From Octopus sinensis (taxonomy: Eukaryota): DNA of 64,000 nt. Below are positions 1 through 64,000 of this stretch, piece by piece. Within the stretch, counting starts at the first letter, position 1, and the number at the start of each line of letters is the position of its first letter. The notes below the pieces were generated by a model, which was not told the DNA's origin, did not search any database, and worked only from the letters and a program-made list of their open reading frames with translations. Position numbers and translations under genes: made by a program. The stretch is from positions 16,368,001 to 16,432,000 of the forward strand of contig NC_043020.1 in NCBI RefSeq assembly GCF_006345805.1, given 5' to 3'.

Positions 1-395
1 AGAAGAGACTTTCTCAACACCAGCACAGGCATGCTGCAACACATCTGATGGAGTCCCAAGACAGAAGGAAGATGGGACTTTCTCAAGATCACTAAAGGCA
101 TGCTGCAGCACATTAGTTGGAGTCTCAAGAGATAAGGGACATGAGACTTTCTCAAGATTAGTAGAGGCATGCTTCAGCATGTCGGATGGAGTTTCAGTAC
201 AGAAGAGATAAGACACTTTCCAAAGATCACCAACCACATGCTGAAGCACGTCAAAGAGACGCAGTCTCAAGAGAGAAGGGAGAGGAGGCTTTCTCAACAC
301 CAGCACAGGCATGCTGCAACACATCTGATGGAGTCCCAAGACAGAAGGAAGATGAGACTTTCTCAAGATCAGCAAAGGCATGTTGCAGCACTTAA
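1..395 (+). repeat. Tandem repeat with ~69-bp (23-codon) unit
   Basis: Unit starts (gagtc/cagtc...caaga) at 51, 120, 189, 262, 331. The segments 10-90 and 290-370 are nearly identical. Confidence 0.85.
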
Positions 396-724
396 TAAAG
401 AATCATTAAAACAATGTTTATCACACCAGATTATACTGAAGTCCGATAAAATAGCTCTCAGAAACAGACCACGTACAAATTCATTCTTCACAACACCTGG
501 AGTCGCTTTCAGATATGATCCATCCCATTCTTATAAAAATGATAATTCTATCCCATTTTGGTGTGCTAAACTCAAATTGTCGTTTATGCAAAGCTTTAAA
601 ATTTATTCCATAAATGTTTTGCCGTCAATGCTGCACTTTCCTGTATCACCTGTTTCAACATAACTGTAATATACACATAAAAACTATGCCGTTTAATCTA
701 CATAATGCTGGGTATCTCTGGTAG
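1..724 (+). mobile_element. Degenerate, internally deleted Helitron (N-terminal repeat region of Rep/helicase ORF joined to a decayed 3' end); runs off the window start
   Basis: 23-aa repeats (ESQDRRKMRLSQDQQRHVAAL-like) are followed by AFRYDPSHSY, a motif recalled from Helitron N-terminal regions. The end 'aatgctgggtatctctggtagt' resembles a CpG-decayed version of the Helitron terminus AACGCCGGG...CTAGT seen intact at 43915-43934. Confidence 0.55.
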
Positions 725-859
725 TATGTTCTACATATGTTACCTAACACTCTGTTGAACCCCCAGACTGAAACTGATTGGTAAGACTGGCTATATATTT
801 ATACACACACACACACACACACACACATTCACACACATATATATATATACATATATATG

Positions 860-1168
860 TGGAGGTGCAATGGCCCAATGGTTAGGGCAGCGGACTCGCG
901 GTCGTAGGATTGCGGTTTCGATTCCCAGACCGGGCGTTGTGACTGTTTATTGAGTGAAAACATCTAAAGCTCCATGAGGCTCCAGCAGGGGGTGGTGGTG
1001 ATCCCTGCTGTACTCTTTCGCCACAACTTTCTCTCACTCTTTCTTCTGTTGGCCTGCTCGCTTAGCCAGCAGGGTGGCGTCACTTGATGGCTAAAACAAT
1101 GTGAAGTGCATTGTGACCAGCGATGTGTAGCAACATCTGATAGCCTGGTTGGTCATGTGTCACATGTC

Positions 1169-1170
<2 letters not shown>
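860..1170 (+). mobile_element. tRNA-derived SINE, family C (Arg-like head)
   Basis: A-box TGGCCCAATGG, anticodon-like TCG, B-box GTTTCGATTCC, then a non-tRNA body; flanked by TA microsatellite. Confidence 0.75.
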
Positions 1171-1199
<29 letters not shown>

Positions 1200-1200
1200 T

Positions 1201-1310
1201 GGCTGGCTTCTTTCAGTTTCTATCTACTAATTCCACACACAAGGCTTTTGTCAGCCTGAGGCTACAACAAAAGACACTTGCCCAATATGTGATGCAATGG
1301 GGCGGAACCA
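1201..1310 (-). mobile_element. SINE family A fragment
   Basis: Degenerate match to the family A core (gcttctttcagtttc...gacacttgccca) repeated across the window. Confidence 0.6.
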
Positions 1311-1424
1311 AAAACTATGCTTCAGGCTCACCAAATACCTAACGAACACTGAGCCAGTGAACATGCTTTACCAGCAAACTACCAGGTATGTACCATATGA
1401 TCACAATCAAAATCAAATTCACTG

Positions 1425-1868
1425 ATGTGGCCAATGACAGCACTGCCTGACTGGCACCCATGCTAGTGGAACGTTAAAAGCACTGTCCAAGCGTGATCAT
1501 TGCTAGGGCCGCTGACTGGCTCCTGTGCTGGTGGCACATAAAAAGCACCATTTGAGCATGATTGTTCCCAGTGTCGCCTTACTGGCACATGAAAAACAAC
1601 ATTCAAGCAAGGTCATTGCCAATGCCATTGGACTGGCTCCTGTGCAGGAGGCACTTAAAAATAACCATTTGAGCGTGACTCACCAGTACCACCTAACTGG
1701 CCCTCGTGTCGGTGGCATGTAAAAGCACCCACTACACATCCAGCTGTAGAAACTTTGTCAGATAAGATTGGAACCTGGTGCAGCCATCTGGTTCACCAGT
1801 CCTCAGTCAAACCATCCAACCCATGCCAACATGGAAAGCAGACGTTAAACGATAATGATGTTGATGAA
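1425..1868 (+). mobile_element. Family E non-autonomous retroelement (RTE-type tail, internal tandem units)
   Basis: Repeated ggcac-taaaaagcacc units and 3' end acccatgccaacatggaaagcagacgttaaacgat(GAT)n. Confidence 0.75.
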
Positions 1869-1892
1869 TATATATATATATACATATATATA

Positions 1893-2040
1893 TACTCTTT
1901 TACTTGTTTCAGTCATTTGACTGCAGCCATGCTGGAGCACCGCCTTTAATCAAGCAACTCGACCCCGGGACTTATTCTTTTGTAAGCCCAGTACTTATTC
2001 TATCGGTCTCTTTTGCCGAACCGCTAAGTAACGGGGACAC
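1893..2040 (-). mobile_element. SINE family A, 3' part
   Basis: Near-identical to the family A tail at 61528-61680. Confidence 0.85.
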
Positions 2041-2063
2041 ACACATATATATATATGTATATC

Positions 2064-2357
2064 GTGGCACTCCATCGGTTACAACGACTTTTCGTATGCA
2101 AACCGGTGGGGCTTGCTCTGAACACTCTAATTTTTTCACAGTGAACGTACCAGCTACCTCGGACACTCGGCGAAGAGCACCCTCGGAGGAACCATGTGAG
2201 CCAAAATGACCGGGAGGTGAACGCACTACAACACGAACGGCGATGCCCGACAACGCCTACCTTGTGGTTCCAGTTGATCCGATCAACAGAACAGCCTGCT
2301 TGGGAAATTAACGTGCAAGTGGCTGAGTGTTCCGTAGACACATTACCCTTAACGTAG
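2064..2357 (-). mobile_element. SINE family F 3' part, interrupted by an rRNA fragment
   Basis: gtggcactccatcggttacaacgac (2064-2088) continues as ggttccagttgatccgatcaac...cttaacgtag (2266-2357). The same family occurs at ~52010-52250 and 52575-52772. Confidence 0.7.
2089..2265 (-). pseudogene. 18S rRNA: 18S rRNA fragment (V4 / helix E23 region)
   Basis: The reverse complement of 2111-2181 reads GGTGCTCTTCGCCGAGTGTCCGAGGTAGCTGGTACGTTCACTGTGAAAAAATTAGAGTGTTCAGAGCAAGC. This matches the conserved eukaryotic SSU motif GGTGCTCTT..TGAGTGTC...ACGTTTACTTTGAAAAAATTAGAGTGTTCAAAGCAGGC. Confidence 0.8.
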
Positions 2358-2539
2358 CAGTGGCTGTTTAACCTCAAGCAGACTGCTGTCTTATCAAAGG
2401 CATTCCGGCTGTGGCCAACCTGTCTTATCTCAATATGCAGGAAAAGTATGACACGTGTACCAGTGTCTCATTTCTTGAAACATTGGGGTGTGAGATGAAG
2501 GACATTTGGCTGTTATTTTTAGCAGGTGGAGCAATAATG

Positions 2540-2839
2540 AGTGTGTGTGATGTAATATGATATGCCGTGTGGAGAAATGAAACTGTGTTTGGAAAAGAGA
2601 TAAAATGTGTGTGTGTGTGTGTGTGGTGTGTGTGTGTGTTTGATGTAATATGTTGAAGAAAGAAAGGAGAAAGAGTAATGAAATGCAGTGACTGTGAGTG
2701 GTAAAGAGAGAAAATGTGATAGAGTATGGTGGAGAGAAGGGGGTGAAGGCAGAGGGAGACAGACAGACAGACTGACAGTTGACAAACAGACCGATGGACA
2801 GACAGACAGACAGACAGGACAGATAATCATGAAGGAAGT

Positions 2840-2875
<36 letters not shown>
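2540..2875. repeat. Microsatellite cluster (GT)n, (GACA)n, (GA)n
   Basis: Directly visible. Confidence 0.9.
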
Positions 2876-2879
<4 letters not shown>

Positions 2880-2959
2880 AACAAAGAATTATATTATTAA
2901 GAAAAAGTGTAGGAGTATGGAGGTTGTAATGATAGAAAATTCTGAAAGAACAGAATAGT

Positions 2960-3372
2960 AGGGATAGAGGGACACGGGGGGGGGGAGAATACGGTGGGGG
3001 GGAGGGAGGAGAGGAAGGAGAAGAGGGGGGGAGGGAGAGGAGAGGAGAGGAGGGAAGAAGAGTGAGAGGAGAGGAAAGAGGAAGGAAGAAGAGAGAGGCA
3101 AGAGAGGAGAGGAGAGACTAGGAAGGGGAGAGGAGGGGAACGGATAGAGAGGAAGGAGAAGAGGGGGGAGGAGGGAGAGGAGAGGAGGGAAGAAGAGTGA
3201 GAAGAGAGGAGAGGAAAGAGGAAGGAAGAAGAGAAAGAAGAGAGAAGCAAGAGACGAGAGGAGAGGAGAGAGTGGGAAGGAGAGAGGAGGGGAACGGATA
3301 GAGAGGAAGGGGGATGGAAGAGGAATGGAGAAGAAAGAGAAGGGGAGAAAGGAGAGGACATAAAGGGGGGAG
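2960..3372 (+). repeat. ~400-bp polypurine (GA/GGA-rich) low-complexity tract with internal duplications
   Basis: Almost pyrimidine-free; 'ggggaacggatagagaggaagg' recurs at ~3136 and ~3289. Confidence 0.85.
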
Positions 3373-4150
3373 ATATATCAGTAGCAAAATATAGATCTCA
3401 CCTTATCCAATAACAATCTTGATATCAAGGGATAAAAATCTACAATATAAAATCTTTAAATCTGGATTTATGCTTATCCTTTAAATTCCTAAACCAGTTT
3501 TTGACAGTGCAGCTATTTGCCTCAAGCTTGTCTGATCAAGGACATATTTGATAAATTCAGTTGTTTATGAAGCCAAAGTCAATGCAGTACTCCAAGACAA
3601 AGTAACTGAGAGGCAAAATTAGCCGTTTTGGTAAAAGACCTAAGTGCCAGGCATAAAAGAAAACACAAGAAAAGCAACTACTGCAGTCGATTTGTTCAAC
3701 GGGAAACCCTTCAAGGTGGTGCTCCAGTATGGCCAAGGTTCAATGACCGAAACAACTAGAAGAAGAAAAATTCCCATGAGCCTTTGTAATCCATGAATGA
3801 TGTTCCATTATTACCATTGGTTCATTGTAATGATATGTGCAAGATGGTCTGGAAATGGTAATGGTTTTTTTGGAATACTATTGTATTAAACTATTCATAA
3901 AGGAGTAATAAAGAAATAAGAGATATTGCATAAAATGATTAAACTCTGATATAATTGTGTTTTTAATATAACACACACACAGATATCTATGCTGTTCTTC
4001 CTTTCTCTCTCACTCTCTATATGTGTGTGTTTGTGTGTGTGTATGTATACACACACATACTGAAAGAGAGAGATAGTGAGAAAGAAAGAAAGAAAACAAA
4101 AGAGAGAAATATACATATGTGTGCGTATGTGATATGTATGTGTATTCAAA

Positions 4151-4191
<41 letters not shown>

Positions 4192-4238
4192 GTATATGTA
4201 TATGTGTATATGTATATGTGTATATGTATATGTATATG

Positions 4239-4282
<44 letters not shown>

Positions 4283-4286
<4 letters not shown>

Positions 4287-4416
4287 TCATCATCATCGAT
4301 TAACGTCTGTTTTCCATGCTGGCATGGGTTGGATGGTTTGACTGAGGTCTGGAACGCCAGCGGCTGCACAGGCTCCAATCTGGTCTGGCAGAATTTCTAC
4401 AACTGGATACCCTTCA
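4283..4416 (-). mobile_element. Family E 3' fragment
   Basis: (CAT)n followed by taacgtctgttttccatgctggcatgggttgg. Confidence 0.8.
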
Positions 4417-4434
4417 TAATACACATACACACAC

Positions 4435-4468
<34 letters not shown>

Positions 4469-4671
4469 AAATAAATAAATAAATAATTATATATATAAAT
4501 AAATATATATAAATAAATAATTATATATATACACACGCACACACAAATAAATAAGTATATTCTGTTATGTCTGGGGAGAGTCATTCTCTTTTGGTGCCTT
4601 ATTATTTAACACACTCACCAGTAAAATTTCCACTTTGGATTTGATTCTAACTAGACATATACATATACATA

Positions 4672-5484
4672 CAGGGTGCGATGGATAAATTGTCACCATT
4701 GTATACTTTTGATTTTGCACATTGTTTGTAATTAAGTTTGTTGACTACATAGTATAGTAGGGTCAGTTGGGTATCATCTATGAGAAAAACAACACTATGA
4801 AGTTATTCACTCTGCCAGAAATTTTGAAACATGTTGTACTACATGGCATTCATGCCAGAAGCTAGATATCACTCAAAATACCATGATGTTGACTCATCAT
4901 CATCATTGTTGTTTAGCGTCCACTTTCCATGCTGGCATGGGTTGGACGGTTCAACTGGGGTCTGGGAAGCCAGAAGGCTGCACCAGGCCCAGTCTGATCT
5001 GGCAATGTTTCTACAGCTGGATGCCCTTCCTAACGCCAACCACTCCATGAGTGTAGTGGGTGCTTTTTACATGCCACCAGCACAGGTGCCAGACGAGGCT
5101 GGCAAACGGCCACGATCAGATGGTGCTTTTTACGTGCCACTGGCACAGAGGCAGTCGGGGCGGCGCTGGCAATGGCCATATTCGGATGGTTCTCTTATGT
5201 ATGTTTGACTGGATATTTGATTTTTATCACTCCGGTACATGTCCTCAGATTGACGCCTAAACTCTCTGAAACGTTCATATTGGATCTTCTGGCATAAAAG
5301 CCAAGCAGTACAGCATGCTGTTTCCAAATTTCTGGCAGAGTGAATTCTGTCATGGTTCTGTTTTTCTCACAGACTGTGCCCAGCTGACCCTACTATACTG
5401 TGTTGTTGACAAAATCAAAAATAAACAATGCACATGCACAAAATTAAAAATATACAATGGTGACAATTTACCCATCGCACCTTG
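4672..5484. mobile_element. Tc1/mariner (maT-derived) foldback MITE with ~190-bp inverted arms and TA TSD
   Basis: TA|CAGGGTGCGATGGATAAATTGTCACCATTGTATA at the left and the reverse complement ending CTTG|TA at the right. The right arm matches 35200-35492. Confidence 0.85.
4893..5205 (-). mobile_element. Family E element nested in the MITE
   Basis: (CAT)n tail followed by the family E consensus. Confidence 0.85.
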
Positions 5485-5489
5485 TATAT

Positions 5490-5595
5490 ATCAGACTGGA
5501 GTCTGGTGCATCCTTCCAGCTTTGCCATTCCTGGTCAACCCATCTAACCCATGCCAGCATGGACAACGGATGTTAAATGATGATGATGATGATGA
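5490..5595 (+). mobile_element. Family E 3' fragment
   Basis: acccatgccagcatggacaacggatgttaaa(TGA)n. Confidence 0.75.
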
Positions 5596-5700
5596 GGCTA
5601 TAGTAGATGACACTCATCCAAGATATCATGCAGTGGGACTGAACCCAGAACCATGTGGTTGGGAAGCTAACTTCTTATCACACAGTCATACCTGTGCCTA
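5596..5700 (-). mobile_element. SINE family A 5' fragment
   Basis: Reverse complement of the family A tRNA-like head. Confidence 0.7.
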
Positions 5701-5888
5701 TCATCATCATCATTATCATTTCTATCTGGTTTTGGTACCAAAATGGTTTTGATGCTTTAAAGGATTAATGGATTTAGGAATGCAATTGTTCTAGATTAAA
5801 TGAAAACATCGAATAAAGAAACGGCAAAAAAATCCTTCATAAAAATTATCAAACTCAGACTTAGATGCATCTTTTATATAAGCCAAAT

Positions 5889-6268
5889 GCATGGCTGTGT
5901 GGTAAGAAGCTGACTTCCCAATCACATGGTTCACGGTTCAGTTCCACTACATGGCACCTTGAGTGAGTGTCCTTTACTATAGCCTCAGGCCAACCAAAGA
6001 CTTGTGAGTGGATTTGGTACACAGAAACTGAAAAAAGCCCATTGTGTGTGTGTATGTGTGTGTGTGTGTCATTGTGTCTGTTTGTCCCTCAACATCACTT
6101 GACAATCAATGCTGGTGTGTTTACGTCCCCATAATTTAGTGGTTCGGCATAAGAGACCGATAGAATAAGTACTAGGCTTACAAAGAATAAGTCCTGGGGT
6201 TGATTTGCTCTACTAAAGGTGGTGCTCCAGCATGGCTATACTCAAATGACTGAAACAAGTAAAAGAGT
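5889..6268 (+). mobile_element. SINE family A, full length
   Basis: tRNA-like head (TGGCTGTGTGG, GGTTCAGTTCC), CORE-like cacctt..gtgtc segment, central (TG)n, tail ggtggtgctccagcatgg...tgactgaaacaagtaaaagag. Confidence 0.9.
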
Positions 6269-7066
6269 GACAGGGTATGTATTTATATATCTGTTGAGCT
6301 CTAGATATATGCATGTATATATGTGTGTAATGTTTGCATGTATGCATTTATATATATACATATATATTGTAAAGTTTCACATAGTTTATGTTTACTAAAA
6401 TTCACTGAAAAAGCACTGGTGGTTTCCTTCTATATTACTTCAGTTTATCTAAGTGCTACGAAGTGGCACTTGATAACCTAACAGCTAATAAGTATATCAT
6501 TTGCCTTACAGTGCTAAGTCCCAAAACCTCGTGAGAGACAGAAGGAGAGAGCAGGAGAGAGAGCAAGAGAGAGAAAGCGGTGGAGAGAAAGTGTGTGTGT
6601 GGCTCCAAAATACTGACCAACTTGAAGTCAAAAACAACGTGCAATGTTACAGTGATTCAGTCAGTTTTAAGAAATACAAGACAAATGAAGGACTACCCCC
6701 AAGCCTCCTCTCCACAACCTTTCCATCACAGCTCATACAAGAATGAATGTGAAGAGATCACTGTCCTTTGACAGAACCGGAAAGTTAAAATAGCCACAGA
6801 CTGCATGGTACCAGGAACTAAACTAAAATAAATGTTCGCTGTTTGAAACATTTTCTCACTTTATTTGAAAACCAACTTCAGAATTCAGGAATATGAAAAG
6901 AAAATGGGTCGAACGAATTCAAGATTTGAGGATAGTATATATGCTATTACTTTATGATGGAATTCATCTATGATTCCATTCTCTCTTGCTTCCTTTTAGC
7001 CCTTGACATTTTCTCCATTTAACTAGAGAAACCATTCAGAAGAATTACTACCTTATATTTATTTAA

Positions 7067-7286
7067 CCCTTTTGTTACTGTATTTATTTTGAGATGCTCT
7101 GTGTTTCTTTCAATTACTTTAAATATAACAAAGAATTTAGTAAAATAACTTATTTATCATTAAGCTAGTGATAAGTACATAAATTGTGACTAAGGTTTGG
7201 TGGAAGATTTTAATTTGAAATTTATGAAAACAAGATATTTGTACCCAGAGCCAGAGCCGGTTTCAGCCGGGTTAGTAATGAAAGGG
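7067..7286. mobile_element. piggyBac-type MITE (TTAA TSD)
   Basis: TTAA|CCCTTTTGTTAC...GTAATGAAAGGG|TTAA; related to 28349-28580. Confidence 0.8.
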
Positions 7287-7859
7287 TTAAGTAACAACTA
7301 TACTATTACATTAAATTTATTATGGTACATATCATATTACATTCATTCATTTGTTTTACATCTGTTTTTCCCAGCTAGCATTGGTTAGAGGAATATATTA
7401 TTGAGGCAGTGATACCCAACCTCTTTTTTTTTGCATCACAGACCAGCTTCTTGCAAGTCAATTTTTCCACAGACTGGACAGCCTTCCTGTCACCAACCCT
7501 CACTTGTTTCCAATACACTCACACACACACACACACACACATGCATTGAGATTCTTTCAGTTTCAGTCCACCAAATCCACTCATAAGGCTTTTATGAGCC
7601 TGGATCTATGATAGAATACTTACCGAAGGCACCGTGCAGTGGGATTGAACCTAGAACGACATTTTTGGGAAATGAGATTCTTAACCACACAGCCATGGTG
7701 GTAGTGGTGGTGGTGGTGGTGGTGGTTATTGTTGTTGTTCAATGCCATGCTAGCTTTCTTGTAACCTGTAGGCAAAAGCATTCCAACCATAGCCATCCAA
7801 TCTATTTACTAGATGTATTTACACCCGGGATCACATGATTCAATTATCATTTATAATGC

Positions 7860-9120
7860 AGCTGATGCTGATGTTGTTAATAATGCAGTCACCACTGCTG
7901 CTGTTGTGACATTATATTCTTCATACTGTAGCTGTTGTCACAAATGCTGCTGTTGTGCAGCTTATATTGCAATGGTTGTAACTGTTGCTGCCATTGTGCA
8001 ATTGTTCTGACTGCTGCTGCTTGTGTTCCTAATAATGCATTGTTTGATACTGCTGTTGTGTTGTTATATTCATCCTGTTACAGTTGCTGTCACAAATGCA
8101 CCTGCTGCAGATGTTGTGACTGCTGCTGCTTGTGTTGCTGATGCTGCAGTTGTCATTGTTGCTGTTTGGCTGTTATATTCTTCATGCTGTAGCTGTTGTG
8201 ACTGTTGCCGCTTGTGTTACAAATAATGCAGTTGCTGTCACAGCTGGTGTTGTGCTGTTATATTCTTCGAACTGCATTTGTTGTCACAAATTCTTCAATA
8301 CTGCTACTGATACTCCAGTAGTTGTGACCACTGCTGTTGTTGTGCAGTTTATAGTGCAGATGTTGTGACAGCTGCTGCTTGTGTTACTAATAAGGCAATC
8401 ATCACCACTGCTCTTGTGCCGTTATGTTCTTTGTACTGCAGTTGTTGTCACAAATGCTGCTGCTATTGTTGTTGTTGTTGTTAAGCAACAAGGCAGGTAA
8501 GAGTGATTAGGTGATGGTCCAGGACTCAGGGGCGGGAGACCCCAGACCTTGGAAAAAAGAAACTTTGATTGTCTTGTTGTAGTAACACAAGCTGTTGTCA
8601 CAAATGCTGTTGTTGTGCAGCTTATATTGCAATGGTTGTTGATGCCCGACACCACTGGGAGGTGGCCCTCGAAGTCGCTGGAAATGGAGATCTCCAGGTC
8701 CAAATTCTTGAACGGCTGCTGCTGCTGTTATTGTCATACTGTTTAGAGTGCAGCTGTTGTGATTGCTGCTGCTTATATTGTTAATAATGCAGTTGCTGCC
8801 ACAGCTGGTGTTGTTCTGTTATATTTTTCAAACTGCATTTGCTGTCACAAATTCTTCAATTCTGCAACTGATACTCCAGTAGTTGTGACCACTGCTGTTG
8901 TTGTGCAGTTTATAGTGCATATGTTGTGACAGCTGCTGCTTGTGTTACTAATAAGGCAATCATCACCACTGCTCTTGTGCCGTTATGTTCTTTGTACTGC
9001 AATTGTTGTCACAAATGCTGCTGCTGCTGTCATACTGTTTGGAGTGCAGCTGTTGTGACTGCTGCTGCTTGTATTGTTAATAATGCAGTTGGCGTCACTG
9101 CTGCTGTTACTGCAGTATAG
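7860..9120. repeat. Degenerate CTG/TTG-rich satellite-like array with a ~243-bp internal duplication
   Basis: Recurrent tgttgtcacaaatgctgct and ctgctgctgcttgtgtt motifs; 8222-8464 is repeated at 8783-9025. Confidence 0.85.
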
Positions 9121-9499
9121 ATCATACTGCAATCATTATCACCGTTCTTATCCTTGTTACTTTTGCTGCATCAATTATTGCAGTTTTTCACAGACTGGTG
9201 CACGTTTTAACATCACTCTATCTCACTCACTGACGTTATTCCACACCTGTTGAAACTGCCATTGATCAGCCGTCACTGATGCTGCTCTTGCAACTGTTGC
9301 TGCTGCTGATGTTGATGATGATAAGAGGAGGAGGAGGAGTAGGTGGATTACGATGATGAGGAGGGGGAGGAGGATTATGACGATGATGATGATGATGATG
9401 ACGATGACGACGATGATGCTATTGTTACTGCTGCTTCTTACGCCGTTGCTGCATTCCACCTTATCCTATTTTTTTACTTGTTCTCATCCGTTGCTGATG

Positions 9500-9591
9500 T
9501 ATGATTGTGTGTGTGTGTGTGTGTGTGTGTGAGTGTGTGTTTGTGTGTATATGTGTGTGCATGTGTGCACTCATGCACGTGTGTGAGAGTT

Positions 9592-9636
<45 letters not shown>

Positions 9637-9710
9637 AGTAAATATATATATGTATGTATATAGATGTATATATATATATGTGTGTGTGTGTGTGTATATA
9701 TATGTATATG

Positions 9711-9772
<62 letters not shown>

Positions 9773-9789
9773 CATATATATATATATAT

Positions 9790-9822
<33 letters not shown>

Positions 9823-9932
9823 GTGTGTGTGTGAGTATGTGCATATGTGTGTGCTTGAATTGTATGTGCGGGTGGCATTATATTTCAGATCACATTGTAC
9901 TCAAGTGAATATGGCATATAAATATATGCATG

Positions 9933-10001
<69 letters not shown>

Positions 10002-10013
10002 TATATAATATAT

Positions 10014-10087
<74 letters not shown>

Positions 10088-10130
10088 TGAATGTGAGTGT
10101 CTGTGCGTGTGTGTATAGGTATATATATAA

Positions 10131-10199
<69 letters not shown>

Positions 10200-10208
10200 A
10201 TATATATG

Positions 10209-10240
<32 letters not shown>

Positions 10241-10330
10241 ATATATATATATATACATATATATATTCATGTATGTTATATTTATATCTATATTAATGTG
10301 TATATGTGTATGTATCTATATTGTCATATA
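9500..10330. repeat. Compound (GT)n/(CT)n/(AT)n microsatellite
   Basis: Directly visible. Confidence 0.95.
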
Positions 10331-10622
10331 CATGCTCATATACATAAACACATACACAAATGTGCATAGACAGACCACAGTTTCTTCACTGCCCCAACAT
10401 AATTATTATTACCGATACGGGTATGCCGTATCATTGCAGCACCATTTGAAGCACTCTCTCTCTCTCTCTCTTTCTCTTTTTCTATCTCTATATCTTTCTC
10501 CCTCTATGTCTCTAATTATATCTCTCTCCCACTGTCGTTTCTCCCTCACTTCTGTTTAACTCTGTCTTATTTCTTTATCCTTCACTTTCCTCTCCCTTCT
10601 TTCTCTCTTTTCACATTTGTCC

Positions 10623-10653
<31 letters not shown>

Positions 10654-10672
10654 CCTATAATAATAATAATAA

Positions 10673-10707
<35 letters not shown>

Positions 10708-10809
10708 GCATGGCCACAGCTCATGAGCTGAAACTGGAAAATAAAAAATTAAAAAAAAATAATAATAATGATAATAATAATAATATAATAATATATATAT
10801 ATATTATAT

Positions 10810-10842
<33 letters not shown>

Positions 10843-10844
10843 CG

Positions 10845-11030
10845 GGCATGGCTGTGTGGTTAGGGAGCTTGCTTCCTAGCTTCATGATTTTGTGTTCAGT
10901 CCCACTGCATGGCACTTTGGGTAGGTGTCTTCCACTATAGCCCCGAGCCGACAGAGCTTTGTGGTTGAATTCGGTAGGTGGAAGTTACTGCCGTGTGTGT
11001 ATATGTGCGTGTAGGTGCTTGTGCCTCTCC
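10845..11030 (+). mobile_element. SINE family A 5' half
   Basis: ggcatggctgtgtggttagggag...gttcagtcccactgcatggcactttgg. Confidence 0.8.
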
Positions 11031-11041
11031 GAAAGAGAGAG

Positions 11042-11089
<48 letters not shown>

Positions 11090-11384
11090 AAGATACATAT
11101 ATATTCACATGAGTAAGGACATAAATGCAAAACAAGAGAGAAAAATTAGTACTCAATTACTGAAGGTAGAGTAATATGCTTTTATTAGAGCTGCAAAAAT
11201 CTTCACAAACTCTTACCTCAGACTTTCACATTCCCATTCTTTGGACAGTTGTGATCATACTAAATTATATAGACACACACACACACACACACACACACAT
11301 AAACAGATCATTTGTGTGGCTGTTCAGTAAGAAATTGTTGAACCTTCATACGTCGTCTAACGACGGGTGAATCTTCATCATCAT

Positions 11385-11572
11385 CATCATCATTTAACGT
11401 CCGCTTTCCATGCTAGCATGGGTTGGACGATTTTGACTGAGGGTTGGCGAACCAGATGGCTGCACCAGGCTCCAATCTTGATCTGGCAGAGTTTCTACAG
11501 CTGGGTACCCTTCCTAATGCCAACCACTATGAGAGTGTAGTCGGTGCTTTTTACGTGCCACCGGCACGGGGT
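11385..11572 (-). mobile_element. Family E 3' part
   Basis: (CAT)n-tttaacgtccgctttccatgctagcatggg consensus. Confidence 0.85.
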
Positions 11573-11829
11573 CCACATATATATGGATGGCTGGTTGGAT
11601 GGCTGGCTGGCTGGCTGGATGGATGGATGGATGGATGGATGGATGGATGGATGGATAGCTGGATGGATGGCTGGATGGATGGATGGATAGATGGATGGAG
11701 TGTTGGTCTCTTCTATTTTTTAATTATTAGAAATCTTCCACTGAGGAATGAGCCAGTTTCCAACGAAGATACAAGGCTCCATCTTTGGGATGTATGTACG
11801 TATGTATATATGTACATATATATATACAT

Positions 11830-12050
11830 ATATATGTGTATGTCCCTTTGTGTCTGTGTTTGTCTCTCACCCCCATTTGACCACCAGTGTTGGTTTGTTT
11901 ATGTCCTTCTGTCTTGGCTGTTCAGCAAAAGAAATTGATAGAATAGTACCAGACTTTAAAAAAAAGTACTGTGGTCGACTCATTTGACTAAAAACTCTTC
12001 AAAGTGGTGCCCCAACATGGTCAAAGTCTAATGCCTAATAACAAGTAAAA
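11830..12050 (+). mobile_element. SINE family A 3' half
   Basis: tgtgtctgtgtttgtc...gtggtgccccaacatgg...acaagtaaaag. Confidence 0.75.
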
Positions 12051-12167
12051 GACTATATATATATATATAAATATATATATATTGTGTGAATGTAACACTC
12101 ACATACATATAAATAATATGGATGTGTATTTCTGTGTGTATGTGTGTGTATGTACATATATATATAT

Positions 12168-12200
<33 letters not shown>

Positions 12201-12350
12201 TTAGATGAATGTAGATAGATACATATATGTATATATATATGATATATGTATGTGTGTGTGAGCAGGATATATATATAATACGTGTGCTTGTGTGTGTGTG
12301 TGTGTACACATGCATGCGTATACGTGTATCTTTGTATCTTTATATCTATA

Positions 12351-12366
12351 TATGTGTGTGTGTCTA

Positions 12367-12397
<31 letters not shown>

Positions 12398-12627
12398 AAT
12401 TCTGCTCTCGGATATATATATACACACACACATACATAAATAGATAAATAGACAGATCATCATCATCATCATCATCATCATCGTTTAGAAAACGGACGCT
12501 AAACGATGATGATGATGATGATGATGATCTGTCTATTTATCTATTTATGTATGTGTGTGTGTATATATATATCCGAGAGCAGAATTACACACACACACAC
12601 ACACACATAGACACACACACACACATA

Positions 12628-12630
<3 letters not shown>
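12351..12630. repeat. Foldback inverted repeat (~135-bp arms, 10-bp spacer)
   Basis: The left arm ends ...catcgtttag (12488), the spacer is aaaacggacg, and the right arm starts ctaaacgatg (12499). The arms include the unique segment tctgctctcggatat / atatccgagagcaga. Confidence 0.9.
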
Positions 12631-12666
<36 letters not shown>

Positions 12667-13200
12667 AATAGAGAGAGAGAGAGAAGAAAGGGAGACAGAG
12701 AAAGAGAGAGAGACAGAAAGAGACAGAGAAAGGGAGGGAGAGTGCCTGCTTGGACAAGGTGGGAATTCTCGAAGGTTGCAGTTCTAAGGAGGAAGATTAT
12801 TGGGAGAAAAAAAAAAGGCATATTGAGGGGTCAGAGAGATAAGACACAGCAGGGATGATAGGAAAAATTGGTTTGCTTTTAATCTAACTTTATTAAAAAC
12901 ATGACTGCTGTCTGTTCAATAAATGTGCTTTTATTAAGAATTTTTCATATTTTCCTTGTTAGTTCTTTATGGATTGTTTGGAACAATAAATTTTCCCAAG
13001 CTTCATGAACATTTCAAGACCTTCATGATCTTATTTTCAGGATAAATTGAGTTTAGTGCTGGGCTGTTTTTCTAGTTATTAACGCTGGTTTTTATTCTAA
13101 GGTAAGAAGATTCATGAGAATTCTCATGTGATTGTTCGTCCTTTGTCCTTTATATCTAGCATCTGTGACATGAATTCCTTTAATAATTGGTTATATTATT

Positions 13201-13247
<47 letters not shown>

Positions 13248-13305
13248 GGGTGTGTGTGTATATATATATGCATGTATGTATGTATGTATGTATATATGTA
13301 TGTAT

Positions 13306-13362
13306 GTATCATTGTCATCTTCATCCTCATCATCACATTCACCATCATCGTCATTGTCGTCG

Positions 13363-13402
<40 letters not shown>

Positions 13403-13515
13403 AATCATCATCATCATCATCATCCTCATCATCACATTCACCATCATCGTCATTGTCGTTATCATCATCATCATCATCCTCATCATCACATTCACCATCA
13501 TCGTTATTGTCGTCG

Positions 13516-13564
<49 letters not shown>

Positions 13565-13652
13565 AATCATCATCATCATCATCCTCATCATCACATTCAC
13601 CATCATCGTCATTGTTGCTATCATCAACATCGCCATCATCATCATCATCATT

Positions 13653-13728
<76 letters not shown>

Positions 13729-13740
13729 CCATTATCATCC

Positions 13741-13784
<44 letters not shown>

Positions 13785-13804
13785 TCATCATCACCATTAT
13801 CATC

Positions 13805-13858
<54 letters not shown>

Positions 13859-13875
13859 CCATCATCATCATCATC
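13306..13875. repeat. ~570-bp (CAT)n microsatellite with a higher-order cassette
   Basis: cctcatcatcacattcaccatcatcgt(c/t)attgt recurs at 13325, 13424, 13478 and 13583. Confidence 0.95.
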
Positions 13876-14100
13876 GTTTTTACATCCACTCTTCCATCCT
13901 TGCATGAGTTAGAGGGAGATTTTATCGACGTGGATTTTCTACAGCTGGATGCTCTTCCTGTCACCAACCCTCACCTGCTTACAAATAAGGTAATATTTCC
14001 TCATGACCAGATATGGTCTCATGGAAAATGAATGAACGACACCGCCTGCACTATGGTAACATTCATTTACAACTATCATGGAATCTCAAGGCAAAGACAC
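13866..14100 (-). mobile_element. SINE-like family H (E-related tail)
   Basis: Similar to 60325-60545 (ttcatttacaactatca...caaagacac). Confidence 0.6.
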
Positions 14101-14159
14101 AGTAACACATACACACACAAAAAACACACACACACTCACAACACACATGAGTACACGCA

Positions 14160-14325
14160 TGCACACACACACACTTACAAATTTACACGCATGCTTCTTT
14201 CAGTTTCCATCTACCAAATCCACTCACAAGGCTTTGGTCGGCCCGAGGCTATAGTAGAAGACACTTGTCCAAGGTGCCACGCATTCCCACCTTGTCCAAG
14301 CATGCACTCTCCCTCCCTTTCTCTG

Positions 14326-14363
<38 letters not shown>

Positions 14364-14413
14364 CCTTTCTTCTCTCTCTCTCTCTGTCTCCCTTTCTTCT
14401 CTCTCTCTCTATT

Positions 14414-14451
<38 letters not shown>

Positions 14452-14455
14452 TGTG

Positions 14456-14501
<46 letters not shown>

Positions 14502-14610
14502 TATGTGTGTGTGTGTGGGTGTGTGTAATTCTGCTCTTGGATATATATATACACACACACATGGAACCATGTGGCTTGTAAGCAAGCTACTTACCACACA
14601 GCCACTCCTA
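14160..14610 (-). mobile_element. SINE family A 5' half carrying a 280-bp inverted templated insertion (14283-14562)
   Basis: The consensus ...aaggtgccacgca|...|ggaaccatgtgg is split by the reverse complement of 12551-12766. Confidence 0.85.
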
Positions 14611-14619
14611 CGCCACTCC

Positions 14620-14945
14620 TACTGACCCTGAAAGGATAAAATCCGACCTTGGGAGACTTTGAACTCAGATGAAATGCTGCTTAGCATTTTGCCCAGCATG
14701 TTAACAGTTCTGCAAGCTCACCACCCTGAGAATAATTGGTTTCAAATTTTGGCACAAGGCCAGCAATCTCGAAAGAGAGGGTAAATTGATTACATTGACT
14801 CCAGGGCTCAACTGGTGCTTATTTTACTGACCCCCAAAAGAATAGAAGGCAAAGTCAATCTTGGGAGAATTTGAACTCAGAACATAAGGATTGATGAAGC
14901 ATTTTGCCCAGTACGCTAACAATTCTATCAGCTTGTCATCTTAGA
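14620..14945 (-). mobile_element. Two decayed SINE family B copies (Meta-like domain)
   Basis: Reverse complements of gactttgcctttcatcctttcggggtc and of the gagttcaaat B-box. Confidence 0.65.
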
Positions 14946-16919
14946 TCCCTGTATAATTTAGCAAGTACTTTATCAGCATACAGTGCTAATAAAGTGGAAT
15001 GTGGAATCTCGTTATTGTTTCTCAGCCCACCTGTGGGCCTAGAAACAATAATAGGATTCCGCATTCAGTTAGAGTTTTACATTTTTTTTTTTTCCTTTCC
15101 AGGAAATTCCATGATACTTTATCACCAGAATCCAGAATCCCTAGAAGTCATCATCAGTAATCTTTAGCTGGTTGGCAAGTCAGCCAGCTGGCTGGCTGGG
15201 TGAAATAGCAGATCATATTTTGTTTCTGCTACTTTATTCTACCAATACTAACAAGGAAATATCACAGATTTACTGCACTAACAACAGCAAAAATAAATAA
15301 ATAAATATATATATATATATATAAAAGAAAGGCATAAAAAAATTGCATCATTAAAGCTTCCTTTTTACCATTTAAGATGCCTCAAAGATGTCATAATATA
15401 TTTTTCAATCCACAATCTCAACTTAAATTTCTTGCCCGTAGCATAAAACATAGAATCTTCCTTACAGCATCTTGCAAAGAATATGAATTTATATTGGGTT
15501 GTTATAGAAATTTGTTTATTTCCTTTCCTATGTTATTTGAATTAATATGAAAAATATGTTTATTGTAGTGTTTTATGGTGAAGTGGGATATGGTTCTACA
15601 TTTCCTCGGCAACTTTTGTTTGTTTATCATTTTTGAAATTTGAATAAATTTTACCTCTTGTCAGGGATATGACAGTAGAGTGCCAAGTAGGAAAGAAAGC
15701 GAACGTTTTACACACCTGTCTCTTTTCTTATCATTCAATCAAGGGTCCAAAATTGTTAAAGATATTTTAGACATATGTGCTGCATATTGAGAAGGCACTA
15801 TTGTCCACATTAGTGGATAAACACTTTCCCCTTATGAAGAAGCTCTGTAAAACTTTGTATACGAGTTTCCGTTAGCTGAGCACCAAGTGGAAAGAACATA
15901 TTAGTTGGTGGGCCCACATCTGAGACAGAGACAGAATGCCCTTTAATGGCTACTGTAACATAGAAACAGTGATATATGAGGCAGAGTTGACTTGAAAGGG
16001 CTCCAATGGACAGCTAATCTTATGGATGTAAATGGACACAACAGAAGGTCCATACAGGATCAGATTCAATAAGCCCTGTTTCAATATTCAGAAGAGACAT
16101 TACGTCACAACCCTGTGTGGCTGTGAAAGGAAAGTGCTATGGCATACAACACCAAGTGGAGAATTTTACACAAGTGTAAGCTTTATTTTAATAGCAACAA
16201 AAAAATGCAAATTATGTTTAACCAAGAAAAGCATCATATTAAAAATTCTCAGCACCTGGATATCTATCTAAACTGTAGGAATATTTAGCTCTTGCCCAAA
16301 TGAGAGAAAGTATTTATTATCTTATCTGCATGCCCACCATGACTGCAAACTCTAGGGTTTCCACTTTTGGCCTTCACACCATCATATTCTGAAAACCCAG
16401 TACAGCATTTACCCAAAATATACACATAGGTTTAAATGTTCAGGCACCAGCCCAAAAGTGCCATACCCACAAACCCCTACATATGTAGCAACCCTACTCA
16501 AATACCAACCCACAATCCTTCCCACCACTACCACTACATATATTTTCACAAGACCCCTGTTACCTTACAGTATTTCAGATGCTCATTTCATCTCCTGTGA
16601 CTTCATTTCATGTTCCACAATTTCGTTTCGCTTCTCATGATAGCATTTCACCTTTTTTTTTCAAATCTCACACAAACTGGATGAAACATTTTTCACCTCC
16701 AGTAACAGAGAACAGGAACCATATTTTTGCCATAACTGACATCTCTGAAGAGCATGTGGTATTATTTAACTGTGCTGTTAACTAATATCCAGTTATCTAA
16801 TATCTGGTGAAAAAACAATTGGTAATGTCGGCTGAAATGGATCTGTAATACTGTGTACTTTGATTAATATACCCATATATTATATATGTGTGTATAAATA
16901 CATGACAATGATAATGTAA

Positions 16920-17095
16920 TAGTTACAAAACTGGGGACTGAAAACAGAAACAACCCCTATTGTAAATAATTAGATTATCTTGGGAATGATTAAGAGAAAA
17001 CAGTTGCTGACAAGTACATAATGGGAACCTGAGGACACACAAATATGCTCCACATACAGGAAATAGCACTGCAAGGCACTGTGCACGTATTGTTG
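16920..17095 (+). mobile_element. Dong/R4-type (RLE) LINE C-terminal relic
   Basis: Decayed coding for W.LKTETTPIV..LGMIK...HIQEIALQGTVHVL. Confidence 0.55.
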
Positions 17096-17454
17096 TTTGG
17101 AATATTATCAATACAATGGAAAATACACAACCAAAACAAAACACTGCATTTATTCAAGGTGTACTGCACTGCACTCATTAGCATAGTGAAAGCCTGCAAT
17201 GAAAATAAGACTATAGAACAGATATAACATTAAAAACAATAAAAATAACAACAATAATAATAATAATGATGATGATGATAATAATAATAACAATAATAAT
17301 AATAATAATAAAAATAATAATGATAATAATAATAATACAACCGAAATTGGAATCAGAATGCAATGCTTGAAGAAATGTCGCTAAGCATTTTGTCCAGTGT
17401 GCTAAGAAATCTATCATTTTGCCACCGAATAATAATAATAATAATAATAATGGT

Positions 17455-17650
17455 ATCGAAGTTTGGCGCAAGACTGGCAATTTTGGAGGAGGGGGCAAGT
17501 CAGTTACATCAACCTCAGCACTAAACTGGTCTTTATCGACCCCAAAAGAATGAAAGACCAAGTCATCCTCAGTGGAATTTGAACTTAGAATGTAAAGACA
17601 GATGAAATGCCGCTAAGCATTTTGCCCAATGTACTAACAGTTCTGCCTAC
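17455..17650 (-). mobile_element. Decayed SINE family B
   Basis: Family B consensus in reverse complement; flanked by ~100-bp direct repeats (17335-17432, 17688-17790). Confidence 0.6.
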
Positions 17651-17824
17651 TCGCCACCCTCCTCCTAATAATAATATAATAATAATATTACAACAGAAAT
17701 TGGAATCAGAATGCAAAGCTGGAAGAAATGTCGCTAAGCATTTTATTTTGTCCAGTGTACTAAGAAGTTTATCATTTTGCCACCGAATGATAATAATAAT
17801 AATGATAATAATAATAATAATAAT

Positions 17825-18285
17825 GCCCTGATGCAGTACCAGGCAGTAGCTCTTGTTAGCTTCTGATCTTAACTGATTGGAAGTGTTATCATGTACATTG
17901 TTTTGCCTTGGTATAAAAGTTGGGCTACAGCAAATATTCTGTTCAATACCACAGATTTGCTTGTCAGTTGTTTGACCTTACCCAGTTGAGCATGTCCCTT
18001 AGTGGCTGATGATATGAGCATCTCTGATCATGAGCAGAAGTAGTGGGGGAGCATCATAGCCGTGTGTTGAAAGGAATTCTTGGAGGTTTGGATAATTCCC
18101 CTTTGGAAACACGGATGGTTCGTTCAACATCCTTAAACAATTCTTATTTTGATTGGTATGAATTACTCAACAAGAAGAAAATTCTAGCTGGGCCCCACCT
18201 GCAAGGTCATGTGCTGTTTATCTTGATATGAGATCACCATGTTGCGCACATATGGTTGTGATGCATGTGCCTGGAGTACCCCCCC
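17825..18285 (-). mobile_element. Interspersed repeat, probable SINE with (TTA)n tail (family J)
   Basis: GC-richer block abutting a (TAA)n tract; recalled as a common octopus repeat, not verified. Confidence 0.45.
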
Positions 18286-18306
18286 CCCAAAAAAAAAGGA
18301 AAAAAA

Positions 18307-18650
18307 ATGTGGCATCTCAAGGTGACTACAGTACCAGTGATTGTAGGATCTCTAGGAATGATAAAAAAAGGTCTGAAACCTATTTGAAAATGATTCCAGG
18401 CTTACCATCCCTACAGGAAGTGCAAAAAAATTGTATTGACTGGAACGGCTCATGTAATGAGAAGAGCATTATCGCTGTGAAAATAACATCCATTCATGAA
18501 TTTATTTATTCATTAATTTTTTAAATACATATTTTACCCATGAATTTGCATGTGTAATCTGGGAATGCATACAATGAGCTTCTCTGCCCTAGGTGTACGG
18601 AAAACACTCTGCGAGAAACGGAAGAAAATTTGAAGAAAGAAGGAAAAAAC

Positions 18651-18687
<37 letters not shown>

Positions 18688-18690
18688 TAA
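18307..18690 (+). mobile_element. Dong/R4-type (RLE) LINE 3' end with 3' UTR and (TAA)n tail
   Basis: Frameshifted translation MWHLKVTTVPVIVGSLGMIKK..YLKMIPGLPSLQEVQKIVLTGTAHVMRRALSL*, followed by a (TAA)n tail at 18650-18690. Confidence 0.8.
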
Positions 18691-18989
18691 TAGCACCTTT
18701 TCCACCACCATACCAGGGATACAACAAAGTCAGGGGACTGCAGCATGGTGGACTGTAAAGAAGTAGCAGAAGAGTTCAACTGAGCCATCAGTGCTGAGAG
18801 GAGGAATCCTAGAAGATCAATGGTTGAGATCACCAATCTTAAGAGAGTAACTGCAATACATCCATAGGGGTGGCATCCATGGTTGAGTAATCAGCTAATG
18901 AAAAATTCACTATGACTTAAGCTCCCAATTCAAATTCATAATAATGGAATCGGATGGTGACAGAGAGTCATGGGAATCCGAAAAAAAGA

Positions 18990-19520
18990 AGCATGACCAA
19001 AGAAAAAGTTAGAGTGCTGGAATAATGAATTGGATGAAAAATGAAATAGAGGTATTTGACTGGAAAATGAGATAATCCCTAACTATGCTTAGAGCACTTT
19101 ATCCAAAGGCAAATATTAGTTGTTTATAAGGGAAACAGAATATAGGAAGGAGAAGTATTATTAGAATTTCTGATTGTTTGAATGAAGAAAAAAATGGCTA
19201 GTAAAACAAAACCTTACAAAGAATAAAAATCTGTTGAAACATTTTGAAGTAGAACTACGACTTACTTGTGCTGAACTCGAAGAGAAGAAAGCTTAAGAAA
19301 GCAGGATAGTTTGTGAAAGAATGGAAGCACTAGAAGAAATGAAGTTAGATGGATAGTTCCACAGAAATACAAGAATATGAAAAATTAAAACTTGTTGTGA
19401 GATTGGCTTCGGGGTAGAGAGTTAAAGAAAGAAAGAGTATGTTCGTAGCTGTCCAAGATCATGCTCTGAACACTTGTTCAACTAATTCCCTGAGCAAGGG
19501 TTTTTATTCAACCACTTCAA
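18990..19520 (+). mobile_element. Dong/R4-type LINE RT-to-linker relic
   Basis: Decayed FDWKMR.SLTMLRALYPKA (cf. LDRKTRK.LTM..ALHPK) and WLRGRELKKE..MFVAVQDHALNT (cf. LK.ETEG.I.AAQDQAL.T). Confidence 0.65.
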
Positions 19521-19667
19521 CAGACAAGTACTATGTAATCAGCAAGGGGAACATATTGAGCATACCATAATAGACTTCAAAATGTTATTAACTCTGAAAG
19601 AATACAAGTTATAATACGGTTTGCCTCAAAATAGACTTGTAATTTTGTAAAAATATATACACCGTAA

Positions 19668-19858
19668 GTGCAGGTATGGCTAGGTGGTAAGAATTTTGGT
19701 TCCTAACCACATGGTTCTGGGTTCAGTTCCACTGAGTGGTACCTTGGGCAAGTGTCTTCTTCTATAGCCCTGGGCTGACCAAAGCTTTGTGAGTGGATTA
19801 GGTTAACAGAAATTGAAAGAAGCCCATCATGTATATGTATTTGTGTGTGTGAGTGTGT

Positions 19859-19951
<93 letters not shown>

Positions 19952-20115
19952 TTTGTTTCTGTGTTTTCCTCCACCACTGCTTGACAACTGGTACCCATAC
20001 CTTAGCAGTTCAGCAAACCAGACCAATACAATAAATACCAGGCATAAAAAGAAAATTTGTACTGGGGTACATTCATCCAACTAAAAATTATTCAAGGTGG
20101 TGAAACAAGTAAAAG
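19668..20115 (+). mobile_element. SINE family A
   Basis: Head, expanded (GT)n and truncated tail. Confidence 0.85.
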
Positions 20116-20351
20116 AAAAGGCACAACACTTCAGACAAGTGATACAATTGTGCAGCAGAAAAGACTCTTCATACATAAACTTCATCCATCTCCAGTGCCA
20201 AGACACTAGATCACGTAATTTCAACCTTCCTTGGTCTCATCAGCGATGGATTCTCTACTGTTAAAGATAACGGTGATTCATCTTCCCAACAGATGTATAT
20301 AGAAAAGCAGTGCCAAAACAGGCACTGGTGTTGTGATTATCAGGTGAACTA

Positions 20352-20735
20352 TCATCATCATTATCATCGTTTAACATCCACTTTCCATGCTAGCATGGGT
20401 TGGACGATTTGACTGAGGTCTGGCGAACCAGATGGCTGCACCAGACTTCAATCTGATCTGGCAGAGTTTCTACAGCTGGATGCCCTTCCTAACGCCAACC
20501 ACTCCAAGAGTGTAGTGGGTGCTTTTACGTACCACCAGCACGAGGGCCAGTCAGGCAGTACTGGCAACAGCCATGCTCAGATGGTGCTTTTTATGTGCCA
20601 CCTGCACAGGAGCCAGTCCAGCAGCACTAGCAATGACCTCACTCGAATGTTTTTTCATGTGCCACCAGCACAAGTGCCAGTAAGGCCACACAGGTAATGA
20701 TCACGCTCGAATGGTGTTTTTTATGTTTTTTACTA
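20352..20735 (-). mobile_element. Family E element
   Basis: Consensus tail plus internal units. Confidence 0.85.
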
Positions 20736-20789
20736 ATTAAGAAAATATATATTAGCAACAGAGGTAGTATTAATAACAACAGGTAATAT

Positions 20790-21410
20790 TTATCCCCACT
20801 TAAATGTAGATGTTCTTTTCTACTCTAGGCACAAGGCCTGAAAGTTTTGGAGAGAGGGCCTGTCGATTAGATTGACCCCAGTACATCACTAGTACTTAAT
20901 TTATCTACCTCGAAAGGGTGAGAGACAAAGTCGACCTTGGCAGAATTTGAACTCAGAACATAAAAACAGACGAAATACCACTAAGCATTTCAGAAACCTG
21001 GACATTATCAAAGAAGCTTGAGAGGTGGTTGGATGGAACCTACACTCCTTATGAGAGCTCAAAATCTCCCGTGGAAGCGTCATCCAACCAAAATGCAAAT
21101 ATATGGGAAACTACCACCTGTGTCATCTCTTGTGAAAGGTAGGAGAGTCCAGTTTGCTGGACATTGTTGTAGAGCTGAAAACGAGGCAATTTCTACTCTT
21201 CTCCTCTGGAAGCCATCTACTCGCAATACCAGAGGGTGCACACTCTCCTACCCTGATGTAATCTCCAGGGATACAGGCATCCAGCAATAGGACCTCCGTA
21301 ATGCTATGATGGACCGTGAAGTCTGATGTGGCATGGTAAATTCCATTGTCTCGACCACGGTCGAACAATGATGATGATGGTGATGTGCTAACGTTTCTAC
21401 CAGCTAGCTG
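20790..21410 (-). mobile_element. SINE family B split by an RTE insertion
   Basis: ...gacgaaataccactaagcattt| RTE |tgctaacgtttctaccagctagctgcc reconstitutes the family B head. Confidence 0.75.
20990..21385 (+). mobile_element. RTE LINE (family RTE-1) 3' fragment
   Basis: Encodes LLMRAQNLPWKRHPTKMQIYGKLPPVSSLVKGRRVQFAGHC; tail gtctcgaccacggtcgaacaa(TGA)n. Confidence 0.9.
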
Positions 21411-21453
21411 CCTTATAAATATGGATGTTCTGTTCGAACACACTATACAGTGG

Positions 21454-21943
21454 TCATCATCATTGTTTGACCGTGGTCGAGACAATGGAATTTACCATGC
21501 TACGCCAGACTTCACGGTCCATCATGGCATTACGGAGGTCCTGTTGCTGGATGCCTGTATCCCTGGAGATTACATCAGGGTAGGAGAGTGTGTGCCCTCT
21601 GGTATTGCGAGTAGGTGGCTTCCAGAGGAGAAGAGTAGAAATTACTTCTTTTTCAGCTCTACAACAATGTCCAGCAAACTGGACTCTCCTACCTTTCACA
21701 AGAGATGACACAGGTGGTAGTTTCCCATATATTTGCGTTTTGGTTGGATGGCACTTCCACGAGAGATTTTGAGCTCTCATAAGGAGGCGAGTGTAGGTTC
21801 CATCCAACCGCCTCTCCAGCTTCTTTGATAACGTCCAGGTTTCTGAGCCATATAGTAGAATTGGTTCGACTGTGGCTTTGAATATTTCAAGTTTGAAGTC
21901 TCTACTTAGATTTGATGACCAGATCTTATGCATGTCATTACAG
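21454..21943 (-). mobile_element. RTE LINE (family RTE-1) 3' fragment with an open C-terminal ORF (21460-21933)
   Basis: ATVEPILLYGSETWTLSKK...RRVQFAGHC...AMMDREVWR are RTE RT thumb/C-terminal motifs. Confidence 0.9.
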
Positions 21944-22319
21944 TGGTAGTTACCATGAGAAAAACTCTCCTATTTGTCAAAGTAACTAGCTTAAAAACAT
22001 ATAAACTGATTTATTCATCTAAAAATGATTCGAGTCTGCCCCAGCATGGCTGCAGTCTAATGACCGAAACAAGTGAAAGATGAAAGAAAGATGGATTTTT
22101 CTGTTTAGTAGTATATTGTTCCACTGGTCATTGGGGTTGTAGTTAAAGGCTGATTGTGGCAGTAAAGTCACAGTGCTGAATGCAAGACTCCAATGCTTTT
22201 GTGATTGTTGGAATACTGACCTTATAAACGAGTAGAAATCTTTATAATCTTGATAACCTTTATATAACTGTAAATTACAATTGCTAGTCTTTGTTCAAGC
22301 ATATATTTAAAGATTTTTG

Positions 22320-22685
22320 AGACATGTGCATGTGTGTGTGTGAGTGTGTGTGTGTGTGTTTGTGTGTATGTGTGTGTGTATGTGTGTGCGTGTGCGTGTA
22401 TGTGTGTGCATGTGTGTGTGTATTTGTGTGTATGTGTGTGTGTATGTGTGTGCGTGTGCGTGTATGTGTGTGCATGTGTGTGTGTGAGTGTGAGTGTGTA
22501 TGTGTTTGTGTGTGTGTGTGTGCATGTGAGTGTGTGTGTGCATGCATGTGTGTGTATGTGTTTGTGTGTGTGTGTATGTGTGTGTGTTTGTGTGTGTGTG
22601 CAGGTGTTTGCGTGTGTGTGTGCATGTGTTTGTGTGTGTGTATGTGTTTATGTGTGCGTGAGTGTGTGTGTGTGTGTGTGTGCCC
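22320..22685. repeat. Imperfect (GT)n tract
   Basis: Directly visible. Confidence 0.95.
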
Positions 22686-22754
22686 ATCTTTCTCTTACAT
22701 TGAACTGAAGCCAACATTTGTAACCTTCAATTGTGAAATATTGTCAATAGAGCT

Positions 22755-23225
22755 GCAGGCGTGGTTGTGTGGTAAGAACCACATGGTTCTGGCCCAGTGC
22801 ATAGCATCTTTGAAAAAATATCTTCCACTATAGCCCCAGGTCATCCAAAGCCTTGTGAGTGGATTTGGTAGAAGGAAAAAATTAAAGAAGCCCACCATAT
22901 GCATGTGTGTGTGTGTCTGTGTTTGTGTTGGTGTGTGTATGTGAATGTTTTCACATTTGTGTTTGCCCCCTGCCATTGCTTGACACCTGGTGTTGGTTTG
23001 TTTACATCCTTCTGACATAGTGGTTCAGTAAAAATTTGAATAAAAGCATAAAATAAAGTACAAAAATGCATGTAAAAATTATTTTCAACTTTGCCTTCAG
23101 TGAATCTATCTCAGTATTTCCTGACCTGTAGAGGCTCATAAGAATTGCATGCAGCACACTGATAAAATAAGTAACCAATTACAGAAAAAAAACTACTGGT
23201 GGTGGTCAATTCATTTGACAAAATC
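22755..23225 (+). mobile_element. SINE family A with a ~125-bp templated insertion (23035-23157)
   Basis: The consensus tagtggttcagtaaaa|...|actgataaaataagt is interrupted by sequence resembling 24247-24393. Confidence 0.7.
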
Positions 23226-23953
23226 CTGGCGTCCTGTCCAGGTGGGGAATTTCTATGCCACTGAAACCGGGAAACTGGTCCTTATGAGCCTGGCATGGCT
23301 CGAGAAGGAACATTTATTTATAACAACACAACATGGATAAGAAAAAGAATTTATGGTGGTAATGATGGATGATGGTGGTGGTGGTGGTGGTGGTGATGTC
23401 CTTGGTGTTGGTGGTGGTGGTGGTGGCAGCGGTGACAGTGGTGGTGGTGGTGGCGGTGGTGGTGGTAGGGGTGGTGGCAGTAACAATGGCATTAACAGTG
23501 GTAGTGGCAGTAGTGGAAGTAGTGATTACAACAGTGATGATGATGATGATGATTAATGATAATTTAAAAACATTTATTCTTTTGTCTTAATACTGAATAT
23601 TTTCCTATTCTTGCTCTTTCTACCAAAAAAAAAAAAAACAACTAACAAAAGTTTTAAAAATGATAAAAAAGAAAATCCTTTTAACTTGTTTTTTTTTATA
23701 ACCAAGTTTCATTGTGAAAGTTTCCAGCATATTTACCATTTATTGGCATAGCACCTCCCTTATGTTACCGAATATCATAAAAGATACAGGTTTGTAGCTT
23801 TGCTTTTTCTGTTCATTGATTATTTTTTTTTATTTTCATTAATTTTAATTTTTTTATATATTTATATATGAATGTGTGCATGTGTATTTGTGAATGTAGT
23901 ATGTATGTATATGTACATGAATATATACATGCTCAAATATGTGTATGTTTATA

Positions 23954-24019
<66 letters not shown>

Positions 24020-24509
24020 ATATATATATATGTTATTTATTTATTTATTTGTTTGTTTGTTTTTCGTTAGTTATTTATAAATTTTATTATATTTAAAACA
24101 TCAAATTTCATAAATTGTTATTATCTTCATCAATTAACTTGCAGCAAAATTCAATATTAATTACGAAAATTGCTAAATTGAAATCAGATAATTCTGTTTC
24201 TTCATTCTTCATTTAAGCATTTTCTGCAAAATGGTAAAAAGAAAAATTTGAATAAAAGCTTGAAATAAAGTACAAAACTATGTGTAAAAATAATTTCAAC
24301 TTTGCCTTCAATGAATCTATTTCAGTATTTCCTAACCAATAGGGAGGAGGGTAGGAAGTTTGGCTGGTATTTCATAAGAACTGCATGCATCAGATCTTTG
24401 AACTCCTGCTAGTACTGACTTTATATTTTGAATATTTCTTTTTCCTTTTTGTTAAGTAATTGCCTGGAAGTACTTAACTACAGGCCAGAATTTCTAGTCT
24501 TTGTCACTC

Positions 24510-24870
24510 ACTAGTCATCTTCAGTCTCCACTCATTATGAATCTCCAGTCATCTTAAGTCTTCAATCATCTTCAGTCTCAAATCCTTATGAGGCTCTCAT
24601 CATGTCAAAGCCCCAATCATCATGAGTTTCTTGTTATCATGAGTCTATAGTCACACTGAGTATCCAGTAGCTTCACTTCTCATCTTAATTCTCCAGGTAC
24701 CTTGAGTTTCCAGTCATCAAAAGTTTCTAGGCATCTTGAATCTCCAGTTATCTTGAGTCTCCAATCATCTTAAACCTCCAGCTTCAAATCCTTTATGAGC
24801 TTCTATTCATGTTGAGTCTTCAGTCATCTAGAGTCTCCAGTCATCTTCAGCCTTTAATCAGCATGAGTCT
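24510..24870. repeat. Degenerate 17-bp minisatellite (AGTCATCTTGAGTCTCC-like)
   Basis: Phased units such as agtcatcttcagtctcc / actcattatgaatctcc / agtcatcttaagtcttc / aatcatcttcagtctca. Confidence 0.8.
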
Positions 24871-25377
24871 CCAATGGTGTAAACTGCAATTATACCAGAA
24901 TATATTTCAAAAAAACTTCAGGAAATAGGGAGAGGGGTTTCAGAAAATTTATAATAATTTTTGTGGGTAGAAAAGGGTATTTTTAAAAAGAAAATTTTGA
25001 CAATTTTGAAAGAAAATTTCAACAAATACTTTTCAGGATATGTAGATTATGATTATATCAGAATTTAATATGGAAATAAAAACTGGTGGAATCGGACACA
25101 TACATACTGACACTTCAAATCTTTTTTCAAAGTATTTCTTTTGCAGCAAATTTTGGTATAATCAGAATCGACATCATCTGAAGCATATTTGTAGAGAAAA
25201 TTTCATTAAAAAATACTAAAATTTCTAAAAGTTACAAGGAAGGCAAGTCATTGGGGCATGTATGTGTAGGTATGTCACAGGTAACACTCTGGCTGGTTAG
25301 TGTATATCCTTACACAAGCACTACCAGAAGACCGTAATGAATCTATATTTTTAGAAATTATAATCAAAGTTGGTGCT

Positions 25378-25800
25378 GGAATGGCTGTGTGGTAAGTAGC
25401 TTGTTTACCAACCACATGGTTCCGGGTTCAGTCCCACTGCATGGCACCTTGGGGCAAGTGTCTTCTACTATAGCCTCAGGCCGACCAAACCCTTGTGAGT
25501 GGATTTGGTAGAAGGAAACTGAAAGAAGCCCGTCGTATATATGTATGTGTGTGCGTGTGTGTGTGTGTGTGTATGTGTATGTGTGTGTGATTGTGTGTCT
25601 GTGTTTGCCCCTCCCCCCAATATTGCTTGACAACCAATGCTGATGTGTTTACATCCCCATAACTTAGCAGTTCGGCAAAAGAGACCGACAGAATAAGTAC
25701 TAGGCTTACAAAGAATAAGTCCTGGGGTCGATTTGCTCGACTAAAGGCAGTGCTCCAGCATGGCCACAGTCAAATGACTGAAACAAGTAAAAGAGTAAAG
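25378..25800 (+). mobile_element. SINE family A, full length, close to consensus
   Basis: Complete head, core, (TG)n and stem-loop tail. Confidence 0.92.
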
Positions 25801-26191
25801 TTATTTATGATGCTGATGATGCTGGTGATGAAGATGGTGATATACCAGTTACGTGTTACTGTATCTGTAATAGTCTCCTCTCTCTGCAGTCAACATTCTT
25901 TCTCTACAGTAGTCTCCCCTGTTAACAGATAATCTTTAAAACAGAGGTTTACAAATACATTCTAACAGGAGTTTGCTTGGAAGCCATGTTCTTTTGTGGA
26001 TTGGTTCTCATTCCACATTATGGCATCTTGGGCAAATATTTTCTCCAATAGCCTTGAGTTGACCAATGCCTTGTGCATAAAACTGGAAGACAAAAACTCT
26101 GTGGAAGCCCATTGTAGATCTGTGTATATGTGTGTGTGTGTGTACGCACATGCGCACGTGTGTGTACATGTATGTATCATGTATGTATCTG

Positions 26192-26414
26192 AAGGCGGCG
26201 AGCTGGCAGAACCGTTAGTACGCAGGGTGAAATGCGTAGCCATATTTCGTCTGCCGTTACATTCTGAGTTCAAATCACGCTGAGGTCGACTTTGCCTTTC
26301 ATCCTTTCGGGGTCAATAAATTAAGTACCAGTTACACATTGGGGTCGATGTAATCGACTTAATCCATTTGTCTGTCCCCTCTGTGTTTAGCCCCTTGTGG
26401 ATAGTAAAGAAATT
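26192..26414 (+). mobile_element. SINE family B with 12-bp TSD
   Basis: TSD tgta(t/c)gtatctg at 26180-26191 and 26415-26426. Confidence 0.9.
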
Positions 26415-26687
26415 TGTACGTATCTGTTTCTATGACCTTCTACATTGACACCACCTGAAAAATCAGTGTCATTCTTTATGTCACTTGGTTTAGCAATTTG
26501 GCAAATAGAGACCCAGGATGATGTGGGATGACACGGTGAAATAAGGTCTTTTGTTGTTTGAGTCTCACGGAGGCAAAGACAAGTGACTGAAACTTCTGGT
26601 GATTTGCTGTGCTTGGGAAGACATGTGAAGCTAAGAAAAATCATGGTCATGGCCAGTGCTGGTGACACGTTAAAAGGTATTCGTGCT

Positions 26688-26906
26688 GGCAGAAACGTTA
26701 GCACGCCGGGCGAAATGTGTAGCCGTATTTCGTCTGTCGTTACGTTGTGAGTTCAAATTCCGCCGAGGTCGACTTTGCCTTTCATCCTTTCGGGGTCGAT
26801 TGAATAAGTACCAGTTACGCACTGGGGTCGATATAATCGACTTAATCCGTTCGTCTGTCCTTGTTTGTCCTCTCTGTGTTTAGCCTCTTGTGGGTAGTAA
26901 AGAAAT
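26688..26906 (+). mobile_element. SINE family B with 13-bp TSD
   Basis: TSD aggtattcgtgct at 26675-26687 and 26907-26919. Confidence 0.92.
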
Positions 26907-27092
26907 AGGTATTCGTGCTGATGAGACATCAAAGGTACTCATGCCAGTGACACATAAAAGAGACCCAGTACTCTTTGTAGAGTGGTTAACATTAGCAAGG
27001 ATTTCCAACCATAAAACCCAAGCCAAAAGAGACTGGAACCTGGTGCAGATCTCTGGCTTGCCAGCTCCAGTCAACTGTGTAACCCATGTCAG

Positions 27093-27093
27093 T

Positions 27094-27128
<35 letters not shown>

Positions 27129-27400
27129 TTAATGTCCTCCTTCCATGTTGGCATGGGGTGGATGGTTTGACAGGAGCTGGCCAGGCAGAAGACCACACCA
27201 TACTTCTGTGTCTGTTTTGGCATGGCTTTTTTATGGCTGGGTGCCCTTCCTAACACCAACCACCTCACAGAGTGGGCTGAGTGCTTTTTACGTGGAACCA
27301 GCACAGGCAAGGTCAGTTTTGGCATGCTCTACCAAATGCCAACCACTTTACAGCACAGACTGGATGCTTTTTACATGGCACCAAGTAACTTGCAAGACGA
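27093..27400 (-). mobile_element. Family E variant
   Basis: (CAT)n tail plus ggctgggtgcccttcctaacaccaaccac. Confidence 0.75.
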
Positions 27401-27719
27401 GGAATCTTTGAGAGGGGAGGGGGCATTGGAGGAGGTGATCTTGTGTCAGATGGAAAATGGGTATTAAATGATGATGGTGATGATGATTATGATGATGATG
27501 ATGATGATGATGAGGAGGAGGAGGAGGAGGAGGATGCTGATTGATAAGATAAGAACCAGGTTTAAAAATATTAGTTCTATGATTGAAAAGATCAAGTAAA
27601 ATTCTTTAAATCAGTGCCTTAAAATGGCAACAGTCCAGTGACAGAAATAAGTAAAAGAAAGTCGGTAAAAGAGAATATATGTAAGGACTGTCTGAAGGCT
27701 GGGTCTAATTTATAAAGTT

Positions 27720-27971
27720 AAGTGCTGGTGCCATGTAGATAGCACCTGTGCTGGCACTACGTAAAAGATACCTGCACCAGCATCACATGAACAGCACCCG
27801 TATTGGTGCCACATGAAAAATGCTTGGTACACTTTGTAAAGTGGTTGGCATCAGGAAGGGCATCCAGCCATAGAAACATGCCATAAATAGACGACTGGAG
27901 CTTGGTGCCGCCCTCCAGCTTGCTAGCTCCAGCCGCAGCATCCAGCTCATGCCAACATGGAAAAATGAATG

Positions 27972-28020
<49 letters not shown>
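27720..28020 (+). mobile_element. Family E variant ending in long (GAT)n
   Basis: gtggttggcatcaggaagggcatccagcc...ccaacatggaaaaatgaatg(GAT)n. Confidence 0.75.
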
Positions 28021-28023
<3 letters not shown>

Positions 28024-28320
28024 TGTTGATGATGATGATGATGAGGAGGAGGAGGAGGAGGAGGAGGAGGAGGATGGTAATAATGATGATGATGACAACG
28101 ACAATGATGATGATGACGATGATGACAACAACGACAATGATAGTGAGGAGGAGGAGGAGAGGGGGTGGTAGGAGGGGGAGGAGGAGGATGGCGATGACGA
28201 TGATGATGACAACAACAATGATGATGATGATGACGACAACAACGATGATAGTGAGGAGGAAGAGAAGGGGAGGAGAAGAGGGAGAGAGGGGAGAGGGGAG
28301 GAGAGGAGGAGGATTTAATA
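28021..28320. repeat. Mosaic trinucleotide tract (GAT/GAG/GAC/AAC)
   Basis: Directly visible. Confidence 0.9.
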
Positions 28321-28348
28321 TGATACACAATAAGGTTTTTACCTTTAA

Positions 28349-28580
28349 TCTTTTTGATACCAACTCGCCAGACAGCACCTTTTAGCTCTGTGACAGAACC
28401 TTCCTGTTTTAAAGAGATCTAAATCAAAACTCTTCCATCAAAGTTCTTTGTTAGTTTATATTCCCAACAACAAAAGTTATTTTACTAAATTCTTTGTTAT
28501 TTTTACTGAACACTTCATAAGTTTCCAAATCAAACATGTCAAAGGCAATGTATTCTAATAGAAATATGGTAACAAAAGGG
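28349..28580. mobile_element. piggyBac-type MITE (TTAA TSD)
   Basis: TTAA|TCTTTTTGATACC...GGTAACAAAAGGG|TTAA; opposite orientation to 7067-7286. Confidence 0.7.
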
Positions 28581-29834
28581 TTAAAAATTAAACTCTTGAA
28601 ACTAGCCAGTAACCCAAATTAAAAACATATACGTGATAATCTGTTATCCTGGACAGTAGTGTAATCAGCCACTCGTGTAGCCAGCCAATTCTGGCAACAC
28701 TTGATGGTAATGTTAAATCCATCATTCAATTTACAAACTTTTCTTCAATATTGTAACTCCTAACCTTTTTGGCACAGCAAATTCTAACTTGCAATGTTGT
28801 TCTGTTTAATAAACTATATAAGTAATACTCAACATTTTAGTGCAACTATTATTGTCATTTTTGAAATGATAACAGCTATTATTTCAATTAACGAAGATAT
28901 TAATTACAGATTTTAAAGCATTCTCAATGTAAACTTTCAATAGGAATTTGTTTCTGATCACCTCAAGTGTATAATTATCTGATAATTTCATTACATTTCT
29001 TATATAATTATGATGAACTGCTGATGCTAGAAGCTGAATGTGAGTGAATAGGTCTATTTTACTTCTTCTGTTGCAGTAGATATGTTATAGTTTAAAGCAA
29101 CAGTATCTGTTCAATATTACAATATTGATTTCTGTTTGTTTCAAACAGGCTCACTGAGAACAAACCGATCAAGACAAGGGAAATGACATATTTTTAGCCA
29201 ACAAATAGAAGGAATTTTGTGGTTTGTGAACAAGGTTAGGCTGAGTGAAATAGCCAATCAGGTTGAGCCAGATATGAAAAAAAAATGATGGACAAGAAGA
29301 CAGAACTTGAAAGATAAGTATGATGGATACACTGCTACACAATTGTACACTCCCCCCTCTACAATGGTCCCCACTCTCTCTCTCTGCAACAATCTCTTAT
29401 CTCTACAGTCACTCTTCTCTGCAGTTGTCTCCCTTATTGCCTAACAATTTGTGGATTTGATAGAAGGAAACTGAAAGAAGCCCGTCAAAGCTTTGAAGCC
29501 TGAAATGCTGTAGAAAGCTGAGCCATAGTGTCCTGTTTTTACAGGACAATGATGCACCAGCACACACAACATATAAAACTCTACAGAAAATTGGCAACTT
29601 TGGCTACAAATTGGTGGACCACCCACCTTACTCTCCTGACTTGGTCCCCTCCAACTATGACCACTTCCCATAAGTAAAGAAACATCTCAGGAGAATGAAA
29701 TTCTACTCTGATTCAGAAGTGATCACTGCTACAGAAGATTTGTTGGAAGCTCAACCTTCTGTGTTCTTTTTACATGGCTTAGAAAAACTGAAGAACCTCT
29801 GCACTAAGTGTGTGAACTGAAAGGAGAATGTGCT

Positions 29835-30235
29835 GGTTGTGTGGTAAGTAGAAGCTTACCAACCACATGGTTCTGGGTTCAGTCCCACTGTGTGGCACCT
29901 TGGGCAAGTGTCTTCTACTATAGCCTCAGGCAGACCAAAGCCTTGTGAGTGGATTTGGTAGACGGAAACTGAAAGAAGCCCGTCATATATATGTATATAT
30001 ATATATATATGTGTGTATGTATGTATGTGTTTGTGTGTCTGTGTTTGTCCCCCCAACATCGCTTGACAACCAATGCTGGTGTGTTTACGTTCCTGTAACT
30101 TAGCGGTTCGGCAAGAGGGACCGATAGAATAAGTACTAGGCTTACAAAGAATAAGTCCTGGGGTCAATTTGCTTGATTAAAGGTGGTGCTCCAGCATTGC
30201 CGCAGTCAAATGACTGAAACAAATAAAAGAAAAAA
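29835..30235 (+). mobile_element. SINE family A, full length
   Basis: Matches the other family A copies end to end. Confidence 0.9.
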
Positions 30236-30764
30236 AAAGAAAAGAAAGAATTAATTAATTAATTAATTAATCCTCCTGTATTATCTTTTACCCAGGAACG
30301 TTTCAGCACCCTGCATGAATGTACTAAAGCTGGCCCTTTGTAATACAAATACAACTCATTTTTTGCCAGCTGAATGAACCAGAACAAAGTGAAATAAAGT
30401 GTCTTGCTCAAGGACACAAAACATCACTGGGAATCGAACACACTCTCTTACAATTGTGTTCCAAACACATTAACCACTAATCCATGCACTTGCATATGTA
30501 CAAATATACACACACATCAACAGACACATATGACTATACATATATGCACACTTACTCAAACATAGACATGTACATACACACATGCAGATACAAATACTGT
30601 TGTAAATATGCACAGAGATAGAGAGGAAGAGGAGGAAGAGAAAAAAAGAGAAAGAGAGAGGAGGGGCATTAAAGAAGTGTTACTATATGATTGTCTATTA
30701 CATCTGTACAACATATATTCATATCTATCACTGGCACAAATTTTTTTCTCTCCTTGTTTCTTTC

Positions 30765-30895
30765 TGTGTTCCTTTCTGAGGAAGAGCGTAGGCTCAAAAC
30801 GTTAAAGACTTTTTCAATTCCCGAGCGTTATACTGATACATCTGTTTGTTATCTACACCACCTATCCTCATCCTTTTGTTTTTTTCATGAATTCT
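30765..30895 (+). mobile_element. Penelope-like pLTR fragment with a decayed minimal hammerhead ribozyme (30772-30807)
   Basis: cttt-CTGAGGA-a-gagc(gtag)gctc-AAAA-cgtt-aaag: hammerhead topology with G12 mutated to A. Confidence 0.6.
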
Positions 30896-30913
30896 CCCCC
30901 TATATATATATAT

Positions 30914-31666
30914 AAAATAGATGAACATCAATGGAATTTGTATCTTTGTGGTACCAGTGCCGGTGGCACACAAGAAAACTATCCGAACGTGGCCGTAGCC
31001 AGTACCGCATCGACTGGCCTCCGTGCTGTGGGCAAGTAACAAACACCATCCGATCGTGGCCGTTTCGCCAGCCTCATCTGGCACCTGTGTCAGTGGCACA
31101 TAAAAACACCATCCGAAGACCCGGCAAGACTAGTCAGGCCATAACCCGTGGCCCCTACCTGAGACGTAGTCAGTCCACCTGTGCATACCTTCCTTCTTGT
31201 GACACTTGTGAAGACCTGTTGAGGCAAGTGAAAATCAATCAAAATAGATGAACATCAATGGAATTTGTATCTTTGTGGTACCAGTGCCGGTGGCACACAA
31301 GAAAACCATCCGAACGTGGCCGTAGCCAGTACCGCATCGACTGGCCTCCGTGGTGCGGGCACGTAACAAACACCATCCGATCGTGGCCGTCTGCCAGCCT
31401 CGTCTGGCACCTGTGTCGGTGGCACATAAAAGACACCATCCGAGCGTGGCCGTTCGCCAGCCTCGTCTGGCACCTGTGTCGGTGGCACATAAAATCACCC
31501 ACTACACTCTCGGAGTGGTTGGCGTTAGGAAGGGCATCCAGCTGTAGAAACACTGCCAGATCTGACTGGCCTGGGGTAGCCTTCGGGCTCCCCAGACCCC
31601 AGTTGAACCGTCCAACCCATGCTAGCATGGAAAAGGGATGCTAAATGAATGATGATGATGATGATG
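30914..31666 (+). mobile_element. Long family E element with a ~200-bp internal direct duplication
   Basis: 30914-31115 is repeated at 31241-31442; canonical tail. Confidence 0.85.
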
Positions 31667-31682
31667 TATATATATGTATATA

Positions 31683-32700
31683 TCATCATCATCATTTAGC
31701 GTCTGTTGTCCATGCTGTCATGGGTTAGACAGCTTGACCAGGGCTGGTAAGCTGGAAGGCTGCACCAGACTCCAGTTTGATTTGGCATGGTTTCTACAGC
31801 TGGATGCCCTTCCTAATACTAACCACTCTGAGAGAGTAATGGGTGCTTTTACATGCAATCAGCATGGATGCCATTTGCATGACACTGGTGTCTGTCAAAA
31901 CTGCGATTGTACTTGGCTTGATGGGTCTTCATCTCAAGCATGACATAATGCTAAAGGTCTCGATCATTGCCTCCGTGAGGCACAGCACTTGTAGGGAACT
32001 CAGCCACTTTGCTTCCATGAGGCCCAATGCTTGAAAGGTGCTTTTTACATGCCACCAACACAGGTACCAGTAATGTGATACCAGCATCAGCCACAACCAT
32101 GATTTTACTTGGTGTGACAGGTCTTCTCAAGCATAGCATATTGCCAAAGGTCTCGGTCACTAGTCATTGCCTCTGTGAGGGCCAAAGTTTGAAGATCATG
32201 CTTCACTACCTCATCCCAAGATTTCCTGGTTCTACCTCTACCAGACATTCCCTCCACAATTACGGATCAGCACTTCATTACACAGCTGTCCTCGTCTATA
32301 CCAGCACAGCCGTCTCTCTTGCACACCACATCTAATACCTTTTATGCTTAACTTTTCTCTCAAGATGCTTACACTTCGTCAAACATGCACATTGATACTG
32401 CACATCCAGGGAAGCATACTGGCTTCATTTCTTTCAAGTGTATGCATGTCCTCAGCTATGTTTCACTGCCATGTAGCATAGCTGTTTGCACACAGGCATC
32501 ATATAATTTGCCATTCACTCTGAGAGAGAAACCCTTTGTTGCCAGCAGAGGTAGGAGCTCTCTGAACCATACCCAATCTAATCTTATTCTCACAGCTATG
32601 CTCTTGGAGCATCCACCTCTGATACTAACTTGCTTGGTCACCTAAATAAATAACGGAAGCTATATCCTACCTCTAGCTTACCCCACTGTTTATTGTACCA
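31683..32700 (-). mobile_element. RTE LINE (family RTE-2) 3' portion, decayed
   Basis: Encodes YLGDQ..IRGGCSKSIAVRIRLDWVWFRELLPLLATKGFSLRVNGKLYDACVQTAMLHGSET and RCGVQERRL. The 3' UTR is homologous to the family E tail. Confidence 0.85.
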
Positions 32701-33149
32701 GTGCATCTTTCACACACAAAGCTTTATTTTCCCTGTACACACACACACATATATACAAGAATCTGCCACATTTTGGGAGTAGTGTGTCCTCAAAAAACCC
32801 ACCATAACCTGAAATCCTATAATGCGAAATTAATTTTCCTCATTGATTTTCCTGTTATAAAGTGATAATGTTTTGTAATGGCTATTTGGTGGGAAATAAG
32901 ACCAAAAACAAAAAAAAAAACAAAAATAGGTAACGTGATCACATTTATACATGAAAATAACAATTTCTAAACATACGCAGTACACTATTTATACTTGAAA
33001 ATATTTGAAGTAGAATTCGTTGGGGAATAAATAAGTGCTATGATACTGTAGTAGTATATATTCTTATAATTTTACCACAATAGATGACTGTTTTCTGAGG
33101 AGTGGTGATAGAATGAATGCTACAAGGAGGATGTGTACGCTATTTCCTA

Positions 33150-33900
33150 TCACATAGTTCAGCATCGTCAATATCTACTTGAGGGGTGAATGACTTATCC
33201 AAAATTGTTTGATCTTTATGACACATTGTCTCTTCTTACACCTCAGTGCAGGAACTAAGATCATTGTAAATTCCCTTTGTAATGTTTATGCTATGTTCAT
33301 GATTAGGATCGTTATCAGCAAAATCTTATAGACTTTTCTCTCTAAGTGCCAACCCTTCAGCAATATACTTCGCAGTCATCTTGTGTTGTTGTTTGAATTT
33401 CCATATTCACATCTGTATTTTCAGCTTGCTTTTGTTCTTACAGCATCATTCTTTCATTAGATAAACTTCCTTTATAGGTCACAAACATCTCAGCTTCATA
33501 ATTCTCTATGACTTCTTCCAAACTCTACATCAGTTGCAAGTTTTGCAGTATCTTTTTGAATTTGATGTAGACTTTCTGCTTGTGAAAAATTTGTAAAATC
33601 ATGCATACAGTCTGACCATATATTTTAACCTCCCATGTACCCAAGAACTGTCCCAAACTGAACCTCACATACTGATGGAAAAATAACAGCTGGACAGTAA
33701 AAGGAGTGACTCGCTGAGCACTTGACTTAATTTTCTTTCTATTGGCGTATATTTTTCTCACTGAAGTCATTGGAAGTTTTATTGTTTTGGCAATGTGGCT
33801 GGTTACATCAAGCCTTTTTAAAATGTCAAGTTTAATATATAGTGTCCTCTTATGGTTCCTTTTAACACAACTACTTCAATTGCACTTGATGCCTCCTTTC
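33150..33900 (-). mobile_element. Tigger/pogo transposase relic (internally deleted)
   Basis: N-terminal KLDILKRLDVTSHIAKTIKLPMTSVRKIYANRKKIK (CENP-B-like HTH) and C-terminal DNDPNHEHSINITKGIYNDLSSCTEV. Confidence 0.65.
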
Positions 33901-34299
33901 TTCAAATCTTGAATTGTAGGTAATTCCACCAGCATCAGTGATCTACAACTATCCACAACAAATATAGAGTAAAAAGAAAAGCACCAGTAATGAACTTCTT
34001 TGTGAAAGCAAAAGTGGTCTTATTTCTGTGGGTGTAAGAGTGGAAATAAGAAAATGAAAAGGTAAAAGAGTGAGTTGGGAGGAAATACTTTATAATTACA
34101 GTGCTGTATGTTTACACACTTGCACACGCACACTACTGTTGTGTTGACATGCAACATATGTTGCTACAGACATTGCTATTGTGCTGATACTGGTATCGGT
34201 GTTGCACCACATTATCTCATGCATTTATTTTTTTATATTTGAGATGGAGACATTTAGATTGTTCATACTATTATTATTCGTGGTGGTGGCAGCAGTGGT

Positions 34300-34627
34300 C
34301 AGTAAAATGTTGTTGAATTGGTAAAGTTGGTAGTATTTGTATTCGTTTTGGTGTTGATGCCGGTCATTGAAAGCAAGGGCGGTTACACCAAATAGTGAAT
34401 ATAGCAAAAATCCTTTAGAGTGTACATATTTTTGTATCATTCAAAAATAAATATTACGTTCATATCTTTAAAAATGTTTATTGTTTTGTGTTCCAAATTT
34501 GTATAATGCTTGCATGTATAATATATTTTATTCAGGATAAATTTCAATTGATTTCCTTTGATATTATCAGAGTAATGGCAATTTTACTGAAATTTTTTAG
34601 GGTGTACATGCTTTTCTGAAATACTGT
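34300..34627 (+). mobile_element. Tc1 3' end relic
   Basis: Codes VIESKGGYTK* (Tc1 C-terminus AVI.AKGG.TKY) and ends ...ctgaaatactg|TA. Confidence 0.6.
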
Positions 34628-34658
34628 ATATACATACATATATATATATATATATATA

Positions 34659-35492
34659 CAGGGCGTGGTGAATAACCTGTTGTCTGAATTACGTAAAAAT
34701 GAAAATATCACTGATATCTCATTTTAACAGATATATTTACCAAAATTACATTAAAATATCTTGAAATACTAAAGAGTAAATTTATTCAATAAAATCGCCA
34801 TTGACTTCAACCACACCCCACACCCTTGTTTAAATAGATGAATACTGCCATAATCCTTGCTCTCAGTTCATCTTTGGTGTTAGAAGGAGTTTTGTTGGTC
34901 TCTTACTCAACTACACCCCATACATAATAATCAATGAGATTGCAGTCTGGGAAGTTTGGTGGCCAGATGTTAGGGATGATGTGGTTGCAGAAATTGTCTG
35001 ACAGCCATGACTGGGTTCTCTAGGTTGTGTGGCATAATGCAGAGTCCTGTTACCAGACATAGAGTCTTCCAGCAGCCACCCTCTTCATCCAGGGCAGCAC
35101 TACCTCCTCCAGACATATGATGTAGGCCTCCATGTTGAGTCTGAGGCCATGTGGGAGGCATAAATTTGCCATCACTAGTGATCACTCCAAACATCATGAT
35201 GTTGATTTTTATCAAACTGTATGTTTGATTTTTATCACTTTCAGCACATGTCCTCAGATTGACACCCAAACACTCTGAAATGTTTGTACTAGGGCTTTCA
35301 GCATGAATGCTAAGCATACAGCATATTGTTTCCAAATTTCTGGCTGAATGAATTGTGTCATCGTGCTGTTTTCTTCACAGACAGTGCTCAACTGACCCTA
35401 CTATACTGTGTAGTCAACAAAGTTAAAAACAAATAATACACATATGCAAAATTAAAAATATAAAATGGCAACAATTTACCCATCGCACACTG
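34659..35492 (-). mobile_element. maT (DD37D-type) mariner, internally deleted
   Basis: Imperfect TIRs flanked by TA; the minus strand encodes SWLSDNFCNHIIPNIWPPNFPDCNLIDYYVWGVVE. Confidence 0.8.
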
Positions 35493-35564
35493 TATATACA
35501 TATATTTATATGTGTGTGTGTATATATATAATGCAAATAAGAAAATGGAGACATATATATATAT

Positions 35565-35719
35565 AGGCATGGCCATGTGGTAAAATGCTTGCTTCCCAAC
35601 TACATGGTTCTGGGTTCAGTCCCACTGCATGGTACTTTGGGCATGTGTCTTCTACTATACCCTTGGGCTGACCAAGGCTTTGTGTGTGGATTTAGTAAAC
35701 AGAAGCTGAAAGAAACTCG

Positions 35720-35722
<3 letters not shown>
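35565..35722 (+). mobile_element. SINE family A 5' half
   Basis: Head and core, ending in the (TA)n tract that hosts the LINE. Confidence 0.8.
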
Positions 35723-35792
<70 letters not shown>

Positions 35793-35813
35793 TACATATA
35801 TATATATACATAT

Positions 35814-38206
35814 ATATATGCATAATAGAGCTGTCTATGTATGGAACAAAAGCCCCCGCAGACACACAGCCTATACGAAGCACCCACCATCTCTCCAACT
35901 TAAACTTTCATAAAGCCAACTGGAAGTCGATTGAGAAAGAGATCCTCAAACAGGATTGGCCTGAATGTCTCTCCACACCGGACATAAACATGAAACACAA
36001 ACACTTCATGTCCATAATACAAGCCATATGTGACAAATATGTCCCAATGTGCAGGGCCAGCACACACAAGAATAAAAACAGGATCCCTAGAGAAGGAGGA
36101 TTCTTATGAGACGACGGACAAGGATTGCAAACCGCCTGAGCAAGCACACCAAAAGTGGTGAGAAGTCTCGGCTCGAAAGAATGCTAATGGAAACTGAGAA
36201 AAGTCTACATCAGTCCCATGAAAAGGAGAGAGCAGATAAAGAAGCTTGGGTAATAGAAAATATAAAATCAAACCCTAAAGCTTTCTTTAAGTTTGCCAAA
36301 GAGACAGCCACAGTGCACCAGAGAATAGGACCTCTCTTCCAAAAAGATGGCTCTCTCACAGGAAATCCCACGAGGATAAGTGAAATACTGAACGAACAGT
36401 TCCAAAGTGTGTTCACTACACCTCTAGGACACAGGCAAGTAAACAACCCAGAAGAATTCTTTGCCACTTTACCAGCGGCCAAAGAGACAAAAATTGAGTA
36501 CATCAACATCGAAGAAGATGATATCACACTAGCCATTGATGAGATTGACACAAACTCAGCTGCTGGACCTGATGGATTCCCAGCGATCCTTCTCAAATCG
36601 TGCAAACGAGCCCTTGCAAAACCGCTACAGCTTCTTTTTCAGAGCTTTCTTGCAAGTGGTAAGCTCCCAGTCAAACTGAAAGAGGGGGTAATATGCCCTA
36701 TCCATAAGGGAGGTAGCAGAGCAGATGCTAAAAATTATAGGCCTATCTCTCTGACCTCACACATCAGCAAAGTCATGGAACGAATAGTCCGTAAGAAACT
36801 AATCATGTTCCTTGAAGAAATGACTTACTGTCTGACACCCAGCATTGATTTCGACCAGGTAGAGGCTGCCTAACACAGCTCCTGCAGCACTATGACTGGG
36901 TGTTGAAACAGCTACTAAATGGCTCAAATGTGGATGTAATATATCTTGACTTTGCAAAAGCCTTTGATAAAGTCGACCATGGTATGATCTGTCATAAACT
37001 GCGTGGTCTCGGCATAGGCGGGAAACTTGGAGAGTGGCTGCACAACTTCCTAAAAGACAGAAAACAGGCAGTTGTGAGCAATGGAGCCACCTCCAGGAAA
37101 CGCAAATAACAAGCGGTGTCCCACAGGGCACTGTCTTGGGGCCACTGATGTTCATAGTGGCCCTTTCAGACATGCCTTCAGTTGCTACGATGACCACCCT
37201 TGCTAGCTATGCAGATGACACAAAGGTCTCCCACGCAATACAGAACCCTGAAAATATTGCGCATCTGCAACATGAGCTGGACACAATATACAGGTGGGCT
37301 GAGGACAACAACATGCAGTTTAATGCAGGTAAGTTCCAGGCCCTGCGCTACTGGCACACAAAGGTAAATGACGTGAAGACTGGATACACTGGCCCAGGAA
37401 GAATTGCAATCCCTGAGTCAAAATCAGTGCGTGACCTGGGCATTGACATGAGCAATGATGCATCTTTCCAAATGCATATTGCTAATCTGGTGATAAAATG
37501 CAGACGGCTAGCTGGATGGATTCTCCGAACTTTCAGAACAAGAGAGAAGGAGACACTGATGGTCCTATGGAAAACATTTGTCCTCAGCCGCTTGGACTAC
37601 TGCTCCCAACTTTGGTCACCACACAATATAAAACAAACAGCAGAACTCGAAGCAACTCAGAGAAGCTACACAAAGAAAATCGTCTCAATGCAAAATGTCA
37701 GCTACTGGGAAAGACTGAAGGTATTAAACCTCTTCTCCCTGGAGCGGAGGCGGGAGAGATATGCAGTAATATACATCTGGAAAATCCTGGAGGGTCTTAT
37801 CCCAAACTTTGGCATTCAAAGTTACTCCAACCGCAGAACGGGGCGCCGCTGCGTGGTGCCAAGGATTCCAACATCACCATCAAAATACAGGTCCAGATAC
37901 TGCAACAGCTTGGGTTTCAGAGGACCACAGCTTTTCAACATCCTCCCTAAATGCCTGAGAGACTTACATGGTGTGGATGTGGGTTTCTTTAAAACTAAAC
38001 TGGATCTCTTCTTGTTGAAGTCCCAGATGAACCTACCTCACGACAGGAGACGCGGATGCGGGCAGCAGCATCGAACTCCCTTGTTGATCAAGTGCCACGT
38101 ATCAGAGGTGGATTCACAAACTAGTGTGGCTCATTCAGCGGTGGTGCCCCAGCATGGCCGCGGCCTTCGGGCTAAAACATTTTTAAGGATTTAAGGATTT
38201 AAGGAT
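35814..38206 (+). mobile_element. 5'-truncated CR1-group (CR1/L2-like) LINE
   Basis: RT-encoding body, short 3' UTR with a stem-loop and a (TTTAAGGA)x3 tail, inserted in (TA)n. Confidence 0.92.
35837..38120 (+). pseudogene. LINE ORF2 (post-endonuclease linker plus reverse transcriptase), disrupted
   Basis: Motifs NYRPISLTSHISKVMERIV, DFAKAFDKVDH, SGVPQGTVLGP, YADDTK, YWERLK.LNLFSLERRR. Frameshifts near 36100, 36818, 37090 and 38015; in-frame TGA at 36846-36848. Confidence 0.92.
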
Positions 38207-38210
38207 ATAT

Positions 38211-38255
<45 letters not shown>

Positions 38256-38817
38256 GTGTGTATGTATGTACACATGTGTGTACACATGTATGTGGGTGGG
38301 TGTATGTGTGCATATTCATTCATGTGAGTGTGTGAGAGGGGCATGTGCATGCACACCCATGTGCAGCTGTGCATACTCCCATCAATACAGACAAGCATGC
38401 AAAACCATATGAGCGCATCCAAACACTCACATATACAACTACATACTTGCGAATACCACCCCTACCTACTTCCCCTCCAACAATGTGACTGATATCCTGC
38501 CTACTACGCAGCCAATTTCTTGTCCACCATGTGGTTGATTTCCTGTTTACCATGCCGTATTTTCCAAGTAATTGTTGTTGCCAATATATCAACATCAAAC
38601 CATGACACCGCATAACCTTCCTCTACTAATTGCAGCCCATGTTACAGTAATAACAATGAACTTCTGTCTCAAATTCAAAATGGCTGAAGATTAACATCAC
38701 ACTTGAAACTCAGAGTATCAAAAATTTGGATCAAACAATTTTGATATATATATATATGAATATATATATATATGAATATATATATATATATATGAATATA
38801 TATATATATGAATATAT

Positions 38818-38843
<26 letters not shown>

Positions 38844-38848
<5 letters not shown>

Positions 38849-39340
38849 TATATTAAATTAGAGATAAAACCACTATTAGGCAAATCATACAATGAAAAAC
38901 TTAAGCCAATACATAAGATTAATTAATTTATATTATTTAAATATATATCAAAATTATTAAAAAAGATAATCAATATAACACTACGATCATTTCATGGCTG
39001 TTCAATTCTTAAAATTGAGTTCATTGATTAAACCTTGCCAAGTTAAATATTTAAACCACCTGAAGAATGACTGTAACTCGGAAATTTTAAGAATTGAACA
39101 GCCATGAAACGATCGTAGTGTTATATTAATTATCTTTTTTAATAATTTTGATATATATTTAAATAATATAAATTAATTAATCTTATGTATTGGCTTAAGT
39201 TTTTCATTGTATGATTTGCCTAATAGTGGTTTTATCTCTAATTTAATATAATATAATATTTTACTATAAAATTGGATTCAATCCTAAATCTGATTTTTCC
39301 CTGTAAGTTTGGATTTATTCCCTAATATTTTATTATATAT
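38844..39340 (+). mobile_element. Penelope-like pLTR with an inverted duplication (173-bp arms 38844-39016 / 39083-39255)
   Basis: The arms differ at only 2 positions and the spacer is 66 bp. A hammerhead motif spans the spacer and right arm. Confidence 0.7.
39055..39122 (+). ncRNA. Type-I hammerhead ribozyme (Penelope-like, palindromic stem III)
   Basis: Stem I cac/gtg; CUGAAGA at 39060-39066; stem II atg.ctgt/acag.cat; GAAA at 39106-39109; CGATCG; GUA cleavage triplet at 39115-39117. Confidence 0.75.
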
Positions 39341-39656
39341 ATATATATATATATGCATATATTTGAGTGTTTGAGTCTGTGATAATTCCCCCCTTCCCAC
39401 CTGCATCATTGCTTGATAACTGATGTTGGTGTGTTTACGTGCCCATAATTTAGCAATTTGGCAAAACAGACTGATAGAAAAAATGCCAGGCTTCCAGACA
39501 ATAAGTCCAGTGGTTGATTTCTTTGACTAAAAGGTGGTGCTCCAGCATGGCCACAATCAAATAACTGGAACAAGTAAAAGAATATATGTGTATATATATA
39601 TAAGTATTTATATGTATGTGTGTGTGTGTTGTGTGTGTGTGTGTGTGTGTGTGTGT

Positions 39657-39992
39657 GAAGGCACATGGCTCAGTGGTTAGAGTGTCAAGCTTATGATCGT
39701 GAGGTTGTGAGTTTGAATCCCAGACCAGGCTGCATGTTCTGTTCTTGAGCAAGACACTTTATTTCACGCAGCTCCAGTTCACTCAGCTGTAGAAATGAGT
39801 TGCGACATCACAGGTGCCAAGCTGTATCAGCCTTTGCCTTTCCCTTGGATAACATTGGTGGCATGGAGAGAGGAGGCTGGTGTGCATGGGCAACTGCTGG
39901 TCTTCCATAAAACAACCTTGCCCAGACTTGTGCCTGGGAGGGTAACTTTCTAGGTGCAATCCCAGGGTCAGTCATGACCAAAAGGGGTCTCA
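39657..39992 (+). mobile_element. tRNA-derived SINE, family D
   Basis: A-box TGGCTCAGTGG, B-box GTTTGAATCCC, cttgagcaagacac core shared with families F and G. Confidence 0.75.
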
Positions 39993-40011
39993 GCATATAT
40001 ATATATATATA

Positions 40012-40887
40012 TTGGGTCATCCCATAAATAATGTTGTTTATTTATACCACTTTTATTTTTCAAAATTAAGATAAACAAAGTTCTGTTTTAATCTAAAATA
40101 TACTCTCCTTCATTTTCTACAATGCCTTTCCATCTATGTGGTAGACTTGCAAGGCCCCTCTTCGAAAATTCACTTGTCCATGACCAGTACTGTTCTGAGC
40201 TTGTCTACAGAATTCATATTTTTTCCGTCCAAATGGTTTTGAAGACTGCGGAATAAATGATAGTTACATAGAGCAATGTCAGGTGAATTTTGTGGGTGTG
40301 GCATCATTTGCCATTCAAACAGCTCCAGCCTTTGGAATGTCATCCTTGCTGTATGTGGCTGAACACTATCCTAATGGAAGAGCGTCTTTCATCTTGAAAC
40401 CAAGGATGGTTACCTTTCTTCTAGCGCTGACTTGAATGACTGGTTGAATGACCAAATCCAAGCTTCTCTGTTAATACCTCAACAGTTGTGCCACCTAGGT
40501 TTGCAGGACATCCTTGTTGAGCTCTACTGATCTTCCAGGATGAGGCTCAGCATTTCTGGAACTACCATTGACACTGGCTTACACTTATTGTCCGATCCCC
40601 ATATACTACGTTAATAACCCTTGCACTTTCTGTTGCATTATTGCCATTATTGAACTCATAAGGCAAAATATGCCAAATATACTCCTTTGTCACTTCCATT
40701 AAGGCTTTGAAAAAACAACACTTAAAATCGAAATGCACTCTTCAAAATTTGCACCAAGAATAAGTACAAGGCAAAATTACTGCCTGCTTTTATAGCAAGT
40801 TGATGCAGGAAGTTTATCTCCCCCTCCCTGCCTCCGACTTTCATTTCAAGCATTGAAAAAAGCCACATTATTTATGGGATGACCCAA
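40012..40887 (-). mobile_element. mariner (DD34D-type) element, internally deleted; transposase pseudogene 40088-40699
   Basis: TA|TTGGGTCATCCCATAAATAATG TIRs at both ends; MEVTKEYIWHIL.YEFNNGNNATESA...YHLFRSLQNHLDGK...RWKGIVENEGEYILD*. Confidence 0.92.
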
Positions 40888-40889
40888 TA

Positions 40890-40899
40890 TGTATATGTG

Positions 40900-40949
<50 letters not shown>

Positions 40950-41082
40950 TGTGTATACACATATGTGTGTACATATATATATAAACATATACATATATAT
41001 GTTGATATGTATATATATATATATACATATATATATACAACATACATATATATATACATACATACATATATATATATGTGTG

Positions 41083-41113
<31 letters not shown>

Positions 41114-41167
41114 TGTGTATACACATATGTGTGTATATATATATATATACATATACATATATGTATG

Positions 41168-41199
<32 letters not shown>

Positions 41200-41233
41200 C
41201 AAACATACATATATATATACATACCTACATATA

Positions 41234-41271
<38 letters not shown>

Positions 41272-41400
41272 CATATATATATGCATGTATGTATGTAAGT
41301 AGGCATGTATGTACGTATTGAAGTATATGTGTGTATACACATGTGTGTGTGTGTGTGTGTGTGTGTGTTTGTGAGTGTGTGTGTGCATGTGTGTAATATG
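40890..41400. repeat. Compound (AT)n/(GT)n microsatellite
   Basis: Directly visible. Confidence 0.95.
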
Positions 41401-41559
41401 ATAAAGAGAGAGAGTGAGCGCGAGAGACAGATAGCCAGACAGAATGTAAAGAGAGATGTAGAGACAGAAAAACAGAAGAAATAGATTGGAAGACTTATAG
41501 AAAGTACAACTACTAATAGACTACTACTTGTTCAGCACCACTACTATGTAACATTAGTA

Positions 41560-42103
<544 letters not shown>

Positions 42104-42752
42104 GTCGACATAGACCAAGATGCACACAAATACAAGAGACAGACATTTCAAGTGATACATCTATAAATGTACTTGCAGAACTGAAGCTGGGCTGAAGAGC
42201 CTCCTGCATGCACAATGCTTGTGCAAGGTTCAATGAAGGGATGGCACTCATCTGACAAGATACATATACATATATATTATATATATATATATAATACACT
42301 ATATATATATAATACACTATATATATACAAATATAAGAGAGAATCCACTATGTGGACGCTCTTGCGCTAAAGATAGATCAAAAGATAGGACAAAAGAAAA
42401 ATAACAAAAATGTAGATTAACCCTAGACAATTGTTTCACTGTTAATAAAATATATATATACATACACATACACACACACTCAGAGCTTGTAGTTAAACTA
42501 TTAATATTACCACATGGACACTTGCATTTTTAGCATCACTAGTTTCCAACAACATTCTCTTGCTCTCTTGTCTGTATATGTGTGTGTTTGTGTGTGTGGT
42601 GTGTGTGTGTGTGTGTAAGTAATAAATTCTATAGTTGGGCGTACACCTTGTAGTATGCCATTTAATGCCTATTCACAGTATTCGGCTACCTGATGTCAAC
42701 AGTATGGAAGTATTATATGCCACTGGATTTACTTCAGGTGTTCCTTCATGTC

Positions 42753-42790
<38 letters not shown>

Positions 42791-43578
42791 TACATCTGTT
42801 TTTCTATTAATGTTTTGCTGAAGCAACAGACTTCAGGACCAGTCCTTGAGTCATTCTATTGCTTCTGCTAAATATATATATATTTATATCAAAAGAATTT
42901 TAAAATATATATATATTAATTCATATAGTATTCTGTTCCATGATGTTAAGATCAGCAAAAAAGTATTCCATCTGGTGAGAGGTAAATATATAATTTGGTA
43001 AGCACAATATATGTTTTTATATGCTACTATTAGTTTCATGTGCTGAGAACATGCCAAACTTTTTTTATAACACATCTGGTGTCCCAGCACAGTCATCAGG
43101 CACTGCCTACATGGCATAATGAACTAAAAATGGCAAGAGGCAAGAGGTAAATATAAATAAAATATGTGCAGGTCTAGTAGAACTACAGGATAAATATACA
43201 TGAACATGTATATTTTACTATTTATAAGCAGTAGAAGATACATAGTGACTTAATGGCAGAGAATATCGAGCCTAGGGCTTAGCATATGCATGTGCAAAAC
43301 ACTTGGCCTTCAAAACCACATTCTCTATCTCTCTCTAACTTCCAGTCAATTATTTTCCAGTCATATAAAGACAGGTGCTTTTCTCAGGCTCTACTCCTTT
43401 TTCCATTCCCTTCTCTCTTGACTTATCCACTTTCTAACAAAGAGCCAATGCTTGAAACATCACTCATGTTTCTCTATCTCAAACTTTCCGTGAATGTCAA
43501 TTTGATATATTTATTGTGTCAGTCCAATTGTCTTTTGTTGTTTTTTTTTTCCTGTTTCATATTTTTGATTTGTCTTTA

Positions 43579-43933
43579 TCTTTATATATAAAACTGTAGT
43601 TGTGTGAGTGTCTGTCCCCTTCGATTTAGATTCCTAACTACTCCCACATAGTCGTGATTCATATCGAGCCCTTCTGGGTATTAGCGCGTCTACAATGAAT
43701 CTACGATTTTAAAAATAATTTACCATCATTTTTTTCCATTTTCATGCATATTTTTTTAAAGGGAAGTAACTCTCTAAAAATGTCTACGATGAGTCAACGA
43801 TTTAAAAAAAAATTTACCATCATATTTTTTCCATTTTTAATGCATTTTTTGTTATTTTTTGGCTATAACTCTCTAAAAATGCTGTATAGTTATTTCCCTT
43901 ACAAACCCCAGCAACGCCGGGCGATACTGCTAG
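43579..43933 (+). mobile_element. Non-autonomous Helitron (355 bp)
   Basis: 5' A|TCTTTATATATAAAA; 3' GCAACGCCGGGCGATACTGCTAG|T; inserted between A and T with no TSD. Confidence 0.85.
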
Positions 43934-44380
43934 TATATAATACAGCTAGTTAGGATAAATCCCAGCTGTTTCTTCTCAAAGCACATCAGCTTATTCCATT
44001 ATTACAATCATTATGTATCCATAGTTGCTGCTGTATTTTAATCAAATACATTTCAAACTTAAGAATTATGGAAATATTATTTGCAGAATAATTATATAAC
44101 AAAACAAGAAAATGAAAAGTCTTCGGTATCACTTGTTCTCCATTACACATATTTCATCTTCCAAGAGGAATTACATGAATTTACATGTTAGATAGAAATG
44201 TCTTTTCATATTTGTTTATAGTTTCTCTGACAAATTTCTAACCAGAAATTCCTTACATGTCTCTCTGACATGCAAATCTTTGCAATTCCTATTACCAAAT
44301 AGAACACATGTAATAGTGAATTAATAATACCAAGCAATGTCCATTTTCTTGTTTTGTTTTATATATGTATATTTATATAT

Positions 44381-44613
44381 CTATTTCTTAACTACCCACA
44401 AGGGGCTAAACACAGACGGGACAAATAAGGACAGACAAACGGATTAAGTCGATTACATCGACCCCAGTGAACTGGTACTTAATTTATCGACTCCGAAAGG
44501 ATGAAAGGCAAAGTCGACCTCGGCGGAATTTGAACTCAGAACGTAGCGGCAGACAAAATACCGCTAAGCATTTCGCCCGGCATGCTAACGTTTCTGCCAG
44601 CTCGCCGCCTATA
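44381..44613 (-). mobile_element. SINE family B, full length, 13-bp TSD
   Basis: TSD tatatttatatat at 44368-44380 and 44614-44626; the empty site is visible in the inverted copy at 46742-46955. Confidence 0.95.
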
Positions 44614-44625
44614 TATATTTATATA

Positions 44626-45060
44626 TCATCATCATCACCTTCATCGTCATCATCATTTAAGACGCATTGTCCATGCTGGTATGAGTTGGATGGTTTGACC
44701 AGGGCTGGCAAGCTGGAAGTCTGCACCAGACTCCAATCTGATTTTACATGGTTTCTATAGCTGGATGCCCTTCCTAACACCAACCACTCCAAAAGTGTAA
44801 TGAGTGCTTTTACATGCCACCGGCATGGGTGCCAATTTGTGTGACACCGGTATCTGCCATGACTGTGATTTTGCTCAGTTTGATGGGTCTTCTTCTCATG
44901 CACAACATAATGCCAAAGGTCTTGGTCATTGCCTCCATGAGGCCCAAAACTTGAAAGTAGCTCACCCACTTTGCCTCTATGAGGCCCAATGCTTGAAAGG
45001 TGCTTTTTACATGACACCAGCACAGATGTCAGTTATGTGACACCAGCATCAGCCACAATT
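44626..45060 (-). mobile_element. RTE-2 / family E 3' end
   Basis: (CAT)n tail and the end of the RTE ORF (AMTKTFG/DRDLW-like region) homologous to 31683-32170. Confidence 0.8.
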
Positions 45061-45299
45061 ATGATTTCACTTGTCTTTATGTTTCAAACCTTGGAGATCT
45101 CCAACAGGATTTTGCTGAAAACCTGCAAAAGTGAGCAAAACACTTCATTTTCACATTACTCCAGTTCACTCATCTGGCAAAAATTAGTAATCCTGCAACA
45201 GACAGGCATCCCATCCAGGGGTAATATATACACCAGAGAAACCAACCCTAGGAGTCTATATGAAGCAGAAAGGATCTTTCTTAAAGCAGCAAGCTGGCA

Positions 45300-45485
45300 G
45301 AATTGTTAGCTTACTGGATGAAATGCTTAGTGGCATTTCATCCATCCTTACATTAAGAGTTCAAATCCCACAGAGATCAATTTTGCCTTTCATCCTTTCA
45401 GGGTCAATAAAATAAGTACCAGTCAGACACTGGGGTCAATGTAGTCCACTTAGCCACTCCTCATCAAATTTCAGGTTTTGTGCCA
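45300..45485 (+). mobile_element. Decayed SINE family B
   Basis: gctggcagaattgttagc...ttttgcctttcatcctttcagggtcaataaa. Confidence 0.7.
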
Positions 45486-45853
45486 ACAGCAGAAAGGATT
45501 ATTACCACTCTTATTCATTGTTCCACTTTGTTGTTTATTTTTGCTTTTATTATTATTTAATTATCATTATTTCTAATTGTTCAATTATGTCAAAATAATA
45601 TTATCATGGTTACTGTTTGTTTTGTTGCTGACGTTTGGTGATATTGTTAGCTTTTATCTTTTATCCTGGTTCGAAGGCTTGTACCGCCAAACAGCTGGTT
45701 GGCTCTGGCTGCTGGAACTGAAACTAACACAACACTGTTGGAAGGCAGGTTCAGAGAGGGTGCGAGCTAAGATTACACACCTTTCCCCTCCATTGGTCAG
45801 TTGAAGTTTAGACAGTGTCACACGATAACTAGTTGGTGCTGGCTGCTGGAGCC

Positions 45854-46740
45854 TCATCATTCATCATTGTTCGACCGTGGTCGAGACAATGGAATTTACG
45901 ATGCTACGCCAGACTTCACGGTCCATCATGGCATTACGGAGGTCCTGTTGCTGGATGCTTGTATCCCTGGAGATTACATCAGGGTAGGAGAGTGTGCGCC
46001 CTCTGGTATTGCGAGTAGATGGCTTCCAGAGGAGAAGAGTAGAAATTGCTTTGTTTCAGCGCTACAACAATGTCCAGCAAACTGGACCTCTCCTACCTTT
46101 CACAAGAGATGACACAGGTGGTAGTTTCCCATATATTTGCATTTTGGTTGGATGGCGCTTCCACAAGAGATTTTGAGCTCTCATAAGGAGGCGAGTGTAG
46201 GTTCCATCCAACCGCCTCTCAAGCTTCTTTGATAACGTCCAGGTTTCTGAGCCATATAGAAGAATTGGTTCGACTGTGGCTTTGAAGATTTCAAGTTTGA
46301 AGTCTCTACTTAGATTTGATGACCAGATCTTATGCATGTCATTACAGGCACCAGGCCATACCCTTTCTAGTTAGAATTAAAGGGGGATCAGCTAAAAAGC
46401 ATTTAGAAAATTGGTCAACCCATTTTAAAAACCTCCTTGGGAAGAATGCCAAAATCCCTGATAACCCCACTCTTCCAAGTGTGCCTATATGTCGCTCCAA
46501 AGATTTGGCTGGAGCCTACCAGCGAGTATTTAAAGGGAAATTTGGCAGGATGGTCAGTCGCCCGCTGGCACTCATTGATGCTGCATCGAAGAGGCCAGGG
46601 GACAGAAGACAGAAAGAGAAAGAAGAAATGCACTCGACACCAGAGCTGAAGACACCTCCAAAAGGGTGTGGCCACCACGTCGAAAACGGTAGAGGTGTAG
46701 GGGCAGAAACCGGACATGGTCCCTCTTGATGATGCCTTTA
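45854..46740 (-). mobile_element. Rearranged RTE-1 LINE: 3' end (45854-46377), inverted ORF2 piece (46374-46488, + strand), probable 5' region (46489-46740)
   Basis: The minus strand encodes FLTRKGMAW.ACNDMHKIWSS...; the plus-strand piece encodes RIKGGSAKKHLENWSTHFKNLLGKNAKIPDNPTLP. Confidence 0.75.
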
Positions 46741-46741
46741 A

Positions 46742-46955
46742 TATAGAAACCATGTAAAATCAGATTGGAGTCTGGTGCAGACTTCCAGCTTGCCAGCCCT
46801 GGTCAAACCATCCAACTCATACCAGCATGGACAATGTGTCTTAAATGATGAAGATATGAAGGTGATGATGATGATATATGAATATACATATATAAAACAA
46901 AACAAGAAAATGGACATTGCTTGGTATTATTAATTCCCATTTACATGTGTTCTAT
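46742..46955 (-). repeat. Inverted duplicate of 44299-44759 lacking the SINE-B insertion
   Basis: The reverse complement aligns to 44299-44380 plus 44627-44759. Confidence 0.9.
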
Positions 46956-47069
46956 AATAGATCCTATAAAGGATCTATTGAGGTAGCAAACCCCAAAACG
47001 TAGTTGGAATTCCTCTATTATCACAACCTGCTACATATTTTATATAGGCCTCATCTCTTCCTCTTTCAA

Positions 47070-47159
47070 AGTCATTTCATCTGCAAAAGGAATATGAAGG
47101 GTATTGTGTCTATTGACTTTCTTCAAAAAGACCACATCATCAATGGAGAGTACTATATC
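47070..47159 (+). mobile_element. mariner transposase fragment abutting the gap
   Basis: Encodes NMKGIVSIDFLQKDHIINGEYY (cf. WD.KG.I..D.L.KG.TIN.EYY). Confidence 0.7.
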
Positions 47160-47259
47160 NNNNNNNNNNNNNNNNNNNNNNNNNNNNNNNNNNNNNNNNN
47201 NNNNNNNNNNNNNNNNNNNNNNNNNNNNNNNNNNNNNNNNNNNNNNNNNNNNNNNNNNN
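47160..47259. other. Assembly gap (100 N)
   Basis: Run of N. Confidence 1.
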
Positions 47260-48320
47260 TTTTGCGTGAGGCTATAGTAGAATTCACTAGCCTAAGGTGT
47301 GATGCTGTGGGACTGCACCCGGAACCACATGGCTGGGAAGCAAGCCCCTTTCCACACAACCTCCCAATACACTTATCTCTTTTTAAGACATGGATACATC
47401 TAAGTGTAAATTCATTTTCGTCATGTGTTATATATCTTTTTATTTTCCTTTTTGCTATTGCCCTCGCCATTTTGATTTTCAACTCTTAAATGTTTCCCCT
47501 GAATTTTGCGTTCTGTGAAAAATTAGGTAAAACGAAATGTCTGATGTCTTTGCTGTTGTTATTCTTGTCACAATTGTGTGTGTGTGTATGTGTGGGCCCT
47601 CATATTTGTTTGCAGCATTAATTAGATAAGCTTGCTACCTCTGGGTTTTTTTTTTCTTTGTTTGTCCGTTTCTCTCTATCTGAATCTGGAAATGCATTTT
47701 GCTCATTGTTCTGCTATTTGCCATTTATTTTCATAGTGGTCAATCCAGCACTGGAACCCCTGTACATTTTTTTTTTCTTTTTCATTTTCGTTGCTTCCTT
47801 GTTTATATCAATATTGACTAGAGCTAATAAGGAAACAGCAACAACAACAACAGCATTAATATCAATAATAAATGTTTTCGTTTGCTTTCTCACTAAATTA
47901 TAAATTGTATGCAACCATGTTGAATTTGTTGCATTAATAAAAATGGAAATATATAAAATCATTTTGAAAAATTGGGAACAAAAAAAGTGCAGGAGTAATG
48001 AACAATGTCTGAATAATTTATTTTGTTCAGAATTTGATAATGTCATCGTATTCACTTTATTGTTTATTTTCTCTTAATTTTTTTGTTAATTTTTTTTGTA
48101 CTTTCCTTTTTTGGTGATGAGCCCCCTTCCCATGTTAGTATAAATTAAATGGATGTGGTTTTTTTTTTGTTGTTAGTTTTATATCATGCATCATATGCTC
48201 CAACATTCGATCCTCAAAAGAGGAGAGGTTGGTAAAAAATGCTGAACTTGCTGTTTTCCATTTGTTTTTTTAATGCCTGCCTATCCTCATCTACAGTCAT
48301 GAATGTTGGATAATGACTAA

Positions 48321-48963
48321 CCCTTTAGTGTTCACATTATTCTGCCAAAACTAATGCTTTTTTATCCACATTGTTTTGAACTAATCTTGTAGCTATGAGA
48401 TTTTGATGAGGTAGCTGTTGATTTTTAAAACGATATTGTAGGGTTGGTCTGAGAGACCAGATCTGGCCAGTTTGAACATAGAACAGGCAGAATACTTTTG
48501 GCCGGATATGGCCAGTTTAAATGCATTATCTTGTAGCTATGAGATTTTGATGAGGTAGCTGTTGATTTTTAAAACGATATTGTAGGGTTGGTGTGAGAGA
48601 CCAGATCTGGCCAGTTTGAACATAAAACAGGCAGAATACTTTTGGCCGGATATGGCCAGTTTAAATGCATTATCTTGTAGCTATGAGAATTTGATGAGGT
48701 AGCTGTTGATTTTTAAAACGATATTGTAGGGTTGGTCTGAGAGACCAGATCTGGCCAGTTTGAACATAAAACAGGCAGAATACTTTTGGCCGGATATGGC
48801 CAGTTTAAATGCATTATCTTGTAGCTATGAGAATTTGATGAGGTAGCTGTTGATTTTTAAAACGATATTGTAGGGTTGGTGTGAGAGACCAGATCTGGCC
48901 AGTTTGAACATAAAACAGGCAGAATACTTTTGGCCGGATATGGCCAGTTTAAATGCTAAAGGG
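48321..48963 (+). mobile_element. piggyBac-type MITE with 4 tandem copies of a 144-bp internal segment
   Basis: Ends CCCTTTAG...CTAAAGGG|TTAA; units start at 48384, 48528, 48672 and 48816. Monomers at 53086-53309 and 60001-60220. Confidence 0.9.
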
Positions 48964-48989
48964 TTAAATGACTATGGTTGTGAGTACAA

Positions 48990-49335
48990 GCAGCTGAAAT
49001 GAGATTCCTCTGAAGAATCTCTGAACTATTGTTACTTGATAGGGTGTATAGCTTCTCCATTGGGGTCACAGCCCCAGTCCTATGGACATGTGATTAGAAT
49101 GTAACAGGGAAAAAAATATTCCAAGAGGGATTCAAGCCAAGCCAACTGGCAAGAGACCTGAGGGTAGACCAGAACAAGATAGATGAATAATATCCACAGT
49201 CTCAGATTGTCATGCTTAGGAATCCAGCTGGAAAGTAATGGCACTTGTTTCTAATAGAACCCTATGAAGGAGTCACCAAAGGACTCGACCCTTATGCTCC
49301 ACCAGGGATTAGAAGGCAGAAAAGATGAATGGACG
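48990..49335 (+). mobile_element. Decayed RTE LINE 3' end (third family)
   Basis: AAEMRFL.RIS, YGHVIRM and GKRPEGRP motifs with stops. Confidence 0.65.
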
Positions 49336-49364
49336 AATCATATGTAAATGCTTTATAACTCTCT

Positions 49365-49772
49365 TTACTCTTTTCTCTTTTACTTGTTTCAGTCATTTGA
49401 CTGTGGTCATGCTGGAGCACCGCCTTTAGTCAAGCAAATCGACTCTAGGACTTATTCTTTGTAAGCCCAGTACTTATTCTATTGGTCTCTTTTGCCGAAC
49501 CGCTAAGTGACGGCGATGTAAACACACCAGCATTGGTTATCAAGCAATGCTAGGGAGACAAACACAGACACACAAACATACACACACACACATATATATA
49601 TATATACATATATACGACGGGCTTCTTTCAGTTTCCGTCTACCAAATCCACTCACAAGGTTTTGGTCGGCCCGTGGCTATAGCAGAAGACACTTGCCCAA
49701 CATGCCACACAGTTGGACTGAACCCGGAACCATGTGGTTGGTTAGCAAGCTACTTACCACACAGCCACTCCT
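49365..49772 (-). mobile_element. SINE family A, full length
   Basis: Matches 61528-61930. Confidence 0.9.
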
Positions 49773-50074
49773 GCACCACTCTTGGTTCTCATGTATCCAT
49801 GTCGGGTAGGTTCACTGTCATCAATTCACTGTTTTTTTATTTTTTTTTTCAATAAAATAATTTTTAACTATCAGTGGTGAGATACTAAGATACTGTGGAT
49901 ATATTTTCTTGGTAAACTTGCCTCACGTTGAACTTTCCACGCAGTGAACTTAGCTCATGGTGAACTTTCCTCCTGACGAAATTTCTTCATGGTGAATTGA
50001 TGGTGGTGACCTTACTTGTAATCCTCATGCATCTAACCTAGTATATGAGCCAGTTGAAATCGTGATGATAATAT

Positions 50075-50450
50075 TTTTGTTTCAAATTTTGGCACACGAC
50101 CAGCAATTTTAGTGTGGAGAGGGCAGGAGTATATAGTCATTTGCATTGACTCCAGTACTTGACTTTATTCTATCGATCCTAGAAGGATGAAACACAAAGT
50201 CAACCTCAGAGGGATTTGAACTCGGAACAAAAGAGTTAGAAGAAATACTGCTAACCATTTTGTCTGGCTCTAATCATAATAATCTTTTTTCCTATGGGCA
50301 CAAAGCCTGAAATTTTCAGAGAGAGAGCTAATTGATTATATGCTAATTTTATTAAACCTGAAAGAATGAAAAGCAAAGTCTACCTCAGAAGGATCTGAAC
50401 TCAGAGCAAAATTGCTGGAAAGAACTCTGCTAGTCATTTTGTCTGGCATT
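50075..50450 (-). mobile_element. Two decayed SINE family B copies
   Basis: aaggatgaaacacaaagtcaacctc and gaatgaaaagcaaagtctacctc motifs. Confidence 0.6.
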
Positions 50451-50799
50451 AATAATAATGCAATATGCTATTGATAAGGGAAGTCAAATATATTCTTGAG
50501 TAGTAGTCAAGAAATCATGACATGGTTCTTCAGGTGACACCCTCCTTCTTTTTCCGCATATCAATAGCATATAAATGTTTACATTCTTATTTAACCTACA
50601 GTGTGGCTTTATAATATCTAAATTTATTATACTTGTTTTGTTTTAAATTGTATTGAAATTAAAATAGTGTTTGATATTGATTATAATGCTCTGAAATATA
50701 GGCAATAAGTGATCAAATTTAGGGTTGGAAAGTGGTTTTGTTTATTGACCCACTTCTTAGATTTGTACTATTTTATGAAGCCTGGAAGGACAAAAGCAT

Positions 50800-50849
<50 letters not shown>

Positions 50850-50924
50850 TCATATACTTAAAGTTATACCAGCATGATAAAATACTAATAGAAAAGCAGT
50901 GGTACGGTTATATACCAGGAAAGG

Positions 50925-51153
50925 CGGTGAGCTGGCAGAATTGTTAGCACACCGGGCGAAATGCTTTGCGGTATTTCGTCCGCCACTGCATTCTGAGTTC
51001 AAATTCTGCTGAGATCGACTTTGCCTTTCATCCTTTCGTGGTCGATAAATTAAGTACCAGTTACGCATTGGGGTCGATGTAATCGACTTAATCCGTTTGT
51101 CTGTCCCTGTTTGTCCCCTCTGTGTTTAGCTCCTTGTGGATAGTAAAGAGATA
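50925..51153 (+). mobile_element. SINE family B with 16-bp TSD
   Basis: TSD tatataccaggaaagg at 50909-50924 and 51154-51169. Confidence 0.92.
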
Positions 51154-52344
51154 TATATACCAGGAAAGGTCTCAGAGAATGGTTAAGTGACCAAACACTG
51201 CAATATGTCAATGCACGCGGATAGGAAGATCAAGACAAATTGACCAGATATTGTTTTCTAATCCTACCAAGAAATAAAAGATCTTATTTCTTGAAAATAC
51301 AGAGAAATTTCTTGAATATAAGTATCTAGAAATAAAAATAACTTGAAGCTGAAAGCAGAACAATTCCTTTAATAATAGGTGCCTTGCGAAAGAAGATAAA
51401 AATATACAGATAATTGCATAACCCAAACCCAAGATATACAAATAAGTGCAAAATATAGAAAAAGCACTGTGCAGAGATAACGGAAAGTATTTTCATTACT
51501 GTAAAATTAACATATACAAAACACAACACTCTTCACACAGAAGGCATGTTTGTGTTCATTTGTGCAGTGAAAGCATTCAATAAAAGACTACTGAATGATG
51601 ATGATGATGGAGGAGGATTTGCAGAACTGCTCACCCAAATGTGGAATGTGCAATGATTCAGATGAGACCTTAACTCACATTGTATTAGAATATCCACAGT
51701 TAGCTCAAAATGAATATAAAATATAGGGATAATAATAGTATAGGCATGCAATAATTCGCAAGAATATTTGCAAGTGATTTGGTTTCGCATCCATAGGAAA
51801 ACACTATAAATGTTTTATATAAATAAAAATGCAAACCCTTGGAAACAGTGAAGTGAAATTGTGGTGAGCGAGATTTTGTTATGCAATCCTAAAATAAGAA
51901 TTGTACGCAAAAGGCTGGTCAATGTAGTCATTGACATGAAGAAATCATTTGCTACCGGAACAAGAAGAAAACAGAATAATAAACTGGTACTCGATCAGGT
52001 ATGACAACGAGTGTTCCAGTTGATTTGATCTGCAGAACAGCCTGCTTGTGAAATTAACATACTCGTAGCTCAGCACTCCATAGACCCACGTACCCCCAAC
52101 ACAGTTCTCAGGGAGATTCAGTGTGACATAGAATGTGATGAGCCTGGCCCTTTGAAATATAGGTACTACTCATTTTTGCCAGCAAAAAAAAGGGGACTAG
52201 AGCAATGTGAAATAAAGTGTCTTGCTGAAGAACATAACACTCCATCTGTTATAACAATGAGGGTTCAATTGATCAATGGAACAGCCTGCTTGAGAAATTA
52301 ATGTGAAAACGGCTGAGCACTCTGTAGACACACATCATTATCAT

Positions 52345-52560
52345 CATCATCATCATCATTGTTTAACGTCCGTTCTCCATGCTAGCATGGGTTGGACGTT
52401 TCGACCGGGGATCTGGGAAGCCAGAAGGCTGCACCAGGCTCCAGTCTGATCTGGCAGTGTTTCTACAGCTGGATGCCCTTCCTAACGCCAACCACTCCGT
52501 GAGTATAGTGGGTGCTTTTTACGTGCCACCTGCACAGGTGCCAGGCGAGGCTGGCACGTA
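52345..52560 (-). mobile_element. Family E element
   Basis: Near-consensus tail. Confidence 0.9.
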
Positions 52561-52574
52561 CCCATAATATAGTT

Positions 52575-52772
52575 TTCAGAGTGATTCAGTGTAACTCAGA
52601 ATGTGATATGGCTGACCTTTTGAAATACAGGTACTGCTCGTTTTTGCCAGCAGAGTGAACTGGAGCAATGTGAAATAGTGTCTTGCTCAAGGACACAACC
52701 TGCTGTTGGATGTTGAACTCACAACTTCATGATTGTGGGCTGAATACCCTAACTACTAAGCCACACACCTTC
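52575..52772 (-). mobile_element. SINE family F 5' half
   Basis: The reverse complement has a tRNA-like head and ccttgagcaagacac core. Confidence 0.7.
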
Positions 52773-53085
52773 ATAAGTAGTATATTATTCCAACTTGAAG
52801 TATGACTTCCTTAAGTAATGGATAGTTTAGCAAAGTCATGATACCGCCAATTATTATTATAAGAGCCTTGGGAACAGTGACAAAACATCTGAGCACAAAT
52901 CCGAGCGTCTGGAAGTAGGTGCAATGCTGTAAACATGCCCACCAGGTTCAGCAAAAATAATCCGGGAAGTTTTCATTACAAAGTAAGAACGGATATGAAG
53001 ATGAGAAAAATATTTCTTATACAAAAGTTACAAAATGCTTCTCATTGTAGACCACTAGCTATGTTTCAGTTGGAAGTATATTTAA

Positions 53086-53309
53086 CCTTTAGCACTTAAA
53101 CCAACTATATCTGGCCTAAATATTCTGTTTTATCTTCAAACTGACCACATCTGGCATCTCACATCTATCCAACAATGTCATTCTAAAAATAAACATTCAC
53201 ATCCATCTAAATCTTGCAGCTATGCGATAATGCATGATTAATTTAAAACAATGTGAATAAATATGCATCACATTTGACAATTACATTTGATAAGCTGAAT
53301 GCTAAAAGG
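53086..53309 (-). mobile_element. piggyBac-type MITE monomer
   Basis: TTAA TSDs at 53082-53085 and 53310-53313; reverse-complement homolog of 60001-60220. Confidence 0.8.
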
Positions 53310-53649
53310 TTAAACCAGGCAAAACACTAATTCCTTGAAATAACAGAACATTGTTATAATGGTAACAGTAATCACAACAGCAATGATAATTTTCAAAGTG
53401 ACACTCGGTTTTATGTTTGTAGAAGGTTCTCTCAATTACCCAAGATAAAAATAAAATAATATTTTTTTTAATCATTGCTATCTCCCCACACAGATTTCTA
53501 ATACATTTTCCATCCAGATAGTTGGCATAACTATTCTACCAATATTTTTCCACCAAAAATAATGTAATTTGTTATATATAAAGAATGGCCCCTTGGTCAT
53601 GTTCGAAATTTCTAATAATTTCTTCCTTTTCTTTTTTTTTATATATAAT

Positions 53650-53880
53650 ATCATCATCATCTTCATTTAGCATCTGCTTTCCATGCTGGTGTGGGTTAGA
53701 CAGTTTGACTGGAAGGAGTAAGCTGGAGTGCTGTACTCTGTTCCAGTCTGTTTTGGCTTGGTTTCTATGGCTGGACGCCCTTCCTTACACCAACCACTCC
53801 AAGAGTGTAATGGGTGTTTTTTATGCACCATCAGCATAGGTCCTTTTATGTACCACTGGCACAGGTGCCAGTTATGTGCC
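53650..53880 (-). mobile_element. Family E variant
   Basis: (CAT)n-ttagcatctgctttccatgctgg. Confidence 0.7.
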
Positions 53881-54494
53881 ACCGATGTAACTGAATGCTA
53901 AATATAATGTTCTCTCTATGAACAAAACTTTGCACTATTATCCTATGGATCATGAGTCCAAACTCAACTGCAGTAATTTCAATGGGGTTTTTTTTTTATT
54001 GACAGGATACTAAATTTTACATGCCTTAGCTCATCTAGTTGCTTGTATAGATTTTCCTCTCTTGTCTTTATAATTTAAAACCTGAGGCTAAGAACTACCC
54101 CTATGGAATCTTAAGGTTCTTACAAAGATTTTCTGTAAAGATTATGACCTTTATAGTATATTGTGAATACAATGTTAATAATTCTTTGCTTATAGACTTA
54201 GCTTAACATGTAACTTTTTAAAGATCTTCACAACTCTATCATCAGTTTAGTAAACTCCAGTTACATATTCTCTATTTTGCTTTTGTTTTATATTAATTTA
54301 TTGTGAAAATAATAGAGTTCTATGTATTGGATGTATAAGTAGGCATATTGGGCAGGTAGAAAATAAAATCTGAGAAAAGAAATAGCAAACCATTTGGTAA
54401 TATCAGGGCACTATCTACTAGTCACTCTTTCCTTTACAACCTGTGTAGGAATCAGAAGGTTTCATGTAAGATGAATAGTTAATATCTTTTTCAG

Positions 54495-54810
54495 CAAGGG
54501 TACATGGCCTAATGGTTAGGATGTTATACTCAGGGTTGTGAAAATCATGGTTTCAATTCCTAGACTGGATGGTATATTGTGTTTTTCAGCAAAACACTTC
54601 ATCTCATATTTCTCTGTGATCATTGTGACAGCAGATGTGTGGTACACCATGCACCTGTTTAGGCAATGTCGATTTGATGGAGAGAGAGTGAGCTGAGGTA
54701 CAACAGATACATTTGGTTGTCATAAGGAATAAATCCTGTGTGTCAGTTGTTCAGCAAGAAACTGCAGAATCACCCTTTCTTGGCTACAAAAGACTCCAAT
54801 CATCCTGTTC
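54495..54810 (+). mobile_element. tRNA-derived SINE family G
   Basis: Homologous to 55119-55419. Confidence 0.65.
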
Positions 54811-55118
54811 ACCATATTGTATGCTACGTGTGTGTGTGCATACATATATAGGGAAAAGATTCATTGGTAAGATTTTTTGCCCCCACGTGATGAGTTGTAG
54901 TGAAAAATGTAAGAAGGAAAATGCAAAGAATGTATCTATTTTTTTATAAGATAAAATATTTACATAGTCAACCAGTTTCATTCTTGCTAATCATGACTAA
55001 GAAATTACTGAAAATATTACAATTTCACAGTGACACTGACTGTTTACTGCCATCATATAGTCTAGTGCTAATCTTTCTTATTAATCTGTCTTATTAAATG
55101 AATGTTAATGTCTCTTGT

Positions 55119-55419
55119 GAGGCCACATGGCCTAGTGGTTCGGCTGTTGCATTCACAATTGCAAGATTGTGCTTTCAATTTCCAGACTGGATGGTGCATT
55201 GTGTTCTTGAGCGAAACACTTCATTTCACGTTGCTCCACAGTCACTTCAACATCTGATGTATGGTACACTATACATTTGTACAAGCAATGTTGATTTGAT
55301 GGAGGCAATGACCTAATGTACAATACAAACTATAAACAAATTATCTGTGCAGATTGTCTGGCAAGAAATTACAGAATCATCTTTCTTGGACTTGAGAGAC
55401 TACCAAAATGAAGAAGAAA
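55119..55419 (+). mobile_element. tRNA-derived SINE family G with 9-bp TSD, (GAA)n tail
   Basis: TSD gtctcttgt at 55110-55118 and 55420-55428. Confidence 0.75.
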
Positions 55420-55585
55420 GTCTCTTGTATTGTTTACTGAATGTTAATGTCTCTTATATTGTTTACTGAGTATTGTATACTGTTTACTGTGCGTTAATGC
55501 CTCTTGCACTGTTTACTGTGCTTTAATGCCTCTTTACAGTTTACTGATTGTTAATGCATCTTGTACTGTTTACTTAGTATTTAGT
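55420..55585. repeat. ~29-bp minisatellite (tcttgtactgtttactgtgcgttaatgcc-like)
   Basis: tgtttactg recurs 6 times; the first unit begins upstream of the SINE at ~55099. Confidence 0.8.
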
Positions 55586-57674
55586 GCACATGCAAGGTCT
55601 TGTATTACAAACCATTCTTTTTCTGACAAACCAAGATTAATATTTTGGAAGAAAAAAAGTAATTTTACAAAAATTGCTGCTTTGTTTTTATAGGAAGTTG
55701 TAAAATTTGGTTATCTGTGTAGAGAGAAGTTTGGCTTTTGTTTTTGAGTTGTTGCTGTTTTAACTTCGTTAATAGTGTAAATATCTTGAATGGTTGATAG
55801 TCTAAGGTGTGTTTATTAGGGGTGGAATGGAGGAATAAGCATGGCATATGCAACACCATCAAAGATTGGTGGTCGTCTCTGTTGGTGTGTATATCAGATG
55901 ATGAAGGACTGTGTTAAGAGGCAAGATGCTGTGCTGTTATAGATCCATCCAACCCATGCCACCATGGAAAAATAGACATTAACCAATGATGATGAAGAGG
56001 AAGAGGAGAAGGTTATAAAGAATCTGATTCTTCTTGAAATTGAAGTTTTAATACTTTAATTACTGCGACAATGAAAGAGTTTCTTCATGTTCACTTAGTG
56101 TACTTGAAATAGCAGCTAAACCTCATTCAAATCAAACCCTTCTAGCTTAGAAAAGGACACATTAAACAATACTATCCTCGGTGAACTCTACCTAGCAATG
56201 GTCTGAGCTTGAATGCCTTGGATCATAGGTTGGCTAGATCAGGGCCAAGCTGGAGCTAAAGATCAACCCAAATATTTACTTTACAAATCTTTCTTTTGGC
56301 AACAATATGTCTAATGATTCTTGAAGTTTCTTGAAGTGGAACTACTTGTAAATATATTGAAATGCTATGGAACACGTGAACTTTGTCATTTTGTTCTTTC
56401 AGCACTTCACACTGCTATCTAAAACTTAAATGTCACGTGTGTGTCTGTGTGAGTCTGTGTCTCTGTGTCTGTATGTGTGTATACTTTGTAAGATATAATT
56501 TACTTATATAATCATAATAAATGGATATGTCATATTTATTTATAGCTATATTTCATTGCTATATATTATGTATTGATTGATTTGAAGAATCGTAAAAACA
56601 CCTAACAAATGCTTTACAGTATTAGTTCCATTCTCTTTACATTCTGAGATCAAATCTCACCAAGGTTAACTTTGCTTTTCAGTCTTCTAACCAAGGGGAA
56701 ATAAAGTACTAGAGAGAGAGAGAGAGAGATCCTTCCTGAGCTATATAAACTCATAGGGTTGGTTTTCCAGTTTCCCTATTTCCCTATGGATGAGATGCTG
56801 TTCTTTTGGAGGATTACCCATTTTTGCCAGCTGACTGAACTGGAGAAATGTGGAATGAAGTATTTTTGTTCAAGAACACAACATATCGCATGGGCCAGGA
56901 ATTGAAACCAGAATCTTGCAATTATGAGTCCAACACCTTAGCCACTAAGCTATGTGCCTTGACACTTGTGAAGTTTTGGGATCAATATAATCAACTGTTT
57001 TTTTCCACCTGTATTTCTTGCAGTGTGCTTATGTTAGAAACAGTTCTTTGTCACACATCAATTCTTGCTATCTCCCCCATGTGGCAGAATGCAAGACAAC
57101 ATGAGATAGTTGCCTCATGTTAGTTTCATCAGCGATACTCTTCCATGCATGCCTAGGACATGTTGGAAGAGAGTATTAATTTTATAGTTTTCCTTCTAGA
57201 TTTGTTGCTTTCACTGCAGCTAAGGAGCTCACTTTACACTTACAGGAATCTATTTAATTCATAGATGGGTCTCTGACAGGTACTACCATTTCAGATCAGA
57301 ATGGACCTGGAAGTAACTCTATGCTCCCCACTTGTAAATGTTTATGGAGTTTTGAAGAAGGCTAAGGGGAAAACAAAAAAGGAAAAAGAAATAAGAGGAG
57401 TAATATTAGTTTCTCATATTGGTGTTATGCTTCATTTCTAGTAGAGTAGTACATTTAATCCCCACTCCAGTACATGATTATTACTTAGTTTATCAACTAT
57501 AAAGGGATCAAGTAAAAACTGACCCCAGCAATATCTAAGCTTAGAATCTGAAGAGGGAAGTAAAAAGACACCACAAGATATTTTGATGACAATCAGATGA
57601 TCCTGTTATCTACTGCATTACTACAAACTTTAAATCTGAAACAAATTAGATGCAGCTTCTTTTTTTTATTTATA

Positions 57675-58105
57675 TGAAGACCTGTTGAGGCAAGTGAAAA
57701 TCCAAAATCCAAATCGAAATTGATCAACATCAATGGAAATTGCAGCTGTGATACCAGTGCCGGTGGTACGTAAGAGAACCATCCGAACGTGGCCGTTGCC
57801 AGCACCGCCCTGACTGGCCTCGTACCGGTGGCACGTAAAAAGCACCATCCGATCGTGGCCATTACCAGCCTCGCCTCGCCCCGTGCCGGTGGCAAGTAAA
57901 AAGCACCATCCGATCGTCGCTGTTTGCTGGTACGTAAAAAGCATCCACTACACTCACGGAGTGGTTGGCGTTAGGAAGGGCATCCAGCTGTAGAAACATT
58001 GCCAGATCAGACTGGGCCTGGTGCAGCCTTCTGGCTTCCCAGACCCCAGTTGAACCATCCAACCCATGCTAGCATGGAAAGCGGATGCTAAACGATGATG
58101 ATGAT
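57675..58105 (+). mobile_element. Long family E element
   Basis: Shares gaagacctgttgaggcaagtgaaaatc with 31210-31240; internal units and canonical tail. Confidence 0.9.
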
Positions 58106-58629
58106 ATATATATTGAGCCAATTTGTGATCACTTTGATTCTAATAGGATACATGAAAGCATTGTAAAATTATCTTGTTTGGAAGCAGAAGTAGACCAAGA
58201 ATGGATCTGGAGAGCAGGTAGTTACAAGAAACAGAGGCTGATTTCAGGGAGAAGACTGGGTAGCTACATTGGACAGTTGACTTATAATGTGATGTAGAAC
58301 TGAGTTGTATGGAAGTAAGGTCTGCTGCATGTCCATAGTTTCAATGAGGTAATGTTATTGTTGTTGTTGCATGAGAATTAAATATAGGTTTGGTGATCTA
58401 AACAAGAAAATAGAATTCAAAACATGAGCATATATACAATCTTTTTTTATAATCAGTAGAAGTTACAGAGTGACTCAAAGGCCAAGAGCTTCATACATTT
58501 ATAAACATTTTAACGCACAAAGTCTTTGGTTGGCTGACATTGAAAGATTTTAAACTTTATTTGAAAAGATTTCTATTACATTTTTTATATGTATTTTTTC
58601 TTACATGTTTTATAAATCAAGTAATTAAT

Positions 58630-58840
58630 GGTTTCAACTTTAGGCACAGGACCAGTGGGTTTTGAAGGGAGGGGGGAAGTTGATTACATTAGCACTCCTC
58701 ATGCATGACTAGTACTTATTTTATCAACCCTGAAAAGCAAAGTCAACCTCTGCAGAATTTTCAGCTCGCAACATAAAGATAGATGAAATGTTGCTAAGCA
58801 TTATGTCCAGCATTCTGACAGTTCTGCCAGGTTGTTGCCT
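58630..58840 (-). mobile_element. Decayed SINE family B
   Basis: Reverse complement of the family B consensus. Confidence 0.65.
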
Positions 58841-58899
58841 TAAATTAAATAACTGATGAGGGAGGTTGATAATTTATACATTATTTTACTTTTGTAACC

Positions 58900-59300
58900 A
58901 TCATCACCATCATCATCATCATACTTTAACATCTGTTTTCCTTCTTGGTATGGATTGGACGGTTTGACCAGAGCTGGTAAGCTGGAGAGCTGCACCAAGA
59001 TCTAGTCTGATTTGCTTTGTTTTCTATGGTTGGATGCCCTTTCTAACACCAACCACCTTACAGTGTGTGCTGGGTGCTTTTAGCATGGCACCAGCACAAA
59101 CACTTTTACATGGTACTGGTATGAGCACTATTACATAGTGCTGGCTTGAGTGCTTTTTACATGGCACTGACACAGAATTCTTGCAGGTCAATCCTCTTCA
59201 TCAGCGGGGAGTGGCATTAACACTTCTGCTGTGGGGGACAAGTTTTCTTGAGTACTGCAAGGCATGAGTTATATCCGTCTTTTGTCATCTCCTCTGAAAG
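58900..59300 (-). mobile_element. Family E variant
   Basis: (CAT)n tail, ggatgccctttctaacaccaaccac. Confidence 0.7.
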
Positions 59301-60000
59301 GCTCTCAATGAACTTTTTATTTTGTATCATACCTGTGTAAAAGCAAAATTTGTCTAATGGAAATATTCATTTCCATTTAGTAGATATCACTCGATATATA
59401 TATATATATAGTGGTTGCTCTTCATCACAATTCTAGAATTCAAAAACAGTCAATTACGATTTAGTAGATTTCTAAAAGTAATCTATAATCTTTATATTAT
59501 CATAGATGATTAGGAAGGATAGGTTTCTCTTTTATCTTCCTGCTCTCTTATATTAAAGATTATTATCTCTGTTATAGTACCACTATTTTTTTAAAACTTG
59601 ACTTTCATCTCAAAATGGCTTCTTGATTGCTTCTTTTTACAGAAAGTATTTTTATTTTCTAATATAATTTAATGACCAAACATTAGATAAAACAATTAAT
59701 TGAACCAAATAATATTGTTTTTAATTGTATTGCTTTTCAATCTACGCACCTTTTTTAACAAAATTATTTTCTGTGAATTTCTATTTTATCTTCATAATTA
59801 ATCTACTTGTTTAGTATTCTGTGAGATTGTTCATTTTGAGGGTCTAACTAGCAACCATTGGTTTGTTTGTCTTTTGCGATCTTCATGTTCAATCTCGTAA
59901 ATTTATTTTATCAAATAGTTGATACTTAACTTTTTTCAATATGTAATATCAGAGTCTACAAGTAAAATTTGCTAGAAATATCATCAAAATATTCATTTAA

Positions 60001-60220
60001 CCCTTTAGCGTTTAGATCGTGAATTCAAATGTAATACTTTTTCATTCACATTGTTTTTAATTAATCATGCATTATCTTGTCGCTTCAAGATTCTGATGAT
60101 GTAATTATATATTTTTAGAATGACATTGAAGGGTAGGTGTGAAAGGCTGGATCTGGCTGGTTTGAACATAAAACAGGTAGCATATTTGGGCCAGATATGG
60201 CCAGTTTAAATGCTAAAGGA
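60001..60220 (+). mobile_element. piggyBac-type MITE monomer
   Basis: TTAA|CCCTTTAGC...GCTAAAGGA|TTAA. Confidence 0.85.
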
Positions 60221-61527
60221 TTAAATCATAGCTTACCATCTTGAAAAAAAAAGATGGACAGGACTTACTGTAAATAGTAAAAAATAAGGAAGACATATTT
60301 CATAATGTAGATGGATACTACTCACAATCATCAACATCCTTTTAACATCTACTTTTCTATGCTTGCATGGGTCAGGAGTAATGAAGCAGATTTTTCTAAG
60401 GTGAGGTATGGTGACAGTTTTCAAGTAAAGTAATTAAATATTAATATTTCCCCATGGCTAGACATTTTCCACAGAAGATGGAAAATAAATGATACTGCTT
60501 GTATGATGATGTTCATTTACAACTATCACATGATGTATAGACAAAGACACACACACACACACACCACACACACACACACACACACATACATATGTAATAT
60601 GATAGGCGTCTTTCACTTTCTGTCAACTAAACCTACTCACAAGGTTTTGGTGAATAAAATATGACATGGTTATGCCTAGCACATTTTTTATCATGTTCAC
60701 CCTGTTTGAGAAGATTCAGCAATGTAGTTTGTTTAACATTCTGCCCAGGAAACACTCTATTCTTTTTAAGAAGTGGAAAAGTGATAAACTTTGTGATGCA
60801 TCCATGAAAAATCTTGGAATAAAGATTGTCTGTAACTTTTCTCTCTATCATTTTGGCAAAAGAGACCAATGATATAAGTACCAGGCTTTAAAAAATACTG
60901 GGATCAATTAGCTTTACTAAACTAATTTTAGTTTCACCCCAGCATGGCCACAGCTCGTGAGCTGAAACTTGATAAAATAAAATAAAATATTAAATTCTTC
61001 AAGGTGGTTCCCCTGCAGGGCTGCAGTCTAATGACTGAAACAAGTAAAAGATTAAAAAATAAATTACAATTAGAATATCTTTGATAAAAGGTTTGCTATA
61101 TCAGAAATGACATGGAGCTATGTAACTGTGTTTCATCAAAGAAGCATCCTTATCCAGATTAACATGTCCAATTATATCTACTGTATTTAATAGTAAAACC
61201 TGGTTCTTTATTAACGTAAGTAATGATTTTTGTGCAACAAAATGCGATGAGCATTGACAAGGAGAAAACACGATTGGTATCCTAATCTCTTTGTGTTGCT
61301 TGAGTTGCATTATGTTGCTTTCCTTTCTGTCGCAGCTACAAGTCGGTCTCTGTTTCACACTAAATAACTTCTGCTCTACGAAGGCTGATTTTATGTTTTT
61401 ACATGATTACTGTAGCCACAAAAGTGTCCAAATCTTTGTAAATGTGTTTGGCCTCCATCTTTTGTGGAGTAGGAAGGAAAAAAATCAAAAGCTGCTACCA
61501 ATTCATCTTTCAGTTGCTTTTTCTCTT

Positions 61528-61930
61528 TCTCTTTTACTCGTTTCAGTCATTTGACTGCGGCCATGCTGGAGCACCGCCTTTAGTCGAGCAAATCGACCCC
61601 GGGACTTATTCTTTGTAAGCCCAGTACTTATTCTATCGGTCTCTTTTGCCGAACCGCTAAGTGACGGGGACGTAAACACACCAGCATCGGTTGTCAAGCA
61701 ATGCTAGGGGGACAAACACAGACACACAAACAAACGCACATACATATATATATACATACATATATACGACAGGCTTCTTTCAGTTTCCGTCTACCAAATC
61801 CACTCACAAGGCTTTGGTCGGCCCGAGGCTATAGCAGAAGACACTTGCCCAAGATGCCATGCAGTGGGACTGAACCCGGAACCATGTGGTTGGTTAGCAA
61901 GCTACTTACCACACAGCCACTCCTGCGCCT
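61528..61930 (-). mobile_element. SINE family A, full length, young
   Basis: Retains CpGs; near-consensus. Confidence 0.93.
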
Positions 61931-62049
61931 ATTTTCTGTTTTTTTTTTTTAATCATGTTCTACCCCGTGTTTATTGCTGAGTTTTTGGTTGTATGGAGGA
62001 CACCCAACTGTAAAAAGAAATGTTTTAACAAGAAAACATGTGAATGTGC

Positions 62050-62390
62050 AGTAAGAAGCTTGCTTCTAAACCACATAGTTCCAGGTTCAGTCCCATTGTA
62101 TGACACTTTAGGCAAGTGTCTTCTACTATAGTCTTGGGCCAACCAAAGCCTTTGTGAGTGAATTTGGTAAATGGAAAATGAAAGCAGCCCATCATGTGTG
62201 TGTCTGTGTTTGATCCCACCACCACCACTTAACCAGTGTTGGTGTGTTTATGTCCCTGTAACTTAGCCGTTCTGCAAAAGAGACTGATAGAATAAGTACC
62301 AGTCTTTAAAAAAATGTTAGTCCTGAAGTTGATTTGTTCAATTAAAACTTTTCAAGACATGGCCACAGTCAAATGACTGAAACAACTAAG
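62050..62390 (+). mobile_element. SINE family A (older)
   Basis: Degenerate full-length match. Confidence 0.8.
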
Positions 62391-62477
62391 AGATGAAAGA
62401 CTTATAAAAGACTAGGAACATACATGTAATGCTTAGTTGTATTTTAGAAGGTCCCCAAAGGAATTAAACAGACAAGT

Positions 62478-62826
62478 TTTATAATCTCTGCCCTTTCAGT
62501 TGTGTTTGTTTGTTTGTCTGTGGACAAGATATCTCAAGAACCACTGAATGGATTCGGATAAAACTTTCAGAGATGCTTGGCCTCGTGACTGGCACGAACC
62601 GATTAGATTTTGGGATTGATCTGGTACCAGACAAGGATTCTGGATTATTTTACCTGTTTTTTATTTAATTTTCAAGAGCAGTCAGGTTCATTTTTAGTAT
62701 TCTCGTTTGTGATATCAGTCGAGTTTATTTCAGATATTCTCATTTTAAAAATCATCTCTGGCTAATCATTGAGAGGATGTTGGTGTTGCCTTGGCACAGG
62801 CTTGCATTCTCTGAGCGCTCTTGTTT
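62478..62826 (+). mobile_element. Non-autonomous Helentron/Helitron2 (DINE-1/HINE-like)
   Basis: 5' T-tract plus ctctgcc, (TTTG)n/tgtctg microsatellite, gaatggattcggataaaactttca, and 3' ccttggcacagg plus hairpin gcattctctgagcgc before TT. Confidence 0.65.
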
Positions 62827-62857
62827 TTTATGTTTTCATTCTGCTTCATATATATAT

Positions 62858-63113
62858 ATGTGGCACGTAAAATGCACCAATCCGACCATGGCCGATGCCA
62901 GCCTCGCCTGGCACCAGTGCAGGTGGCACGTAAAAAGCACCCACTACACTCACGGAGTGGTTGGCGTTAGGAAGGGCATCCAGCTGTAGAAACATTGCCA
63001 GATAAGACCGGAGCCTGGTGCAGCCTTCTGGCTTCCCAGATCCCCGGTCGAACCGTCCAACCCATGCTAGCATGGAGAACGGACGTTAAACGATGATGAT
63101 GATGATGATGATG
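62858..63113 (+). mobile_element. Family E element
   Basis: Near-identical to the reverse complement of 52345-52560. Confidence 0.9.
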
Positions 63114-63654
63114 ATATATATTTACAACCATATCTATGCTCTTAGCAATCAATATATGATCTTTAAAAATCTTTCTTTGATTTCTGGATATTTCCTTTGA
63201 CAAAAAGAGAATCTCATAAACCTGAGTTTTCTTGAAAAAAAAATTTGCCAATATCTTAATAATTTACTGTTTATCTCTTTAAACCCTTCAAACATTTATC
63301 TCACTCTGTCAAATGTAATGCTTATTTATTTGCATTGTTTTTAATTAATCATGAATTATCTGGAAACTTCAAGATCTTGATATGATTGTTTAGTTTTAGA
63401 ATGAAATTGTAGAGTGGGTCTGAGGGGCCCTTTTATTTTCTTTGTTTACTTTTTTTCATTTATTTCTTATTTTTTTATTTTATTTTCTTTCCTTTTTCTT
63501 TCTTTCTCCCCCTTTTTCTCTACCACATGACTTTGTAAATAAACAATCTGGTGTGTTTATTTTAATTGCCTATCAGTGTATACAGTGAATTTCTTTGCCC
63601 TGGGTGTCAGGAAGACACTCAGCAAGAGATGAAAACAAAATTGGATAATGATAA

Positions 63655-63860
63655 TAATGGTTTTAAACTTTGGTCCAAAACCAGCAGTTTTAGAAGCGGG
63701 ACAAGTCAATTATGTCAATACCAGTACTCAAATGGTTCTTATTTTGTTGACCCTAAAAGGATGAAAGGCAAAGTCAGCCACAGTGAAATATGAACTCAGA
63801 ATATAATGAAGCAGAAGGAATACCACTAGGCACTGATGCTCAAGTGATACTGGCAGCTCA
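63655..63860 (-). mobile_element. Decayed SINE family B
   Basis: aaggatgaaaggcaaagtcagcc...gaactcagaa. Confidence 0.65.
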
Positions 63861-64000
63861 CCATTTACTGTATTTTAACATGTATAAGGAACCCCCTTTT
63901 TTTTCAAAAATTAAGTTTAAAAAATATGGGATTTTCTTATACATGGATTGTATTATAATCCCTTACAAAACTTTTTTTCAAAATTTTACGCCCCAAAATT

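What the first reader, a model, noticed from the sequence alone, without database searches (positions are those of the whole stretch)
2064..2357. 18S rRNA V4 fragment spliced into the 3' end of a SINE (SINE-rRNA-SINE chimera)
Seen: 177 bp of GC-rich sequence (2089-2265) sits between two contiguous parts of the family F tail, replacing ~3 nt, with no TSD. Its reverse complement contains the universal SSU motif ...TGAAAAAATTAGAGTGTTC.... The SINE and rRNA are in the same sense orientation. Inference: the RT switched template from SINE RNA to ribosomal RNA and back during target-primed reverse transcription, consistent with retrotransposon RNPs forming at ribosomes. An alternative is capture during DNA repair.
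Basis: partly seen in the sequence, partly recalled or inferred. Interest (0 to 1): 0.7.

Follow-up and report, generated by a model that had tools for sequence, protein, structure and literature searches.

The report
18S rRNA fragment inside a SINE
A 177-base piece of small-subunit ribosomal RNA sequence really does sit inside the tail of an old, truncated SINE copy, most likely as a patch used to mend a DNA break, which makes it a minor curiosity of a known kind.

Summary
On the + strand, 2063-2088 is the last 26 nt of a tRNA-derived SINE. 2089-2265 is a 177-nt foreign insert (GC 54% against 38% for the window). 2266-2357 continues the same SINE exactly 3 nt (GAG) further on. There is no target-site duplication and no poly(A). 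The SINE and the insert are both in sense on the - strand.

Positions 2089-2181 are demonstrably 18S-derived: the 3' side of V4 plus the next conserved helix, Rfam SSU_rRNA_eukarya positions 737-807. A pattern taken from the insert hit only true 18S genes, 11 of 11. The other 84 nt (2182-2265) lie where hypervariable V4 should be, but I could not verify them because no cephalopod 18S was reachable.

The window holds no second copy of the insert or of its junctions.

The mechanism is not shown. SINE sequence resumes 3 nt from where it stopped, with a micro-deletion and no TSD or poly(A). That is what an insertion into an existing DNA copy produces (a double-strand-break patch, or class-2 templated sequence insertion; about 0.55). 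It needs a return to the same RNA within 3 nt. Interest is low to moderate.

The parts
2063..2088 (-). The last 26 nt of the tRNA-derived SINE ('family F'), with a complete 3' end. In SINE sense it reads GTCGTTGTAACCGATGGAGTGCCACG.
   Evidence: It aligns with the same end of the copies at 51987 and 52238. That end is constant among copies while the other end varies. The A/B-box heads of related copies lie at the far end on the - strand.
2089..2181 (-). The part of the insert shown to derive from eukaryotic 18S rRNA: the 3' side of V4 and the following conserved helix, in rRNA sense on the - strand.
   Evidence: Rfam SSU_rRNA_eukarya model 737-807, 19.8 bits, E 8.6e-4. A degenerate pattern taken from 2123-2181 hit 11 metagenome contigs, and Rfam places every hit inside a true 18S gene. 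Identity to them is 80-82% over 71 nt. The hairpin GCAAGCC-CCACC-GGUUUGC is a base-pair-compensated version of the universal GCAGGC...GCCUG helix.
2182..2265 (-). The remaining 84 nt of the insert (its 5' part in rRNA sense). It is presumed to be hypervariable V4 of the source 18S, but this is not verified.
   Evidence: It is contiguous with the verified part and lies where V4 helices E23 should be. It lacks the conserved GTAGTTGGATC that precedes V4. Local alignment to the V4 of 11 non-cephalopod 18S genes is no better than shuffles (best z 1.66). It shares ACCTCCCGGT with L007 at a comparable position.
2266..2357 (-). Continuation of the same SINE, 92 nt, resuming 3 nt (GAG on +, CTC in sense) beyond the break. 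The copy is 5'-truncated at 2357.
   Evidence: BLAST to 52013-52088 (79%) and 52271-52332 (82%). Similarity to the other copies ends at ...CCCTTAACGTAG.
1895..2062 (+). A neighbouring, unrelated SINE in the opposite orientation, with a (CA)n(TA)n tail. It abuts the 3' end of the family F copy and hides any target-site duplication of the whole element.
   Evidence: Read directly. A reverse-complement copy of the same element lies at about 30150-30215.
51987..52790 (-). Two further family F copies used as the uninterrupted reference. Copy 1 is 51987-52238 and is 5'-truncated. Copy 2 is 52238-52790 and carries another SINE nested at 52333-52560.

Best explanation
An old, 5'-truncated genomic copy of a tRNA-derived SINE later suffered a double-strand break 26 bp from its 3' end. 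The break was sealed by end joining with a 177-bp filler copied from 18S rRNA. The filler was either a cDNA of an rRNA fragment or a piece of rDNA. Three bases of the SINE were lost in the process. This makes it a class-2 'templated sequence insertion', that is, an rRNA pseudogene fragment, and the matching orientation of SINE and rRNA is a coincidence.

Shown: the anatomy, the 18S origin of at least 93 nt, the 3-nt loss, and the absence of a TSD and of poly(A).

Inferred: that the SINE copy was already in the DNA when the fragment arrived, and that repair was by end joining.
For: The flanks are contiguous apart from a 3-nt deletion. No TSD and no poly(A) flank the insert. At 177 nt its size falls in the 73-414 bp range (median 191) of experimentally produced break patches, which likewise show micro-deletion and lack TSD and poly(A) (PMC5110952).

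The donor is the most abundant cellular RNA and a multi-copy, break-prone locus; this rests on established knowledge. The window holds one copy of the insert and of its junctions, as expected of a one-off event. Roughly one 5'-to-3' template jump would yield A-B, whereas A-B-A with resumption 3 nt away follows automatically from a DNA-level insertion.

A rough prior from the literature points the same way. The catalogue in PMC13174262 lists 18 28S/LINE-1 chimeras, all with the rRNA at the 5' side. In Magnaporthe there was 1 tripartite chimera against 33 bipartite ones.
Against: Nothing here shows that the SINE copy pre-dates the insert. I could not obtain an orthologous empty site, the host 18S, or a SINE consensus to compare ages.

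The same-sense orientation is required by the RNA-level models and has only a 50% chance under this one. The break lies between two predicted hairpins of the SINE RNA, a place where RNA cleavage or template exchange would also be plausible.
Confidence: 0.55

Rival explanations
1. Single-event chimera made during target-primed reverse transcription. The LINE reverse transcriptase copied the last 26 nt of the SINE RNA and jumped to an 18S rRNA fragment. It copied 177 nt of that, jumped back to the SINE RNA 3 nt upstream of where it had left, and stopped early, which gives the 5' truncation at 2357. A close variant: the SINE RNA was cut between two hairpins and an rRNA fragment was ligated in before reverse transcription.
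For: SINE and rRNA are in the same sense, which these models require. The SINE 3' end is complete and its 5' end is truncated, as in a normal TPRT product. rRNA/LINE chimeras exist and are mostly in sense: 28S/LINE-1, n=18, median 269 nt, 83% sense, attributed to RNA ligation or template switching (PMC13174262). Double template jumps are documented (PMC2104539). The break point lies in the linker between two predicted hairpins of the SINE RNA. The conserved 18S sequence just 3' of the fragment (G[T/G]TGCATGG in the comparison genes) could give 1-4 nt of microhomology with SINE GTCG.
Against: It needs a second jump that returns to the same RNA within 3 nt. Described chimeras are A-B or A-B-C, with the extra RNA at the 5' side. 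No TSD brackets the whole unit, although a neighbouring SINE at 1895-2062 may have destroyed it. There is no second copy in the window. The microhomology cannot be checked without the host 18S.
Confidence: 0.22
2. The rRNA fragment entered a source (master) copy of the SINE, by either route above, and the chimera was then retrotransposed. On this reading the window copy is one member of a chimeric subfamily.
For: The copy has the hallmarks of a retrotransposed SINE, with a complete 3' end and a 5' truncation. An insert 26 nt from the 3' end leaves the terminal sequence available for the LINE enzyme.
Against: Neither of the other two family F copies in the window has the insert, and neither junction recurs. 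A 177-nt structured insert inside the tail might disturb recognition by the partner LINE. I had no genome-wide data.
Confidence: 0.1
3. Assembly or library artefact: live rDNA sequence wrongly joined into a SINE.
For: The assembly has at least one gap (100 N at 47160-47259), so it is scaffolded and repeats are a risk.
Against: It would take two false joins with no shared sequence between SINE and rRNA, and they would have to restore the SINE 3 nt further on. Only an internal 177-nt piece of 18S is present.
Confidence: 0.05

Closest known systems
Class-2 templated sequence insertions (double-strand-break patches derived from reverse-transcribed RNA or distant DNA; Onozawa & Aplan, PMC5110952)
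   Same: Size (177 nt against 73-414, median 191), no TSD, no poly(A), micro-deletion of the target, and a donor that is a distant, highly expressed sequence.
   Different: Those were described in human cells and human polymorphisms. Here the host is a presumed octopod, the donor is 18S rRNA, and the target happens to be a SINE. Pre-existence of the target was not shown.
28S rRNA/LINE-1 and other small-RNA/LINE-1 chimeric insertions (PMC13174262); bipartite and tripartite LINE-mediated chimeras (Buzdin/Gogvadze, PMC2104539)
   Same: An rRNA fragment of a few hundred nt fused in sense to a retroelement copy. The mechanism proposed for those is template switching or RNA ligation.
   Different: In those, the foreign RNA sits at the 5' side of the retroelement and the whole unit is bracketed by TSDs. 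Here the rRNA is internal (A-B-A), the SINE resumes 3 nt on, and no TSD is visible.
Dispersed rRNA pseudogene fragments (the SSU-rRNA / LSU-rRNA hits of repeat annotation)
   Same: An isolated internal fragment of rRNA sequence away from the rDNA array, with no function expected.
   Different: None in kind. This one is only conspicuous because it landed in a recognisable repeat, so the empty site can be reconstructed.
rRNA-derived SINE families (5S-derived SINE3, 28S-derived SINE28)
   Same: rRNA sequence and SINE sequence in one element.
   Different: In those families the rRNA part is the 5' head (5S-derived heads carry the promoter) and the element is multi-copy. Here the rRNA piece is near the 3' end and no other copy is seen.

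Membership tests
Eukaryotic SSU (18S) rRNA-derived sequence (Rfam RF01960) | Match to the SSU_rRNA_eukarya covariance model | tested here: met
   2089-2159 on the - strand, model 737-807, 19.8 bits, E 8.6e-4 when the insert is searched alone. This is below the gathering score of 50, and it was not found in the whole-window or 801-nt searches, as expected for a 71-nt fragment.
Eukaryotic SSU (18S) rRNA-derived sequence (Rfam RF01960) | Homology to real 18S genes at one consistent position | tested here: met
   A pattern with 45 specified bases taken from the insert hit 11 contigs. All hits lie inside Rfam-confirmed 18S genes at the V4 3' border. Identity is 80-82% over 71 nt.
Eukaryotic SSU (18S) rRNA-derived sequence (Rfam RF01960) | The whole 177 nt matches the host's own 18S | not testable with these tools
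   No cephalopod 18S could be reached. The 84-nt 5' part is not significantly similar to non-cephalopod V4.
LINE-mediated chimeric retrocopy (template switch or RNA ligation) | Components in the same sense | tested here: met
   rRNA sense is the - strand. SINE sense is the - strand (constant end at 2063, variable end at 2357).
LINE-mediated chimeric retrocopy (template switch or RNA ligation) | The whole chimera bracketed by one target-site duplication | tested here: inconclusive
   No shared bases between 2040-2062 and 2358-2380. Another SINE and its microsatellite tail abut the 3' end, so a TSD may have been displaced.
LINE-mediated chimeric retrocopy (template switch or RNA ligation) | Foreign RNA joined at the 5' side of the truncated retroelement (A-B or A-B-C order) | tested here: not met
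   The order is SINE-rRNA-SINE, with resumption 3 nt on.
LINE-mediated chimeric retrocopy (template switch or RNA ligation) | Both parts inserted at the same time (same presence or absence across species, same divergence) | not testable with these tools
   No orthologous locus, host 18S or SINE consensus was available.
Class-2 templated sequence insertion (break patch) | No TSD and no poly(A) at the insert | tested here: met
   The edges are ACAACGAC|TTTTCG... and ...CCTTGT|GGTTCC. The 3' end of the insert in rRNA sense is GAAAA, which is not a tail.
Class-2 templated sequence insertion (break patch) | Micro-deletion or microhomology at the target | tested here: met
   GAG is missing relative to the two other copies. 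Microhomology cannot be judged without the donor sequence.
Class-2 templated sequence insertion (break patch) | Insert size of about 70-400 bp from a distant donor | tested here: met
   177 nt, with an rRNA donor (range from PMC5110952).
Class-2 templated sequence insertion (break patch) | The target existed intact before the insertion (empty allele or orthologue) | not testable with these tools
   No second assembly or related species was reachable. Ten ORFs around the site are absent from the protein collection.
rRNA-derived SINE family | rRNA part forms the 5' head (as in 5S-derived SINE3 and 28S-derived SINE28); many copies | tested here: not met
   The rRNA piece is 26 nt from the 3' end. 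There is no other copy in 64 kb. The genome-wide count was not testable.

The most novel reading that the evidence does not exclude
The SINE-rRNA-SINE unit was made in one retrotransposition event. Either two template jumps occurred, or an 18S fragment was ligated into a cleaved SINE RNA held in the same particle. This would be a first A-B-A retro-chimera and a physical trace of a SINE RNP assembling on or next to the small ribosomal subunit. It could also be the founder of a chimeric subfamily.
Probability: 0.2. Interest if true: 0.55.

Novelty: new member of a known kind. Interest (0 to 1): 0.3.

Why it matters
If it is a repair patch, it is one more dispersed rRNA pseudogene fragment. It is useful mainly as a clean example, because the SINE lets the empty site be reconstructed to the base (3-nt loss, no TSD), and because it suggests that RNA- or rDNA-templated break patching operates in cephalopod germ lines.

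If it were instead a single retrotransposition event, it would show that the partner LINE's reverse transcriptase can leave a template and return to it. It would also show that 18S rRNA is within reach of the SINE RNP, which bears on the idea that SINE RNAs capture the LINE enzyme at the ribosome. A genome-wide census of rRNA fragments inside SINEs and LINEs (orientation, distance from 3' ends) would decide which reading applies, and it is cheap to run.

Tried and rejected
- **Rfam, broad searches.** The whole window at gathering threshold gave nothing, and an 801-nt E-value search missed the fragment. Only a search of the insert alone found SSU_rRNA_eukarya.
- **Six-frame protein search.** A translation of the insert was searched against 5.8 billion proteins, to catch spurious ORFs on cephalopod rDNA. 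Nothing scored at E <= 0.01.
- **Exact patterns.** A 26-mer from the variable part found 0 hits in metagenome contigs. A 36-nt pattern found 0 hits in prokaryote genome contigs.
- **ORF look-up.** Ten ORFs around the site, three of them spanning the insert, were looked up exactly in order to reach the same locus in other assemblies. None is in the collection.
- **LINE RT ORF as a handle.** The ORF at 37034-38194 was used to fetch octopod DNA. The best named relative is from Argonauta hians (61%). Its 21-kb locus and a 2-kb ENA contig contain no family F SINE and no insert-like sequence.
- **tRNA detection.** ARAGORN found no tRNA in the window. The Rfam tRNA match to SINE heads is only weak (12.9 bits, E 3), so orientation rests on A/B boxes, head homology and the constant 3' end.
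- **RNA folding.** The insert is not more stable than shuffles (z -0.37 in sense, +1.70 in antisense).
- **Upstream 84 nt.** Local alignment to non-cephalopod V4 is not significant.
- **Literature.** Searches for an internal rRNA insert in a SINE, or for cephalopod V4 data, found nothing directly relevant.
- **Rejected: rRNA-derived SINE family.** The rRNA piece is in the wrong position and no other copies were seen.
- **Rejected: fragment of an rDNA-specific LINE co-transcript.** There is no LINE sequence next to the insert.

Full report
**What is there**

The first 2.4 kb of the window is a cluster of abutting SINEs of different families. The window holds two more copies of this family, at 51987-52238 and 52238-52790. 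The second has another SINE nested at 52333-52560.

Both of those copies read straight across the point where the copy at 2 kb is interrupted. When the two flanks of the 2-kb copy are joined and aligned to them, a 3-nt gap (GAG) is left. Between the flanks lie 177 nt (2089-2265) with 53.7% G+C, against 37.8% for the window. No bases are duplicated at the two edges, there is no A-run tail, and no other part of the window resembles the insert or its junctions.

**Orientation**

The three family F copies share the end at 2063 / 51987 / 52238 and differ at the other end: truncated at 2357, truncated at 52238, full length to about 52790. This is the pattern of retrotransposed copies with a fixed 3' end and variable 5' truncation.

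The far end of the full-length copy is homologous, in reverse orientation, to a tRNA-like SINE head at 39666-39720 on the + strand. A related copy at 30317-30419 is followed by an A-box/B-box pair on the - strand at 30484-30430. That scan found 14 such pairs in the window, against about 0.25 in shuffles. ARAGORN and the Rfam tRNA model are of little help here. The SINE therefore reads in sense on the - strand, and 2063 is its 3' end.

**Identity of the insert**

The reverse complement carries TGAAAAAATTAGAGTGTTC at 2120-2138. Rfam finds nothing at gathering threshold or in an 801-nt search. When the insert is searched alone, 2089-2159 on the - strand matches SSU_rRNA_eukarya model positions 737-807 (19.8 bits, E 8.6e-4).

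As an independent test I wrote a pattern from the insert (2123-2181) with 45 specified bases and 14 free ones and scanned the metagenome collection. It matched 11 contigs. In every one the match lies inside a gene that Rfam calls a complete or near-complete eukaryotic 18S rRNA, at 900-1760 bits. The insert is 80-82% identical to them over 71 nt. A BLAST of the whole window against these rDNA contigs finds that stretch and nothing else.

The hairpin that follows, GCAAGCC-CCACC-GGUUUGC, is the universal GCAGGC...GCCUG helix with a G:C pair replaced by A:U on both sides. This suggests that the departures from the universal sequence were already present in a working rRNA and are not decay.

So 2089-2181 is 18S-derived, in rRNA sense on the - strand, which is the same sense as the SINE. 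It covers the 3' side of V4 up to just before the conserved GCATGGAATAAT.

The other 84 nt (2182-2265) lie where the hypervariable V4 helices belong, and they lack the conserved sequence that precedes V4. Their similarity to the V4 of the 11 non-cephalopod genes is no better than that of shuffled sequence. Calling them 18S is an inference from contiguity.

**What I could not get**

Neither the host's own 18S nor an orthologous locus was reachable.
- A six-frame protein search of the insert, exact DNA patterns in the metagenome and prokaryote collections, and exact look-ups of ten neighbouring ORFs all returned nothing.
- The LINE reverse-transcriptase ORF at 37034-38194 has its best named relative in the octopod Argonauta hians (61% identity). 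That fits my recollection that these SINEs are octopus SINEs.
- The Argonauta locus and a short ENA contig contain no family F element.

The relative age of insert and SINE, the microhomology at the junctions, and the copy number in the genome therefore remain open.

**Mechanism**

Three routes give this structure.

(a) Insertion into a SINE copy already in the DNA. A double-strand break 26 bp from the SINE's 3' end was sealed by end joining with a filler copied from rRNA or rDNA, with loss of 3 bp. This automatically gives flanks that continue each other. It matches the published signature of class-2 templated sequence insertions: 73-414 bp (median 191), no TSD, no poly(A), and micro-deletion or microhomology (PMC5110952).

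rRNA/LINE chimeras do exist. The 28S rRNA/LINE-1 set has n=18, median 269 nt and 83% in sense, and is attributed to RNA ligation or template switching (PMC13174262). Double jumps are also documented, with 1 tripartite against 33 bipartite chimeras in Magnaporthe (PMC2104539). All of these are A-B or A-B-C with the extra RNA at the 5' side. None returns to the first template.

(c) Cleavage of the SINE RNA and ligation of an rRNA fragment before reverse transcription. The break point lies between two predicted hairpins of the SINE RNA, but that is weak support.

Sense orientation is obligatory for (b) and (c) and has a 1-in-2 chance for (a). Resumption within 3 nt is automatic for (a) and needs a special assumption for (b). 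Taken together with the rarity of double jumps, I put (a) at about 0.55, (b) and (c) together at about 0.22, a chimeric master copy that was then retrotransposed at about 0.1, and an assembly artefact at about 0.05. The rest is left unassigned. No TSD brackets the whole 295-bp unit, but a neighbouring SINE with its microsatellite tail abuts the 3' end and could have displaced one, so that test is inconclusive.

**Comparison with what is known, and novelty**

As a break patch, this is a new member of a known kind: a dispersed rRNA pseudogene fragment, or templated sequence insertion. It is notable only because the target repeat allows the empty site to be reconstructed. It fails the defining layout of LINE-mediated chimeras, where the foreign RNA sits at the 5' side. 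It also fails that of rRNA-derived SINE families, where the rRNA forms the 5' head and the element is multi-copy. The most novel reading the evidence does not exclude is a single-event A-B-A retro-chimera. It would be moderately interesting for the question of where SINE RNAs meet the LINE enzyme.

**Verdict**

Interest is about 0.3. The decisive tests are alignment to the host rDNA with an age comparison, the orthologous site in related octopods, a genome-wide junction search, and an orientation census of rRNA fragments inside retroelements.

Noticed in passing
window 36106-38194 (+): A LINE reverse-transcriptase gene split into two ORFs (255 aa and 386 aa), so it carries at least one frame break. 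The best named relative is a hypothetical protein of the octopod Argonauta hians (61% identity, Pfam RVT_1). It could be a partner LINE for local SINEs, but its 3' end shows no similarity to the family F tail.
   Followed up: partly
window 47160-47259: A run of 100 N, that is, an assembly gap. The window therefore comes from a scaffolded assembly.
   Followed up: no
window 48384-48956: A tandem array of four 144-bp units at 98% identity (TRF score 1111). It is a young minisatellite of unknown origin.
   Followed up: no
window 1-391: A tandem array of 5.6 units of 69 bp at 71% identity, running off the start of the window. It overlaps an ORF (169-663) with a repeated arginine/glutamine-rich motif.
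   Followed up: no
window 52333-52560: A SINE of another family, with a (GAT)n-type tail, is nested inside family F copy 2. Copy 1 and copy 2 of family F lie head to tail with no spacer at 52238.
   Followed up: partly
whole window: There are 14 A-box/B-box pairs with tRNA-like spacing, against about 0.25 in shuffled sequence. This means at least 14 tRNA-derived SINE heads in 64 kb, from several families, some sharing a head and central domain (for example 39657-39990, 30317-30484, 52561-52790).
   Followed up: partly
window 9617-10293, 13315-13875, 22325-22682, 41590-42103: Long microsatellites: (TA)338, (TCA)187, (TG)n and (TCTA)127. They account for most of the long 'ORFs' in the window.
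   Followed up: no
window 21460-21933 (-): A 157-aa ORF whose sequence looks like the C-terminal part of a non-LTR retrotransposon ORF2. It was not searched.
   Followed up: no
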